Shown: in pieces, positions 1 to 64,000 of the stretch
Numbering within the stretch: the stretch's first letter is position 1
How the letters are laid out: every line of letters starts with the position of its first letter
NCBI GenBank assembly: GCA_965279035.1
Contig: OZ257142.1
Span: 320,001 to 384,000, forward strand
Source of the DNA: Bacteroidia bacterium
Lineage (GTDB): Bacteria; Bacteroidota; Bacteroidia; M30B66
Length of the DNA: 64,000 nucleotides
Reading direction: 5' to 3'
Program-made: the position numbers and the translations under genes
The notes under the pieces: generated by a model
Databases searched by the model: none
What the model was told of the DNA's origin: nothing
What the model saw: only the letters and a program-made list of their open reading frames with translations

Positions 1-1
1 T

Positions 2-220
2 TCTACGGGAGAACGTATTCGCCATAATGAAGCGATTTACACGTTTGTAGCAGTGGATCAATTAGGAAATCCTATTGCTGTTCCTGAACTCATTCCTGAA
101 ACTGATTTAGAGAAAAGTCGCTACGAAGGAGCATTACGTCGACGCCAGTTAAGTTTGATTTTAGCCGGAAAAATGAAACCCGACGACGCAACAGAACTTA
201 AAGCTCTTTTTGCTCCCTAA
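2..220 (+). CDS. acyl-CoA thioesterase (hotdog fold), 3' partial
   Basis: Frame 2 is open from the window edge: STGERIRHNEAIYTFVAVDQLGNPIAVPELIPETDLEKSRYEGALRRRQLSLILAGKMKPDDATELKALFAP*. The 'YTFVAVD..G.P..VP' pattern is typical of YciA-type thioesterases. Confidence 0.8.
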   Translation, partial: STGERIRHNEAIYTFVAVDQLGNPIAVPELIPETDLEKSRYEGALRRRQLSLILAGKMKPDDATELKALFAP

Positions 221-374
221 GCCGATTTTCATTTGAATTCACAGACAACACTTGCTATTTCTTGCCTTTTTCAGACAGGTAAAAAGTGCAGTCTCGTCGA
301 AAAAAAAGTTCAACAAGCTGATAATGTGAGACATATTTCCTTTTGTCAAAATCATCCAACCGTAAAAATTTGTG

Positions 375-382
375 TACGTTTG
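375..382 (+). promoter_or_regulatory. Bacteroidota -7 promoter box (TACGTTTG) for glutamate dehydrogenase
   Basis: Matches TAnnTTTG, 40 nt upstream of ATG 423. Argues against the ORF-track start at 372. Confidence 0.55.
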
Positions 383-422
383 GCTCAGTCAACCCCAATT
401 ATCAATCTTTAATAAACCGTTT

Positions 423-1847
423 ATGTCCGACATTACGGAAAAAAGAGAGGACGAATTCTTTCAGGACGTCCTCAAGTACTTTGATCGCGCGGCGAAATTC
501 GTCGATGTATCAGCTGGTCTTTTAGATCAAATCAAATATTGCAACAGTGTTTACCGGATGAAGTTTCCTGTGAAAATGGGTGATGGGTATCAGGTAATTG
601 AAGCATATCGCGTGGAGCACTCGCACCACAAACTTCCTACGAAGGGCGGTATTCGTTTCAGTACAGCTGTAAATCAGGATGAGGTGATGGCTTTGGCCGC
701 CCTAATGACTTACAAATGTGCCATTGTAGATGTTCCTTTTGGAGGAGCAAAAGGCGGTATTAAAATCAGCCCACGCAAACTATCAGCCGATGAAATGGAG
801 CGCATTACGCGTCGTTACACGTCTGAGCTGATTAAGAAAAACTTCATCGGTCCTGGTATCGACGTTCCTGCTCCTGATTATGGTTCGGGTGAGCGTGAGA
901 TGGCTTGGATTGTTGATACATACGCAACATTCTTCCCGAATGAATTGAATGCTATGGCTTGTGTAACAGGAAAACCTGTGAGTCAAGGTGGTATTCGTGG
1001 TCGTAAAGAAGCAACCGGATTAGGTGTTTACTTTGGAATCCGCGAAGCGTTGAGCAATGAAGACGATTGCAAAGCATGGGGTCTTACTCCAGGTATGGCC
1101 GGAAAAACGTTTGTTGTTCAAGGGTTTGGTAACGTAGGTTTCCATTCTGCGAAATTTGTTCACGAAGGTGGAGGAAAAATTATTTCTATTGCGGAGTGGG
1201 ATGGCGCTATTTACAATGCAAATGGTATTGATCCTCATGCATTGGAAGCGCATCGTAACAAAACCGGAAGTATCCTCAATTTCCCAGGAACAACTAATGT
1301 GGATAAATACGAAGCACTAGAAATTGAGTGTGATGTATTAATTCCTGCTGCTCTTGAGAACCAGATCAATGGAAGTAATGCTGATCGTATTAAATGTAAA
1401 ATCATTGGAGAAGCAGCGAATGGTCCTGTAACTCCTGATGCTGAAACCATCTTAAACGCGAAAGGTGTTTACATCATTCCAGATATCTACCTCAACGCTG
1501 GTGGTGTTACTGTTTCATATTTTGAATGGTTGAAAAACCTAAGTCACGTACGTTTTGGTCGTTTAGGAAAACGTTGGGACGAAGCTGCTGGTCACAATAC
1601 CATTTCGGTATTAGAAGAAATGACTGGCCGTATTGCTACCGATGCTCAGAAAAAACTGATTGAACGTGGTGCTGATGAGTTAGATTTAGTTTATTCCGGA
1701 TTGGAAGAAACGATGATCAACTCTTACAACGCTATCCGCGATGAGTTAAAAAGCGGTTCTGGAATTCCAGATCTTCGTACAGCAGCGTTTGTTGTTGCTA
1801 TCAAGAAGATTGTTCAGTCATACAATACTTTGGGAGTTTTCCCTTAA
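423..1847 (+). CDS. gdhA: Glu/Leu/Phe/Val dehydrogenase family, glutamate dehydrogenase
   Basis: [26 protein letters not shown] (NAD-binding), EAANGP and [12 protein letters not shown] motifs. Start moved to ATG 423. Confidence 0.93.
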
Positions 1848-1864
1848 TCGGATTTCATCCAAAC

Positions 1865-1900
1865 AAAAACGCCATTCCCGAAAGAGAGTGGCGTTTTTTT
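1865..1900. terminator. bidirectional intrinsic terminator
   Basis: aaaaacgccattc-ccgaaaga-gagtggcgttttttt between convergent genes. Confidence 0.85.
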
Positions 1901-1918
1901 ATGTCTATTTGGAATGAA

Positions 1919-2914
1919 TCAAACACCCGCCTTCTCACTAAAAACAACACCTAAAAGTGTTTTTCCTACAACGCCTAATGTGGTTTTGTCAACCGCGTTC
2001 ATGTTGTCTTGCTGCGTGTGCCAGTATGCACCAAAGCCCTTTTGAAGATCGTGGTGGATGATGTCGATAGTTGGAACTCCTAAAATTGTATTCACGAAAT
2101 AATGATCATCCGTAACAGCTCCACATGGATCATTTTTGAAATAGCTCGAATAACCCAACTCTGCTCCAATGCTCCAAACTCGACTCATTACATCAGGAGC
2201 AAATTGCATAGAGAAACCTTCGCGGTAGAAAGTCGCTCCACTTGCTCCAACCATATCGAGTAAAATGCCGTATTTCGGACTAAACCCAGGAATTGGGGGA
2301 TTTGCTGAAAAATACTGTGATCCCAAACAATAGGTGTTGCTTTCGCTCGGGTTTCCATAATCTTCGGCATCAAACAACACAATATCAACACCAATAGGAG
2401 CCGGATGTGCTTGAAGAACTCGAGCAATCTCCAACAAAATACCAATACTAGCAGCACCATCAACAGCACCATCGAAACGCGCTTTGGGTTTCATTATGTC
2501 CTGATCAGAAAAAGGGCGTGTATCCCAATGTGCACATAACATGATACGCGTTGCTGCACTTGGATTTATGCGTCCAAGAATATTCCGCATGCTCAACGAT
2601 TCACCAGTGTAGGCAGTTACTTTTCCACTTTGTACCACTACTTCGGCACCATAACGCTTGAGTGTTGAAATGATGTAATCGGCACATTTTACGTGTGCTT
2701 CTGTATTTGGAACGCGCGGGCCAAAAGCCACCTGCTTTGCTGTAATGGCATAAGCTGTATCGGCATTAAATGCAGGAAGGTCGGCAGGAACTAATTTAGC
2801 CTGCTTAGGTGTTTCACTTGGAACAGGTTGATCACCGCTGGATGAAGGTCCTCCGCAAGAAGTCCAAATTCCTGCCATTAGTAGGAGACTTGCTCCCAGC
2901 CATTTATTCTTCAT
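1919..2914 (-). CDS. M28-family lipoprotein, probable glutaminyl cyclase
   Basis: Lipobox WTSC; [24 protein letters not shown] and WHT..D motifs as in Bacteroidota glutaminyl cyclases. Confidence 0.8.
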
Positions 2915-4415
2915 AATCCCAGCTAATTCCTGTTTTTGAATCTTTAATTACTAATCCTTCGAGTTTTACTTGAGCACGAATACGATCAACCGTTGCGTAA
3001 TCTTTTCGTGACTTTGCATCTACATAATCGCCCAAGATAACGTTCATCAAGGTTCCTAAAGTATCGTCCGACTTCCCTTTCTCTTCCAACAATCCAAATA
3101 TGTTCTCTACAAAATGGATGTAAGTCGATTTCATCAAGTCAAACGTATCTTGAGAAAGAGAACTCATCGCTATTTGTCCACCCTTTAGTGAATTTATCAC
3201 TTTCAACAAATCGAATAAAGAAGCCAATGCAACAGCGGTATTCATATCGTCATTCATGCCCGAATAGGCTTGTGCAACGCTAGCTTCAATACGACTTTGT
3301 AGATCATTGTCAATCGCTTCACCATCGTTGGCATTTTCCAATTGACGCAAGCTTCGCAATCCGTTGATGATTCGTTTGTATGCTTTTTCAGCTGCCTTGA
3401 GTGCATCATTCGAAAAGTCGAGTGTGCTGCGGTAATGTGCCTGAAGGATGAAAAACCGAATAGTCATGGGGCTGTATGCTTGTTCAAGCAAGGCACTTGA
3501 GCCGGTGAAGAATTCCTTCAACGTGATGAAATTCCCCAAGGACTTACCCATTTTCCGCCCATTGATGGTAATCATGTTATTGTGCATCCAGTATTTCACC
3601 GGAGCATGACCGCAACTGCCTTTAGATTGAGCAATTTCACTTTCGTGATGTGGAAAAACGAGATCCATTCCACCTCCGTGTATGTCGAACGTTTCGCCCA
3701 AATACTTACGACTCATTGCGGAACACTCGATATGCCATCCTGGAAAACCATCGCTCCAAGGAGAACTCCAACGCATAATGTGGTAAGCATCTGCTTTTTT
3801 CCAAAGGGCAAAATCTTCTGGGTTGTGCTTTTCTTCTTGTCCTTCCAGAACCCGACGATCATTCCCTGCTCCAGCAATTAAATCTTCCAAAACGCGACCA
3901 CTAAGTTTCCCGTAATCGTTGGTTTTGCTGTACTTGATCACATCAAAATACACCGAACCATTCGACTCATAAGCAAATCCGTTTTCGATGATTTTCTGAA
4001 TCATTTCAATTTGCTCCGGAATGTGGCCCGATGCACGCGGTTCAATGCTTGGGTGATTGTTATTCAACATCCGCATCGATTCGTGAAAACTGTTTGTGTA
4101 CAATTCCACTATCTCCATCGGCTCAAGCTTTTCAAGACGAGCTTTTTTGGCAATTTTATCCTCCCCTTCATCCGCATCATTTTCCAAATGTCCTACATCG
4201 GTAATGTTGCGTACGTAGCGAACTTTATAACCAATTGAGCTCAAGTAACGGCCAAGCACATCAAAAGTCACATAGGGCCGAGCATGTCCCAAATGAGCTT
4301 CCCCATAAACGGTAGGACCACACACGTACAAACCAACAAAAGGTGCATTGATGGGTTCGAACCGTTCTTTTTGCCGGTTGAGTGTGTTGTAGATAAATAG
4401 ATCCTGCGAGTTCAT
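2904..4415 (-). CDS. cysS: cysteinyl-tRNA synthetase
   Basis: [35 protein letters not shown] and KMGKS motifs. Confidence 0.98.
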
Positions 4416-4555
4416 GGGTTAAGAATAGAAAGGGCTAAAATACCCATGCTTTTCGGTTCCCGCAAATGCAGACGAATTCGGATGATTTTTTTATTCTCAC
4501 TTGATGAAAGAAGACCATTCACTGGAATGCGTTTTCTTAACTGAATAGGAATAAT

Positions 4556-4794
4556 TCAATAAAGATGTCTCGTAGCAAATGCTCTCACTGAGCCAGACTT
4601 CAGATAACGCTCAAATTTATAAGCCATATATCTATCAGGAAAAGTACAACACCAAATCAACTTGACTGGCAAATGAGGCTTAGTTGATCTCACATTGCCT
4701 TTAGAATGCCGGCGATAGCGTTCCTTCAAATTAATTGTACAACCTACATAATGCTTAAATTACTAAGCTCTAGGATATAAACATAAAACCACAT
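4556..4794 (-). pseudogene. small GIY-YIG nuclease (UPF0213/YazA-like), single -1 frameshift
   Basis: ATG 4794 gives MWFYVYILELSN. After a 1-nt shift near 4757 the frame reads KHYVGCTINLKERYRRHSKGNVRSTKPHLPVKLIWCCTFPDRYMAYKFERYLKSGSVRAFATRHLY* (TGA 4556-4558). It retains YVY...YVG, the conserved R and FE..LK. Total 239 nt, i.e. 80 codons minus 1 nt. Confidence 0.85.
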
Positions 4795-4820
4795 AAAGAA
4801 TAATATATCCACCAAAATAC

Positions 4821-4860
4821 AAAAACCCCAGTAAGGATTATAAATCTTTACTGGGTTTTT
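4821..4860. terminator. intrinsic terminator downstream of tRNA-Ser
   Basis: aaaaacc-ccagtaaggat-tataa-atctttactgg-gttttt: hairpin with A and T runs on either side. Confidence 0.7.
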
Positions 4861-4924
4861 GCCCACCTTCGTGGGCTTAAGCGGATGTTATCCGCCGAAG
4901 TCCGCTTCTGCGGACGAAGGCGGA
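4861..4924. repeat. cluster of GC-rich REP-like hairpins abutting the tRNA 3' end
   Basis: gcccac-cttc-gtgggc (4861-4876); gcggat-gtt-atccgc (4881-4895); tccgcc-gaa-gtccgc-ttct-gcggac-gaa-ggcgga (4891-4924). Confidence 0.75.
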
Positions 4925-5007
4925 GACTGAGGGATTCGAACCCTCGATACAGTTACCCGTATACAAACTTTCCAGGCTTGCTCCTTCAACCACTCGGACA
5001 AGTCTCC
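4921..5007 (-). tRNA. tRNA-Ser (anticodon GGA)
   Basis: Minus strand reads GGAGACTTGTCCGAGTGGTTGAAGGAGCAAGCCTGGAAAGTTTGTATACGGGTAACTGTATCGAGGGTTCGAATCCCTCAGTCTCCG. Acceptor stem GGAGACT/AGTCTCC, anticodon loop CTGGAAA, long variable arm, GTTCGAAT T-loop, G discriminator. CCA is not encoded. Confidence 0.97.
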
Positions 5008-5307
5008 AATTTACTTACTCAATCAAACTTTCCAGGCTTGCTCTCCCGATAACTATCGGGAAAACCACTCGGACAAGTCTCCAATTTACTTACTCAATCA
5101 AACTTTCCAGGCTTGCTCTCCCGATAGCTATCGGGACAACCACTCGGACAAGTCTCCTATTTACTTACTCAATCAAACTTTCCAGGCTTGCTCTCCCGAT
5201 AGCTATCGGGACAACCACTCGGACAAGTCTCCTATTTACTTACTCAATCAAACTTTCCAGGCTTGCTCTCCCGATAGCTATCGGGACAACCACTCGGACA
5301 AGTCTCC
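5008..5307 (-). repeat. 4 x 75-bp tandem array of tRNA-Ser 5'-half copies with an inserted 18-bp palindrome
   Basis: tRNA-derived 59-nt units at 5024-5082, 5099-5157, 5174-5232 and 5249-5307, separated by a 16-nt linker (a/t)atttacttactcaat. Palindrome tcccgatagctatcggga at 5044 (one mismatch), 5119, 5194 and 5269. Confidence 0.97.
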
Positions 5308-5320
5308 TATTAAAGGACGG

Positions 5321-5328
5321 CAAAACTA
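5321..5328 (-). promoter_or_regulatory. -7 promoter box (TAGTTTTG) for the array and tRNA
   Basis: Exact TAnnTTTG on the minus strand, 13 nt upstream of the first tRNA-half copy. Confidence 0.75.
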
Positions 5329-5392
5329 GGAAAAAATTCGTTCCGGAAGCCTAATTCATTTGATGATGCGAGCTTCCGAATTATTAATAACA

Positions 5393-6433
5393 CTAATTCC
5401 AGTCGAAAAGCGTCATTTCTTCTCGAAGTGGGAGGATAAACTGCTCACGAATGCTTTCTAAATCGGGACAATTAGCTAAAAGGAACATGAGTTTGGCTAA
5501 AGCGGCTTCGGTGGTGATGTCTTGTCCGCCAAGAACGCCCATTTGAGCTAGGTCTGAGCTGGTTTTGTACTTTCCTTGAACCACCGCGCCACTGCTACAT
5601 TGGGTTACGTTTACGACCAAAATTCCCTTTTCAATTGCTTGACGGATGGCATCTAAAAACCAGTCTTCGGTTGGCGCATTTCCAGAACCAAACGTTTCTA
5701 AAACAACGGCTTTCAATCCAGGAATAGATAATATAGCCTGAACATACTGCAATGTCATTCCGGGGAATATCTTGAGAATGGCAATGTTAGTATCGAGTTT
5801 CTTGTGAAAGAGCGTAGGCTTGCCGTTGTATTTACGAAGAATAGCATCGTTGAATCGAATCTGAACTCCCGCTTCGGCCAATGCTGGATAATTGGTGCTA
5901 GCAAAAGCATTGAAGTGACTCGAACTGAACTTGGTAGTTCGATTTCCTTTAAGCAAATGATACTCGAAATAGATACATACTTCGCTTACTTTATTCATCC
6001 CGAACTCTTTGAGAACGGCAATTTCGAGTGCTGTAATGAAGTTTTCCTTTGCATCGGTACGTAGCACACCAATGGGTAGTTGCGAGCCAGTAAGAATCAC
6101 GGGCTTGCTCAAATTTTCGAGCATGAAACTCAATGCCGATGCAGTATAAGCCATGGTATCGGAACCATGTAGAATCACGAAACCATCGTAGCGGTCGTAG
6201 TTTTTTTCAATCACCTCAACCAATCGAATCCAATCGCTGGGTTGCACATTAGAGGAATCAATGGTGTTTACAAACGTGTAAATATCCAACTCAATGTCGA
6301 GCTTTTCGATTTCGGGTATGTTAGCCTGAAGTCGCTCGAAGTTCACGGGTTTAAGCGAGCCGGTTTGACTGTCTTTCACCATACCGATGGTGCCACCGGT
6401 GTATATTATTAATGCAGATGGTTTTCTGCTCAT
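5393..6433 (-). CDS. ansA: type I L-asparaginase
   Basis: IYTGGTIGM, HGSDTMAY, TGSQ and ETFGSGN motifs; no signal peptide. Confidence 0.95.
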   Translation of the reverse strand: MSRKPSALIIYTGGTIGMVKDSQTGSLKPVNFERLQANIPEIEKLDIELDIYTFVNTIDSSNVQPSDWIRLVEVIEKNYDRYDGFVILHGSDTMAYTASALSFMLENLSKPVILTGSQLPIGVLRTDAKENFITALEIAVLKEFGMNKVSEVCIYFEYHLLKGNRTTKFSSSHFNAFASTNYPALAEAGVQIRFNDAILRKYNGKPTLFHKKLDTNIAILKIFPGMTLQYVQAILSIPGLKAVVLETFGSGNAPTEDWFLDAIRQAIEKGILVVNVTQCSSGAVVQGKYKTSSDLAQMGVLGGQDITTEAALAKLMFLLANCPDLESIREQFILPLREEMTLFDWN

Positions 6434-7206
6434 GCGCGTTTAAATAGTCGGCGGGCGTTTGCCGTGGTGATGGTTGCCAAATCGTTTTTTCCTATGCGGC
6501 GAATTTCAGAAAGGGCTTCAAGAATAATCCGGATATAGGCCGTTTCGTTTCGTTTGCCGCGAAAGGGAACAGGAGCAAGATACGGCGCATCGGTTTCGAG
6601 CACAAGAAATTCTAGCGGGATTTCTGCAATCGCTTCCGCCAGACCACTTTTCTTAAAGGTAAGTACACCGCCAATGCCCAGTAAAAAGCCCATTTGGGTT
6701 ATGATGCGCGCCTCTTCTGCATTTCCCGAAAAGCAATGGAAGATTCCACGCAAACCACGTTCAGCAAAAGGACGAATCACTTCAATGCTTTGAGCAGTTG
6801 ATTCGCGGCAATGCAAAATCACAGGTAAATTTTTCTCCAAGGCCCATTCACACTGTCGATTTAAGGCTTCAATCTGAATGTCGAGCGTTGATTTATCCCA
6901 ATACAAATCGAGCCCAATTTCACCAACAGCTACATATTCCCGTGTGTCGAGCCAGTGTTTTACCAAAGCCAGTTCTTCTTCCATCGTATCTGGCTTCACC
7001 GAACACGGATGAAGCCCCATCATAGGAAAGCAATGTGATGGATACGCATCTACCAGAGCGTGCATGAGCGGAATGGTTTCGCTATCTACATTGGGTAAAT
7101 AGATCTCTGTAACGCCCTCTTCAAATGCGCGTTGCATCATGGCGTCGCGGTCATTATCGAATTCGGGAAGATACAAATGTGTATGTGTATCGCTCAAAGT
7201 ATACAT
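6430..7206 (-). CDS. tatD: TatD-family DNase
   Basis: DTHTH, GLHP, GEIGLD, HCR, HCFSG and LETDAPY motifs. Confidence 0.93.
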   Translation of the reverse strand: MYTLSDTHTHLYLPEFDNDRDAMMQRAFEEGVTEIYLPNVDSETIPLMHALVDAYPSHCFPMMGLHPCSVKPDTMEEELALVKHWLDTREYVAVGEIGLDLYWDKSTLDIQIEALNRQCEWALEKNLPVILHCRESTAQSIEVIRPFAERGLRGIFHCFSGNAEEARIITQMGFLLGIGGVLTFKKSGLAEAIAEIPLEFLVLETDAPYLAPVPFRGKRNETAYIRIILEALSEIRRIGKNDLATITTANARRLFKRA

Positions 7207-7271
7207 GCTGCAAAGGTGCAGAATTCATCCGATGCAGAACAAGGCTGCGAAAAACCATTAGTTTTGTGGCT

Positions 7272-8267
7272 GTGCAGCGCATCTTAATTATTCGTTTTAG
7301 CTCCATTGGCGACATTGTGCTCACCACGCCAGTTCTGCGTTGTTTGGCCAAGCAGTTTCCCAATGCCGAATTGCATTACCTCACCAAGCCGGCGTTTAAG
7401 AGCATTCTCGATCCCAATCCATATGTGCAAAAAGTCTGGCTTTGGGAAGATCAACCCAAAGAAGTGATGCGTCAATTGAAAGAACAGCGTTTCGATTTAG
7501 TGGTCGATTTGCATCATAACCTGCGAAGCAAACGGGTAAAACTCGCACTCCGCCGACCAAGTGTTTCGTTCAACAAACTCAACGTAGAAAAATACCTATA
7601 CGTTAACTTTCGCATCAAGCGCTTACCCAATGTGCACATTGTAGATCGCTATCTAGCCACAGTGGCGCATTTAGGAGTAAAAAACGATTCTTTAGGACTC
7701 GATTATTTTATTCGTCCCGAAGATGAATACGATATAAAACAATTGCCTCAAACGTATCAGAACGGCTATGTTGCTCTGGTTACCGGAGCTTTAAAAAACA
7801 CCAAGCGCATGCCCGAAGTGGAACTCAGCGAAGTGTGCAAGCGCATCGGTTTACCCATTGTGCTTTTGGGAGGAAAAGCCGAAGCCGAATATGGGGCTCA
7901 CATTGCCCGCGATTTGGGCGAAGCAGCTTACAATACCTGTGGTGAAATCTCCTTGGGACAATCGGCTTCTTTAGTAAAACAAGCACGCGTAGTACTTACG
8001 CACGATACCGGCTTAATGCACATTGCCGCCGCCTTTCACAAACCCATAGTATCAATCTGGGGCAATACCGTTCCTGAATTTGGCATGTATCCCTATTTAC
8101 CTCTAGCGAGCGACCAACAGTTCATCTCCCAAGTAAACAATTTGCCTTGCCGACCATGTTCAAAAATTGGCTATGCCCACTGTCCTAAAAAGCATTTCCG
8201 CTGCATGAAAGTTCAAGATTTGGGGAAGATAGCCGAAGAGGTGAAACGGATGTTTGCATTTCCCTAA
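7272..8267 (+). CDS. glycosyltransferase family 9 (heptosyltransferase-like)
   Basis: RILIIRFSSIGDIV, DTGLMHIAAA and CRPC motifs. The ORF-track start 7125 overlaps tatD; GTG 7272 follows a TAGTTTTG box at 7259-7266. Confidence 0.88.
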   Translation: MQRILIIRFSSIGDIVLTTPVLRCLAKQFPNAELHYLTKPAFKSILDPNPYVQKVWLWEDQPKEVMRQLKEQRFDLVVDLHHNLRSKRVKLALRRPSVSFNKLNVEKYLYVNFRIKRLPNVHIVDRYLATVAHLGVKNDSLGLDYFIRPEDEYDIKQLPQTYQNGYVALVTGALKNTKRMPEVELSEVCKRIGLPIVLLGGKAEAEYGAHIARDLGEAAYNTCGEISLGQSASLVKQARVVLTHDTGLMHIAAAFHKPIVSIWGNTVPEFGMYPYLPLASDQQFISQVNNLPCRPCSKIGYAHCPKKHFRCMKVQDLGKIAEEVKRMFAFP

Positions 8268-8305
8268 ATCCCTCTCCACGGGAGAACGCCTTTTTCCTGA
8301 ATCAT

Positions 8306-8340
8306 CTCCCCTTTCCTAAGAAGAGGAGCCGGGGGTGAGG
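8306..8340. repeat. degenerate REP-like hairpin
   Basis: ctcccctttcctaagaagaggagccgggggtgagg: imperfect CT-rich/GA-rich stem with a GGGGTGAGG tail. Confidence 0.45.
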
Positions 8341-8367
8341 TCGACGGAATGCTCGTCTTCCCAAAAT

Positions 8368-8409
8368 TTTCGTTAATCGTAATACGTATATCGAACATCG
8401 AATATCGAT
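8368..8409. repeat. 6 x 7-bp degenerate tandem repeat
   Basis: tttcgtt aatcgta atacgta tatcgaa catcgaa tatcgat; CG is fixed at positions 4-5 of every unit. Confidence 0.7.
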
Positions 8410-8555
8410 TCTGGGCGCCTGCTTTTTCCGCTTCACTCCAAAAGCACCGGGCTTTCCGCCTCTACTGCTTTTTCACCTTCGGTTCAAAAGAGGTAATGGC
8501 TCCAATCCCATGGCGCGGGGAATTCTGCAAAACTCGAATATCCTCAATATTTCAC

Positions 8556-8664
8556 CCTCGGACTGAAGTCCGAGGCTACAGGTCACAGATGCTATATTCG
8601 TTAGACATACACTCAAGCACATTGCTGATCTCTAACTTCTGCACCCTCGGACTTCAGTCCGAGG
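8556..8664. repeat. inverted pair of 20-bp REP-like palindromes
   Basis: cctcggac-tgaa-gtccgagg followed by ctac (8556-8579; GTAG head on the minus strand) and gcac followed by cctcggac-ttca-gtccgagg (8641-8664). The 20-mers are exact reverse complements. Confidence 0.85.
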
Positions 8665-8702
8665 TTTTGCAATCTCCCCAATCCAGAAGCTAAGGTGATC
8701 CC

Positions 8703-10154
8703 TCAAAAATCCGCCGACTCAAGCAAAATTTTAGCATTCCCATTCGCATCCAATACAATATCAAAATGGGTATCGGCAACAAAAATATCGCGCACTTTAA
8801 AGGTTTTTAGATTGCCTTTTACGGTGAATAGTTTTTTATACGAGGTGCTTTTCAGTCGCTTCGATAGATCGTCGCGAATGCCACCAACTTCTTTATCGAA
8901 TGAGAAATGCATTTGTTGCTGAAGCTGCTTTTGCAAAGTGCCATTGAGAAGCCAACTCGCCGCCTTAACCAATACACTCCGTGAATGAATATCATAATCC
9001 AAGTGGTCGATACTGAATTCATTCGTTTCACTATTATAGGTCGGAATTCCTGATAAAAACAATTCACCCTTTAAGCTACCCGACAATACCAAACGAACGT
9101 ATGCTAAATCGCCTTTGCCGTAAATCTGGATGTCTTCTACTTTAATAGTCTTCTTTTTAAAATGAAACTCTTGTCCCTGAAGCTGTTTTTTAGCAATGGC
9201 CGTTGCAGCATCAAAACCCAATTCGGCTCGAATTTGAATGCTAAAATCTTGTCCTCCTCGACCAGCCATACGTAAATCTGGCAATGGATTATTTTGAGGA
9301 GAATCAGGCTTGCGTCCGGTAAATGTTTCCAAATAGGTTTCGAGTGCAAGCAAAATATTGAGCGAATTGGCATCTCCAGTTATCGGTGCTAATAGCAAAG
9401 CTTTGGGTTCTGCGCGTAGCCATGTTTGTGTAGAATCGTCTAGTAATAACGGTTCTTGAGCCACTTTCCACAGCGCTTCCACTTGGTCATGCAAATCGAA
9501 CGCGCCATTCACATTTTTGTCAATTTCTTTACTTACCGACTGCAATTGTTCGTCAATCACGCTTTCCAGCAATCGTCCAATTGGAATGTTGATCGGTCCA
9601 ATGGAAACTCTCGGTTGACTTTTCCACTCAAATCCATCCGATGCCGAGCTCATCCGAAACTGATAGTTTTTGAGTATTTCCACTTTCGAGCGCAGATATA
9701 CTTCCACATCGAAAATGGTTTGCTTTTCCACTTCGGGACAAAATGAACAAGGATCGAATCGACCTTGCGCCCAAATTTTTAGCGGAATGGTGAATTTTAA
9801 CTCATTTCCAACTGCCGTAATTCCAATGTGGCTGTTTTGATACACCCGAATTTTTACATCATCAACCGTAGGGCGAGTATAGCTATCATCATCGTAAATC
9901 ACTCCTTTAAACTGCGTATTGATTTTATTTTCAATGAGCTTCAGTGGAATTTCTAGGGGAATGCTTACAGTTGAAATTGCACGCGTATATACCTTGCGCG
10001 AAGCTTCATACGTAGGCATTTCGGGCTTTATCGTTTTGCATGATGAACAAGCAATCAATACCAAAAGCAACAGGATCGGGCGAATCAAAGAGTCGTTTTT
10101 CACAAGAATGCGCAAAGGTATTCTGAGTCGGCTTATCAAGGTTAAATCGTTCAA
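8703..10154 (-). CDS. DUF4403-like lipoprotein
   Basis: 483-aa ORF with lipobox-like LIACSSC and 'S.vsiPleIpl..ie.kiN' N-terminal pattern. Start uncertain. Confidence 0.6.
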   Translation of the reverse strand: MNDLTLISRLRIPLRILVKNDSLIRPILLLLVLIACSSCKTIKPEMPTYEASRKVYTRAISTVSIPLEIPLKLIENKINTQFKGVIYDDDSYTRPTVDDVKIRVYQNSHIGITAVGNELKFTIPLKIWAQGRFDPCSFCPEVEKQTIFDVEVYLRSKVEILKNYQFRMSSASDGFEWKSQPRVSIGPINIPIGRLLESVIDEQLQSVSKEIDKNVNGAFDLHDQVEALWKVAQEPLLLDDSTQTWLRAEPKALLLAPITGDANSLNILLALETYLETFTGRKPDSPQNNPLPDLRMAGRGGQDFSIQIRAELGFDAATAIAKKQLQGQEFHFKKKTIKVEDIQIYGKGDLAYVRLVLSGSLKGELFLSGIPTYNSETNEFSIDHLDYDIHSRSVLVKAASWLLNGTLQKQLQQQMHFSFDKEVGGIRDDLSKRLKSTSYKKLFTVKGNLKTFKVRDIFVADTHFDIVLDANGNAKILLESADF

Positions 10155-10206
10155 AATTTAAATGGACTTCTGTTGAATGGGCAATTCGGGCGCTTTTCTT
10201 TGCCTC

Positions 10207-10737
10207 ATGGATCACCTTAACGCACTCGATTACCTGATTCTTGCTTTTCTCCTTTGGGGTTTTATTGCTGGCTTTCGTCGAGGCTTAATCATGGAACTAT
10301 GCACCTTGGCTGGACTTTTTCTTGGAATTTGGTTGGCGATTCACTTTTCTGGAGCCGCCGAAACCTGGATGAAGACTTCTCAGAAAATGGAGGGGAATTG
10401 GATTTCGTTTGTTGCTTTTTTATTGGTATTTGTTGGAGTTTACATTGGATTCTATTTTCTCGGAAAAGCCTTATCCAAAGCGGTAAGCCTTCTCATGCTT
10501 GGAATAATGAACCGCATTGCCGGAGGAATTTTCGGTATGATTAAAATGATGATGTTCTCAAGCATTCTTGTTTTAATCCTCAAAATGGGAGGCATTCCGC
10601 TTCTTTCAGAAGAACTCGAAAAAGGCTCAGCCATATTCAAACCGGTTAGCGCCTTTGCCGAATTGGTGTATCCATCCATTCAAGACATTTTACCCAAAAA
10701 AGAAAAATCGCCCACAGAACAATTATTGGAATCTTGA
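10207..10737 (+). CDS. cvpA: CvpA family membrane protein
   Basis: 'LDY.I.....GF..GFRRGLI.E' and 'NRIAGGIFG' motifs; several TM helices. Confidence 0.88.
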   Translation: MDHLNALDYLILAFLLWGFIAGFRRGLIMELCTLAGLFLGIWLAIHFSGAAETWMKTSQKMEGNWISFVAFLLVFVGVYIGFYFLGKALSKAVSLLMLGIMNRIAGGIFGMIKMMMFSSILVLILKMGGIPLLSEELEKGSAIFKPVSAFAELVYPSIQDILPKKEKSPTEQLLES

Positions 10738-10790
10738 ACAAGCAGAAATACTAGCTGTTTATAGCTAAATTTGCCCCTCAATTTTCCTAC

Positions 10791-11879
10791 ATGATTACCA
10801 AAGAACAAGTACTCGAAGCGCTTAGCAATGTGATGGAACCGGATCTTAAAAAAGATTTGGTAACGCTCAACATGATTCAAGATGTTGCGATTGATGGAAA
10901 AAAAGTGTCTTTCACCGTCGTTCTTACCACTCCAGCTTGTCCGCTCAAAGAACTCATCCACAATGCTTGCGTCAATGCCATCAAGCACTTGATTGATATG
11001 GACGCAGAAGTAACGGTTAACATGACCGCCAATGTTACCAGCAAACGAGGCGAAGAACGTCCTTTGTTACCCAAAGTGAAAAACATCATTGCTGTTGCCT
11101 CTGGAAAAGGTGGCGTTGGAAAGTCAACTGTAGCAGCCAATCTAGCTGTTTCACTTGCCGATTTGGGTGCTCGTGTTGGATTAGTTGATGCCGATATTTA
11201 TGGTCCATCCATTCCGATCATGTTCGATGTAGTGGATGAAAAACCCATGGTCCGTATGGTAGATGGACAACAGATGATGGTTCCTGTGGAAAGCTATGGA
11301 ATCAAATTGTTGTCGATCGGTTTCTTTGCAGATACAACTCAAGCGATTGTTTGGCGTGGGCCGATGGCATCCAAAGCGCTTACCCAACTTTTTCGTGATG
11401 CTGATTGGGGCGAACTCGATTACTTAATCATCGACCTTCCTCCCGGAACTGGCGATATTCACCTCACACTTGTAAGTGGCATTCCGCTTACTGGGGCGGT
11501 AATCGTTAGCACACCTCAACGTGTTGCTTTGGCTGATGCAGAAAAGGGAATTTCGATGTTCCAACTTCCGAATATCAATGTTCCTGTTTTGGGTGTTGTC
11601 GAAAACATGTCCTATTTCACTCCCGAAGAACTTCCCGAAAACAAATATTACATCTTCGGAAAAGACGGTGCAAAAGACTTAGCTGAAAAATTGGGTGTTC
11701 CACTTCTAGGACAAATTCCATTGGTACAAAGCATCCGTGAAGCAGGAGATAGTGGTCGCCCAGCTGGATTGCAGGAAAACACACCTGTGGCAAATGCCTT
11801 CCTTGAATTGGCGAAAAATGTAGCTCAACAAGTAGCTATTCGAAATGCTGAAGTTGCCAGGGAAACGGTATCTCAATAA
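10791..11879 (+). CDS. mrp: Mrp/NBP35 Fe-S cluster carrier ATPase
   Basis: N-terminal FeS-assembly domain (LTTPACP); SGKGGVGKST, DADIYGPS, DLPPGTGD and ENMS motifs. Confidence 0.95.
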   Translation: MITKEQVLEALSNVMEPDLKKDLVTLNMIQDVAIDGKKVSFTVVLTTPACPLKELIHNACVNAIKHLIDMDAEVTVNMTANVTSKRGEERPLLPKVKNIIAVASGKGGVGKSTVAANLAVSLADLGARVGLVDADIYGPSIPIMFDVVDEKPMVRMVDGQQMMVPVESYGIKLLSIGFFADTTQAIVWRGPMASKALTQLFRDADWGELDYLIIDLPPGTGDIHLTLVSGIPLTGAVIVSTPQRVALADAEKGISMFQLPNINVPVLGVVENMSYFTPEELPENKYYIFGKDGAKDLAEKLGVPLLGQIPLVQSIREAGDSGRPAGLQENTPVANAFLELAKNVAQQVAIRNAEVARETVSQ

Positions 11880-11909
11880 TTGTATATTTGAAATCATACG
11901 GAATCAACC

Positions 11910-12176
11910 ATGCAACCAGAAGAAAAAACGGCATTGATGAATAAAGTGGAATTGGCAATCGATTCCATTCGTCCATACTTAGAAGCCGATGGTGGAAATA
12001 TTACTGTAGATGAAATCACCGACGATTTGGTTGTGATGGTTCGTCTTCACGGTGCATGCAGCTCTTGTTCAATGAGCACTATGACTCTCAAAGCTGGAGT
12101 AACCGAAGCCATCCGCCACGCCGTTCCCGAAATACGTGATGTTGTTGCGGTGAATATGCCAGAAGTCGCTTACTAA
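11910..12176 (+). CDS. NifU C-terminal/Nfu family protein
   Basis: IRPYLEADGG and GACSSC motifs. Confidence 0.92.
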   Translation: MQPEEKTALMNKVELAIDSIRPYLEADGGNITVDEITDDLVVMVRLHGACSSCSMSTMTLKAGVTEAIRHAVPEIRDVVAVNMPEVAY

Positions 12177-12188
12177 AACCATCTAAAT

Positions 12189-13415
12189 ATGAAAATATCT
12201 TTACACATTTCTCGAGTATCTTTTCTACTCGGGCTAAGTTTACTTTCCTTTACATCAAATGCTCAATACGATTGTAACAATGACCGTTTTCTCCAGGAAG
12301 TGTTCACAAACGTTACATTAACATCGGATGTTGAATATGGCAATGCCCTTTCATACAGCGGAACTGCCACAAGTTTAAAGATGGATGTGTATCAACCAAC
12401 GGGCGATGTTTTTACAGAAAGACCATTGATCGTTTTTGCTCACGGTGGCTCGTTTATTTTTGGAGATAAAGCGAGTTCTGATATGGCTACGCTTTGTAAT
12501 AAATACACCAAATTGGGCTATGTATGCGCTTCGATCAACTACCGATTGGGCTATGAAAATCTAATTCCTAACGCAACTACAGCAACCGAAACGGTGTATC
12601 GTGCAACATCCGATATGCGCGCTGCCATTCGTTTTTTCAGAAAAGATCGCGCAACAAGCAATCTATATAAAATAGATACGACAAACATTTTTGCAACAGG
12701 CGTTTCTGCTGGAGCATTTATGGTTTTGCACATGGCATACTTAGATCAACTTGAAGAAATTCCTACAGCAGTTGATCCTGTTGCTTTTGGTGGAATTGAA
12801 GGTTTGAGCGGAAATGATGGGTATTCTTCTAAAGTCAAAGCCATCGTAAACTTATGTGGTGCACTTGGCGATACTGCTTGGATTCATGCTGGCGACACTC
12901 CTTGCTTATCCATGCACGGAACCAATGATGATGTTGTTCCCTATGGATCAGCTGTGATTAGTGTGCTTGGCGTTTCCTTATTCGAAGTAGATGGAAGTCA
13001 TTCTGTTGCTGCACGCCAAAATCATGTTGGTGTTGCGAATGAATTCTACACTTGGCCAGGTCAAGCTCACGTTCCATTCGTGAATTCAACGGTTTACATG
13101 GATTCCGTTTTTATGGCCATGACGCCATTTCTCGCCAATCAACTTGGTTGCGAAGTACCTAATGCAATTGCGAATGTGAATTCAATTCCTCAACCAAGCA
13201 TTTATCCAAACCCGGCTAACGAAACCATCAGCATAAACTGTTCAGCCCCTATGGATCAAGTACAAATTTTAAATCTTCAGGGAAAACTCCTTCGTTCATT
13301 TAACACAAACGGTTTAACATGTAATTTCTCTATAGCTGAACTTCCATCAGGAATGTACTTTATTCGCATTCGATCGAATTCATCGTGGCAAACAAGTAAA
13401 CTCTTAAAGAACTAA
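12189..13415 (+). CDS. secreted alpha/beta hydrolase (esterase) with T9SS type A CTD
   Basis: Signal peptide ending SNA-Q; HGGSF, GVSAG nucleophile elbow, HGTNDDVVP; C-terminal IYPNP...LPSGMYFIRI...KLLK. Confidence 0.88.
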   Translation: MKISLHISRVSFLLGLSLLSFTSNAQYDCNNDRFLQEVFTNVTLTSDVEYGNALSYSGTATSLKMDVYQPTGDVFTERPLIVFAHGGSFIFGDKASSDMATLCNKYTKLGYVCASINYRLGYENLIPNATTATETVYRATSDMRAAIRFFRKDRATSNLYKIDTTNIFATGVSAGAFMVLHMAYLDQLEEIPTAVDPVAFGGIEGLSGNDGYSSKVKAIVNLCGALGDTAWIHAGDTPCLSMHGTNDDVVPYGSAVISVLGVSLFEVDGSHSVAARQNHVGVANEFYTWPGQAHVPFVNSTVYMDSVFMAMTPFLANQLGCEVPNAIANVNSIPQPSIYPNPANETISINCSAPMDQVQILNLQGKLLRSFNTNGLTCNFSIAELPSGMYFIRIRSNSSWQTSKLLKN

Positions 13416-13417
13416 AT

Positions 13418-13456
13418 AAAAAAAGCCCTGAACTCATCTGAATTCAGGGCTTTTTT
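13418..13456. terminator. bidirectional intrinsic terminator
   Basis: aaaaaaagccctgaa-ctcatctgaa-ttcagggctttttt between convergent genes. Confidence 0.9.
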
Positions 13457-13471
13457 ATGTTTTGTATTCGA

Positions 13472-14554
13472 TTACTTTCCGGGTTTTCGTGCTGTTTGAG
13501 CTTGGTCAACCTGAAATTCCAAAATGGTTTTAGATTTAATCAACTTAGCTGGCTCAGCTGCTTTAACCGTTTGGTTTTCTACCAAATTGCCAAAATCATC
13601 AAAGGTCCAAGTGTGCGTTTCTGTCAATTCTCCTGTAGCCGAATAAACCAATTCTTTCGTCTTTTCTCCGAATTTATTAAAGATCAATAAACGACTTCCT
13701 GCTTTTTCCACTTTCTTTTCTGGACAAGAGCACAGCTTAAATTCTACACTGCTTATTGAACTGTCGGTATAGGAAAGCTCATTTCGGTAAATCTCTTGCT
13801 GCTCTTCGTTAAAGCCTGTTTGTTTAATTACTTTATAATCATTGTCGAGTTGATACTTGTAGTAAATCCAACTCAGCATTTTGCGTTTTTCTTTATTGTT
13901 ATAAACGGTGCGTTGAAGCACTAATCCATCATTATCGTATTCACTTATCGTCATGGATGCATTCTGAGGAACACGTGCACCAGCTGAATCAATTTGATAC
14001 CGACAATGTTGAGTTTCTTTTCCTGATGCATTGTATTCGTTGTCGTAAACTTCTTTACGAATCAGTTTGTCGCCACGAAAAACTTGCTCTTCTTTCAATT
14101 GTCCTGTGGCATTATAAACGAAAGTAACACTGTTAATTAACGAATCGGTTTTGGTGAGAATGTCCTTTTTTACTGCTTTACCGTTAACATCAAATTGAGT
14201 TACTTCTTTGATATTTTTACCAATATACTTGAGCTCAGTCTTTGTTAGTTTTCCTGTAGCATCGTATGTATAGCGCAAATCACCACTTTTATTTCCATCT
14301 TCCGAAAACAAACCGCTCGACTTAACATTGCCTTTTGGGTCAACCAAATCTTGTTGTTTTAGGTATTCTCTTCCGCTTATTTCTCCTACACCAAAAATAT
14401 AACGCGTTTTAAGCGGTGGGGCTTGACGATGATCTTGCTTTTTAAAAAGCTTACCAGGATTATCGAGCACAAAACCATCTTGGGCATTCGCCGAAACGAC
14501 TATCAAAGTCGCAACCAGAAAGGCAGACAGATTATTTAGGTTGATGTTTTTCAT
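13472..14554 (-). CDS. secreted protein with YD/RHS-like repeats
   Basis: Signal peptide ending ANA-Q; repeated (Y/F)(D/N)xxG units. Confidence 0.6.
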   Translation of the reverse strand: MKNINLNNLSAFLVATLIVVSANAQDGFVLDNPGKLFKKQDHRQAPPLKTRYIFGVGEISGREYLKQQDLVDPKGNVKSSGLFSEDGNKSGDLRYTYDATGKLTKTELKYIGKNIKEVTQFDVNGKAVKKDILTKTDSLINSVTFVYNATGQLKEEQVFRGDKLIRKEVYDNEYNASGKETQHCRYQIDSAGARVPQNASMTISEYDNDGLVLQRTVYNNKEKRKMLSWIYYKYQLDNDYKVIKQTGFNEEQQEIYRNELSYTDSSISSVEFKLCSCPEKKVEKAGSRLLIFNKFGEKTKELVYSATGELTETHTWTFDDFGNLVENQTVKAAEPAKLIKSKTILEFQVDQAQTARKPGK

Positions 14555-14707
14555 ACGCGTAGGGCGTTTTTGACAGAACTAAACTAATTCCTATTTTCGT
14601 GTGAAGCAAGTAATTAACAAAGTTTTCAACAGGCATACGGATAAATTTACTGAGGGGTTACATTTTGGAGTAGATTCGAAATGCTATATTTACCGCAGTA
14701 AACAGCA

Positions 14708-15109
14708 ATGATTAAAGACATTCACACCCCAGAAGTTACTGATATTGCCATAGCAATTGTTCGTGAAGAAGGGGAAAATGGAGATGTTTGGAATGTGTAT
14801 CTGTTAAATTTAAAAGATGTTCAAATTGAGAGCGTTCTTATAAGTTCAACTGGATATGGATTTATAAATGAAGAGTCTGTAAAAACATCTGTTCTGCGGC
14901 ATTATATTGAAGCGGTAGAGCCAATGAGTTTTGTGAAGATTGAACCCATCATTGAAGATGTATTCATATTGAACAATGAGTTTTGGGTGAGTTTTTATAT
15001 CGATAAAGTAATTCACGATAAGAAGTTTATTTTCTTACCAGGTACTATCAATGAGGAATTTTTTACTTCCGTTCCTCTACTATTTAAAAAAGGCGTGATG
15101 ATCCGTTAA
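14708..15109 (+). CDS. hypothetical protein (probably conserved in Bacteroidota)
   Basis: 133-aa clean ORF with no recognisable catalytic motif. Confidence 0.7.
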   Translation: MIKDIHTPEVTDIAIAIVREEGENGDVWNVYLLNLKDVQIESVLISSTGYGFINEESVKTSVLRHYIEAVEPMSFVKIEPIIEDVFILNNEFWVSFYIDKVIHDKKFIFLPGTINEEFFTSVPLLFKKGVMIR

Positions 15110-15144
15110 AGGACATCATTTACATTCTGTTATTTATTTATCTT

Positions 15145-15870
15145 ATGCTAAGAGAAACTCCTCTAACGGATATCCTCTTTTTGGATATCGAAACAATTCC
15201 TGCTTATCCCAATTGGGCTCAAGCTCCTGAAGTTGAACAAGAACTTTGGAAACGAAAGTCTTCTAGTCTCTTTCGAAACGAAGAGCGAAGTCCGGAAGAT
15301 TCTTACGAACGTGCTGGTATATACGCAGAATTTGGAAAAGTAATTTGTATCTCCTGCGGACGATTTCGAAATGGTCCACAAAATGAACCCGCTCGTTTAG
15401 AAATTCGAAGTTTTATAGCTGACTCCGAAAGTAATTTACTCAACAACTTCATACGACATATTCAAAAATCGTCTTCGCGTCCTTTACGACTTTGCGCTCA
15501 CAATGGGAAAGAATTTGACTTTCCTTATCTGTCTCGTCGTTTACTCATTAATAATATTGAATTACCTCGCTTACTTGATAATGCAGGAAAAAAACCATGG
15601 GAAATCCCTCATTTCGATACACTCGAATTATGGAAGTTCGGTGATTACAAACATTACACTTCCCTCGAAACACTTGCCCATGTTTTCGGAATTCCATCTC
15701 CCAAAACAGATATGAATGGAGCTGATGTGGCAAATGCATGGTATCAAGATGGTGCTATAGAAAGAATTAGGAACTATTGTGAGCAGGATGTTGTAACACT
15801 TACTCATGTTTTCTTAAAAATGAGGCAGAAAAATTCATCTCCTTCTATAATCGTTGAATACTGCCGATAA
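15145..15870 (+). CDS. 3'-5' exonuclease (PolB-like, DEDD)
   Basis: LDIET, HNGKEFD and YCEQD motifs corresponding to Exo I-III. Confidence 0.88.
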   Translation: MLRETPLTDILFLDIETIPAYPNWAQAPEVEQELWKRKSSSLFRNEERSPEDSYERAGIYAEFGKVICISCGRFRNGPQNEPARLEIRSFIADSESNLLNNFIRHIQKSSSRPLRLCAHNGKEFDFPYLSRRLLINNIELPRLLDNAGKKPWEIPHFDTLELWKFGDYKHYTSLETLAHVFGIPSPKTDMNGADVANAWYQDGAIERIRNYCEQDVVTLTHVFLKMRQKNSSPSIIVEYCR

Positions 15871-15922
15871 AGCCTTTCCGTTCAAGATTGGATTTGTGCT
15901 AACTTGCAGGTCTCTTTCGACT

Positions 15923-16462
15923 ATGTCTACTCCGCTTAAATTTTCCGCAATTCTACTTCTCATCGTTGTTTCATCATGCCGTGGTAAGCTTGATAAACAT
16001 GGTGAAGTTTTCGCCGAAATGATGAAAAATGAAGATGGTCTTTTTAGAGGAGTGAATATTGGCGACGATCTTGATCAAGTGCAACGTGCCGAAGGAATCG
16101 CTCCTACCGACTTTAGCGAAACTCTTTATTCATACGAAGGAACTGTTGGCCAATCGGGTAGCTATGTTGTTCGATATGGTTTCGAAAATGGAAAAGTGTA
16201 TGAAATATTAGTTGAAGCAACATTCGATGAAAATGCCGAAGGCTTGAATATGCTAAACGGCTTTCGCGATTATTTCAACGAAGTATATGGTACTTATGAA
16301 AAAGAAGGAGGATACCTCGTTTGGAAAACAAAATCCACTTCTACGAATCCTGATGTAATGATTGAAATGGTGGATGAAAGCGAATTCAGCGACTTTGGTC
16401 AGTTTTCACTTTCTATTTATCACGAACTTCCTACTCAACAAAAAGCGCCTCTAATACAGTGA
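15923..16462 (+). CDS. hypothetical lipoprotein
   Basis: MSTPLKFSAILLLIVVSSC lipobox from ATG 15923. Confidence 0.7.
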   Translation: MSTPLKFSAILLLIVVSSCRGKLDKHGEVFAEMMKNEDGLFRGVNIGDDLDQVQRAEGIAPTDFSETLYSYEGTVGQSGSYVVRYGFENGKVYEILVEATFDENAEGLNMLNGFRDYFNEVYGTYEKEGGYLVWKTKSTSTNPDVMIEMVDESEFSDFGQFSLSIYHELPTQQKAPLIQ

Positions 16463-18240
16463 AGCCCGTCGTACTTGACATACGTAACCTAAGTGTTGAG
16501 TTTGATGCCGGGATGGGGAAAACCCTTGCTGTTGATCATATTAGTTTTACTATTAACGAAGGAGAATCACTCGGGCTCGTTGGTGAATCAGGCTCTGGAA
16601 AATCAGTAACTGCAATGTTGCTCATGGGCTTACTGCCGGCAAGCTCTGCAAAGGTATTATCGGGTGAGATTTTGTACACAAACAAATTAGGAGAAACCAA
16701 AGACCTACTTAAACTATCTGAGCAACAAAGACGACTCATTCGAGGGAAAGAACTTGGGATGATCTTTCAAGAACCTTCAACTTCACTGAATCCAGTAATT
16801 TCATGTGGAGAACAAGTCTGCGAATCTTTACGAATCCATCTCCATCTCTCCAATGCTGAAGCAAGAAAACGAACGCTGAATTTGTTTAAAGAAGTTCAGC
16901 TTGATGATCCTAAACGGATGTTTCGCTCTTACCCACATGAACTATCGGGTGGACAAAAACAACGTATCATGATAGCGATGGCTATTGCCTGTAATCCACG
17001 TGTGCTGATTGCCGATGAGCCAACAACAGCGCTGGATGTTACTGTTCAAAAGAACATCTTGATTCTTTTAGAAGAATTGCAGATTCGCTATGAGATGAGT
17101 TTATTATTTATTTCTCATGATTTAGCTGTTCTTGCCGGTTTAGCCGATCGAATTCTGGTTATGCGGCAAGGAAAAATTGTGGAAGAAAACGGTATACGAG
17201 AAGTATTTCTTCATCCACAAAACCCTTACACCAAAGGGCTTTTAGCATGTCGACCATCTTCGCTTGAACGCCCTTTTCGTCTTCCAACAGTTGAGTCTTT
17301 TCTGAAAGCAGCTCATACCGAAAAACTCGGCTCCATTTCAGATTCCATTCGACTTATTAGCACTTCTGAAAGAAAAGCGGAACATCAATTATTGTTTGCT
17401 CAAAAACCCTTGATAAGCATTCAACAAATTTCAACTCATTTTCAAAGTCGTGGTGGTTTATTTCAACTAAAATCGAATACGATACATGCAGTTGAAAACG
17501 TAAGCTTTGATGTTTTTCCAGGAGAAACACTTGGTCTTGTTGGAGAATCGGGCTCTGGGAAAACAACCTTAGGAAGAAGCATTCTTCGTTTAATTGAACC
17601 AAGTTCCGGTAAAGTTTTCTTTAAAGAAAATGAACTTCTTTCGCTAAATCCATCGGAAATGCGAAAAGTGAGGAAGTCCATGCAAATGGTTTTTCAAGAT
17701 CCTTATTCTTCGCTCAACCCAAGAATGACAGCCGGAGAAGCGCTTATTGAACCAATGATTATTCACAATCTGCATCATGATCAACAAACTCGAAAGCAAA
17801 AAGCGCTCGAACTTTTAGATCGTGTTGGATTAATGCCAGATCATTTCAATCGTTTTCCTAACGAATTTTCAGGTGGCCAAAGACAACGAATTTGCATTGC
17901 GCGCGCACTTGCTTCTGAACCCGAATTTATCATTTTCGATGAATCTGTTTCGTCGCTCGATGTTTCTGCTCAAGCAGTTATTCTCAATCTCATCAACGAT
18001 TTGAAAGAAAAATATCGCTTCACCTGTCTATTTATTTCGCACGATTTGAGCGTTGTGAACTATATGGCCGATCGTGTTGTTGTTATGAATCAAGGTCGTG
18101 TGGAAGAAATTGCCGAAGCCGACTCCTTATATGCTAACCCTCAATCCGCTTACACACAAAATCTAATTGCTGCCATTCCTCTTGGTCGCCCTCAGGATAT
18201 CGACCGAGCCATCGAAAACAAACGGCTCAGAAAGAATTAA
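16459..18240 (+). CDS. peptide ABC transporter ATP-binding protein (fused OppD/OppF type)
   Basis: Two GESGSGK Walker A motifs, two SGGQ signatures, HPQNPYT and NPQSAYT motifs. Confidence 0.93.
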
Positions 18241-18244
18241 TACA

Positions 18245-18850
18245 ATGGAAATCAGCACCGCAGAATTTGTAATAAGCAACAGCGATGTCGCGCTTTGCCC
18301 AGCTCCTCGTTTACCCGAATATGCATTTATTGGACGATCAAATGTTGGAAAAAGCTCGCTCATAAACATGCTTACCCGAAGAGCGAAACTTGCAAAAACA
18401 TCGTCCCGCCCAGGTAAAACTCAACTCATCAATCACTTTCTTATCAATAAAAACTGGTTTCTTGTCGACCTTCCCGGATATGGTTTTGCTCGTGCTAGTA
18501 AAGAACAAAAAAGCGTTTTCAGCCAAATCATTACCGACTACATTGGCAATCGTACGAATCTGATGAATCTCTTTGTCCTCATCGACATTCGGCTCGAGCC
18601 CCAAAACATTGACCTCAACTTTTTCCGTTGGTTAGGAACCAATGGAATTCCTTTCGTAATGGTTTTCACTAAATCCGATAAACTATCTCACAATCAATTG
18701 CAGTCGAGCATGGCTCGATACAAACGCACGCTTCAGGATGAATGGGAAGTGTTTCCGCCACATTTCGTTACCTCTTCAGAAACTTCACTTGGAAGAGATG
18801 AAATATTGGATTTCATTGCCAATACCAACAAACTTTTCGATGGATATTAA
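18245..18850 (+). CDS. engB: ribosome biogenesis GTPase YihA/YsxC
   Basis: GRSNVGKSS, PGKT, DLPGYG and TKSD motifs. Start ATG 18245. Confidence 0.96.
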   Translation: MEISTAEFVISNSDVALCPAPRLPEYAFIGRSNVGKSSLINMLTRRAKLAKTSSRPGKTQLINHFLINKNWFLVDLPGYGFARASKEQKSVFSQIITDYIGNRTNLMNLFVLIDIRLEPQNIDLNFFRWLGTNGIPFVMVFTKSDKLSHNQLQSSMARYKRTLQDEWEVFPPHFVTSSETSLGRDEILDFIANTNKLFDGY

Positions 18851-20547
18851 TCGAATAAAGTAATAGTTGTTCTCTTCTCATAAACAGTCTTCGAAGTCTT
18901 AGCAGAAAGTACAAGAAAGTATGTTCCCGCTGGTGCTTTTTCTCCGCTACTTGTTTTGCCATCCCAACTTAATTTGGATGATTGGGTTTCAAAAATCAAG
19001 GTTCCCCAACGATCAAAAATCTGAAGCCCGTATTCCTGAATGCCGCTGTTCATCAAAAATAACTCATCATTCACTCCATCTCCGTTAGGTGAAAATGTAT
19101 TGGGGAACTGCATTCCCTCAATAACCTCAACACTTGCACTCGCCGTATCAATACAGCCAAAACTATTTACGACTGTAAGAAGAATAGGATAAATTCCGGG
19201 CTCGTGGAAAGCGTGTTTTAATATGGAATCAGAATAAAATCCATTGTTTTCAATTGTCCAACTCTGTGAGATTGAACCAGAACTCAAACTTGTAAAAACA
19301 AATACTTGATCCTCATAAGGAAATTCTGGAGCGCTTATCCCCAATTCAGCAATGGGTTTCGGCCATAAAACTATCGGCAAGCTTGAAGGAAATGAAGAAC
19401 ATCCCGCATTGTCGGTTTGAAATGCGGAAACAAGTCCACTCGCACTATTATCCCAATTTACAGAAACGCTTGAATCGGTTTGTTGCTCTATACTTCCGGA
19501 AGCAATTGTCCAATTCGTTTCTAAACCGGATGAGTAAGATGCATGGAAAACAGCATCTGAACTTTCTTGACAAAAAGCCGTGTCGCCCACTATTTCGGGA
19601 CGAGCGGGCCTTTTTCTAACCAATAATATTGCTCTATTGGAGCTATTGCTCGGTATCACCACATTGACACTTGCCGTTGAACCATTGAAAACGGCATTGC
19701 CATTAGCGACTAAATGCCAAACATCAGCAATCAATGGATTCCGAAGAGCAACGAATGGAAAATCAACCGCCGCCGAAGAATCTACAACGAAACTACATTG
19801 TGTTCCTTGTCCAATCGTTCCTTCAATGAGGTGATAATAATGCTCATTGCTTCGACAAATATTCGTATCAACTTGAGTGCGCGCTAATCCTTCCTGGCTG
19901 GCGTCAGCATTCGCGAATCGAACACCTAAAACTCCAGTGCTCAAAGTCGGTGTTAGTGTAACTGGGCGATAATCGAGATTTCTCCCAACAGGAAAAAGAT
20001 ATGCTTGTCCACTTGTTACATTTCGATTTAGAACGCCATATCGTTCCGAAAGCACAAAACCACTCGTTCGTTCGATGGCTGTTGGTTGAGAATTCAAAAC
20101 CGATAGACTCAACGAATCCGTAATTAGAATACGATCATTCAATTGAAGTACATCTGCTTTCGCGTGTTGTTCAAGTCGCTTATCTCCGCTACCAAGTAGC
20201 GACAAAATACCAAACGTAGTAACAGAATCCCCTTTGATTTTTTGAATTCCGCCGTCCAATTGAACAACAGACAATGATGCAGAATTTACTTGACCATTAT
20301 TTTCCCAATCTCCTTGAAGATAAACCGATCCGAAATGATCGAACTGTGCGCAATTGGTGAAATCTCCCGAAATAATCAAAGAAGAATAATTCTGAAAAAC
20401 CGAAGAGGAATCTATTTGCAATCCACCATTTACACGAATCTCCAAGCCCGGTCCAGCATAAACCTGCGCTCCACTTATTGTACAAAGTGTTTGAGCTTCA
20501 GAAATAATAGGAATGGATAAAAGTGCAAAAAGCAAAATCCGTTTCAT
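18847..20547 (-). CDS. T9SS type B (gliding-motility-associated CTD) secreted protein with PKD-like domain
   Basis: Signal peptide ending SEA-Q; C-terminal PNTFSPNGDGVND...IFDRWG...WDG...GTYF. Confidence 0.9.
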   Translation of the reverse strand: MKRILLFALLSIPIISEAQTLCTISGAQVYAGPGLEIRVNGGLQIDSSSVFQNYSSLIISGDFTNCAQFDHFGSVYLQGDWENNGQVNSASLSVVQLDGGIQKIKGDSVTTFGILSLLGSGDKRLEQHAKADVLQLNDRILITDSLSLSVLNSQPTAIERTSGFVLSERYGVLNRNVTSGQAYLFPVGRNLDYRPVTLTPTLSTGVLGVRFANADASQEGLARTQVDTNICRSNEHYYHLIEGTIGQGTQCSFVVDSSAAVDFPFVALRNPLIADVWHLVANGNAVFNGSTASVNVVIPSNSSNRAILLVRKRPARPEIVGDTAFCQESSDAVFHASYSSGLETNWTIASGSIEQQTDSSVSVNWDNSASGLVSAFQTDNAGCSSFPSSLPIVLWPKPIAELGISAPEFPYEDQVFVFTSLSSGSISQSWTIENNGFYSDSILKHAFHEPGIYPILLTVVNSFGCIDTASASVEVIEGMQFPNTFSPNGDGVNDELFLMNSGIQEYGLQIFDRWGTLIFETQSSKLSWDGKTSSGEKAPAGTYFLVLSAKTSKTVYEKRTTITLFD

Positions 20548-20894
20548 TCGCTTTTCTCAGGAGTAATCAATCCAAGCTTTTCGGCATAGTAAGCACCAAA
20601 GTCACGCATCGTTTCGGCCATTGCTATTTCACCCGTTGAACGTTGAAGCGTATCGGCCATCAGCAATAAACTTTGATGAATAAACTTTTTCATATCGTCA
20701 ACAACCATTTCTTTAGTCCAAAGATCTACACGCAAGGTATTGTCTTCGCTAGGATCCCAAACCGAAAGCATCATGGCTTTTGCTTCTTTACCAACAACCT
20801 GATTGTCGGTTGCGTCCCAATGGATTTTCTCGGGAACTTTATTCGCATCAAGTGTTACGCGAAGTATTATATCGGATGTGTTTTTACTGCTCAT
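20544..20894 (-). CDS. gldC: gliding motility protein GldC
   Basis: LDANKVPEKIHWDATD and LRVDLWTKEM motifs; directly downstream of gldB. Confidence 0.92.
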   Translation of the reverse strand: MSSKNTSDIILRVTLDANKVPEKIHWDATDNQVVGKEAKAMMLSVWDPSEDNTLRVDLWTKEMVVDDMKKFIHQSLLLMADTLQRSTGEIAMAETMRDFGAYYAEKLGLITPEKSE

Positions 20895-21934
20895 GCTCGG
20901 CCTGGTTTATATCCTGATGCATTAAATAGTTTATGTGCGTCTTGCTCTTGCATCAATTGGGGCAAAGTAACGTCTTTGTATTTATTCATGTAGCTTTTTA
21001 CCAACTGAAATCCTAGCCAGATACCAATTCGTGATGGCGCTTCTTCAGGAAAACCTTTCGTAAACGGACCGTCATTGATATAAATCAACTGATCATTAAA
21101 GTCGGTGGAGAAAAATAATTTCTTGTCAATAAAGTGACTCCAGATTTTCGCCTCGTTTTTTTCACACCAGGAATATTCTGCATCCGAATAACCAAGCAGA
21201 TTTGCTTCTGTTTCTTCCGGCAAAAACTGCCCACTGAGATACAAGAGTTTCCCATGATACACCATATAGGACACAAGATCTTCGGGCGAATTCTTCATTT
21301 CAAAATTACTCATCAACCAAGCCCTCATGGCATCTGGAAGAATCATCGTTCTGTTCATTTTCGAAACTTTGTACTTCGGTAATGACAGCAATTCATAAAA
21401 CTTGCACGCCTTTCCTAAATACATATCTAAGCCAATCGAAAGCGAAGAATCTTCTACAACGATATTGTAGTTAAAGCCTGAAATGATAGTATAAATTGCA
21501 GGAATTACGCTGTCGGGAAATGCTTTGTGATAGCGGTTAAAAGCAGCACTAAGCCCATTTCGAACAGAATCCATTGAAGCATATTGACGATCTGTTTCTG
21601 CTTTTACCGATTTGATATCAGGATCGTTGATAAACCCCAACAAGCTTTCCCGAAAAAGAGGAAGGTGTTTATTCCCAACACGAATTACTTGTGAAGCATA
21701 CAAATCCAAAAAGGTCCCGTATTTCTTATACAAATTCAGCGTGTCTTGTGTAAAAGTCTCTTTGTGTATTTCAAAAAGGTCCTTCTCAAATCGTTGAAAA
21801 CGAACAGGAATTTCAGGCAAATCGGCTTTTGATTCTTCTACACGTAGCGCTGTTGTAGGCTTTTCTGTTGATCCACCACAGGAAAATAAGCCTGTTGAAA
21901 AAATGAACCAAATCCAAATGTGTCTTCTCTGCAT
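20891..21934 (-). CDS. gldB: gliding motility lipoprotein GldB
   Basis: Lipobox LFSC; IGLDMYLG and GPFT...P.RIG.WLG motifs. Confidence 0.9.
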   Translation of the reverse strand: MQRRHIWIWFIFSTGLFSCGGSTEKPTTALRVEESKADLPEIPVRFQRFEKDLFEIHKETFTQDTLNLYKKYGTFLDLYASQVIRVGNKHLPLFRESLLGFINDPDIKSVKAETDRQYASMDSVRNGLSAAFNRYHKAFPDSVIPAIYTIISGFNYNIVVEDSSLSIGLDMYLGKACKFYELLSLPKYKVSKMNRTMILPDAMRAWLMSNFEMKNSPEDLVSYMVYHGKLLYLSGQFLPEETEANLLGYSDAEYSWCEKNEAKIWSHFIDKKLFFSTDFNDQLIYINDGPFTKGFPEEAPSRIGIWLGFQLVKSYMNKYKDVTLPQLMQEQDAHKLFNASGYKPGRA

Positions 21935-22033
21935 GTCTTTGAATCACGTTATATTTGCTGACAACGGCCAAAATTAGTAAAACGTACCGTGCTTTATGGG
22001 TTTCCCCATTCACCCATCCAACCTTTTCTTCTT

Positions 22034-22744
22034 ATGAAACGACTTTTGCTGTTTATTCTGCTTTGTACACTCGGGATTTCTTCAACAAATGCCCAAAAAA
22101 GTTTCCGCTTTGGAATGAAGGCTGCTCCTTTGTTTAGCTGGATCAAACCCGATTTTAGAGATGCCCCGAAAGACTTTTCAGTTGAAGGCGGCGGTGGTCG
22201 GATTGGTTTTGTTTGGGGTCCGATGGCAGAAATCCAACTTAACGAAACATTTTTAATCTCAACGGGACTTGATATCAGCTATTCTTCCGGTAAAATTAAA
22301 GGAACTCTAAAAGATTCTTCAGGTAGCTTGGTCGATTGGAATCAGTATTACAAAACTCGATTTATCGAACTTCCAGTTATGCTGAAGTTCCGTACAAAGG
22401 AAATTGGATACTTACGCTATTTCGGTTTGTTTGGACTTGGAGCCGGATTCCGTTATTCTGCTCGTACCGAATTTTCTCGCTCAAGCAATAGTACAACCGT
22501 AACAAACAACGATAACAATTCCGATAAATACGTGAATGTTTTTCGTGGATCGATGCTTATTGGAGCTGGCGTTGAATATTCACTTTCAGGAAATACAGCT
22601 CTTGTTGGTAGTTTGCTCTTTAATAACGGACTAACCAATATGTTAAAAAGTCAAACAAGTGGTTCTGCTACAGATCCCTTTAATGCCATTCGTGAAAACG
22701 GGATTTTAAACTATATGCAGTTGAACATCGGAATTCTATTCTGA
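22034..22744 (+). CDS. outer membrane beta-barrel (PorT-like porin family)
   Basis: Signal peptide ending TNA-Q; IELPVMLKFRT; C-terminal F. Confidence 0.8.
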   Translation: MKRLLLFILLCTLGISSTNAQKSFRFGMKAAPLFSWIKPDFRDAPKDFSVEGGGGRIGFVWGPMAEIQLNETFLISTGLDISYSSGKIKGTLKDSSGSLVDWNQYYKTRFIELPVMLKFRTKEIGYLRYFGLFGLGAGFRYSARTEFSRSSNSTTVTNNDNNSDKYVNVFRGSMLIGAGVEYSLSGNTALVGSLLFNNGLTNMLKSQTSGSATDPFNAIRENGILNYMQLNIGILF

Positions 22745-22767
22745 TTTACAAACCGTTTACCTTTGCC

Positions 22768-22797
22768 GCCGGATCGTTCAAATGGTCCGGCTTTTTT
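22768..22797 (+). terminator. terminator-like hairpin immediately before the nadE start
   Basis: gccggatcgt-tcaa-atggtccggc-tttttt followed directly by ATG. Confidence 0.6.
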
Positions 22798-24450
22798 ATG
22801 AAAATTGCACTGGCGCAGATAAATACGCACATCGGGAATTTCGATGCAAACATCTCGATCATTCTTCAAAATATAGAACGCGCTAAACGCGAAGGAGTCG
22901 AGCTTATCGTATTTCCTGAATTATGTATTTGTGGTTATCCTCCGCTCGACTTTTTAGAGTTTGATGACTTTATTTCACGTTGCGAAAAAGCCATTCAACA
23001 ACTTGCTGAGTTATGTATTGGCATTGCCGCAATTGTTGGTGGACCATCTAGAAATCCTGCCATTGAAGGAAAGAACTTATTCAATTCGGCTTACTTTTTA
23101 GAAAATGGATCAATCAAACAAATCATACATAAAACACTTTTGCCCAATTATGATGTGTTTGATGAATACCGCTATTTCGAACCCAATACTGTTTTTGATT
23201 GCATCAGGTATAAGAGTAAAAAAATAGCATTAACGATCTGCGAAGACCTTTGGGATATTGAAGATGATAAGATGTACGTTAGATGGCCGATGGAAGAACT
23301 TCAATCGCAAAATCCCGATTTGATTATCAACATTGCAGCATCTCCTTTTTCATACAAACAGGCCGAAAGTCGCAAACGAGTTTTACATCAAACTGCTTCG
23401 AAATATAAAATTCCTCTCTTTTATGTAAACCACACAGGTGCTCAAACGGAGTTGATTTTTGATGGTGGTTCAATGGTGCTCAATCGGGATGGAAACATTG
23501 TTTGTGAACTCAATTATTTTAATGACGATTACCGCAGCTTCGAACTCGATTGGGTAAATACAGCCAAATCGGTCCCCTTTTCTGCCGAAGGATTTTCATC
23601 CACAGAAATTGAAACAAGCCGGATACATCAAGCGCTAATTCTTGGAATCCGCGATTATTTCAGAAAAATGGGATTCACACAAGCTATTTTAGGTTTAAGC
23701 GGAGGTGTTGATTCTGCCTTGGTTTATACTTTAGCAGTTCAGGCACTTGGTAAAGAAAACGTGTTGGGCGTTCTACTTCCTTCGCCCTATTCTTCCGATC
23801 ATTCGATAAGCGATTCACTCGAACTTGCTTCACGATTGGGCGCTCGTACCGAGACAATTCCCATTGGAGATGCTTTTCATCAAATCCAACAAACACTGGC
23901 AAGTCAATTTCATGGACTGCCTGAAAATCTTGCGGAAGAAAACATGCAAGCCCGAATTCGGGGTGTTTTATTGATGGCAATGAGCAATAAGTTTGGTTCT
24001 ATTTTACTCAATACATCCAATAAATCCGAAGCAGCTGTTGGTTATGGAACATTATACGGCGATATGTGTGGCGGCCTTGCTGTTATTGGTGATGTTTATA
24101 AAACACAGGTGTATGAACTCTGTCAGTATATAAATCGTGACGAAGAAATAATTCCACTCAATATTCTCACAAAAGCACCAAGTGCTGAATTACGCCCTGG
24201 ACAAAAAGACAGCGATTCATTGCCCGATTACGATATCCTCGACAAAGTACTTTTTGCTTATATCGAAGAGCGCAAAGGTCCTAATGAATTAATTGAATTG
24301 GGTTTTGAAAAATCCTTAGTAGATCGAATTCTCAAGCTAGTTAACTCAAACGAATATAAGCGCTTTCAAACACCACCAATCCTGCGTGTTTCACCTAAAG
24401 CATTTGGAATGGGCAGAAGAATGCCTCTTGTTGGAAAATACCTTTCCTGA
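22798..24450 (+). CDS. nadE: glutamine-dependent NAD+ synthetase
   Basis: Nitrilase domain (FPEL, K.LLPNYDVFDE, ICEDLW) plus synthetase domain (GLSGGVDS, ENMQAR, NKSE, PSAEL). Confidence 0.96.
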   Translation: MKIALAQINTHIGNFDANISIILQNIERAKREGVELIVFPELCICGYPPLDFLEFDDFISRCEKAIQQLAELCIGIAAIVGGPSRNPAIEGKNLFNSAYFLENGSIKQIIHKTLLPNYDVFDEYRYFEPNTVFDCIRYKSKKIALTICEDLWDIEDDKMYVRWPMEELQSQNPDLIINIAASPFSYKQAESRKRVLHQTASKYKIPLFYVNHTGAQTELIFDGGSMVLNRDGNIVCELNYFNDDYRSFELDWVNTAKSVPFSAEGFSSTEIETSRIHQALILGIRDYFRKMGFTQAILGLSGGVDSALVYTLAVQALGKENVLGVLLPSPYSSDHSISDSLELASRLGARTETIPIGDAFHQIQQTLASQFHGLPENLAEENMQARIRGVLLMAMSNKFGSILLNTSNKSEAAVGYGTLYGDMCGGLAVIGDVYKTQVYELCQYINRDEEIIPLNILTKAPSAELRPGQKDSDSLPDYDILDKVLFAYIEERKGPNELIELGFEKSLVDRILKLVNSNEYKRFQTPPILRVSPKAFGMGRRMPLVGKYLS

Positions 24451-24452
24451 AC

Positions 24453-26900
24453 TTAGAACGACAATGAAAACTGAATAGCTGTTGTTCTAGGTTGTTCCAT
24501 ACTCATTGGTCGAATTGTGTATTCTATATTCATCAAATTATTGACGATGAATGCGACTTTACTCGTTGAATTCATTTGATAACTCAATCGCACATCAACT
24601 ATAGTAAATCCTTTGTTATGAGTTTGTCGGTATGCCTTTAAACCCGGTGATGGCTGATTTAATGTAGGGAGAATATCGTCCAACTGTTCGAAAATGATAT
24701 CGATATTACGCATATAACTACTGTAACGAACACTTCCTCCTAAAACCCATTTTCCTCGTGTGATTTCAGCATCTGCTTTAAATAGCTGTTGAAACCGGTA
24801 TTTTAAAATATGACCAATTGTATCGCTAGAAGATTTTGAATAAGTCACGTTTACTGCTGAAGGCTTATTGGGTTCTAAAGAAATAGGATTTGTATACGTA
24901 TAGCCAGCTAAAACAGCAAATCCGGTTTTACCAATTTTACCTTGTCCGGCAAGAGAGAAATCTATCCCTGTTACTTGTGTTTTTCCAATGTTTAAAGAAG
25001 CAAAGCCTAAACCATAAAATGGATCTGTTATCTTTCCAAACGCACCAAAATTAAACTCTATGTTGTTATTGAATTTCTGTATAAAGTAAGCTGCATCAAA
25101 ATACCCTTGGAATTTCCCAATTTGAAATCCTTGCTTAACCCCTATTTCTGCATTCCACGATGTTTCAGATTTTAGACTATCGTTAGGGTAAATATTAATT
25201 GGACCAACTTGCGTACGAATGAATTTTTCTGCAATAGTTGGAAATCGATAGCCTTGTCCATAGGATGCACGGAGAAATGTGGCTTTGTGCAACTTCATAT
25301 TTGCGCCAGCTCTAAAAACAGGCTTGCCTTCCTTGACAATAGCACCCAAACTGCTTGAAGAAAAACTTGGATTTTGAATAGCAAAATGCTCATAGCGAAA
25401 ACCTGCACTCAATGTAAGTCGCTTGAAAAATGTACGATTCAATTGAAGATACGCGGCAACATTTCTATTTCCAGAAACGGCTTTCTGTGAAACGGTATCC
25501 GATAAACCTCCTTTATATAAATCCGATGAGCCTTTGGTATAAGAATGCAATAATCCCGAAGTAACACTCAATCCATTTAAAAAACCCTCCTTAAACTGAC
25601 GCTGGATTTGATATTCTGAATAAAATACATCGCTTTGATTACTCTGATTGTTATCGTTGTTGTTATTCAAATGAAACCAACGATTGCGAATAACGTGACT
25701 CCATCCTTTCTTTCCTGTATAACGAACAAAGGGATCAACATACCATGCTTGCTGTAAAGTAAGTGTTACAGACCCTGGATAGGACCGATACATTCCCGAA
25801 TCGGCATTCATCCAAATCAATGTACCCGTTGATCGAGAAAGCATTCCATTCGCATTCACCCCATAGGAAAGACCTTGAATTTTTTTACTTCGGTATCGTA
25901 AACTAAAATTTAAACGTGCGCGGTTTTCATACTCGCCGCGTTGATCAGCATAGGGATTAAATGTTGTGTCGGCAATATTCACCGGAGTTGCAGCCTTAAA
26001 TCCATTGTCGCTGAAAAGATTTCCCCCAACTACAAGATCCAAATTCCCAATTTTCCGAGAATGGAAAAAGTTTAAACCCGAATAAATTGGGTTGTTCTTT
26101 CCCCAATAGATTGCCGAGGTATTTCGGGGATTATTATAAACTCCCGAAAACACATTGATTTTCGTTTGTGGTTCATCGCGCGGATAGGCTGTACGTATAT
26201 TAATTACTCCACTTAAAGCCGCAGACCCATACAAAACAGAAGATGCTCCTTTAATCACTTCAACTTGCTCTACATTTTCTACAGGCAAAAATCCCCAGCT
26301 TGGCCTTCCTGCATCACCCGATAAAATGGGTAAATCATCCATCAATATCATAACACGACTTCCTGCGCCAAAACTATACCCGCTACCACTTCGAATTTGT
26401 GGTTCGCCATCAACAATCGCAACACCCGGTACTTGCTGCAAAGCATCATCAATACTCGTTGTATTTTTATTTTCTATAATGTTGGGACGAAGCACCTCCA
26501 TGCTCATGGTTAATTCTTCAATATTCTGCTCATATTTTCCTGCGGTTGTTACAAAAGTTTTAAGCTCCCTTGCTTCTGAACTTAGTTTAACATGGATTAG
26601 CTTCTTCTCATTGGGTTTCAATTCTAATGCTACTTCTTTAGGCGCATAGCCAACTTGCTTAAAAACAAGTGTAATTTTTCCTGCTGGAATTGATATCGAA
26701 TAATTTCCTTCAGCATCTGCTACTACACCTTTGCTTTCATTGCCTTTAACTACTACATATGCAGCGATAACCGACTCTCCTGTATTGGCATCTTTTACTG
26801 TTCCCGAAACCACTGCTTGTTCGGTTTGAGAGAATACTGCATTTGCACAAAAAAGAAGAATTATAGAAATAATGTGTCGGTTTTTTTGATTTTTCAACAT
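24453..26900 (-). CDS. TonB-dependent receptor
   Basis: Carboxypeptidase-like N-terminal domain; plug motif VEVIKGASSVLYG...GVINI; C-terminal NNL.N..Y...F. Confidence 0.92.
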   Translation of the reverse strand: MLKNQKNRHIISIILLFCANAVFSQTEQAVVSGTVKDANTGESVIAAYVVVKGNESKGVVADAEGNYSISIPAGKITLVFKQVGYAPKEVALELKPNEKKLIHVKLSSEARELKTFVTTAGKYEQNIEELTMSMEVLRPNIIENKNTTSIDDALQQVPGVAIVDGEPQIRSGSGYSFGAGSRVMILMDDLPILSGDAGRPSWGFLPVENVEQVEVIKGASSVLYGSAALSGVINIRTAYPRDEPQTKINVFSGVYNNPRNTSAIYWGKNNPIYSGLNFFHSRKIGNLDLVVGGNLFSDNGFKAATPVNIADTTFNPYADQRGEYENRARLNFSLRYRSKKIQGLSYGVNANGMLSRSTGTLIWMNADSGMYRSYPGSVTLTLQQAWYVDPFVRYTGKKGWSHVIRNRWFHLNNNNDNNQSNQSDVFYSEYQIQRQFKEGFLNGLSVTSGLLHSYTKGSSDLYKGGLSDTVSQKAVSGNRNVAAYLQLNRTFFKRLTLSAGFRYEHFAIQNPSFSSSSLGAIVKEGKPVFRAGANMKLHKATFLRASYGQGYRFPTIAEKFIRTQVGPINIYPNDSLKSETSWNAEIGVKQGFQIGKFQGYFDAAYFIQKFNNNIEFNFGAFGKITDPFYGLGFASLNIGKTQVTGIDFSLAGQGKIGKTGFAVLAGYTYTNPISLEPNKPSAVNVTYSKSSSDTIGHILKYRFQQLFKADAEITRGKWVLGGSVRYSSYMRNIDIIFEQLDDILPTLNQPSPGLKAYRQTHNKGFTIVDVRLSYQMNSTSKVAFIVNNLMNIEYTIRPMSMEQPRTTAIQFSLSF

Positions 26901-26934
26901 TAGGAAGAATCGTCTTTGTGATTAGTATTTTGCA

Positions 26935-28053
26935 ATGTATAAAATTCCACACCCGATGCATGAAGAAGATGAAATACAAGCAACAATTGCCTTGACTTTA
27001 GTTCCTGGAATTGGCTCTGTTACAGCGCGTCGTATTTTAAATCAAATGGGAACTGCCTCAGCATTTTTTGATGAATGTAAAAAGATTCGTATGTCGGGAG
27101 TTAGGAATGTTGATTTGCAAGCATCTGCTGTTCGATCCTATTTTAAAAGAGCAGAAGAAGAACTTCGTTTTATGGAGGAAATGGATGTGCGTGCAAACTT
27201 GATTTCTCATTGCTCATACCCATATCGCTTAAAACAATGTGAAGATGCTCCCGCTATTTTATATACTCGAGGAAACATTGACCTAAATGCTTCTAGAATG
27301 ATTGCTGTTGTTGGAACGCGCAAATCAACACCTTATGGAGAACGCTGTTGCGAAGAAGTTGTAGCAGAATTATCAAAGAATAATTGCAACTTAATTAGCG
27401 GATTGGCTTATGGAATCGACTCTTCTGCCCATCGTTCTGCAAATAATTGGGGAATTCAAAACATCGGTGTTGTTGCTCATGGATTGGATCGAATTTATCC
27501 CTCGATGAATCGATCTCTTGCTAAAAAAATGGAACAACTCGGAGGAATCGTTACCGATTTTCCATCTCAAACTCGTCCTGACAGAGAAAATTTCCCTAAG
27601 CGAAATCGCATTGTAGCTGGTTTAGCCGATGCCGTTATCGTAATTGAAGCATCTGAGTCGGGTGGCGCTTTAATAACAGCAGACATCGCTAATTCATACA
27701 ATAGAGATGTATTTGTTGTGCCCGGCTCATGGGGTTTGCCTTTTTCGGTTGGCTGCAATAATCTCATAAAAAGAAATAAAGCGGCAATCCTTTCTAATGC
27801 ACAAGATCTTTCTTGGTATCTAAACTGGAATAACCCAATCCAAAATCAATCGGTACAAACTCAATTGGTTTTCGAACTTGAACCGGAAGAAGAGCTGCTC
27901 GTAAATCTAATTAGATCTGATACCGATTCACTTGATAATTTATCTATTCAATCTGGTTTGAGCATTAGCAAAGCATCTGCTGTCTTATTAGGACTTGAAT
28001 TCAAGGGTGTTCTTAAATCCTTACCAGGAAAAAGATATCAGCTTTTAACTTAA
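26935..28053 (+). CDS. dprA: DNA-processing protein DprA
   Basis: AVVGTR, SGLAYGID, FPKRNRIVAG and LEFKG motifs. Start may be 26956. Confidence 0.95.
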   Translation: MYKIPHPMHEEDEIQATIALTLVPGIGSVTARRILNQMGTASAFFDECKKIRMSGVRNVDLQASAVRSYFKRAEEELRFMEEMDVRANLISHCSYPYRLKQCEDAPAILYTRGNIDLNASRMIAVVGTRKSTPYGERCCEEVVAELSKNNCNLISGLAYGIDSSAHRSANNWGIQNIGVVAHGLDRIYPSMNRSLAKKMEQLGGIVTDFPSQTRPDRENFPKRNRIVAGLADAVIVIEASESGGALITADIANSYNRDVFVVPGSWGLPFSVGCNNLIKRNKAAILSNAQDLSWYLNWNNPIQNQSVQTQLVFELEPEEELLVNLIRSDTDSLDNLSIQSGLSISKASAVLLGLEFKGVLKSLPGKRYQLLT

Positions 28054-28457
28054 TCTAGAAATCGAGATTTCCAACCCGGTTGTGGAATGGGGCAACTTTC
28101 GTATCGCCCAAATACTTTATATCGATTTCGAGCAATTAGTCGATAAGCAGCCTGGCGGATAAAGCGGGGAATAAACCTCATCAATGCTAGTATTTTCCAA
28201 ACTCCTCCTAAGAGATATAATACTCTCAATGAAGCATCACTTTCAATATAAACGATCCCTTGATCAATCAAAACAACACTATCAGGAAGCGTTTTGTGAT
28301 AATTCGCTTTATTCAATAGTTGATTAGCTACTTCACTTTTTAGTGGAGCAAATCGAAACTGTTCCTTTTTATCTTTTCGGAGGACAAAATTTACCGATGA
28401 ATGGCATAAGTGACATACGCCATCAAAGAGTATTACCGGATTTTCGTCCAATTTCAT
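28050..28457 (-). CDS. DCC-family thiol-disulfide oxidoreductase (YuxK-like)
   Basis: FDGVCHLC and ARNRY..FG...C motifs. ATG 28457 overlaps the upstream stop codon (TAATG). Confidence 0.9.
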   Translation of the reverse strand: MKLDENPVILFDGVCHLCHSSVNFVLRKDKKEQFRFAPLKSEVANQLLNKANYHKTLPDSVVLIDQGIVYIESDASLRVLYLLGGVWKILALMRFIPRFIRQAAYRLIARNRYKVFGRYESCPIPQPGWKSRFLD

Positions 28458-30406
28458 TAGTTCATGTTTTCCTGTCGAGCTAGGAGTTCTTCCCACTTAA
28501 GCATTTGATCGTCCAACTCTTTCTTTAACGCATTGTATTTATTGAGAAAAATAGCCGATTGCTGTTGATTTGAATATAAATCTGGATCAGCCAATTTCTC
28601 TTCTGCCTTTTTAATTTCTTGCTCAAGTTCCGAAACACGAATTTCACAATTTCGAACTTGCGTTTGAACTTGCTTTAGCTCTTTTTCCGAACTTCTATTT
28701 TGAATTTGTTTATTTGCCAAAGCGTCTGCCTTTTGCTCAACTTTCAACTCTGCCTTGGCTTTACTTATGTCCTTTTTCACTTCTAATTGACGAAGGCTTT
28801 CCAATTTGCGGCTCTGCAAAAACTCAAATATTCCTCCTGGGAATTCTTTGATTTTACCTTCATTAAACTCGTAAACCTTGTTGCACAATCCATCCAAAAA
28901 CTCCCGGTCGTGTGATACAAGAATCATCGTTCCATTATATTGTCGAAGTGCTCCTTTTAAGATGTCTTTTGAGCGCATATCAAGGTGATTCGTTGGCTCA
29001 TCGAGGATAAGTAAATTTACCGGCTCTAAAAGTAAGCGAGCAAGTGCCAATCGTCCCTTTTCCCCTCCCGATAACACACGAACTTTCTTATCAACAGCAT
29101 CACCGCTAAAGAGAAAAGAACCCAAAATACTACGTAATTGCTGTGTTGGAATATTCCGGGCAATTTGTTCTAAGGTTTCTAATACAGTAGCATTAGGATC
29201 TAATAATTCTGCTTGATTCTGAGCAAAATATCCAATCTTCACATTGTGCCCAATCGTTACAGTTCCTTCATGCTCAAGGTGTCCTGTGATGATTTTTGAC
29301 AAGGTGGTTTTACCTTCTCCATTTCGACCAACAAAGGCTATTTTTTCTCCCCGTTCAACTAAAAAATCAAGGTCTTTAAGAATAACTTTCTCACCGAAAG
29401 CTTTACGAATATGATGTGCTTCTAAAACAACCTTTCCCGAACGAGGTGCATCTGGAAAACGAAAATGGATCGCTGCATTGTCTTCGTCTTCCACTTCAAT
29501 TCGCTCAACTTTATCCAATTGCTTTATCCGTGATTGAACCTGAACTGCTTTGGAAGCTTTTGCACGAAAACGATCGATGAACTTTTCTGTATCCTCAATC
29601 ATTTTCTTTTGATTCATATAAGCTGCCATCTGTTGATCTCGACGCTCTTGCCGAAGAACAACATAGCGAGAATATGAAGCTTTATAATCTTCTATTTTTC
29701 CTAAAGTAATTTCAATAGTTCTAGCTGTAACGGCATCTAAAAAAGCCCTGTCATGTGATACAAGTACTACTGCTCCCGGATAGCCTGCAAGAAATTCTTC
29801 CAGCCATTGAATTGATTCAATATCCAAGTGGTTTGTTGGCTCATCGAGTAAAACAGCATCAGGCATTTGAAGTAAAATCTTTGCTAACTCAACGCGCATT
29901 TTCCATCCTCCCGAAAATTCATCCATCGACCGATGTAAATCACTCGGCTTAAAACCTAGACCAAGAAGGATTTTTTCTGTTTCCCCATCAATGCTCCCTC
30001 CACCTAAAAGCGAAAGTCGTTGACCAGCATCATTCAATCGTTCAATAATTTCATGATACTCGTCCGATTCATAATCCGTACGTGTTTCAAGTGCATGACT
30101 AAGATCATTCAACTCTTTTTCTAAAGACAAAACCTCGTCAAAAGCAGTTCTGGCTTCCTCAAAAATTGTTTTACCGGTAGCATGCTTCATTTCTTGAGGC
30201 AAATATCCAATACGATATCCCGAAGGGACAGAGATGGTGCCTTTTGTTGGATCCTGCTGCTTGCTAATAATTTTTAATAGCGTCGACTTACCTGCTCCAT
30301 TTTTCCCTGTTAAACCCACTTTGTCGCGGGCTTGAATCATAAAAGAGATGTCCTCAAATAACGGTTTCCCGTTAAATACTACTGATAAATTTCCTACTGT
30401 AATCAT
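28457..30406 (-). CDS. ABC-F family ATPase
   Basis: Two ABC domains (GKNGAGKST, GRNGEGKTT), two LDEPTNHLD motifs, C-terminal coiled coil, no TM segments. Confidence 0.95.
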   Translation of the reverse strand: MITVGNLSVVFNGKPLFEDISFMIQARDKVGLTGKNGAGKSTLLKIISKQQDPTKGTISVPSGYRIGYLPQEMKHATGKTIFEEARTAFDEVLSLEKELNDLSHALETRTDYESDEYHEIIERLNDAGQRLSLLGGGSIDGETEKILLGLGFKPSDLHRSMDEFSGGWKMRVELAKILLQMPDAVLLDEPTNHLDIESIQWLEEFLAGYPGAVVLVSHDRAFLDAVTARTIEITLGKIEDYKASYSRYVVLRQERRDQQMAAYMNQKKMIEDTEKFIDRFRAKASKAVQVQSRIKQLDKVERIEVEDEDNAAIHFRFPDAPRSGKVVLEAHHIRKAFGEKVILKDLDFLVERGEKIAFVGRNGEGKTTLSKIITGHLEHEGTVTIGHNVKIGYFAQNQAELLDPNATVLETLEQIARNIPTQQLRSILGSFLFSGDAVDKKVRVLSGGEKGRLALARLLLEPVNLLILDEPTNHLDMRSKDILKGALRQYNGTMILVSHDREFLDGLCNKVYEFNEGKIKEFPGGIFEFLQSRKLESLRQLEVKKDISKAKAELKVEQKADALANKQIQNRSSEKELKQVQTQVRNCEIRVSELEQEIKKAEEKLADPDLYSNQQQSAIFLNKYNALKKELDDQMLKWEELLARQENMN

Positions 30407-30489
30407 TCGGGCGCAAAGGTAGACATATCCAAACTGTTTACAACCCTCTTGTTCTCTGCAATCTGCTTAACTTTACCAAAAATTTTCTA

Positions 30490-30870
30490 ATGGCTTTTCG
30501 GACAAGTAAAATTTATTCCATTGTAACGTGTTCCTGTCCTCGATGCCATTCAGGTCAAATGTTCGTTAACAAAAATCCTTATAAGCTCGAAAATTGGGAT
30601 AAAATGTATAGCGATTGTCCAACATGCCATTTACATTTCGAAAGAGAACCTGGGTTTTTCCAAGGTGCGATGTACGTAAGCTATGCACTAGGAGTTGCTT
30701 TAAGTATAATTGTGCTTCTGTTTAATGTTATTATTGGTTTTAATACAACCCGATTTTTTATACTAAATACCCTCGCTTTAATTGTTTTTGCTCCTTTGTT
30801 ATTCCGTTGGGCAAGAAGCCTTTATTTAGCAATCTTCATTAAATTTGATAAATCAAAAATTTCACATTAA
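30490..30870 (+). CDS. DUF983 membrane protein
   Basis: CPRC...CPTC...EREPGFF.GAMYVSY motif. Confidence 0.88.
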   Translation: MAFRTSKIYSIVTCSCPRCHSGQMFVNKNPYKLENWDKMYSDCPTCHLHFEREPGFFQGAMYVSYALGVALSIIVLLFNVIIGFNTTRFFILNTLALIVFAPLLFRWARSLYLAIFIKFDKSKISH

Positions 30871-31535
30871 GAGAAACGCGAGATGTTTTGTATTTCATCA
30901 TATTCCAAAATTTTTACTCCCTGAGGTTGATGTATTGAGAGTTCTAACATTGCTTTAGCTACATCTAGTGCTTTAATCGCTTTATATTTTCTCATAGAAC
31001 CTATAAGTGTCCATGAAAATAATTTCATAGCACTTTTGCTCAATAATTCTCCTAACCTAAATTCCTTTCTTGCTCCAAGTAAAACGGAAGGTCTTGCAAT
31101 GACAAGACTCTCAAATTTTTTATTGATTAAAGCATCCTCCAACTCTCCTTTACATTTTAAATAAAAATTTCCTGATTTAGAATTTGCTCCAACAGAGGAC
31201 TGAATGATGAAATGCTTTACTGCATGTTTGATTGCTAAGTCGGCTATTTTTAAAGGGATTTCTACATCCGTATTATAAAATGATTTTTCAGAGCCCGCCT
31301 TTTTTATTGTTGTTCCTAAGCAACATATTACGACATCAACTAGTGGGAAATTGACTTCTAGTTCATTAAGAAAATTCTGATTAATAATCTCTGTTAATTT
31401 AGGATGCGTTTTTCCTGTTGATGTTCTTCCAAACACATAACATTCATCAATACTTGAATTCTGAAGTGCTTTATCTAAAAACAAAGAACCTGTTAATCCG
31501 GTTCAGCCAATTAAAAGCAATTTAATTCGACTCAT
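30867..31535 (-). pseudogene. NAD(P)-binding oxidoreductase (YraR/TIP30-like) with in-frame TGA at codon 11
   Basis: ATG 31535 gives MSRIKLLLIG*TGLTGSLFL, then CCLGTT, SSVGA, Y...K and RPS.LLG.R motifs. TGA at 31503-31505. Confidence 0.75.
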
Positions 31536-32296
31536 TATTTTCTAGCTCTCTTTAAATAATACTTATACCCTCTGTTTTTCTTCGCGTCGTATTTATTTAT
31601 TTTAAAAATCGCTTGAGCTGTTATTCCTAATGAAATTCGCTTGTCTGGAGTCGCACTCGTAGAAGATGTTTCTGGTTTTATCAAGGATGTAAAACCATAC
31701 ATTGCCCTAAATGTAGCCGAAAAAGCAAAGGTTTCTGATAAACTATAAAATAATCCAGCACCTGCTACAAAACTATATGTTACTGGTTTAAAATATTGCT
31801 TGTTAACTCCCGGAACCAAGGGTATTGCATTTCTTGATTCGCCAGCTATCGTATTTACACTTTGTAAAAAACTAATTTGTGGGCCTGCTTCAACAGTTAA
31901 TCCTTGGTGGTGTGTAGGACAAAATGAGAATAGCAGAGGAATATCTATATATGCTAAGCGGAGTCGATATTTAAAAAAGGCATTGGGGTCAATAATTCCT
32001 TGCCCTGGAAAAAAACGATACGATTGATTTACTCGTGAATAATTTGTCTCGATTTTAATCCCATATATTTTTCGAGAATAATAACCTCCATGATCAAAAT
32101 ATAAAGCCCCTGTTAAGCCTCCTCCATACCCTCCAGAAAAAACATAAGTTGAATCTCCGCCATCATATTTAATGGTTTTTGCTAACAGTTGTGAAGCATA
32201 ATAAGATACATTTCCTCCAAAATGAAATGTTTGCCCAAAAGCAATCTTTCCAAAAACTAGAAAAACTAAACAGATATATGTCTTCAAAAATCTCAC
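31535..32296 (-). CDS. outer membrane beta-barrel protein (porin family)
   Basis: Probable GTG start 32296, signal peptide ending AFG-Q; YIDIPLL and EAGPQISFL motifs. Confidence 0.72.
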   Translation of the reverse strand: MRFLKTYICLVFLVFGKIAFGQTFHFGGNVSYYASQLLAKTIKYDGGDSTYVFSGGYGGGLTGALYFDHGGYYSRKIYGIKIETNYSRVNQSYRFFPGQGIIDPNAFFKYRLRLAYIDIPLLFSFCPTHHQGLTVEAGPQISFLQSVNTIAGESRNAIPLVPGVNKQYFKPVTYSFVAGAGLFYSLSETFAFSATFRAMYGFTSLIKPETSSTSATPDKRISLGITAQAIFKINKYDAKKNRGYKYYLKRARK

Positions 32297-32379
32297 GTTC
32301 TTGGCTAACCTACGAAATATAATAAAACTGGGTACATTGTATTTCTTTACTTGTAAGAAAGTACGAAAGCTTGTTAAAC

Positions 32380-32414
32380 AAAACACCCTGCAAATCATTG
32401 AAGATTGCAGGGTG
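32380..32414 (-). terminator. groEL terminator
   Basis: caccctgcaa/ttgcagggtg stem followed by a T run on the minus strand. Confidence 0.8.
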
Positions 32415-32440
32415 CTTAAATAGTTTAATATAATCGGAAA

Positions 32441-34385
<1,945 letters not shown>

Positions 34386-34419
34386 GTTTTTTTGATTTTA
34401 CAGTTATGTTTTGGCGCTT

Positions 34420-34434
34420 GCGAATGATATGCCA
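34420..34434 (-). promoter_or_regulatory. sigma54 -24/-12 promoter upstream of groES
   Basis: TGGCATATCATTCGC has exact GG-N10-GC spacing and is close to the consensus TGGCAC-N5-TTGC. Confidence 0.65.
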
Positions 34435-34445
34435 CCGAAGCTGTT

Positions 34446-34459
34446 TGACAATATTGTCA
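34446..34459. promoter_or_regulatory. palindromic operator/UAS TGACA-ATAT-TGTCA
   Basis: Perfect 14-bp palindrome. The same TGACA-N4-TGTCA pattern occurs at 38995-39008. Confidence 0.65.
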
Positions 34460-34480
34460 GTCTATCAATTGATGCAAAAA

Positions 34481-34518
34481 AAAATCGTGTCAGCCCGGTG
34501 ACAGACTGACACGATTTT
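34481..34518 (-). terminator. secG terminator hairpin containing TGACA boxes
   Basis: aaaatcgtgtcag/ctgacacgatttt 13-bp stem with an adjacent A run (U tract on the minus strand). Confidence 0.7.
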
Positions 34519-34545
34519 GTTAAGTATTATGAATTAATTGGCAGG

Positions 34546-34869
34546 CTATGGTGCTGCTGGAGCAGGTGCTGGCGTTGGAGCAGGTGCTGGAGCGCTTGCC
34601 GATTCTGCTTTCTCTTGACTTACCGATTGCTGTTGCTTGGGTTCTGAAGAATTGTTCATAACAGTCGACAATAAACAAAGTACGACTAATACAGCAACTA
34701 AAGTCCATGTCGACTTCTCAAGAAAGTCAGTTGTCTTACGAACTCCCATTACTTGGTTGCTCGCTGAAAATGTAGAGGAAAGTCCACCTCCTTTTGAATT
34801 CTGAACAAGCACTACTAGAATCAATAAAATTGATGCAAGAATGATGAGTGCTGAAATTATACCGGTCAT
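34546..34869 (-). CDS. secG: preprotein translocase subunit SecG
   Basis: VLVQNSKGGGL...FLEKSTW motif, two TM helices, Pro/Ala tail. Confidence 0.95.
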   Translation of the reverse strand: MTGIISALIILASILLILVVLVQNSKGGGLSSTFSASNQVMGVRKTTDFLEKSTWTLVAVLVVLCLLSTVMNNSSEPKQQQSVSQEKAESASAPAPAPTPAPAPAAP

Positions 34870-35735
34870 ATTAAATCAGGATTTTCCAGTTTTTGTATAA
34901 GGGCGGCAAAGTAACCGCTTTTATCCGGATATAACAAACTTAATTTTTGATAAATACGAATCGCCTTTTCTATATTTCCTTGTTCTGCATAAATTTTAGC
35001 TAGCGTTTCTGATACGATATCATCATTGTCTTCAACACTTTTTTTAGCCATAATAATCGGAGAAAAGAACTCAGTCTTTACTGGCTTACTTATTCTTGGT
35101 TCCGTTTGTATAAATCGCTCAATCAGTTGTTCTTTTTGAACAAACTCTTCTTTTGAATTAACCCCTATTTGCTCCTTTGATTTGTTTTCAGATTTATACT
35201 GATTTAACCACTCATAAAAACTATGTTTCCCTTGTAATTTCTCAGCAAAATCAAGGTCAACACTAACTTCTATCACTTTTTCTAGAGTTGGTTTGTCGAC
35301 TTGTTCTTCTCGTTTTTCTTCCTCTATTTTCTCAGTTTCAATTCGACTAATTTCAGGGTAATTCAGAATTTGAGAAACAATATCCAATGAATTTACTTCA
35401 CTTATTTCTAGCCTGTTAATCTCTTCTGAATTAGGCCGAACCCTTGTCTCTTCAATGGTTTCAACAACAGTTATTAATGGTTCTTTAGAAAGCGTTTTTT
35501 GATTTGTTGGATTATGTAAATTATAAAGCACCTTTCTATCACCAGAATAAAGTGCTGCATTCTTTAATGCTTCGGGAAATCGAATATCTCTCGATTGGTT
35601 TAATGCCATTGAAAGCAGAATGTGTGCTCCTGAAAAAAATGGGTACATTTTAATTACCTCATCAAAATCATTTAATGAATTTGATGGAATTTTTTCCGAG
35701 TGCTTAATAAAATCAAGAAATTCCTCGCGTTTCAT
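34866..35735 (-). CDS. hypothetical protein with C-terminal TPR-like helix pair
   Basis: YPFF near the N-terminus; SETLAKIYAEQG..EKAI.IY.KL.L.YP.KS.YFA at the C-terminus. Confidence 0.75.
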   Translation of the reverse strand: MKREEFLDFIKHSEKIPSNSLNDFDEVIKMYPFFSGAHILLSMALNQSRDIRFPEALKNAALYSGDRKVLYNLHNPTNQKTLSKEPLITVVETIEETRVRPNSEEINRLEISEVNSLDIVSQILNYPEISRIETEKIEEEKREEQVDKPTLEKVIEVSVDLDFAEKLQGKHSFYEWLNQYKSENKSKEQIGVNSKEEFVQKEQLIERFIQTEPRISKPVKTEFFSPIIMAKKSVEDNDDIVSETLAKIYAEQGNIEKAIRIYQKLSLLYPDKSGYFAALIQKLENPDLI

Positions 35736-36226
35736 TACCAATTAATAAGTGCTTTGTTAAAAATATCTTGGATTATTTGCTGATTAACTTGCTTTATTAA
35801 TTCTGTTTCTACAGAAACTAAATTCTGACTACTTGGAAAATCTACAAACCGAGAAAAACTACTATCAAAATCTTTTGTCGGCTCTAAATTGTTCGTGAAT
35901 TTTACATTAACCGTTATGGTTAAACGATTCGTTGAAGCTGTTTGATTTCCAACTCCAACAGGGCCTATCCGATAATCAGTTATTGCCCCTTCCAATTGAA
36001 GATCTCCTTTTTTCTGAACCAATGAAAGTGGACTTTGGCTTTGGAAAAAATTTCTCAAATCTTCTGTAAACGACTGACTTAATGTTGGCTGAACGAGTGC
36101 TGCATTATTAGGAAAAAATAAAATGGAGATAGATTTAGCCTCCCCATAATTTCCTCCGGATAAAGAAAGCTTGCAAGAGCTCAATAAAACTGAAATAATG
36201 AAAGTGAAAACAAAAATCCTTTTCAT
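35735..36226 (-). CDS. lptE: LptE family lipoprotein
   Basis: Lipobox LSSC; LEGAITDY and RLTITVNVKF motifs. Confidence 0.75.
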   Translation of the reverse strand: MKRIFVFTFIISVLLSSCKLSLSGGNYGEAKSISILFFPNNAALVQPTLSQSFTEDLRNFFQSQSPLSLVQKKGDLQLEGAITDYRIGPVGVGNQTASTNRLTITVNVKFTNNLEPTKDFDSSFSRFVDFPSSQNLVSVETELIKQVNQQIIQDIFNKALINW

Positions 36227-36227
36227 G

Positions 36228-37475
36228 TCAGAGATTTATGCCGTATTCCTTTATTTTTCGATAGAGTGTTCTTTCAGAAATGCCCAACTCTTTCGCCGCA
36301 TTCTTTCTTCTTCCTCTATACTTTTCCAAAGCCTTAATAATTAATTCCTTTTCCCGATCTTCTAATGACAAACTTTCTTCTTCCACTTCAATATGTTCGG
36401 TTAATGGTGGATTTGAAGGAGTAATATAAGCAGCACCAGGCGTTGGAGTGGTCGAAGGTGAATTCGTTTGATAAAGAGGTTGTTGTTGAATGTCACTATA
36501 AAGTTTACTAATAATTTGGGCATTGTCTTCATGAAAATGTTGATCCGCGACACCATTTTGAAGAAATCCAAGCATGAGCTTTTTCATATCCACCATGTCC
36601 TTCTTCATATCGAAAAGAACTTTATATAGAATATCTCTTTCTGAAAAATCGCCCGAACCATCTTGTCTCGATAATGCAGGAACCATGCTTCCATGAGGAC
36701 TGGGAAGATAACGCGCTAAAACCTCTGGTGATACATTCCGTTCATTTTCAATAATTGAAATCTGTTCTGTAACGTTTTTCAATTGTCGTACATTCCCTGG
36801 CCATCTATATTTTACTAATACTTGTTGAGAGTTTTCATCTAAACGAATAGACGGCATTTTATATTTATCAGCAAAGTCGGACGCAAATTTCCGAAACAAT
36901 AAAACGATATCATTTCCTCTCTCTCGCAGCGCTGGAATAATAATAGGAACAGTATTTAATCGATAATATAAATCTTCCCGAAATTTCCCTTTATCAATTG
37001 CCTCAGGAATATTCACATTGGTAGCAGCAACAATGCGTACATCTGTTTTTAATACTTTGGAAGAACCAACTTTAATAAATTCCCCTGTTTCAAGAACGCG
37101 AAGCAACCTCACTTGGGTTTGCAATGGCAATTCAGCCACTTCATCCAAAAAAATCGTCCCTCCACTAGCAACTTCAAAATACCCCTTTCGTGCTTCATTT
37201 GCTCCCGTAAATGAGCCTTTTTCATGTCCGAAAAGCTCTGAGTCTATTGTCCCTTCAGGGATAGCTCCGCAGTTTACTGCTATAAAAGATCCGTGTTTTC
37301 GGGTAGAAAAACTATGAATTACTTTGGAAAAGACTTCTTTCCCCGTGCCACTTTCTCCAGTTATTAATACTGTTAAATCCGTTGCTGCAACTCTCCAAGC
37401 TGTATCTATTGCTCTATCCAACGATGGTGATGAGCCAATAATTCCAAACCTATTTTTAATGTCTTGAATATTCAT
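36228..37475 (-). CDS. sigma54-dependent Fis-family activator lacking an N-terminal sensory domain
   Basis: GESGTGKE, ESELFGH-like DSELFGHEKGSFTGA, FLDE, FREDLYYRL, WPGNVRQL and C-terminal HTH AAKELGISERTLYRK. The AAA+ domain starts at about residue 10. Confidence 0.95.
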   Translation of the reverse strand: MNIQDIKNRFGIIGSSPSLDRAIDTAWRVAATDLTVLITGESGTGKEVFSKVIHSFSTRKHGSFIAVNCGAIPEGTIDSELFGHEKGSFTGANEARKGYFEVASGGTIFLDEVAELPLQTQVRLLRVLETGEFIKVGSSKVLKTDVRIVAATNVNIPEAIDKGKFREDLYYRLNTVPIIIPALRERGNDIVLLFRKFASDFADKYKMPSIRLDENSQQVLVKYRWPGNVRQLKNVTEQISIIENERNVSPEVLARYLPSPHGSMVPALSRQDGSGDFSERDILYKVLFDMKKDMVDMKKLMLGFLQNGVADQHFHEDNAQIISKLYSDIQQQPLYQTNSPSTTPTPGAAYITPSNPPLTEHIEVEEESLSLEDREKELIIKALEKYRGRRKNAAKELGISERTLYRKIKEYGINL

Positions 37476-37487
37476 TTTCCGCTTGAA

Positions 37488-38945
37488 TTAATGACCAGGA
37501 GCAATTCCTATTGCATTTCCGAGTAATGTCGCTTGTGTGCAATCATGAATTATAACATCAACTAAATCTCCCGCTTTATAATTCTCTTTGGGAAATACAA
37601 CCACTTTGTTTTCAGAACTTCTACCTGATACAAATTCTGATGAACGCTTTGAATCTCCCTCAATTAATACTCTCACCGTTTTCCCAATATCCAATTGATT
37701 GCTTTTCTTGGATAATCGATTTTGAACATGGATAATTTCTGACAAACGTCTTCCTTTAGTTTCTTCTGGAATATCATCAGTATATTTTCGTTCTGCTAGT
37801 GTTTTCGGCCTTTCTGAGTATTTATACATATATGAAAAGTCAAATTCCGACCACTCCATCAAACTTAATGTGTCTTGATGTTGTTCTTCTGTTTCTGAAC
37901 AGAATCCTGTAATAATATCAGATGAAATTCCACATCCTGGTAATATTCTACGAATCGTTTTTATGCGTTCCATATACCACTCACGCGTGTACCCTCGGTT
38001 CATTTTTTCTAGTAGTTCAGTATTTCCCGATTGAACTGGCAAATGAATATAATTGCAGATGTTATGATGCTTTGCCATTGTCTCTAATACTGCATCACTC
38101 ATGTCTTTAGGATGTGATGTAGAAAAACGTATCCGCATATTGGGTGATGAAATTGCCACTCGCTCTAAAAGTTGAGCAAAATTGACCGCGTCTTTCAACT
38201 CTTCATCAGAATACATCTCTTTTTTTAGTCCTCCACCAGAAAAAAGATAAGAATCAACGTTCTGTCCTAATAAGGTTACTTCTCGATATCCATTTTCATA
38301 AAGGTCTTTTACCTCTTGTATAATGGTGTGTGGATCTCGGCTTCGTTCTCGTCCGCGAGTAAATGGAACAACACAAAATGAACACATGTTATCGCAGCCA
38401 CGCGTAATCGATACAAATGCGGTGACTCCATTTCCGCCTAATCGAACTGGAGAAATATCTGCGTAAGTTTCTTCTTTAGATAAAATTACATTGATTGCCT
38501 TTCTACCATCTTCAGCTGTAGCAATTAAGTTAGGCAAATCACGATAGGCATCTGGTCCAACTACCATATCAACCAACTTCTCCTCTTCCATTAATTTTGA
38601 TTTTAACCGTTCGGCCATACAGCCTAAAACGCCAATAATCAACTCTGGCTTTGCTTTTTTGGCTTTGTTATATTCTGTTAACCTTTGTCGAACACGTTGC
38701 TCTGCATTGTCTCGAATGGCGCAGGTGTTTACAAATATCAAATCGGCTTCTTCCATTTTTGTTGTGGTCGAAAAACCCTCCTTGATTAATATAGAGGCTA
38801 CAATCTCGCTATCCGCGAAGTTCATAGCACATCCATAACTTTCTAGAAACATCTTTTTTCCTCGTCCCGATTCTACTATATCAGGCAAAACAAGAGCTTC
38901 TCCTTGCCTAGTTTCGTCTATTTCTTTCGTTGATAGATCTTTCAT
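37488..38945 (-). CDS. miaB: tRNA methylthiotransferase MiaB
   Basis: GCAMN, NTCAIR, radical SAM motif CDNMCSFC and C-terminal TRAM domain. Confidence 0.96.
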
Positions 38946-38962
38946 GTGTCAATTAAGGATTG

Positions 38963-39008
38963 CAAAAGTAGTTAATCTCCTTGGGGTGACAAAATGACAC
39001 CTGTGTCA
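38963..39008 (-). promoter_or_regulatory. miaB-operon promoter overlapped by TGACA boxes
   Basis: -7 box TACTTTTG (38963-38970) and -33 TTTG (38990-38993), 19 nt apart. TGACA at 38987 and 38995, TGTCA at 39004. Confidence 0.7.
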
Positions 39009-39128
39009 GTGTGTGATTTCTTCCTCGTTTTAGGTTGTTGTTATCACGAGAGATTGATTTTAATTTGCAAAGGCCGGATTACTTTCTGTTTCTTTGTCGC
39101 CTTTCACCATCATAAAATTTTGCTTAAA

Positions 39129-41453
39129 ATGCCTAAAAACCTTGTCATTGTTGAGTCCCCGGCGAAAGCAAAAACAATTGAAGGCTTCCTTGGAGCCGAC
39201 TACATTGTTAAATCTTGCTTTGGGCACATTCGAGATCTGAGCAAATCAGATATTTCTATCGATGTGAATAACAACTATGCTCCTAAATATGAGGTTTCTC
39301 CTGATAAGAAAGAAATCATTAAGGAATTAACAAAGCTGTCTAAAAGTGTTGATACCGTTTGGCTTGCATCGGACGAGGACCGTGAAGGAGAAGCGATATC
39401 ATGGCACCTTTTTGAAGCATTGAACTTAGATGAAGCGAACACGAAGAGAATCGTTTTCCACGAAATAACAAAGCCTGCAATCTTAAAGGCAATTGAAAAA
39501 CCACGAAAAATTGACTATAATTTAGTTAATGCACAACAAGCTCGAAGAATTCTTGATCGCTTAGTTGGTTACGAACTGTCTCCTATTCTTTGGAAAAAAG
39601 TAAAACCGTCTCTTTCTGCTGGACGGGTTCAGTCTGTTGCCGTTCGTCTTTTAGTTGAGCGTGAAAGAGAAGTGAACAGTTTCTTATCTGTATCTGGATT
39701 TCGAGTTGTGGCATTATTGTCTTTCACCCATAAGGGTAAATCATACACTCTAAAAGCAACTCTTCCTCGAAAATTAACAAACGAAAAAGAAGCTCAAGAG
39801 TTTTTAGAAAGCTGCAAAAGCGCGAGTTTCTCTGTCGGAAGTGTAGAAAAGAAACCCGCACGAAGAACTCCTTCTGCACCGTTTACGACATCAACACTTC
39901 AACAAGAAGCGTCTAGAAAACTGGGGTATTCTGTGTCCCAAACAATGGTTCTAGCTCAGAAACTCTATGAGGCTGGAAAAATTACCTACATGAGAACCGA
40001 TTCTGTTAACTTATCCGAAACGGCTCTAAATGCAGCAAAAGACCAAATAAATAGTCAGTTTGGCGAGCGTTATCACAAACAACGTCAGTATACAACTAAA
40101 AGCAAGGGCGCTCAAGAGGCTCACGAAGCAATCCGTCCTACCTATATGGAAAACTCATCCACAGGTGGAGATGCTCAAGAAAAACGCCTTTATGAGCTTA
40201 TTTGGAAAAGAACTCTTGCCTCTCAAATGGCTGATGCTGAACTCGAAAGAACAGTAGTTAAGGTTTCAATATCAACTCAAAAAGAACAATTAGAAGCACA
40301 AGGAGAAATCATTGTTTTTGATGGATTTTTAAAAGTTTACATAGAATCCACAGATGAACTTGCCGAAGAAGAAGATAGCTCTGGATTGCTTCCTCCTGTT
40401 GAAGCTGGATTAAATCTGGCTCTTAACGATATGACGGTTACGGAAAAATTTCCGAATAGCCCTCCTCGTTATACGGAAGCTTCGTTAGTGAAAAAACTGG
40501 AAGAGCTTGGTATCGGAAGACCATCAACCTATGCCCCAACAATTTCTACAATACAAAAACGAAATTACGTTGTTAAAGAAGATCGTGAAGGAACACAAAG
40601 GAACTACACTGTTTTAACTTTGAAGGACAACTCCATTCAAAATGAAATTAGAACAGAGACGACAGGTGCAGAGAAAAATAAATTATTTCCAACAGATATT
40701 GGAACTGTTGTAAATGATTTTCTTATGGAGCATTTTGAGCAAATCATGGATTTCCATTTTACAGCAAAAGTTGAAAAGGAGTTCGATGAAATTGCCGAAG
40801 GAATGCAAGAATGGACAAAGATGATTGATCAGTTTTATCATCCTTTCCATAAAGATGTAGAACGAACATTACTTGAATCTGAAAGAGCCACAGGATCAAG
40901 ATTGTTGGGAGTAGACCCCAAAACCAACAAAAACATTTATGTTAGAATTGGTCGATATGGTGCATTAGCACAAATTGGAGAAAACGATGATGAAGACAAA
41001 AAGTTCTCAAACCTCCGCGCAGGACAACGTTTAGAGTCTATTACTCTTGAGGAATCATTAGAGCTTTTTAAATTACCTAGAAACTTAGGGGAATTTGAAG
41101 GTAAGGACATGACTGTTGGAACAGGCCGATTTGGCCCATATATTCGCCACAATAGTTCTTTTTATTCATTACCGAAAACGGATGATCCGCTATTAGTAGA
41201 TTCCGTTCGGGCTCAAGAAATTATTGAAAATAAACGCAAGGCAGATGCTGAAAAAGTGATTTCTCGTTTTTCGGAAACTGAGCCAGAAATTCAGGTTTTA
41301 AACGGCCGCTTTGGTCCTTATATCGCGAAGGGAAAAGAAAACTTCAAAATACCGAAAGATCGAGATCCCAAAAGCCTTTCACTAGATGATTGTTTGGCAA
41401 TAATCGCAGATGAAGCAAACAAGCCTAAAAAAATTAAACGCGGGAAGAAATAA
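39129..41453 (+). CDS. topA: DNA topoisomerase I
   Basis: LVIVESPAKAKTI, DEDREGE, SAGRVQS, ITYMRTD and GRFGPY C-terminal repeats. Start ATG 39129. Confidence 0.98.
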   Translation: MPKNLVIVESPAKAKTIEGFLGADYIVKSCFGHIRDLSKSDISIDVNNNYAPKYEVSPDKKEIIKELTKLSKSVDTVWLASDEDREGEAISWHLFEALNLDEANTKRIVFHEITKPAILKAIEKPRKIDYNLVNAQQARRILDRLVGYELSPILWKKVKPSLSAGRVQSVAVRLLVEREREVNSFLSVSGFRVVALLSFTHKGKSYTLKATLPRKLTNEKEAQEFLESCKSASFSVGSVEKKPARRTPSAPFTTSTLQQEASRKLGYSVSQTMVLAQKLYEAGKITYMRTDSVNLSETALNAAKDQINSQFGERYHKQRQYTTKSKGAQEAHEAIRPTYMENSSTGGDAQEKRLYELIWKRTLASQMADAELERTVVKVSISTQKEQLEAQGEIIVFDGFLKVYIESTDELAEEEDSSGLLPPVEAGLNLALNDMTVTEKFPNSPPRYTEASLVKKLEELGIGRPSTYAPTISTIQKRNYVVKEDREGTQRNYTVLTLKDNSIQNEIRTETTGAEKNKLFPTDIGTVVNDFLMEHFEQIMDFHFTAKVEKEFDEIAEGMQEWTKMIDQFYHPFHKDVERTLLESERATGSRLLGVDPKTNKNIYVRIGRYGALAQIGENDDEDKKFSNLRAGQRLESITLEESLELFKLPRNLGEFEGKDMTVGTGRFGPYIRHNSSFYSLPKTDDPLLVDSVRAQEIIENKRKADAEKVISRFSETEPEIQVLNGRFGPYIAKGKENFKIPKDRDPKSLSLDDCLAIIADEANKPKKIKRGKK

Positions 41454-41462
41454 TTTCTCATT

Positions 41463-42593
41463 GTGAATCTATTATCTCATCTTGATCTTCAACAAGTAAA
41501 GGAACTCAAAGGCAGAGATTGGCCAATAAGCAGCTTTGGTCGTCATATAGAACCATACACAACAGATTTAATGATTCGGAATGAAGCTCCATCTGTTGTA
41601 TTGCTTTCAATATGTGATCCTGGAGAAGAGCTTTCAATCTTTACTATTCGAGAAAATTTATATTCCTTATTTTATTCTGGTAATCATTTTCTATTTGCTG
41701 ATGCAGGCGTTTTTTTAGGAAATGATGAAGAATTCCAAGAAGCTTTGAGTCGAATTAGAGAATATGGCTCTATTCCACTTGTTCTTTCTCCTGATCAAGC
41801 GAATACTTGTCATTTATATATTTCTTATTGCAATAGAGAACAAACGGTTAATTTACTATCGATAGATGAAAGGCCTGATGTAGGTGATAATATTCTAATT
41901 CCTGGAAATTCAAATTGGCTTTCATTTATATTATCCCATTCTCCTAATTATTTATTTAATTATTCATTAATTGGATTTCAAACTTATTTATCGAATTCAG
42001 AAATGTTGCGGACTTTGCAAGATTTACATTTCGATTTACACCGTTTAGGCCAAATAAGACAAGCAATTTCTTCCACAGAGCCTCTTTTTAGAAATGCCGA
42101 TTTTGTAAGTTTTGATATTAGTTCTGTTCGTGCTTCTGATAGCAATTTTAATATGAATTCGGGGCCTAATGGATTGTATGCTGAAGAAGCCTGTCAACTC
42201 ATGCGATATGCTGGATTAAGCAACAAATTAAGCATGGCAGGCATTTTTGGATGGAATAGTTTTTTAGAAAAGAATAGTTCAACATCTCAATTAATTGCAC
42301 AACTAATTTGGCATTTTTTAGATGGTGTAATAAATAGAAGTTCGGACGGCAGCATTGGCAATGATGACGATTATACCATTTATAAATTAACTGCCGACAC
42401 AATTGGAGAAGAATTAATTTTTTATAAGAATTCCAAAAATGGAAGATGGTGGATGAATGTGCCGTTTAATGACTTTACTAAAGGTCGTTTTAAAAAACAT
42501 CACATCGTTCCTTGCACCTATGAAGATTATATTCAAGCGATGAAAGGTGATATTCCGGATACTTGGTGGCAAACTTATCAGAAGCTAACTTGA
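41463..42593 (+). CDS. arginase/formimidoylglutamase-like protein (degenerate metal site)
   Basis: SFDISSV, PNGL.AEEAC...RYAG and RWW...PC...DY motifs. Confidence 0.75.
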   Translation: MNLLSHLDLQQVKELKGRDWPISSFGRHIEPYTTDLMIRNEAPSVVLLSICDPGEELSIFTIRENLYSLFYSGNHFLFADAGVFLGNDEEFQEALSRIREYGSIPLVLSPDQANTCHLYISYCNREQTVNLLSIDERPDVGDNILIPGNSNWLSFILSHSPNYLFNYSLIGFQTYLSNSEMLRTLQDLHFDLHRLGQIRQAISSTEPLFRNADFVSFDISSVRASDSNFNMNSGPNGLYAEEACQLMRYAGLSNKLSMAGIFGWNSFLEKNSSTSQLIAQLIWHFLDGVINRSSDGSIGNDDDYTIYKLTADTIGEELIFYKNSKNGRWWMNVPFNDFTKGRFKKHHIVPCTYEDYIQAMKGDIPDTWWQTYQKLT

Positions 42594-42737
42594 TTTTTTT
42601 ATCTGAATAACAGCACATTAAGCTATAAATGGCTTTATTTATTAACCGTTTATTCACAAACATTGTTGCACGAGACATTTTTATTTACGTATTTTAGCCT
42701 CTTGAATCCTTCATCAAAAGAAATAACGCAACAGTAG

Positions 42738-43646
42738 ATGAAAATACGCTTAACGATCGCCAGCATTTTTTCCTTGGTTTTATCAGTTAATGCCCAGCAA
42801 GATCCACAGTTTAGCCAAAACATGAATAATCGTATGATGGTGAATGCTGGATATGCTGGAACATCTGGAGCAATCTGCGGTACCGCTATTGGCAGAAGTC
42901 AGTGGTTAGGTTTTGAAGGCGCGCCTAAAACATTTGTTCTTTCAGTTGATATGCCAGTTGAAGCTCTTAAAGGAGGTCTCGGTCTAACCTTGGTTCAAGA
43001 TGCAATCGGCGTTGAAAATAATGTTTACGCGAAACTTGCTTATTCATATCACTTAAAGCTTAAATCAGGAACACTTGGTCTTGGCGTTGACATAGGCATG
43101 ATGAATAAGTCTTTAGGAAAAGGTTTAAATCCTCTTCAGGCGAACGACCCATCCATTCCTACTTCTCAAGTTTCTGCAACCGTTTTTGATGCTGGTCTTG
43201 GTTTGTATTATACTAGCAAAACATTTTATGGTGGAATATCATCTTCTCACCTTCCTCAATCTACATTCGATTTAGGTACTTCTAAGTATCAAGCTCGCCG
43301 TCACTACTACATTACTGCAGGATATCATTACCAACTAAATCCGGATATTGAATTGCGACCATCCATTTTTATTAAAAATGCGGCAACAACACAATTCGAT
43401 ATCAACTGTAACGTTCATTATAAAAACAAGATCTGGGGAGGACTTTCCTACCGATTACAAGATGCTGTTATTGTCATGGTTGGTGCTGATGTATATAAAG
43501 GTGTAAAATTAGGTCTTGCTTATGACATCAACACGTCTAAGCTAAATCCTTACAATAATGGCACTCTAGAGTTCATGCTCAATTACTGCTTCAAAGTAAA
43601 AACAGATAAGCCTCGCCAAATTTACCGCAACGTAAGATATCTGTAA
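42738..43646 (+). CDS. porP: T9SS membrane protein PorP/SprF family
   Basis: AQQDPQFSQ, NAGYAG, RSQW.G.EGAP.T and YD...S.L...GT.E motifs. Confidence 0.92.
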   Translation: MKIRLTIASIFSLVLSVNAQQDPQFSQNMNNRMMVNAGYAGTSGAICGTAIGRSQWLGFEGAPKTFVLSVDMPVEALKGGLGLTLVQDAIGVENNVYAKLAYSYHLKLKSGTLGLGVDIGMMNKSLGKGLNPLQANDPSIPTSQVSATVFDAGLGLYYTSKTFYGGISSSHLPQSTFDLGTSKYQARRHYYITAGYHYQLNPDIELRPSIFIKNAATTQFDINCNVHYKNKIWGGLSYRLQDAVIVMVGADVYKGVKLGLAYDINTSKLNPYNNGTLEFMLNYCFKVKTDKPRQIYRNVRYL

Positions 43647-43754
43647 AAATTGGCTGTAACCACTACGTCTAGACTTCGTTTACATCAAGAATTAAACAGG
43701 CTTAATACGGTTTTCAAAAGAGTGTACGTTTCAACTTCACGAATCCTTCAAGTT

Positions 43755-45077
43755 ATGACCAATCCCCTGAAAAGAGGTGTCATCTTTCCGCTTACGCTAA
43801 TCAACCTGGCGTTATTACTCATCCTGTCGGGATGTGGAAACGATGGCAATGGCTATCTGACCGGAGTACAGGGCCGAAAGAACTGGTTCCAAGAAGATCC
43901 TTATGGTATGGTATACATACCGATGGGATCCTTTAATATGGGACCAAGCGATCAAGATGTTGCTTTTGGAGTTACTTCTCAAAGCAAAACTGTTTCGCTA
44001 CCGGCCTATTACATGGATCAGACAGAAATTACCAATAACGAATACCGTCAATTTGTTAATTGGGTAAGAGATTCTATTGCTCGCCGTATTATTGGTGAGG
44101 AAAATGAAGACTTCCTTGTAACTACAGATGAAAACGGTGTTGATTATCCGAATCCTATCTTGAATTGGGATGAGAAATTCGATTACGATGAAGACGATTA
44201 CAGAGAAGCATTAGAACCAATGTTTCTTCCTGAAAACGAACGTTTTTATGGTCGTAAAGAATTTGATACACGTAAGTTTTTATACGAATACTGGTGGATT
44301 GACTATCAAGCGGCCGCTCGTAGAGGAAACAGAGCCCAAGGCTTAAAAGATCGTTCAGTGTTTATTAAACGTGAAACAATTCCAATTTATCCAGATACAC
44401 TGGCTTGGATTCATGATTTCACATACTCTTACAATGAGCCATTAACCAATATGTATTTTTGGCATCCTGGTTATGACGACTATCCTGTTGTTGGAGTAAA
44501 TTGGAAACAAGCACGTGCATTTTGTGTTTGGAGAACAAATCTTCGTAATGGATACTTATTTACTGGCGGAGAATCATATGAACAAAACTATCGCCTTCCT
44601 ACAGAATCTGAATGGGAATATGCAGCAAGAGGTGGACTAGATTTAAGTCCTTATCCTTGGGGCGGCCCTTATATTCGTAATAGTGTTGGGTGTTTCTTAG
44701 CCAACTTCAAACCTCTTCGAGGCAATTATATTGATGATGGTGGATTAACAACACTTCGTGCAGATTCATACAATCCGAATGCATATGGATTGTACTGTAT
44801 GTCAGGAAACGTAGCTGAGTGGACTTCAAATGCTTACGATGAATCAGCTTACAATTTTTCACACGATAATAGCCCAGACTACACGTATGAAGCTAAAAAC
44901 GATGATCCAATTGCATTGAAAAGAAAAGTTATTCGTGGTGGTTCATGGAAAGATGTTTCCTACTTTTTACAAACAGGAACTCGTACCTATGAATATCAGG
45001 ATACCTCAAAATGCTATATCGGATTCCGTTGCGTTGTATCATATATTGGTCGTGATAAAAACGACGTAGCAGAATAA
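43755..45077 (+). CDS. gldK: gliding motility/T9SS lipoprotein GldK
   Basis: Lipobox LSGC; FGE-sulfatase domain (TEITNNEY, YPVVGVNW, RLPTESEWEYAARGG); precedes gldLMN. Confidence 0.93.
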   Translation: MTNPLKRGVIFPLTLINLALLLILSGCGNDGNGYLTGVQGRKNWFQEDPYGMVYIPMGSFNMGPSDQDVAFGVTSQSKTVSLPAYYMDQTEITNNEYRQFVNWVRDSIARRIIGEENEDFLVTTDENGVDYPNPILNWDEKFDYDEDDYREALEPMFLPENERFYGRKEFDTRKFLYEYWWIDYQAAARRGNRAQGLKDRSVFIKRETIPIYPDTLAWIHDFTYSYNEPLTNMYFWHPGYDDYPVVGVNWKQARAFCVWRTNLRNGYLFTGGESYEQNYRLPTESEWEYAARGGLDLSPYPWGGPYIRNSVGCFLANFKPLRGNYIDDGGLTTLRADSYNPNAYGLYCMSGNVAEWTSNAYDESAYNFSHDNSPDYTYEAKNDDPIALKRKVIRGGSWKDVSYFLQTGTRTYEYQDTSKCYIGFRCVVSYIGRDKNDVAE

Positions 45078-45149
45078 TTTCTTCAATGAACTTTTGCTTT
45101 TTAAGCCTTATAAATCAATCAAATCACACACACTTAACAACAAAAACAA

Positions 45150-45962
45150 ATGGCTAACTTTCTTGCATCAAAAAAAGGGAAACGAGTTATGGGGATGGTC
45201 TATGGGATCGGAGCCGCAATCGTTATCGTTGGAGCCCTTTTTAAAATTCTTCACTGGCCTGGCGCAAATGAAATGCTCATGGTAGGTCTGTTGACTGAAG
45301 CTGCAATCTTTTTCATTTCGGCTTTTGAAAAACCACATGAGGAACCAGATTGGTCTCTCGTTTATCCAGAATTAGCTGGTATGCATGATGATGAACATGG
45401 TTCTCATGGTAACAAAGCTGTAACAGCTGGCAAAGATGCCGTATCTCAGCAGCTTGATAAAATGCTTGAAGAAGCTAAGGTTGGACCTGAACTTATTGAA
45501 AGTCTTGGAAATAGCTTGAAAGCCCTTGGAGATAACACTGCTAAACTTGCGGATATCACCGATGCTTCCGTAGCTACAAACGACTATGTTTCCAATATTA
45601 AGAAAGCATCACAAAGTGTTGAAGGTCTTTCAGAATCTTATATTAAAGCATCAGAGTCTCTTACTGGCTTGTCAATGACAAATGAAGACGGTGCTACATA
45701 TGGTGATCAACTTCAAAAGGTTTCTAAAAACCTGTCTGAGCTGAATTCAGTTTATGAGTTACAATTAAGAGGCGCAGAACAACATACACAGGCAACTTCA
45801 CGTTTCTATGAAGGAATCGAAGCCTTGATGAGTAATCTTCAAGATTCCGTTTCTGATACTAAGAAATACAAAGAAGAAATGTCACAGTTAACAAGCAACC
45901 TGACTTCCCTCAATACAGTCTATGGTAACATGTTGACTGCAATGAACATCAACAATCGTTAA
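45150..45962 (+). CDS. gldL: GldL
   Basis: YGIGAAIVIVGALFKILHW, W.LVYPEL and LN.VYGNML.AM motifs. Confidence 0.96.
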   Translation: MANFLASKKGKRVMGMVYGIGAAIVIVGALFKILHWPGANEMLMVGLLTEAAIFFISAFEKPHEEPDWSLVYPELAGMHDDEHGSHGNKAVTAGKDAVSQQLDKMLEEAKVGPELIESLGNSLKALGDNTAKLADITDASVATNDYVSNIKKASQSVEGLSESYIKASESLTGLSMTNEDGATYGDQLQKVSKNLSELNSVYELQLRGAEQHTQATSRFYEGIEALMSNLQDSVSDTKKYKEEMSQLTSNLTSLNTVYGNMLTAMNINNR

Positions 45963-46005
45963 TTCTTAGGAATTTCTCACACCATAATCCTAAAGCGAAG
46001 AAAAA

Positions 46006-47583
46006 ATGAGTGGAGGTAAGGAAACCCCAAGGCAGAAAATGATCGGGATGATGTACTTGGTATTGACAGCGCTACTTGCGTTGAACGTATCTAAGGAAAT
46101 TCTTGAGGCATTTGTTGTAATGAACGAAGGTTTGGTGAAAACCAATACCAATTTTGAAGCGAATAATTCACTTTTATATGGTGCACTTAAAGACCAACTT
46201 GGTTTAGATGCAGTTCGTGCAAAAGTGCCTTATGAAAACTCGTTAAAAGTTAAAAAATGGTCTGATGAACTTCATAAAGCAATTCATGAAATTCAAGCTG
46301 AATTAATTGCTGCCGAAGACCAAGTTCCAAAAGAGGCTGCTGATACTTTAGCAGAAAACCTAGGTAAGGTTCAGAATAAAGACAAGTACGACAACTGTAC
46401 TCGTATTATGTGCGGAGAATCTGTTGATGGCTCTGGAGGAAAAGCCAGAGAGTTAAAAGACAAGATTATTGCATACAAGAAGAATCTACTTAGTGTATTA
46501 AATCCAGAAATTGCTAAAAAAACTCAATTAGGACTTGATACGAATGATCCTCCAAGAGAAGGAACCGAAGTCGATACTTGGGAAACTAATAAGTTTTATC
46601 ACCTTCCACTGGCTGCTCAAATTTCTGTTTTGACACAAATGCAAACTGAAGTTCGAAATGCAGAAGGTACCGTTCTAAATGAACTGTTCAAGTCTATTGG
46701 TGCGAAAACAATTAAAGTTGACAAATTAGCTGCTCAGATGATTCCGTCTTCAAGCGTTGTTACTTTGGGTGATGAGTTTTCTGCAAAAATCTTTGTTGCT
46801 GCTTTTAATTCATCTATGACACCTGATGTAACTGTTAACGGAAGGGCAATAACAGAAACAGATGAAACAGGTTCAGTTGTTTATAAAAGTCGACCTTCAT
46901 CAGAAGGTCCTCAAAAAATAAAAGCATCGGTTAAATTTATTAATGCCGAAGGAAAAGAAGAGGTTTCTGATGTAGAATATGAGTACATGGCTATTAAACC
47001 TGCCGCTGTTGTTTCCCCAACAAAAATGAATGTGTTTTATATTGGGGTTGATAATCCAGTATCTGTATCTGTACCAGGCTCTGATCCTACTAAAGTTAAT
47101 GCAAATATTGTTGGTGCTCCAGGAACCATGACTAAAGTGAAAGCAGGCGAATACATTGTGAAGGTTTCAAGTGGAACTAAATGTACTATTCCTGTTACTG
47201 TATCGGGTGCTAATAATAAATCCTCTTCAATGGGGGCTCCGGAATTTCGCGTTAAACGTATTCCAGATCCAACACCAATGCTTTTAGGTAAGAAAAGTGG
47301 AGAAGCCCTTTCAATTGGAGAATTAAAAACGGCTGGATACTTATCTGCTGTTTTGGAAGGATTCGATTTCCAAGCAAACTTTACAATTCAATCATTTGAG
47401 TTTGGGGCTAACATTGGAGGTTTTTACAAAACAGCTCAGGTAACTGGTAATCGTTTTGATGCTTCTGTTAACGCACTATTAAATCAAGTAAAACCAGGAG
47501 GTAAAATCTTCTTCTCTGATGTTCGTGCAAAAGGTCCTGATGGAACTATCAGAACGCTAACGGCTCAGTTCAAGGTTAAATAA
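46006..47583 (+). CDS. gldM: GldM
   Basis: PRQKMIGMMYLVLTALLALNVS and MNV.Y.GVDNP motifs. Confidence 0.96.
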   Translation: MSGGKETPRQKMIGMMYLVLTALLALNVSKEILEAFVVMNEGLVKTNTNFEANNSLLYGALKDQLGLDAVRAKVPYENSLKVKKWSDELHKAIHEIQAELIAAEDQVPKEAADTLAENLGKVQNKDKYDNCTRIMCGESVDGSGGKARELKDKIIAYKKNLLSVLNPEIAKKTQLGLDTNDPPREGTEVDTWETNKFYHLPLAAQISVLTQMQTEVRNAEGTVLNELFKSIGAKTIKVDKLAAQMIPSSSVVTLGDEFSAKIFVAAFNSSMTPDVTVNGRAITETDETGSVVYKSRPSSEGPQKIKASVKFINAEGKEEVSDVEYEYMAIKPAAVVSPTKMNVFYIGVDNPVSVSVPGSDPTKVNANIVGAPGTMTKVKAGEYIVKVSSGTKCTIPVTVSGANNKSSSMGAPEFRVKRIPDPTPMLLGKKSGEALSIGELKTAGYLSAVLEGFDFQANFTIQSFEFGANIGGFYKTAQVTGNRFDASVNALLNQVKPGGKIFFSDVRAKGPDGTIRTLTAQFKVK

Positions 47584-47607
47584 TCCCATTTAAAAACCAC
47601 ATCTGTT

Positions 47608-48456
47608 ATGAAACGTATTGGATTTTTTGTGGTAATCATGTTTGCTCTGATAGGTAATTCTATCAATGCACAATCTGTATTAGGTGATGAAAAGGCCTAC
47701 GATGGAGTGTATAAACGCGAACATATTGCTAACCGCAAGCCGATTCCGTATACTCCAATTCGGGAAGCGGATGTCATGTGGAAACGTCGTATTTGGAGAA
47801 TCATTGATCTTCGTGAAAAAATGAATCTTCCACTTTACTACCCTATTTCTAACGATGTTAATGGCTTAAGAAGTTTAACAAACGTATTGTATAAAGCTGT
47901 TACAGAAGAAGTTTCTCTTCGTGTATATAGTGCTGCAACAGATGATTTCTCTGTAGAAATTACTCCGGGTGATGTTAAAAAACTAACGGAAAAGAGTTAC
48001 GAAAAAATGATTCCAAGTTCAATGGATCCAACCATTGATTCACTTGTTGTTATCTCAGAATCTTTTTCCCCTAGCCGTGTTAAAAAACTTCTAGTTAAAG
48101 AAGAGTGGTTCTTTGATCGTCAACGTTCGGTTTTGGATGTTCGTATTCTTGGAATTTCTCCTTTGTATGAACAAGAAGATAAAGAAAAAGGAGATCAGCC
48201 TTTGTTTTGGGTGTATTTCCCTGAAGCTCGTACAATGTTGGCTAAATACGATGTGTTTAATCGTTCCAACCCAACGGAAAGACGTTCTTTTGATGATATC
48301 TTCTGGAAACGCCAGTTTAGTAGCTACATCATAAAAGAAGAGAACGTTTATGATCGTGCTATCAATGAGTACAAAAAGGGGATGGACGCACTTCTTGAAT
48401 CTAATAGAATTAAAGAAGACATTATCATTTGGGAACACGATCTCTGGGAATTTTAA
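47608..48456 (+). CDS. gldN: GldN
   Basis: READVMW.RRIWR.IDL, KEEWFFD and EHDLWEF motifs. Confidence 0.95.
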   Translation: MKRIGFFVVIMFALIGNSINAQSVLGDEKAYDGVYKREHIANRKPIPYTPIREADVMWKRRIWRIIDLREKMNLPLYYPISNDVNGLRSLTNVLYKAVTEEVSLRVYSAATDDFSVEITPGDVKKLTEKSYEKMIPSSMDPTIDSLVVISESFSPSRVKKLLVKEEWFFDRQRSVLDVRILGISPLYEQEDKEKGDQPLFWVYFPEARTMLAKYDVFNRSNPTERRSFDDIFWKRQFSSYIIKEENVYDRAINEYKKGMDALLESNRIKEDIIIWEHDLWEF

Positions 48457-48491
48457 AGATAATTTTCAATTTGTTTAACCTCCACGCTTAC

Positions 48492-48528
48492 ATGAAAAAG
48501 GCTTTCCAGATCGGAAAGCCTTTTTCAT
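48492..48528. terminator. bidirectional intrinsic terminator
   Basis: atgaaaaaggctttcc-agatc-ggaaagcctttttcat, a perfect 16-bp stem between convergent genes. Confidence 0.92.
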
Positions 48529-48547
48529 TTTAACCCAATTTCTTTAA

Positions 48548-49645
48548 TCAAACAAACTCCTCCCCTTTCTCCACTTTTACATTCGTAACCATCTGCCGGA
48601 TTTCTTGTTCATCTTCCTTTTTACAAATCAATAAAATACCATCCGACTCAACAACAATAAAATCTTCAAGTCCTTGTATTACAACTAGTTTTTCTTTCGG
48701 AACACTAATTACACAATTCTTTGTTTCATAGGTCATTACGTGCTTCCCAATTATTGCATTCCCGTTTTTGTCTTTAATTGAATTCTCATACATAGATCCC
48801 CAAGTTCCCAAGTCGGACCATCCAAATTCAGAAGGAATTACAAAAACATTGGGAGCCTTTTCCATTATTCCATAATCAACAGAAATATTGGTGCACTGCC
48901 CATAAGCTCTTTCAATGAAATGGGCTTCTTCGTCCGTAAAATAGATGCTTCTGCCCTCTTTAAATACATTATCGATTTCAGGAAGGTATATTTGGTAAGA
49001 CTTAATTAAAGAGGATGCTGAAGCAATAAAAATTCCTGAATTCCAAAGAAAATCACCACTTGCAAGAAATGATTTTGCCAATTCCAAATTGGGCTTTTCC
49101 GTAAACGTTTTTACTCTTTTTATATCAAGCCCTTCATCCGAATTAGATTCGTTCACAAATTGAATATATCCATATCCGGTATCGGTTCGACTCGGGCGAA
49201 TTCCTAGTGTAATTAATGCATCTTCTTTTAGTGTAAATTCAAATGCTTTTCGAACCTGATCCAAAAAAACGGATTCCTTCAAAATTAAGTGGTCCGAAGG
49301 GGCAATAACAACTTGAGCATCAGGGTCATTAACCGTTATTTTATGAATAGCATAAGCAATACACGGTGCTGTGTTTCTTCGAGAAGGCTCTAATAATATT
49401 TGGTGATCAGAAAGTCCTTCAACTTGAGCTTTTACTAGTCCTACATAGCTTTTATTGGTAACAATATATATGTTTTGCCGAGGAATTAATTGCTCAAACC
49501 GATCAACCGTTTGTTGTAACAAACTTTTTCCTGTCCCTAATATATCTAGAAATTGTTTTGGGTTTTGTTGTCGACTCATTGGCCAAAATCGACTTCCAAT
49601 CCCGCCTGCCATTATGATGCAATACAAATGTGAATTTTCAATCAT
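48548..49645 (-). CDS. manC: mannose-1-phosphate guanylyltransferase
   Basis: IMAGGIGSRFWP.SR...PKQF, NTAPCI, PSDH, FTEKP and WSDLGTW motifs. Confidence 0.95.
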   Translation of the reverse strand: MIENSHLYCIIMAGGIGSRFWPMSRQQNPKQFLDILGTGKSLLQQTVDRFEQLIPRQNIYIVTNKSYVGLVKAQVEGLSDHQILLEPSRRNTAPCIAYAIHKITVNDPDAQVVIAPSDHLILKESVFLDQVRKAFEFTLKEDALITLGIRPSRTDTGYGYIQFVNESNSDEGLDIKRVKTFTEKPNLELAKSFLASGDFLWNSGIFIASASSLIKSYQIYLPEIDNVFKEGRSIYFTDEEAHFIERAYGQCTNISVDYGIMEKAPNVFVIPSEFGWSDLGTWGSMYENSIKDKNGNAIIGKHVMTYETKNCVISVPKEKLVVIQGLEDFIVVESDGILLICKKEDEQEIRQMVTNVKVEKGEEFV

Positions 49646-49647
49646 AC

Positions 49648-50943
49648 TTAAATCTCCTTTAGTTTTAATATACTGGCTCTTAATGCTTGAATTACTTCTG
49701 GGATTTCTTCAGAAGAAGACGTTCCAACAGAAAGTCTATACCAAGGAGAATTCTGAGGAGATCCAAATGCATAAAAAGGAACCAATGCAACGCCAGCTTC
49801 ATCCAAAATATATTTTGTTGTATCTGCCGTTGATTCTAAACGCTTTCCTTGTGGTGTTATCTTCCCGCTTAAATAAATTAAAACAGTAAGATAAATGGCT
49901 GCCTGAGGAGCAACTGCATCAACAGGAAAACCTTCCCTTTTTAAGGCATTAAATCCATCATAAAAAGCAAGTAATCGACGATACAGACGTTCTTTCAAAT
50001 GAATCAAATAGGAATCAACTTTTGAACTGTTTTTTAAATATTCTGCCGTTGCAACTTGCTCCGCTTTTGGAGCCCAAGCACCAATATGGCCGAGAATGCT
50101 TTTCATTCGATCAATTATAAATGAAGGACCAAATGCCCATCCAACGCGAACGCCAGTTGCAGCAAATGACTTTGATATACCATCGATGAATACTGTATAA
50201 GGTCGCAATTCAGGTAGCAAAGAAATTGGATCAACATGTTCGGTGTTTCCAAATGTTAATGCCCAATAAATTTGATCATAAATCAAATACAGGGGTTTAG
50301 AACCTACAGGTCTTCTCTGATTTTCTTCAAGAACCAGTTTGCAAATATCCATTAATCCTTCTTTGGTAAATGTTGTACCAGTGGGATTTAAGGGGGAACA
50401 AAGAGCAAGTAGACATGCGTCACTTAGGTGATCTTTAAGCTCTTCGGCTGTTGGCATAAAATTGTTTTCAGGCCGAGTTTGGATCATTACAGCATTTGCC
50501 CCACTTAGGTGAGAATAATGATTATTATTCCATGAAGGAACTGGAAATACAACCTTGTCGCCTGGATCTACTATCGTTTGATAGGCCGCATAAATTAAAG
50601 GGCGAGCACCACTTGCAACTAAATATTCATTCGGGCTATAGTTCAATCCTTGCTTTAAGTGAATAAATGCAGAAATTGAATCTCTAAGTGATGAAATCCC
50701 ATTGGCGGCTGGATAATTTGTGTGATTTTCTTGGTATGCCTGAATGATTAAATCTCTAAGCAATTCGGGTATTGGAAAAATTGCAGGATCGAAATCTCCT
50801 ATAGTGAAATTAAATAGTGTATTCCCTTGCTTTATTTTTTCATTTATTTCACCTGCTAGTTTGATAATCTCAGACCCATGAAGAGTTGCAGCCATTTTAG
50901 AAATTGGAAGATCCAATTCTTCAACTATTTTTTCTTGATCCAT
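49648..50943 (-). CDS. PLP-dependent aminotransferase class I/II
   Basis: SPLNPTG, DQIY and ISKSFAATGVRVGW motifs. Probable start ATG 50943. Confidence 0.9.
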   Translation of the reverse strand: MDQEKIVEELDLPISKMAATLHGSEIIKLAGEINEKIKQGNTLFNFTIGDFDPAIFPIPELLRDLIIQAYQENHTNYPAANGISSLRDSISAFIHLKQGLNYSPNEYLVASGARPLIYAAYQTIVDPGDKVVFPVPSWNNNHYSHLSGANAVMIQTRPENNFMPTAEELKDHLSDACLLALCSPLNPTGTTFTKEGLMDICKLVLEENQRRPVGSKPLYLIYDQIYWALTFGNTEHVDPISLLPELRPYTVFIDGISKSFAATGVRVGWAFGPSFIIDRMKSILGHIGAWAPKAEQVATAEYLKNSSKVDSYLIHLKERLYRRLLAFYDGFNALKREGFPVDAVAPQAAIYLTVLIYLSGKITPQGKRLESTADTTKYILDEAGVALVPFYAFGSPQNSPWYRLSVGTSSSEEIPEVIQALRASILKLKEI

Positions 50944-50983
50944 TTCCTTTGCGCTTCTAAGAATGGGCAAGTTACAAATTCTT

Positions 50984-51604
50984 TCAGCCTACATCGGATA
51001 TCAGTTCAACTTCAGCCAATGGATTAATTAAATAATGCTTATTTGAACCAATCTCTTCACATCGAAAGTATTTTCTTCTTTGCTCCCCTTTTCTAAAAAT
51101 ACGACCTGTTTTGAGTTTGAATAATGCACTCATGGGTAAATCCTCAACAGTTAATGAAAAATTGCTGTCGAATTGCTTTAAAGACCTCATTAAATCCTCG
51201 TCAACACAACTACTTGCAGCCGGATTATTAATATACGTTTTAACATTCTTCAATACATCAGAAGGAAAAATTGAGTCCTGAAGAAATGGTATCATTAATC
51301 TTTTGAATTCGTTTTTCCATTCTATTCCGTGTGGCCGAACGCGATTATGATGGGTATTCCAAGTGGTGAAATGAGCAATTTCATGTATCAAGGTTATTAA
51401 AAAGGCATACTGATTTAAATTATAATTAATTGTTATAGTGTGTCCTCGATGTGTTCCGTGTGTAGGTCTAAAATCACCCAGTTTTGTTGCTCTTTCTTTA
51501 GTAATCTTTAAATGGATGCCATATTCAATTATCCATTCAACAATTAATTCAACGGCATTTTCAGGTATATATTTAATTAATACTTGAGTGTATTTCGCTT
51601 TCAT
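50984..51604 (-). CDS. SprT-like zinc metalloprotease
   Basis: TLIHEIAH and PHG.EWK motifs. Confidence 0.88.
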   Translation of the reverse strand: MKAKYTQVLIKYIPENAVELIVEWIIEYGIHLKITKERATKLGDFRPTHGTHRGHTITINYNLNQYAFLITLIHEIAHFTTWNTHHNRVRPHGIEWKNEFKRLMIPFLQDSIFPSDVLKNVKTYINNPAASSCVDEDLMRSLKQFDSNFSLTVEDLPMSALFKLKTGRIFRKGEQRRKYFRCEEIGSNKHYLINPLAEVELISDVG

Positions 51605-51822
51605 TCGTTTAACAAAGATGGAAAATCTTAAGATGTAAAAACCGTTTGAATAGTTAACATTTTCAATTGTTCTATTAGCATTTATTGTTAAACCATTACT
51701 GCTTAATAGAATAATTACATTTCACTATAATATTAGTCGGTAGTAAAATTTAAAGTAATTCTCTCGAAAAACAATTAACTACATCCTTGCTTTTTTGTAA
51801 CATTGGAATCCAACTCAATCCT

Positions 51823-52395
51823 ATGCGCTTTTATCTTAATTCTGGTTTTTTTGCCATCATAATTCTCCTCTTCTTCCTTCCTTTTATCGAAATTAAATGC
51901 AACGAATCAACCCTTGCTTCTATGAGCGGATTTGATTTAGCTACTGCGGGAGATATTTCAATGGAGGATCCTAGTATGGCTGAATATGTTAAGCAGAACA
52001 AAGAGTTTCAACAAATGAGTAATGAGAAGAAACGTCCTGATCCATTTACTATCAGCGTTTTGGTACTCTGTGTAGCAGGAGTCTTAATAAACGTGTTTTT
52101 GAAAAAATTTAAAGAGAGGCTTAGTATTGCTTTTTGCGCATTTAACATTGCTGTTTTGCTGCTTTTTAGGTATATTTTTCTCGATAAGTGGGATGAAAAA
52201 ATGCCCGATTCATCTGAGCTTGGTGGGTTTATTAAAATTAGCGCCGAGTTTGTTTCTGGATTTTGGATGGTTATTATTTCCTCATTTATTCTCCTTTTTT
52301 TAAATGGCTATTATTTATGGAGTAATAAAAAGGATCGCTATTCAACGGTATATGACCCTACAATTCCAGAGCCGGATACGCTTAATGAAGTTTAA
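51823..52395 (+). CDS. hypothetical membrane protein
   Basis: About four hydrophobic helices; FFLPF..I.C...SGF.L motif. Confidence 0.7.
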   Translation: MRFYLNSGFFAIIILLFFLPFIEIKCNESTLASMSGFDLATAGDISMEDPSMAEYVKQNKEFQQMSNEKKRPDPFTISVLVLCVAGVLINVFLKKFKERLSIAFCAFNIAVLLLFRYIFLDKWDEKMPDSSELGGFIKISAEFVSGFWMVIISSFILLFLNGYYLWSNKKDRYSTVYDPTIPEPDTLNEV

Positions 52396-52398
52396 AAA

Positions 52399-52923
52399 TT
52401 ATCGATACGTTCCATAAGAAATAAAATGTGAATTATAATAGGGTTCCTTAAGTCCGTTTATGACAACTCCTTTTTTAGTGCTTGCATGGATAAAATAATC
52501 CTCTGTTATATGCATTCCAACATGAGAAACTTTGTTCCCTTCGATCGTGAAAAAAAGTAAATCTCCTTCAAGTAAATTATTTTTCTCAATTTTTCTTGCT
52601 TTCTGCGACATCGCTAATGATGTTCTCTCTAGCTGTATTTTGAAAACCTTCAAATAAATACTCGAAACAAAACCAGAACAATCTGTTCCCGAAATGGAAC
52701 TTCCTCCATATTTATATGGTGTGCCAATCCATTCAGATATGGCTTTAATAAACTCTATATTAACAGTATTAGGTAGATGAATACCTAATTTATGCTCATA
52801 AAATGAAAGGTCGGATTTGTTATTTGATCTAGTGGTATGATTCGGACGATTCGTTCTACACGAACTAATGAATCCAATAAATAGTATAAAAAAGATTGCT
52901 CTTATTTGAAAATTCTGTTGCAT
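52399..52923 (-). CDS. NlpC/P60 (C40) lipoprotein peptidase
   Basis: Lipobox ISSC; GTPY.YGG....DCSGF, GDLLFF, HVG and HAS motifs. Confidence 0.93.
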   Translation of the reverse strand: MQQNFQIRAIFFILFIGFISSCRTNRPNHTTRSNNKSDLSFYEHKLGIHLPNTVNIEFIKAISEWIGTPYKYGGSSISGTDCSGFVSSIYLKVFKIQLERTSLAMSQKARKIEKNNLLEGDLLFFTIEGNKVSHVGMHITEDYFIHASTKKGVVINGLKEPYYNSHFISYGTYR

Positions 52924-52924
52924 T

Positions 52925-54487
52925 TCAAAAAACATACGGGTTTTTCTGAATCAAATTTTCGAAATCAACAGGTTCAAATTCGGGAAATACCTTAATTCCA
53001 TCGTAATTCTTTTCAACCCCTTGATCAAAATATATTGTTATTAATGGCATTCCATCTTCAAAATAGCGCGTCCAGCTACCCTGTCTTTTTCCATTTTCGT
53101 ATTTCCCTTCCCATTTAATTTGGCCGTTCGTATACCAACTCTGATGGCGACCTTCTGGAATTCCGTCACTAAATTTTCCCGAAAATGATTTAGCCCCATT
53201 TTCATAATAATGGGTCCATGTACCATTCATTTTACCTGCTGTATAATTTCCGTATATCAATTGGTTGCCATCTTTATAATACCATTTTCCCTCTCTTTCT
53301 CCATCAATAAATTCTCCTTTAGAAAGGGTATCTCCATTTTCAAAAAACTCGGTTGAAAACCCATCTTCTTTCCCAGATAGATAATTTTCTTCCCTTAATA
53401 ATTTACCGCTTTCATAATACCATCGCCATGTTCCATTAGGCTTCCCTTTCACATAATTCCCCGATTGTTCTATTTTCCCGTCACTGAAAAAATAATTCCA
53501 TAGCCCTGTTTTTTGATCGTCAATATAATTCCCCTTCGCTTTAAGCTCTCCACTCAAATAAAATTCCTCCCAAGGCCCTTGTTTCAGATTGTTCTGATCG
53601 ACCTTTCCTCGTGCGCTTAAAAACCCATTTTCATACAATTCTGCATCGTTATTCATCCCTAACGAATCGAACGTTAAATGCATCCCAACCGGAAGATTAT
53701 TTGAATAGGATCCCATCGAACTTACTTTTCCTCCAGGAAAATATTTTTTCCTAACTTCTACACGAGTCAGTTCAATCGCATCTTTTTGTAAAACATCGTG
53801 TATGTATTTCTCAATTAGTATTAAATTACCTCTGCTATCATACTCCTTGAGATAGCCTTGCTTTAAGCCATCTTCATATTGTGTTTCTCGTTTGCTCGAA
53901 TAATCTGAATATAATTCAACCCACAAGCCCGTCTTTTGATTGGCTTTATTAAAGCGGTTTATGCGCAGCTGTTTATATAGTACACCTTGTTTATAATCGT
54001 ACAAAGTGATTGGAATTCCTTCTTCTGAAAACTCAACAGCCCTTCCCTCTTCCTTTCCATCTTTAAAAAACACACGCACTTTCTCTTTTCCCGAATCGTA
54101 ATATTGAATCGACCATCCTTGTTTAATATCATCTTTAAATTCCTCTTGATAAAGCAATTGCTCCTTTTCTCCAAACTGCTTTCTTAATCCTGACTTTTTC
54201 CCTTCAATAAAAGAGATGCTCGTTTTTAATTTTGACTTTGCGCCATAAAATTTCCATATACTATCTGATAATCCTTCTTTTAAGTTTCCTTGTGATTTTA
54301 ATGTTCCATCTTCAAAATAGTTTATCCACAACCCATTTGGTTTGTTTTTAACCATCCAGCCTTCGCTTGAAATTGCCCCATTTGAATAATAATAAACAAC
54401 TTTTTCCCTCGCCAAATTTACTTGGGAAAAAACTGTATTTGAAAAACACAATCCCAAGAAAATTAAATGAATGAAAAGACTTTTCAT
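52925..54487 (-). CDS. MORN-variant repeat protein (YwqK-like), secreted
   Basis: Many G.W..YY..G.L...G.Y..G repeats; signal peptide ending VFS-Q. Confidence 0.88.
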   Translation of the reverse strand: MKSLFIHLIFLGLCFSNTVFSQVNLAREKVVYYYSNGAISSEGWMVKNKPNGLWINYFEDGTLKSQGNLKEGLSDSIWKFYGAKSKLKTSISFIEGKKSGLRKQFGEKEQLLYQEEFKDDIKQGWSIQYYDSGKEKVRVFFKDGKEEGRAVEFSEEGIPITLYDYKQGVLYKQLRINRFNKANQKTGLWVELYSDYSSKRETQYEDGLKQGYLKEYDSRGNLILIEKYIHDVLQKDAIELTRVEVRKKYFPGGKVSSMGSYSNNLPVGMHLTFDSLGMNNDAELYENGFLSARGKVDQNNLKQGPWEEFYLSGELKAKGNYIDDQKTGLWNYFFSDGKIEQSGNYVKGKPNGTWRWYYESGKLLREENYLSGKEDGFSTEFFENGDTLSKGEFIDGEREGKWYYKDGNQLIYGNYTAGKMNGTWTHYYENGAKSFSGKFSDGIPEGRHQSWYTNGQIKWEGKYENGKRQGSWTRYFEDGMPLITIYFDQGVEKNYDGIKVFPEFEPVDFENLIQKNPYVF

Positions 54488-54489
54488 AC

Positions 54490-57414
54490 TTAATAGCCGA
54501 AAATTTCTTTCAAAGAAAGTTCTTTTACTTTCCCATATTTAGCTAATTTCTTTTTGGGAATACGAGCGGAGGAGCCAACAATAAATAGATTGAATGGCTT
54601 TCCTGAAAAATGAGTTAAATGAAAAGCATTGACATCATTTATATTCATGCTCGGAACTTTTAAATAAATGTCTTTTCTAATATCATGTTCTATTCCTAAT
54701 CGGTTTGCTGACAGAAAATTGAACATGATTGATTCTTTTTGAATTCTATCCGATTCGATTTGACTTACTAATGCCGATTTTGATCCATTGAACAATATCT
54801 CAGATTGGGGCATCGTCTTTAATAAATCGTCCATTGCATAAATTGCTGAATCTAATTTATCGGCTTGAGTTCCAATATATGCACCTGCCATATTAGGTTG
54901 AGTTTTAGAATTTGGTCTTGAAAAATACGCATAGCTTGAATATGCAAGCGCCTTCGATTCTCTGATTGTTTGAAAAACAACAGATGACATTCCGCCCCCA
55001 AAATATTCGTTAAACAATGAAATAGATGGCTGTTCAGTGATAGAATAAGCACCTTCATTTCTTAACCATCCTATTTCAGCCTGAACCATATCATAGTGAG
55101 TAAAAAATACTTTTCGTTCCTTATTCTCCAAGGAGTTAAAAACATGAGCAGGAGGAATTTGCTTAAAATTTTCCGGTGCTTTATGATAGGTTTTTAGATA
55201 ATTAATTAGGTCTTTATTTTCTAATGGCCCATAATACAGAACATGATGAGGATAAGATGTTAAACCATGAAGTATCTCAGTTAGTTCAGATGCTTTTAAG
55301 CGATTAAGTTTTTTAGTACTCAATAACCATGTTTGAGGATTTAATTTACCATACCGTGCATAATTACTAAGCGCAGAACGAATAGCATATTTATTTTGTT
55401 TAGCATCGATTCGTTCTTGTAATTCATTCGAAATCATCGATTCTAAAGCTTTTTGATCAGCTTGAGCAGTTGAAAGTAAATGTTCTAATGTGGATAAAGC
55501 CCGTTCAAATTTTTCCTGAGGTCCAGTCAAACTAACATAAATCTGTTCATTGCTTGCAAATACGTTGAAATTACATCCAAGCGAGAAAAATTCCTTAGAA
55601 ACTTCTTCGGCGTTTAATTTTGAAGTACCTAAAAATTCTAATAAATGAATCGCTTCAGGGATTTTTAAATCACTAAATCGTCCAAATTCAAATACATAAT
55701 AAATTGAAAATAACGTGTTTTCTGTATTTCTAACGGATAATAATTTAACTCCTGAATTTATATCAACTGAACTGAAATCTTTTTGATAATCCAGAAATAC
55801 CGGCTTAATTGGTTTAGCTTCATTATCGAAAATATCCTTTGCGAAATGAGACATTGAATTTCTATTGACTTCAACAGGAGTAATTTCAGGCTTTTCAATC
55901 TTCGTAATATTTGTATCTATTCCTTCTCTTTTATAAACAACAGAATAATTTCTGTTTAACCACTTCTTAGAAAAAAATTGTATTTCTTCCTTTTTAACTT
56001 TACTCATATTACTTGATTCAGCAACAACATCAACCCATTTTCTATTTTGAAGAAAAGCATTAAGCATTTTATACGCTCGGGAAGAATTATTTTCATTTGA
56101 TTTCATCTCATCAACTTCTTTGTTTAAGACAATTGCAGCTAATGATTTCTGATCAAATTTTCCTTGATGAAGAGAATCTAGTTGTCCAAGCATAAGTGCT
56201 TTTACATCTTCCAATGATTGTCCTGTTTTAGGCCTACCCTCCATGAATAAAACACTATAATCTTTCAAATTATAAATACCAGCAGAAGCACTTAATACTT
56301 TCTGTTTTTTTACCAAGTTCAAATCAAATAATCCAGCCGAAGAATTACTTAATAACATATCAACAACTCTCATCATTGAAGCTTCATTACTATTCGCTCC
56401 TGGTAAACGAAATCCAATAACAACCGATGGACTCTCTGGCCCTAAAATATTTATTTCCTCTATTTTTTTATCTTCACTTTCCGGTTTAAAATCAAAGCCT
56501 GGAACTGCTTTACTTGGAAATTTACCAAAACTTGATTCTATTAAAGCCAGTGTTTCTTCTGGATCAAAATTTCCAGCAATGCTTATAACCATGTTATTAG
56601 GAACATACCAAGAATTATAATATTCTCTAATTTTTTTTAATGATGGGTTTTTTAAATGCTCTATAGTACCAATGGTTGTTTGTGTACCATAAGTGTGAGT
56701 TTTAAATAATGAAGCAAACAATGCCTCAAAAACCTTATCACCATCAGAATCTAAGGATATATTTTTTTCTTCATATACCGCTTCTAATTCAGTGTGAAAT
56801 AAACGTAAAATTGGATTTCTAAATCGTTCCGATTCTATACTAATCCAATCCGCAATACGATTACTCGGAATATCATTGATATAAACTGTTTCGTCAAAAG
56901 ATGTATAAGCATTTGTTCCTTTAGCACCTATATGTTGGAGCATTTTATCATACTCATTAGCAATTGCATATTTTGCAGCTAACCCAGAAGTAGCATCTAT
57001 ATTTCTATAAATATCTTTTCTCTTTTTACTATCTTTTGTTTTACTGTATTCAACATACAATGAATCTATTTGATCCAAGTAAATCTTCTCTTTTGAATAA
57101 TCAAGAGATCCAAATTTGTCGGTTCCTTTAAAAAGCATATGCTCTAAATAATGAGCTAATCCTGTTGCGTCTTTTGGATCGTTTTTACTTCCTGCCTTAA
57201 CAGCTATACAAGTATAAACTCGAGGAGCTGTTTTATTCATCGACATTAGAACAGTTAATCCATTTTTTAAAACATATGTTCGCGCTTTAATTGGATCGCC
57301 CGTTACATATGAATATTTATATCCATGAGCTGAATCAATTTCCGTTTTAAACGATTGACCAATAATTGGAATTGAAAAAGAAATAAATAGAAAAGCAGTA
57401 AAAATTGAACGCAT
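54490..57414 (-). CDS. M16 family zinc peptidase
   Basis: GLAHYLEHM.FKGT, NAYTS.D.T.Y and IRESKALAY motifs. Confidence 0.94.
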   Translation of the reverse strand: MRSIFTAFLFISFSIPIIGQSFKTEIDSAHGYKYSYVTGDPIKARTYVLKNGLTVLMSMNKTAPRVYTCIAVKAGSKNDPKDATGLAHYLEHMLFKGTDKFGSLDYSKEKIYLDQIDSLYVEYSKTKDSKKRKDIYRNIDATSGLAAKYAIANEYDKMLQHIGAKGTNAYTSFDETVYINDIPSNRIADWISIESERFRNPILRLFHTELEAVYEEKNISLDSDGDKVFEALFASLFKTHTYGTQTTIGTIEHLKNPSLKKIREYYNSWYVPNNMVISIAGNFDPEETLALIESSFGKFPSKAVPGFDFKPESEDKKIEEINILGPESPSVVIGFRLPGANSNEASMMRVVDMLLSNSSAGLFDLNLVKKQKVLSASAGIYNLKDYSVLFMEGRPKTGQSLEDVKALMLGQLDSLHQGKFDQKSLAAIVLNKEVDEMKSNENNSSRAYKMLNAFLQNRKWVDVVAESSNMSKVKKEEIQFFSKKWLNRNYSVVYKREGIDTNITKIEKPEITPVEVNRNSMSHFAKDIFDNEAKPIKPVFLDYQKDFSSVDINSGVKLLSVRNTENTLFSIYYVFEFGRFSDLKIPEAIHLLEFLGTSKLNAEEVSKEFFSLGCNFNVFASNEQIYVSLTGPQEKFERALSTLEHLLSTAQADQKALESMISNELQERIDAKQNKYAIRSALSNYARYGKLNPQTWLLSTKKLNRLKASELTEILHGLTSYPHHVLYYGPLENKDLINYLKTYHKAPENFKQIPPAHVFNSLENKERKVFFTHYDMVQAEIGWLRNEGAYSITEQPSISLFNEYFGGGMSSVVFQTIRESKALAYSSYAYFSRPNSKTQPNMAGAYIGTQADKLDSAIYAMDDLLKTMPQSEILFNGSKSALVSQIESDRIQKESIMFNFLSANRLGIEHDIRKDIYLKVPSMNINDVNAFHLTHFSGKPFNLFIVGSSARIPKKKLAKYGKVKELSLKEIFGY

Positions 57415-57436
57415 TATTTTGTTTTTGAAAGGATAA

Positions 57437-58390
57437 TTAAAGACCTAGACTGGCTGATAAATCAAGCATTCTCCTTATTGATTGTTCAGCAGGAACGCGA
57501 ATTTTTTCATCCATTACTATTTCTGGAGTTTCATTTTTCATACACAAATACACTTTTTCTAGTGTATTTAATTTCATATGAGGACAATCATTACAAGCAC
57601 ATTCATTATTTGGAGGTGCAGGAATAAAGGTTTTATGTGGAGATTGTTTTGACATTTGATGTAAAATTCCACTTTCGGTAGCAACAATAAAAGTGTTTGC
57701 ACTATTCTGCTCAGTATATTTTAATAAAGCAGTAGTAGATCCAATAAAATTTGCCATTTCTAAAATTGGAACTTCACATTCGGGATGAGCAATAATAAGA
57801 GCGTCGGGATAACGGAGTTTGAGTTTAACAATTTTTTCCCGAGAAAATAGTTCGTGAACCATACATGCTCCATCCCAAAGTAACATATCTCTCCCTGTTT
57901 TTTCCATTACCCATCTTCCTAAATTTTTATCCGGAGCAAAAATAATTTTCTGCTCTTTCGGTAAACTATTAACAATTTGAACAGCATTGGAAGAGGTACA
58001 AACAATATCGGTTAAAGCTTTAATTTCTGCAGTACAATTAATGTATGAAATAACAATATGATCTGGATTTGCTTTTATAAATGCAGAAAAGCGATCGGTA
58101 GGACAACTATCAGCTAAAGAACATCCAGCTTTAATATCTGGTAAAACTACCTTTTTTTGAGGACAAAGTATTTTAGCTGTTTCTGCCATAAAATGGACAC
58201 CTGCAAAAACGATCATAGATGCATCTGTTTTTGCTGCTTGTTGAGAAAGCCCTAAACTATCTCCAATATAATCGGCAATATCCTGAATATCAGAATCCTG
58301 ATAGTAATGAGCTAAAACAATTGCATTTTTCTCTTTTTTAAATCGTTCGATTTCTTCAAAAAGATTTAAGTGTGGATCAATTACATTCAT
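57437..58390 (-). CDS. nadA: quinolinate synthase
   Basis: LAHYYQ, GDSLGL, GVHFMAE, AGCSLA, HPEC and C..MK motifs. Confidence 0.97.
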
Positions 58391-58934
58391 AAAAACGCCG
58401 ATTTCAGAATTATTCCATTTTCAGATATACATACTATTATATTCTTTTTAAAAGTCTTAAAGAAAACTAACAATAATAGATAGCCTGTTAATACTGTTGG
58501 AACTTTTTCAAGAGAACATTTGGTATTGATGTTTTAAAAAGTTTGTTGACACAAAATTAACATGTTATTCTGGGTAAAGACAGATGAATTACAGATAAAT
58601 AGCTGCTTTTTAACAATTGGTGTATATGTTATTCACAGGATATTTTTATCACTTCTCTATTTCCCCGTTCTGTTAGCTTTATGTTATCAGAATGATAAGT
58701 GAAAAGCATCTTTTTCTATTGACTTATATACTCTGATATTATAAGGCAACAAATTTCTATGAATGTCAATGGAGTATTGTTAGTACTTATTCTCTATTCA
58801 TTAACAACAATTAACAGAAATCCTGTTAACTCTTTTCGTAGATATGATCTGATAATCAAGTACAAATCTTTTATACTTTTTTTGGAATGTTCATTTCTCT
58901 TCATTAAGAGCGCTAACTTTGTAAAAAAAAAGAA
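58391..58934. other. candidate replication origin (oriC)
   Basis: AT-rich 544-nt gap; TTATTCACA at 58629-58637 plus many relaxed TTAACA/TCAACA boxes. Gene orientation switches here, and parS and mnmG lie 5 kb away. Confidence 0.6.
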
Positions 58935-59363
58935 ATGGATATTGCTTTAGGTTCAGATCATGCTGGCTACGAAATGAAATTACTTGTTAGAGCTAAACTC
59001 TTGGATTTAGGACATACAGTTGCCGATTATGGAACTCATTCACCTGAAAGTATGGATTATCCAGATGTTGCTCATCCAGTTGCAATAAGTGTTGAACAAG
59101 GAGAATGTGAATTTGGTATTCTTTTATGCGGAAGTGCTAATGGTGTTGCAATGACTGCTAATAAACATAAAGGAATTCGTGCAGCAATTTGTTGGAACGA
59201 AGAAATTGCCATTTTAGCTAGGCAACATAATAATGCAAATATTTTATGTTTACCAGCAAGATATATTACAGTTGACGAAACAATAAAGATAGTGAACTCG
59301 TTTTTAATCATTCAATTTGAAGGAGGACGGCATGAAAAACGGGTTGAAAAAATAGCTTGTTAA
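58935..59363 (+). CDS. rpiB: ribose-5-phosphate isomerase B
   Basis: SDHAG, DYPD, CGSANG, HNNAN and FEGGRH motifs. Confidence 0.96.
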   Translation: MDIALGSDHAGYEMKLLVRAKLLDLGHTVADYGTHSPESMDYPDVAHPVAISVEQGECEFGILLCGSANGVAMTANKHKGIRAAICWNEEIAILARQHNNANILCLPARYITVDETIKIVNSFLIIQFEGGRHEKRVEKIAC

Positions 59364-59434
59364 GTTTTAGCTGTTTTTAACATACTGGCTATATCAAACT
59401 CGTATTAATTTCGTTTATAGATTTAGTGTACCCG

Positions 59435-62400
59435 ATGAATTCAACAGCCTATTCCCTTCTCATTCATAAACTGGATGAGTTTATTAAAAAATACTATTTC
59501 AATTTATTAATTCGAGGAATCATTTATTCGTTCGGGGCTCTACTCCTATTCTTTCTTTTGACCACAATTATTGAATATGTTGGTCATCTTGGAACTATTG
59601 GACGAGCTTTTTTATTTTATGGTTACTTATCTGTCGCGCTATTTTTATTGATTCGCTTTATTTTTATTCCGCTTTTCCATTTAATTAAGATTGGTAAAAT
59701 AATATCCTATGAACAAGCTGCAGAAATTATAGGGCATCATTTTTCAGATATAAACGATAAACTAATCAATACTTTACAACTACACCGAATTTTAGAAATA
59801 GATGAGCATTCCTCTTCACTAGTATCTGCCAGTATTGATCAACGAATTCATGAATTAAAACCAATTCCTTTTACAGCAGCTATTGATTTATCGAAAAACA
59901 AAAAGTATGCTCGGTTTGCTGCTATTCCTCTAAGTATTTTCTTAGGAATTTGGATAATTTATCCATCTTTTTTCACTGAAAGTTCTAATAGAATTGTAAA
60001 TTATTCAACACCATTCGAACCCGTTGCTCCCTTCATATTTTCAATTGAAAACAAATCCTTAGAAACTCCTACTCAACAAGATTTTGTGCTTAAGGTTAAA
60101 ACAAGTGGAGATGAATTACCGGATGAATTATACTTAACTCAAGGCGATTTGAAGCTGCGTTTGGTTAAAGAAGATAAACTGCATTTTTCTTATACATTTA
60201 AAAATGTTCAACATTCATTGCCATTTCGATTATATGCCGATGGTTTTTATTCTAAGGAATACGAATTAAAAGCATTACCAAATCCCACTTTATCAAATTT
60301 TAAAATCAATTTAGATTATCCTACTTACACAGGTAAAAAAGATGAATTTGTTAATAATACGGGTGATTTAATACTACCAGCTGGAACAAATGTAACTTGG
60401 GAATTTAGGACACAAGAAACGGATCAGCTAATGTTACAATTTAGCGATACAGCTTATCAAGTAAAACAAGCAGAAAAGGGACTATTTACTCATTCTGTTC
60501 GATTTATGAAGGATAATCGTTATCGCATTAAAACGTCAAATTCATTTATAAAGGGAAAAGATCAAGTTGAATATTCTGTAAATGTTAAGCAGGATGAATT
60601 TCCCTCTATTCAGTCAGAAGAAAAGCAAGATTCATTAACATCTTCACGTGTTTATTTTAAAGGTGATGTTGAAGATGATTATGGTTTTTCGAAACTTCAA
60701 TTTCATTATCATCAGTATAATGGAGATAAGAATATTGATTCTAAAAGCATTGATGTTCCTTTTAATAGAAACTTTATTAAAACGCTTTTCTTTTGGACTT
60801 GGGATTTTTCTTCATTAACGGTAAATCCTGGTGACGAAATAGAGTATTGGTTTGAAGTATGGGATAATGATGCAGTGAATGGTTCAAAGTCTTCAAAAAC
60901 ACAGAAAAAGATCTTTAAGATTCCTACGAATGAAGAAATTGAACAATTAAGAAATGAAAATAATGAGTCTATTAAATCGAATATAAAAGAGACGATTCAG
61001 GATGCTAAAAAATTAAAAAGAGATCTTGATGAATTGAATAAGAGGTTATTAGAAAAAAAGGAAATTACTTGGCAAGACAAGAAAAAGGTCCAAGATCTAA
61101 TGAATCAAAAACAGAATATTGAAAAACAAATAGAGAATCTTAAAAAAGAAAATAAGGAAAATAACAGTCAGAACGAAGAGTTTAAAAAATCTGATGAGCG
61201 AATTCTAGAGAAACAGAAGGAGCTCGAGAAGATGTTTGATCAAATCTTAAGTGATGAGATGAAGGAAAAGCTGAAAGAGCTTGAAAAAATGATGGAAAAC
61301 CTTGATAAGAATAAACTCAAGGATATGATTGATCAAATGAAACTCGAAAACAAAGATGTTGAGAAAGAACTTGATAGAGCATTGGAATTATTTAAACAAC
61401 TTGAGTTCGATGAAAAATTGAATGCTGCAATTGAAAAGCTTGATCAATTAAAGGAGAAAGAGGAAAAATTAGCAAATAAAACGGAAGAGAAAAAAGGAAG
61501 CTCTGAGGAATTAAAGAAGGAGCAGGATCAATTGAACAAAGAATTTGAGTCTTTGAAAAAGGACATGGATGATTTGCAGCAAAAAAATGAGCAGCTTGAG
61601 AATCCAACTCAAATGGAAAATACGGATCAGATTGAACAAGACATAAATCAAGAAATGCAGAACAGTTCTGAATCTTTAGAACAAAATAAATCAGGCAAAG
61701 CATCTAAGTCACAAAAAAACGCATCACAAAAGATGCAAGAGATGAGTGATAAAATGAAAAAAATGCAGCAATCTTCAGAAGAAGAAAGTTTAGAAGAGGA
61801 CTTATCTAAGCTTAGAGAAATATTAGAAAATCTATTGCAGCTTTCATTTAATCAGGAACAATTAATTAAGACCTTACAAAAAACACCACCCAATAACCCA
61901 TTGTATATAAACATTACTGCTGATCAAAAGAAATTAAGAGATGATTCTAGAATGATTGAAGATTCACTATTTGCATTAAGTAAACGAGTTGCTCAAATCC
62001 AGTCATTTATAAATAGGGAAATAAGTTCTATCAATTTGAATTTAGATAAGACTATTGAATATTTAGCCGAAAGACAAAGTGGAAGTGCGACTTCTCGGCA
62101 GCAATATGTAATGACATCTATAAATAATCTTGCTTTAATGTTAAGTGAAGTAACTCAACAAATGCAAGAACAAATGGCTCAGCAAATGCAGCAAAAACCC
62201 GGTGAAGGAAGCTGTAAAAAGCCGGGAAAGAATAAAAAGCCTGGAAATGGAAAACCCTCTATGGCCACACTTAGAAAATTGCAAGAGCAATTGAATGATC
62301 AAATGAAGCAAATGAAAGAAGGCATGGGAAAACCTGGAGAAAAGCCTGGCCAAGGAAAAGAAGGAAAAAACGGAAGCGAACAACTTGCAAAAATGGCGGC

Positions 62401-62797
62401 TCAACAAGAGATGCTTCGAAATGAGCTTCAAAAGATGATGAATGATATGATGAAAGATGGAAATTCGGGAAATACAGGCGATTTAAAAAATCTTGCAAAT
62501 AAAATGGAGCAAACAGAGTCGGACATTGTCAATAAAAATATTACATTAGAGACCATGCGAAGACAACAAGAAATCATGACTCGATTATTAGAAGCAGAAA
62601 AGGCGGAAAGAGAGAGAGAGCTTGACAATAAAAGAGAATCGAATGAAAATAAAAACGAACAAAAACGTAACATTTCTGTCTTCAATCAGTATACCCGACA
62701 AATGCAGCAGGAAGCGGAACTTCTTAAGACGCTCTCTCCTTCATTAAAACCCTTTTACCGAAACATGGTGAAAGACTATTTTAACACAATTAATTAG
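59435..62797 (+). CDS. DUF4175-like membrane-anchored long coiled-coil protein
   Basis: N-terminal TM helices, DDYGF, long Q/E/K coiled coil, RQQEIMTRLLEAEKAERER and C-terminal Y...V..YF. Confidence 0.75.
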   Translation: MNSTAYSLLIHKLDEFIKKYYFNLLIRGIIYSFGALLLFFLLTTIIEYVGHLGTIGRAFLFYGYLSVALFLLIRFIFIPLFHLIKIGKIISYEQAAEIIGHHFSDINDKLINTLQLHRILEIDEHSSSLVSASIDQRIHELKPIPFTAAIDLSKNKKYARFAAIPLSIFLGIWIIYPSFFTESSNRIVNYSTPFEPVAPFIFSIENKSLETPTQQDFVLKVKTSGDELPDELYLTQGDLKLRLVKEDKLHFSYTFKNVQHSLPFRLYADGFYSKEYELKALPNPTLSNFKINLDYPTYTGKKDEFVNNTGDLILPAGTNVTWEFRTQETDQLMLQFSDTAYQVKQAEKGLFTHSVRFMKDNRYRIKTSNSFIKGKDQVEYSVNVKQDEFPSIQSEEKQDSLTSSRVYFKGDVEDDYGFSKLQFHYHQYNGDKNIDSKSIDVPFNRNFIKTLFFWTWDFSSLTVNPGDEIEYWFEVWDNDAVNGSKSSKTQKKIFKIPTNEEIEQLRNENNESIKSNIKETIQDAKKLKRDLDELNKRLLEKKEITWQDKKKVQDLMNQKQNIEKQIENLKKENKENNSQNEEFKKSDERILEKQKELEKMFDQILSDEMKEKLKELEKMMENLDKNKLKDMIDQMKLENKDVEKELDRALELFKQLEFDEKLNAAIEKLDQLKEKEEKLANKTEEKKGSSEELKKEQDQLNKEFESLKKDMDDLQQKNEQLENPTQMENTDQIEQDINQEMQNSSESLEQNKSGKASKSQKNASQKMQEMSDKMKKMQQSSEEESLEEDLSKLREILENLLQLSFNQEQLIKTLQKTPPNNPLYINITADQKKLRDDSRMIEDSLFALSKRVAQIQSFINREISSINLNLDKTIEYLAERQSGSATSRQQYVMTSINNLALMLSEVTQQMQEQMAQQMQQKPGEGSCKKPGKNKKPGNGKPSMATLRKLQEQLNDQMKQMKEGMGKPGEKPGQGKEGKNGSEQLAKMAAQQEMLRNELQKMMNDMMKDGNSGNTGDLKNLANKMEQTESDIVNKNITLETMRRQQEIMTRLLEAEKAERERELDNKRESNENKNEQKRNISVFNQYTRQMQQEAELLKTLSPSLKPFYRNMVKDYFNTIN

Positions 62798-62804
62798 CCT
62801 GAGC

Positions 62805-63221
62805 ATGACTATAACTGAGACTCGATCTGTAATTTTACCTTCATTGAAAGAGAACGTAACTCTTGTAGAGAAATTCATTGATGAAATTTGCCAATTCTAT
62901 AGCATTGGCGATGAAAATTATGGCAACATTCTCGTTGCTGTAACTGAAGCTGTAAGCAATGCAATATTTCATGGAAACCGGTTGAATCCAGATAAGTCTG
63001 TCCGTTTTTTTTATGAAACGAAAGAGAATAATTTGTGTTTTACTATTGAAGACGAAGGAAATGGGTATAATCCAGACACCCTTCCCGACCCTACTGACCC
63101 TGTAAATTTGGAGGTTCCTAATGGAAGAGGAGTTTTTTTAATGAAGAAACTAACGGATGATATTAAGTTTCTGAATGATGGAAGACGTGTAGAATTGTAT
63201 TTTCGCATCGCGAATCAATAA
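62805..63221 (+). CDS. RsbW-like anti-sigma factor / HATPase_c protein
   Basis: EAVSNAIFHGN, DEG.G and GRG.FLM motifs. Confidence 0.88.
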   Translation: MTITETRSVILPSLKENVTLVEKFIDEICQFYSIGDENYGNILVAVTEAVSNAIFHGNRLNPDKSVRFFYETKENNLCFTIEDEGNGYNPDTLPDPTDPVNLEVPNGRGVFLMKKLTDDIKFLNDGRRVELYFRIANQ

Positions 63222-63230
63222 CTTAGGAAG

Positions 63231-63647
63231 CTGATACAATTTATCAATGAGGATTCTGACTTTCATTTAAAGGAAAAGAATCAAGTAAAGAAATGGATTT
63301 CAAAGGTGATCCGGGAGTATAATAAACTTCCAGGTCACCTTTCTTTTGTTTTCTGTTCAGACGAGTATCTTTTGAAAATAAATCAAGACTTTCTCCAACA
63401 TGATTATTACACAGATATAATCACATTCGATTATTCTGAGGGAAATAAAATATCAGGAGATTTAATGATTAGCATCGACCGTATTCAGGACAATGCCAAA
63501 CAACTCAATTTAAAGTTTGATGACGAGCTTTCTCGAGTTATGATACATGGTGTATTACATTTGCTTGGATTTGGTGACAAAACAGCTAAGGAAGAGAAGG
63601 AAATGCGCCGACTAGAGTACGCCGCATTATCACAACGTCTTGATTAA
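63231..63647 (+). CDS. ybeY: rRNA maturation RNase YbeY
   Basis: TDIITF and HGVLHLLGFGD motifs. The frame is open upstream of GTG 63306 to CTG 63231 (LIQFINEDSDF...WI.KVI). Confidence 0.93.
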   Translation: MIQFINEDSDFHLKEKNQVKKWISKVIREYNKLPGHLSFVFCSDEYLLKINQDFLQHDYYTDIITFDYSEGNKISGDLMISIDRIQDNAKQLNLKFDDELSRVMIHGVLHLLGFGDKTAKEEKEMRRLEYAALSQRLD

Positions 63648-63674
63648 TAATTATTTGCGCTTTTTTTGTTTAAT

Positions 63675-63690
63675 TGTTTCACGTGGAACA
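63675..63690. promoter_or_regulatory. parS centromere-like site
   Basis: TGTTTCACGTGGAACA, one mismatch from the palindrome TGTTTCACGTGAAACA. Confidence 0.88.
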
Positions 63691-63704
63691 TATAATTTAA
63701 TACA

Positions 63705-64000
63705 ATGTTCAGTAAGTACGATGTAATTGTGGTTGGGGCTGGACATGCAGGATGTGAAGCTGCTGCTTCTGCAGCCAATTTAGGCAGCAAGGTTTTGTTG
63801 ATCACCATGAACATGGCTACTATTGGCCAAATGTCTTGTAATCCAGCTATGGGCGGAATTGCAAAAGGACAAATTGTTCGTGAAATTGATGCGCTCGGTG
63901 GCTATAGTGGCATTGTCTCAGATCGTTCAGCCATTCAATTTAAAATGCTCAATCTTTCAAAGGGCCCTGCTATGTGGAGCCCGCGCACCCAGAATGACCG
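63705..64000 (+). CDS. mnmG: tRNA modification enzyme MnmG (GidA), 5' partial
   Basis: [20 protein letters not shown]...[24 protein letters not shown]...[10 protein letters not shown]. Confidence 0.97.

Follow-up and report, generated by a model that had tools for sequence, protein, structure and literature searches.

Organization of the locus

The DNA analysed here is a stretch of 64 kb, called the window below, from a host that is a gliding Bacteroidota bacterium. On its minus strand lie, in order, a TAGTTTTG box, four copies of a 75-nt unit, the gene for tRNA-Ser(GGA), then three GC hairpins, followed by a terminator and a GIY-YIG gene broken by a frameshift (Table 1), and every item of the one-strand series listed in the first-pass annotation (promoter box, tRNA-half copies, tRNA, hairpins, terminator and nuclease gene) was recovered where it had been placed. 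That annotation had also set the series between ansA and cysS, which the Pfam domains of both genes confirmed, and had seen neither integrase nor transposase; none of the 56 window ORFs scanned (of 57 ORFs of at least 70 aa in the 64 kb) belongs to a transposase or integrase family.

Table 1. Features of the tRNA-Ser(GGA) locus, in window coordinates.
Feature	Position	Strand	Basis
cysS, downstream neighbour	2904..4415	-	Pfam tRNA-synt_1e, E 1.5e-106
GIY-YIG nuclease pseudogene (79 aa when repaired)	4556..4794	-	Frame analysis, Pfam
Intrinsic terminator, 13-bp stem and T run (4827-4855)	4820..4861	-	Stem search
Three 6-bp GC hairpins and outer stem, nested	4861..4924	-	Hairpin search, sister comparison
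tRNA-Ser(GGA), intact	4919..5007	-	ARAGORN; Rfam RF00005, 56 bits, E 4e-11
Four tandem 75-nt units	5307-5233, 5232-5158, 5157-5083, 5082-5008	-	TRF, pattern counts, alignment, depth
Four palindrome (PAL) copies	5269-5286, 5194-5211, 5119-5136 (exact); 5044-5061 (one central change)	.	Pattern search
TAGTTTTG box, putative -7 element (Bacteroidota promoter type) of the tRNA unit	5321..5328	-	Read from sequence
ansA, type I asparaginase, upstream neighbour	5393..6433	-	Pfam Asparaginase N, E 1e-60; C, E 8e-34

The tRNA-Ser(GGA) gene is the sole tRNA that ARAGORN finds in the window and forms a complete cloverleaf, its score lying well above the RF00005 gathering score of 29. Relatives were reached through 80 related AnsA loci, at 68 of which ansA is followed by a co-oriented tRNA-Ser(GGA). 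The two sister genomes L001 and L002, whose AnsA is 96% identical to that of the window, carry an identical block cctagttttgccgtcc at the TAGTTTTG box; this box, which we take to resemble the -7 consensus of Bacteroidetes, would serve as promoter for the tRNA transcription unit. In six metatranscriptome runs, 4-8% of the sampled words were present.

Behind the tRNA, the outer stem (4891-4924) of the nested hairpins overlaps the 3' end of the tRNA and pairs with it. The window holds 11 perfect 6-bp GC-rich hairpins, compared with first-order Markov shuffles that average 3.9 per 64 kb and never exceed 8; seven of the 11 fall in 4861-5285, including three within 55 nt behind the tRNA. The first stem co-varies among the window, L001 and L002 (GTCCGC/GCGGAC versus GCCCGC/GCGGGC), and the terminator is conserved in L002 and, as three tandem copies, in L001. 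We rejected the idea that the post-tRNA hairpins form a dispersed family, their core motif CCGCCGAAGCGG being restricted to this locus in genomes G001 (three copies) and G002 (one copy).

The GIY-YIG gene and its orthologues

The GIY-YIG gene of the window lacks an intact frame and needs two to be read: the frame opened by the ATG at 4794 stops at 4744, and a second one takes over near 4759 and ends with the stop codon at 4556, which leaves the N-terminal 16 codons in a different frame from the remainder. The 67-aa C-terminal frame matches PF01541 (E 2.1e-9, 38 bits, cut-off 22.6), and the region of the frameshift shows no difference in the contigs of four runs. Intact orthologues exist in L002 (79 aa) and L001 (83 aa), with PF01541 matches of E 2e-12 and 2e-13 (47.7 and 50.7 bits), and the window protein is 90% identical to that of L002 over 67 columns. 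The frameshift reported at first reading is thus real, and the locus, then suspected of being a relic, is best read as a composite one. Curated homing-endonuclease models gave only sub-threshold matches to five proteins of this kind (TIGR01453, 19.6-31 bits in three of the five, cut-off 56), and PADLOC gave none above noise (no match for four, a weak HEase match with E 6e-4 for one). These nucleases of 80-100 aa have no obvious DNA-binding domain to confer sequence specificity, which counts against the explanation that we favour below.

The first-pass annotation had proposed comparing the cysS-ansA intervals of relatives; a comparison of AnsA loci revealed cassette-free sites: the nuclease gene is present at only two of the 80 AnsA loci, L001 and L002, while the tRNA persists at 68. 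The site is therefore polymorphic for the presence of the gene and otherwise conserved, as is expected of a free-standing homing endonuclease. The 5' pseudo-copy of the tRNA is rarer still, L001 alone having one among the 68 AnsA/tRNA loci; L001 shows a single decayed unit and L002 no array at all near their intact nuclease genes. No downstream repeat of the tRNA was found within 1300 nt for the cassettes of the window, L001 and L002. The window nuclease belongs to a well-supported clade of 17 rows (clade W), and the other 16 have no palindrome of this type nearby.

The tRNA-fragment array

Tandem Repeats Finder (TRF) delimits the array at 4987-5311 with a period of 75, 4.3 copies, 98% matches and a score of 622. 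By alignment, each unit consists of nt 1-23 of tRNA-Ser, an 18-nt palindrome, tRNA nt ~27-45 reaching through the anticodon stem, and a 16-nt spacer. The palindrome (TCCCGATAGCTATCGGGA, perfect over its 18 nt and called PAL below) takes the place of the D-loop AAG in each unit. Five matches to the initial 20 nt of the tRNA were counted, all on the minus strand and in steps of 75 nt, against 0 expected from 100 shuffles, and PAL occurs four times (three exact, one with one mismatch), again against 0 expected. A single unit folds at -24.8 kcal/mol (z = -3.4 versus shuffles); none of the four units matches Rfam, which has no family for such a unit. A CRISPR array was rejected on the ground that the 57 nt between palindromes are identical or nearly so, and not unique spacers.

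The copy number could be followed in contigs of four public runs, from two samples of one study and possibly the source data of the window itself. These contigs do not differ from the window flanks and break inside the array, and the repeat unitigs have about 3x and about 2x the depth of the flanks, the ratios predicted for three identical units and one variant; the array therefore has four units. Local replication slippage or misassembly in an ordinary tRNA leader would be in keeping with the 98% identity of the units, with the breaks in the short-read contigs and with the lack of the array in sister genomes. Such an account is nevertheless already contradicted as a full explanation, and we give it almost no credence: the depth ratios match four units, slippage covers the step from one copy to four but not the origin of the unit, and PAL recurs at the same D-loop position in many other tRNA genes, genomes and metagenomes, as described in the following section.

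Distribution of the palindrome

PAL was found in 24 of 301 sampled Bacteroidota genomes, with 1-42 copies each and none for the reversed control, and in at least 126 metagenome stretches and 52 viral-contig stretches. It is thus a dispersed, multi-copy palindrome of patchy distribution, as REP sequences are. In other genomes and in metagenomes it occupies the same D-loop position at tRNA genes for Ser, Ala, Met, Trp, Leu, Phe, Val and Arg, and more generally it recurs at D-, anticodon- or T-loop positions of redundant copies of tRNAs and tmRNA; it also lies in a tRNA-like sequence upstream of a tRNA-Lys. At three loci (L171, L273, L253), dense tRNA clusters contain tRNA-like genes of full length whose D or T loop carries PAL. 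In an unselected survey of 86 tRNAs from three genomes, each true 5' pseudo-copy contained a PAL-type hairpin. The 5' copies begin at tRNA position +1 (+-2), a start point that the mechanism proposed below leaves unexplained and that speaks against it.

Its many native contexts exclude that PAL is a contaminant or vector sequence. At only 6 of 207 unique sites does the palindrome extend by at least 4 nt, and the proposition that PAL always tips a longer palindrome was consequently rejected. The PAL string had no match in searchable papers, subscription journals and supplements being outside this coverage. A second palindrome, HP2 (CCTGCCTGCCGGCAWAGGCAGG-like), is present in 5-9 copies in three of five genomes (control 0), and both PAL and HP2 are also seen away from tRNA sites, among short tandem repeats and at the tips of other hairpins.

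GIY-YIG genes behind tRNAs

The first-pass annotation had suggested searching the surroundings of nuclease homologues for tRNA genes and palindromes, and this search gave support to the association. At 22 of the 37 evaluable loci of the phylum sample (L423, L428 and L434, with less than 100 nt of upstream sequence, were left out), a small GIY-YIG gene follows a co-oriented tRNA, which is Leu or Ser in 18 of the 22; within the taxonomic order of the window the gene trails a tRNA at 10 of 16 loci (9 of them independent). The 3' end of the same tRNA is repeated 283-580 nt downstream in 14 of the 22, and in eight phylum loci examined a second tRNA copy, often plugged by a palindrome, directly follows the nuclease ORF. 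In the tandem arrays L416 and L432 the repeated unit comprises the 3' part of the tRNA, the terminator, the nuclease gene, a partial tRNA and the palindrome. Loop palindromes recur as well: HP2 sits at the junction of T stem and T loop or in the D loop at 10 of 40 phylum loci, and PAL or variants with compensated stems (CTCC..GGAG, TTCC..GGAA, CCCC..GGGG) lie in the spare copy's loops at L223, L208, L220 and L486, at L491 (a tmRNA) and at L493 and L494 (both from the window's own order). The layout of the window, with plugged 5' copies followed by the tRNA and the nuclease gene, is found at L486, L223, L411, L427, L419 and L111; at no fewer than 10 loci, plugged copies come after the nuclease gene and not before it.

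The repeated 3' ends recall integration sites, and the partial tRNA copies could be att-site scars of integrase-borne islands whose left-over cargo is the nuclease. Direct repeats of the tRNA 3' end do bracket the cassette, and 9 of the 86 surveyed tRNAs have downstream tandem repeats of 3' end and terminator with no nuclease gene. Yet the 64 kb of the window hold no integrase, units of 75-400 bp are far below the size of any island, a palindrome insertion is not a product of integrase crossover, 5' copies lie upstream of the gene, and identical palindromes appear across different tRNA species and tmRNA; we consider this origin highly improbable.

The recurrence of one layout could also mean that the array serves the nuclease as a functional RNA partner, whether inhibitor, guide or decoy, in the manner of a type III toxin-antitoxin system. 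Promoter, repeats, (tRNA), terminator and nuclease do follow one another in the window, L486, L223 and L111, the unit folds better than its shuffles, and the stem changes of PAL variants are compensated. Against a partnership, L002 keeps an intact orthologue without any repeats, the plugged tRNA copy comes after the nuclease gene at most loci, and arrays stand at tRNA genes that have no nuclease gene nearby (PAL-bearing fragments at Ala, Met, Trp and Ser genes, five PAL/tRNA loci). Moreover, PF01541 is a DNA-nuclease fold, no PADLOC model rises above noise and the unit is foreign to Rfam. We hold such a partnership to be very unlikely.

Pairing of palindromes with nuclease clades

The type of palindrome follows the clade of the nuclease, HP2 going with one clade (clade H) and PAL with another (clade P), which agrees with the prediction of a nuclease/hairpin pairing like that of RAYT and REP. 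On the nuclease tree, HP2 rows require 2 changes, a value as low occurring in 0 of 500 shuffles (mean 12-13), and PAL rows require 4, with 1 of 500 shuffles as low (mean 7.7), and a strong clade-P match, present in 13 of 301 genomes, goes with PAL in 8 of these 13 versus 16 of the 288 others (odds ratio 27, p = 4.8e-7), tree and genome tests both being inflated by relatedness and 4 of the 5 clade-P rows having come through PAL-selected loci. The two are also adjacent at base level in G112, where PAL lies 18 nt after a clade-P gene, in G172, where it lies 1 nt before each of three gene fragments, in G280, G072 and G006, and at metagenome loci. PAL-selected loci contained a small nuclease ORF in 5 of 178 cases (307 kb) versus 0 of 78 control loci (894 kb). 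The pairing is incomplete: exact PAL is absent from 5 of the 13 genomes with a strong clade-P match, and within the window's order such a match was found in 2 of 11 PAL-positive genomes, all of them incomplete MAGs. A genome-level co-occurrence of PAL with the window-type nuclease was rejected (14 of 24 versus 110 of 277, p = 0.09); the L002 query used there was too narrow, since five tested query-negative PAL-positive genomes hold other small GIY-YIG ORFs.

PAL and HP2 might instead be self-standing miniature palindromes, spread by an unrelated host or phage function or by recombination, and linked to the nuclease only indirectly through dispensable DNA beside tRNA genes. The nuclease ORF is absent at 173 of the 178 PAL-selected metagenome and viral loci, which also weighs against our preferred explanation; in the window's order no nuclease gene was found near PAL at any of 47 PAL loci; and a tailed-phage contig with Mu-like head genes carries six PAL copies in intergenic spacers over 11 kb and no nuclease in the 11 ORFs scanned. 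The PAL-rich MAGs G008 and G003 give no clade-P match, and the sites away from tRNAs point the same way. Y1_Tnp genes are in excess among PAL-positive genomes (22 of 24 versus 198 of 277 others, p = 0.03), a weak excess because the family occurs in 73% of genomes. On the other side, each of the 14 Y1_Tnp loci inspected across five genomes has other hairpins of its own at its flanks and PAL flanks none of them, the single PAL of G001 being 1.36 kb away, and a RAYT was accordingly rejected as the mobiliser of PAL; longer perfect palindromes are confined to the few PAL sites counted above; and clade-specific pairing in two independent pairs, the odds ratio for clade P and the base-level adjacencies all tie the palindromes to nucleases. 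We regard independent spread as unlikely.

Proposed origin of the locus

We favour, with a probability of roughly 0.6, the view that the locus is a tRNA-Ser(GGA) gene bearing the remains of two elements of Bacteroidota parasitic on tRNA genes, each of which would combine a short palindrome with its cognate nuclease, a free-standing GIY-YIG protein of 80-100 aa. The first remnant would be the clade-W nuclease cassette beyond the tRNA terminator, a genus-specific insertion broken here by the frameshift. The second would be the four 75-bp units between promoter and tRNA, that is, a redundant 5' tRNA copy whose D loop is plugged by PAL. A complete clade-P element comprises the tRNA, its terminator, the nuclease gene and then the same tRNA once more, now with PAL-type hairpins in the D, anticodon or T loop, often with a PAL-plugged 5' fragment upstream as well. 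The units of the window may be cargo-less derivatives of such a fragment, whose number later rose from one to four through unequal recombination or slippage during replication. The nuclease may nick or cut the DNA encoding the loop, or the hairpin itself, leading to target duplication and insertion of the palindrome; insertions would be lethal to a working tRNA and persist only in redundant copies. The array would be transcribed within the tRNA leader and removed during 5' processing, presumably without any role for the host. The causal direction, from nuclease to palindrome, is one that we infer from co-occurrence of their sequences.

The idea that the nuclease mobilises the palindromes, put forward in the first-pass annotation, thus survives in kind, through the tRNA-trailing genes, the duplicated tRNAs, the loop palindromes and the pairing with clades; it lacks support for this particular pair, the other members of clade W having no such palindrome nearby, L002 no array and L001 only a decayed unit, and PAL going with clade P. 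As far as these comparisons go, the window's own nuclease is probably not the mobiliser of this array. More broadly, and at slightly less than even odds, small GIY-YIG genes with 18-22-nt palindromes may be an unrecognised minimal class of mobile elements in Bacteroidota and their phages, a GIY-YIG counterpart of RAYT/REP. Their nuclease would act on the DNA of hairpin loops in tRNA and tmRNA genes, duplicate the target, thus sparing the gene, and plug the loops of the spare copy with the palindrome, solo palindromes and tRNA-fragment arrays being the non-autonomous progeny.

Should the pairing prove causal, few known self-propagating DNA systems would be as small as this one, made of some 80 residues of protein and an 18-nt hairpin, and a GIY-YIG domain would for the first time hold the role that HUH enzymes have for REP elements. 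It would also explain the tiny genes annotated as "GIY-YIG nuclease family" behind Bacteroidota tRNA genes, as well as tRNA fragments in tRNA leaders and trailers and the assembly breaks there. tRNA and tmRNA genes would be open to colonisation without integrases, and a nuclease whose target is short, structured and defined would be of practical interest. For annotation, copies plugged by PAL or HP2 are pseudo-tRNAs, yet ARAGORN may report them, as at L414.

Comparison with known systems

No description of such a nuclease-plus-hairpin element was found in the searchable literature, the paper on SegB being the sole relevant match. SegB is about twice as long as the proteins studied here and has a DNA-binding part, whereas ours, at 79-100 aa, consist of the catalytic domain only. 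As far as the accessible part of its description goes, SegB of phage T6 is a GIY-YIG homing endonuclease located by tRNA genes that drives tandem amplification of tRNA segments (PMC13096335). The likeness lies in a GIY-YIG gene that adjoins tRNA genes and that some close relatives have and others lack, and in an amplified segment made of tRNA and nuclease gene, in which the 5' end of the tRNA shares microhomology with the 3' end of the gene (PMC13096335). Redundant tRNAs plugged by palindromes and dispersed solo palindromes, both seen here, do not figure in that part of the account (PMC13096335). Unlike T-even SegB, the genes described here are chromosomal in Bacteroidota and not phage-borne.

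In the REP/REPIN and RAYT system (Y1 HUH), multi-copy palindromes go with the gene of a small single-domain nuclease. Common to both systems are palindromes that differ from one enzyme clade to another, and genomes in which solo palindromes are many and enzyme genes one or few. Genes of RAYT type with flanking hairpins of their own are seen in these same Bacteroidota, and none of the 14 Y1_Tnp genes has PAL at its flanks. The present fold is GIY-YIG and not HUH, the copy number is in the tens and not the hundreds, and the palindromes are within loops of duplicated tRNA and tmRNA genes.

Islands mobilised by tyrosine integrases restore the tRNA gene upon insertion and leave a partial duplicate at the far junction, and the elements described here share both properties. 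They differ in having no integrase, in their size of 75-400 bp, in the palindrome at the junction inside the duplicate and in the existence of both 5' and 3' variants. Type III toxin-antitoxin systems (ToxIN) are laid out as a promoter, tandem short repeats, a terminator and a small nuclease gene, as is the window locus; here the nuclease fold differs, the repeats are tRNA fragments, a tRNA gene separates repeats and terminator, the intact gene of L002 has no repeats, and the repeats, which in ToxIN precede the toxin, are often on the opposite side of the gene. Finally, the mobile GC clusters of organelles and the palindromic elements of Rickettsia are short palindromes that spread into structural RNA or protein genes, and we know of no nuclease dedicated to either. 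The palindromes studied here belong to other taxa and have other sequences, and their insertions are confined to redundant gene copies.

Organization of the locus in the window

The first-pass annotation described a box, four tRNA-half units, tRNA-Ser, hairpins, a terminator and a frameshifted GIY-YIG gene in this order between ansA and cysS; all are present in that interval, on the minus strand.

Features of the ansA-cysS interval and its neighbours, in window coordinates
Feature	Position	Strand	Remark
ansA	6433..5393	minus	upstream neighbour
Box TAGTTTTG	5328..5321	minus	
Tandem 75-nt units, n=4	5307..5008	minus	
tRNA-Ser(GGA)	5007..4919	minus	sole tRNA in 64 kb
Perfect 6-bp GC hairpins, n=3, and an outer stem pairing with the last bases of the tRNA		minus	after the tRNA
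Terminator		minus	between the GC hairpins and the GIY-YIG gene
GIY-YIG gene		minus	after the terminator; first 16 codons out of frame with the other 67
cysS	4415..2904	minus	downstream neighbour

TRF describes the array as 4.3 copies of period 75 with 98% matches, and the first 20 nt of the tRNA occur five times (0 expected). Each unit opens with tRNA nucleotides 1-23, followed by the palindrome PAL, then tRNA sequence through the whole anticodon stem, and lastly a spacer of 16 nt; PAL (TCCCGATAGCTATCGGGA) is an 18-nt perfect palindrome substituting for the D-loop AAG. In contigs of four public runs, possibly the window's own source and so not fully independent support, both flanks including the frameshift region showed 0 differences, and the repeat unitigs had about 3x and 2x the flank depth, as predicted for four units (three identical, one variant). 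The 425-nt stretch of the locus holds 7 of the window's 11 perfect GC-rich 6-bp hairpins. Elsewhere, an unassigned 114-aa ORF at 8349-8690 contains a pair of perfect hairpins (8558-8573 and 8647-8662), 89 nt apart, that share the stem TCGGAC/GTCCGA and have complementary loops.

The annotated lack of an integrase or transposase was borne out among the 56 window ORFs scanned. Outside this locus the window is ordinary chromosomal DNA, and its gldB, C, L, M, N genes and T9SS parts are those of a gliding Bacteroidota. Partial tRNA copies might be read as integrase scars, but no integrase was found among the scanned ORFs and a palindrome sits at the junction.

Comparison with close relatives

The first-pass annotation had proposed comparing ansA-cysS intervals for an empty site. 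Among 80 loci gathered via AnsA, ansA followed by tRNA-Ser(GGA) was kept in 68, and the nuclease gene was found at this site only in the nearest two, the sister loci L001 and L002 (96% AnsA identity), whose orthologues are intact (83 and 79 aa, respectively). L002 has no array, its tRNA beginning 26 nt past the box. L001, alone among the 68 loci in having a 5' pseudo-copy, retains a single decayed unit in which both the hairpin and the tRNA-like flanks have diverged. In L001 (7290-7650), the hairpin/terminator module between tRNA and nuclease gene is present three times in tandem (unit of about 125 nt), versus once in the window. The contig of a more distant genome (AnsA 79% identical) stops within a unit bearing the identical palindrome, with flanks matching that genome's own tRNA variant. 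From these comparisons, the nuclease cassette is a genus-level insertion, and the 75-nt unit predates the genus, having decayed in some lines and been amplified and homogenised in the window.

Slippage alone would account for the step from one copy to four and for nothing else. The proposal that the array is an RNA partner of the nuclease, in the manner of type III TA, is contradicted by L002, where an intact gene stands without array, and by the plugged copies situated 3' of the gene at other loci.

PAL as a dispersed element

Within the window's GTDB order, exact PAL was found in 11 of 24 genomes, with at most 14 copies per genome; across the phylum it is present in 24 of 301 sampled genomes, with a maximum of 42, and the reversed pattern is absent from all 301. 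It also occurs in at least 126 metagenome stretches and 52 viral-contig stretches, including a contig with Mu-like head and terminase genes that carries 6 copies in intergenic spacers over 11 kb; numerous genomic copies lie 180-250 nt from contig ends.

The contexts are of two kinds, tRNA-linked and other intergenic. In the first, a tRNA 5' copy begins at +1 (±2), 3-9 nt of its D loop are swapped for PAL, and homology stops variably (nt 26-52) before a 16-41-nt AT-rich spacer and the real tRNA. Such copies occur at Ser-GGA, Ala-GGC, Ala-TGC (rRNA spacer), Met, Trp, Leu-GAG, Leu-TAA, Phe, Val and Arg genes, with arrays of 2 to at least 3 units at Ala, Leu and one further tRNA; one metagenome contig (L222) has a PAL-plugged tRNA-Ala(TGC) 5' fragment in the 16S-23S rRNA spacer, immediately 5' of the real spacer tRNA. 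At three loci (L171, L273, L253), dense tRNA clusters include full-length tRNA-like genes whose D or T loop carries PAL. An unselected survey of 86 tRNAs in three genomes showed a PAL-type hairpin in every true 5' pseudo-copy (two Ala, one Met, two Trp and three Ser copies, two of the last being decayed). In the same survey, 9 tRNAs had downstream tandem repeats of the last 15-20 nt plus terminator region (units of about 110-165 nt, up to 3 copies), with no nuclease gene or palindrome noted within the repeat regions; examples are tRNA-Cys (L345 in G008, L394 in G020), tRNA-Arg-CCG (L373 in G019) and tRNA-Ser-GGA (L375, L138, L101).

Intergenic sites without tRNA often lie amid short tandem repeats or beside duplicated half-palindromes. 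Flank duplication across PAL was found at 28 of 177 sites; a control probe placed 60 nt off gave 9 of 177. Only 6 of 207 sites have PAL within a longer perfect palindrome. At L152 (G003:C191), two PAL copies bound a segment of about 165 nt whose inverted ends are of the ATCAGCACATC type, and the corresponding site in G008 (L141, G008:C103) has a single PAL only; L149 (G006:C335) was also compared, and in this genus PAL is mostly within (CAGCACATC)n-like repeats.

RAYT was considered as the mobiliser of PAL and rejected, each of 14 Y1_Tnp genes having its own, different hairpins. These RAYT-like genes (L459-L472; G001, G068, G080, G112, G008) are each flanked by several copies of a hairpin of 17-22 nt; the G001 gene, for one, is surrounded by six copies of TTGCCCC-NNN-GGGGCAA. 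These Bacteroidota Y1_Tnp loci are REP/RAYT systems distinct from PAL.

Small GIY-YIG genes as tRNA-linked cassettes

A co-oriented tRNA lies directly 5' of the small GIY-YIG ORF in 10 of 16 loci (9 independent) in the window's order. A search with the L002 protein matched 124 of 301 phylum genomes. The genes often stand in tandem as near-identical copies, one genome having at least 9; arrays of 5 to at least 9 genes spaced 300-380 nt apart were seen at G102:C2:365347-368236, G070:C19:516155-517907 and G144:C34:6982-9769. Taking the best match per genome in 40 genomes, 37 loci were evaluable (L423, L428 and L434 were short of upstream sequence), and 22 had a co-oriented tRNA within 300 nt 5' of the gene (10 Leu, 8 Ser, 4 others); the other 15 comprise 2 with such a tRNA 450-610 nt upstream, 3 with a tRNA just downstream and 10 with none.

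The last 15 nt of the upstream tRNA are repeated 283-580 nt onward in 14 of these 22 loci. The repeat lies immediately 3' of the ORF in the 8 phylum loci examined and follows each gene copy in tandem arrays, and the second tRNA copy extends from the variable arm onward up to full length. At 10 of 40 loci (Leu-GAG, -CAA, -CAG, -TAA and Arg-ACG genes), the D loop or the T-stem/T-loop junction of this copy is occupied by a second, conserved palindrome type, HP2 (CCTGCCTGCCGGCAWAGGCAGG-like). HP2 is likewise a dispersed element: 3 of 5 genomes carry 5-9 copies, against 0 for the control, and 8 of 12 HP2 loci fetched were without tRNA.

Other arrangements were encountered. At L414 (G244:C1, about 5881780-5882440), four tRNA-Leu(CAA) calls, in tandem and spaced 192 nt apart, come after a GIY-YIG gene; three of them have HP2 at the D-loop position, and ARAGORN calls these tRNAs regardless. 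At L111 (G022:C18), two tandem 111-nt near-full-length tRNA-Asp pseudo-copies, with part of the anticodon/variable region swapped for a third palindrome type (TCCCTACTG-N-CAGAGTAGGGA), precede the real tRNA-Asp and a small GIY-YIG gene. At L480 (2295-2372; G268:C9), a Flavo-1 RNA (Rfam 78.8 bits) lies about 500 nt 3' of a small GIY-YIG ORF.

Pairing of palindromes with nuclease clades

With a profile built in the analysis, a small nuclease ORF was found in 5 of 178 PAL-selected loci (307 kb) versus 0 of 78 control loci (894 kb). L486 (G072) has two PAL units, tRNA-Leu-TAA, the nuclease and then a copy with its anticodon arm swapped for a PAL-stem hairpin; L223 has a PAL fragment, tRNA-Leu-GAG, the nuclease, a complete second copy whose D and T loops both contain PAL variants, and a decayed second nuclease. 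PAL-plugged copies flank the small GIY-YIG genes of L208 (tRNA-Asn) and L220 (tRNA-Phe), while L491 has a PAL-plugged tmRNA 5' fragment, the nuclease and the real tmRNA (Rfam 109.7 bits). A second PAL-like palindrome, TCCCGATAGCCATCGGGA, lies within the body of this otherwise full-scoring tmRNA gene (2034-2051; G280:C9). In the window's own order, L493 (G006) has tRNA-Leu-CAA, the nuclease and a second copy plugged in D and T loops, and L494 (G024) has a similar layout at tRNA-Asn. Among PAL variants at nuclease loci, both stem arms change together (CTCC..GGAG, TTCC..GGAA, CCCC..GGGG).

In protein trees, uncorrected for relatedness, HP2-linked rows fall in two clades with 2 changes (shuffled mean 12-13; 0 of 500 shuffles as low), and all 8 PAL rows require 4 changes (7.7 shuffled; 1 of 500 as low). 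Five PAL-linked rows, four of them originating from PAL-selected loci, together form clade P, with a common C-terminal HIKKMKSRKYI..LKKYP-like motif. At E <= 1e-12 a clade-P query matched 13 of 301 genomes, 8 of which carry PAL versus 16 of the 288 others (odds ratio 27, p = 4.8e-7, relatedness uncorrected); relaxing the cut-off to E <= 1e-6 gives 12 of 48 versus 12 of 253 (p = 4.6e-5, likewise uncorrected). PAL lies 18 nt 3' of the clade-P gene in G112 and 1 nt 5' of each of three gene fragments in G172. Exact PAL is absent from 5 of the 13 genomes with a strong match, and in the window's order only 2 of 11 PAL-positive genomes have one. We consider it unlikely that the palindromes are independent of the GIY-YIG genes.

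The window and L002 nucleases belong to a third, well-supported clade of 17 rows, clade W, and none of the other 16 rows has a PAL/HP2-type palindrome within 750 nt. The first-pass idea that the nuclease mobilises the palindromes thus gains from the clade pairing and adjacency elsewhere but probably does not carry over to the window's own nuclease.

Proposed mechanism and relation to known systems

In the recurrent unit, a tRNA or tmRNA gene is joined by a very small GIY-YIG gene and by an extra target copy whose loops carry a clade-matched palindrome; solo dispersed palindromes and cargo-less plugged fragments go with it. We take the window to hold two layers: a clade-W cassette 3' of the tRNA, now frameshifted, and a cargo-less clade-P-type plugged 5' fragment in the tRNA leader that has been amplified to four copies. 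We infer that the nuclease causes target duplication and loop plugging. In favour are the palindrome-clade pairing, the adjacency, the confinement of plugs to spare copies and a published case, the GIY-YIG homing endonuclease SegB, which is located next to phage tRNA genes and drives tandem amplification of a tRNA-containing segment (PMC13096335). The plugs could confer immunity to cutting, shorten cassette-deleting homology or mark the insertion junction itself.

Neither the palindrome nor small GIY-YIG genes with plugged tRNA copies in Bacteroidota were found described in the searchable literature (subscription journals and supplements being outside its scope), and NCBIfam and PADLOC gave only sub-threshold homing-endonuclease matches. 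The bolder reading, a new class of nuclease/hairpin element, we place slightly below even odds. We file the system with the free-standing GIY-YIG mobile genes, as a form of them that has a REP-like twist.
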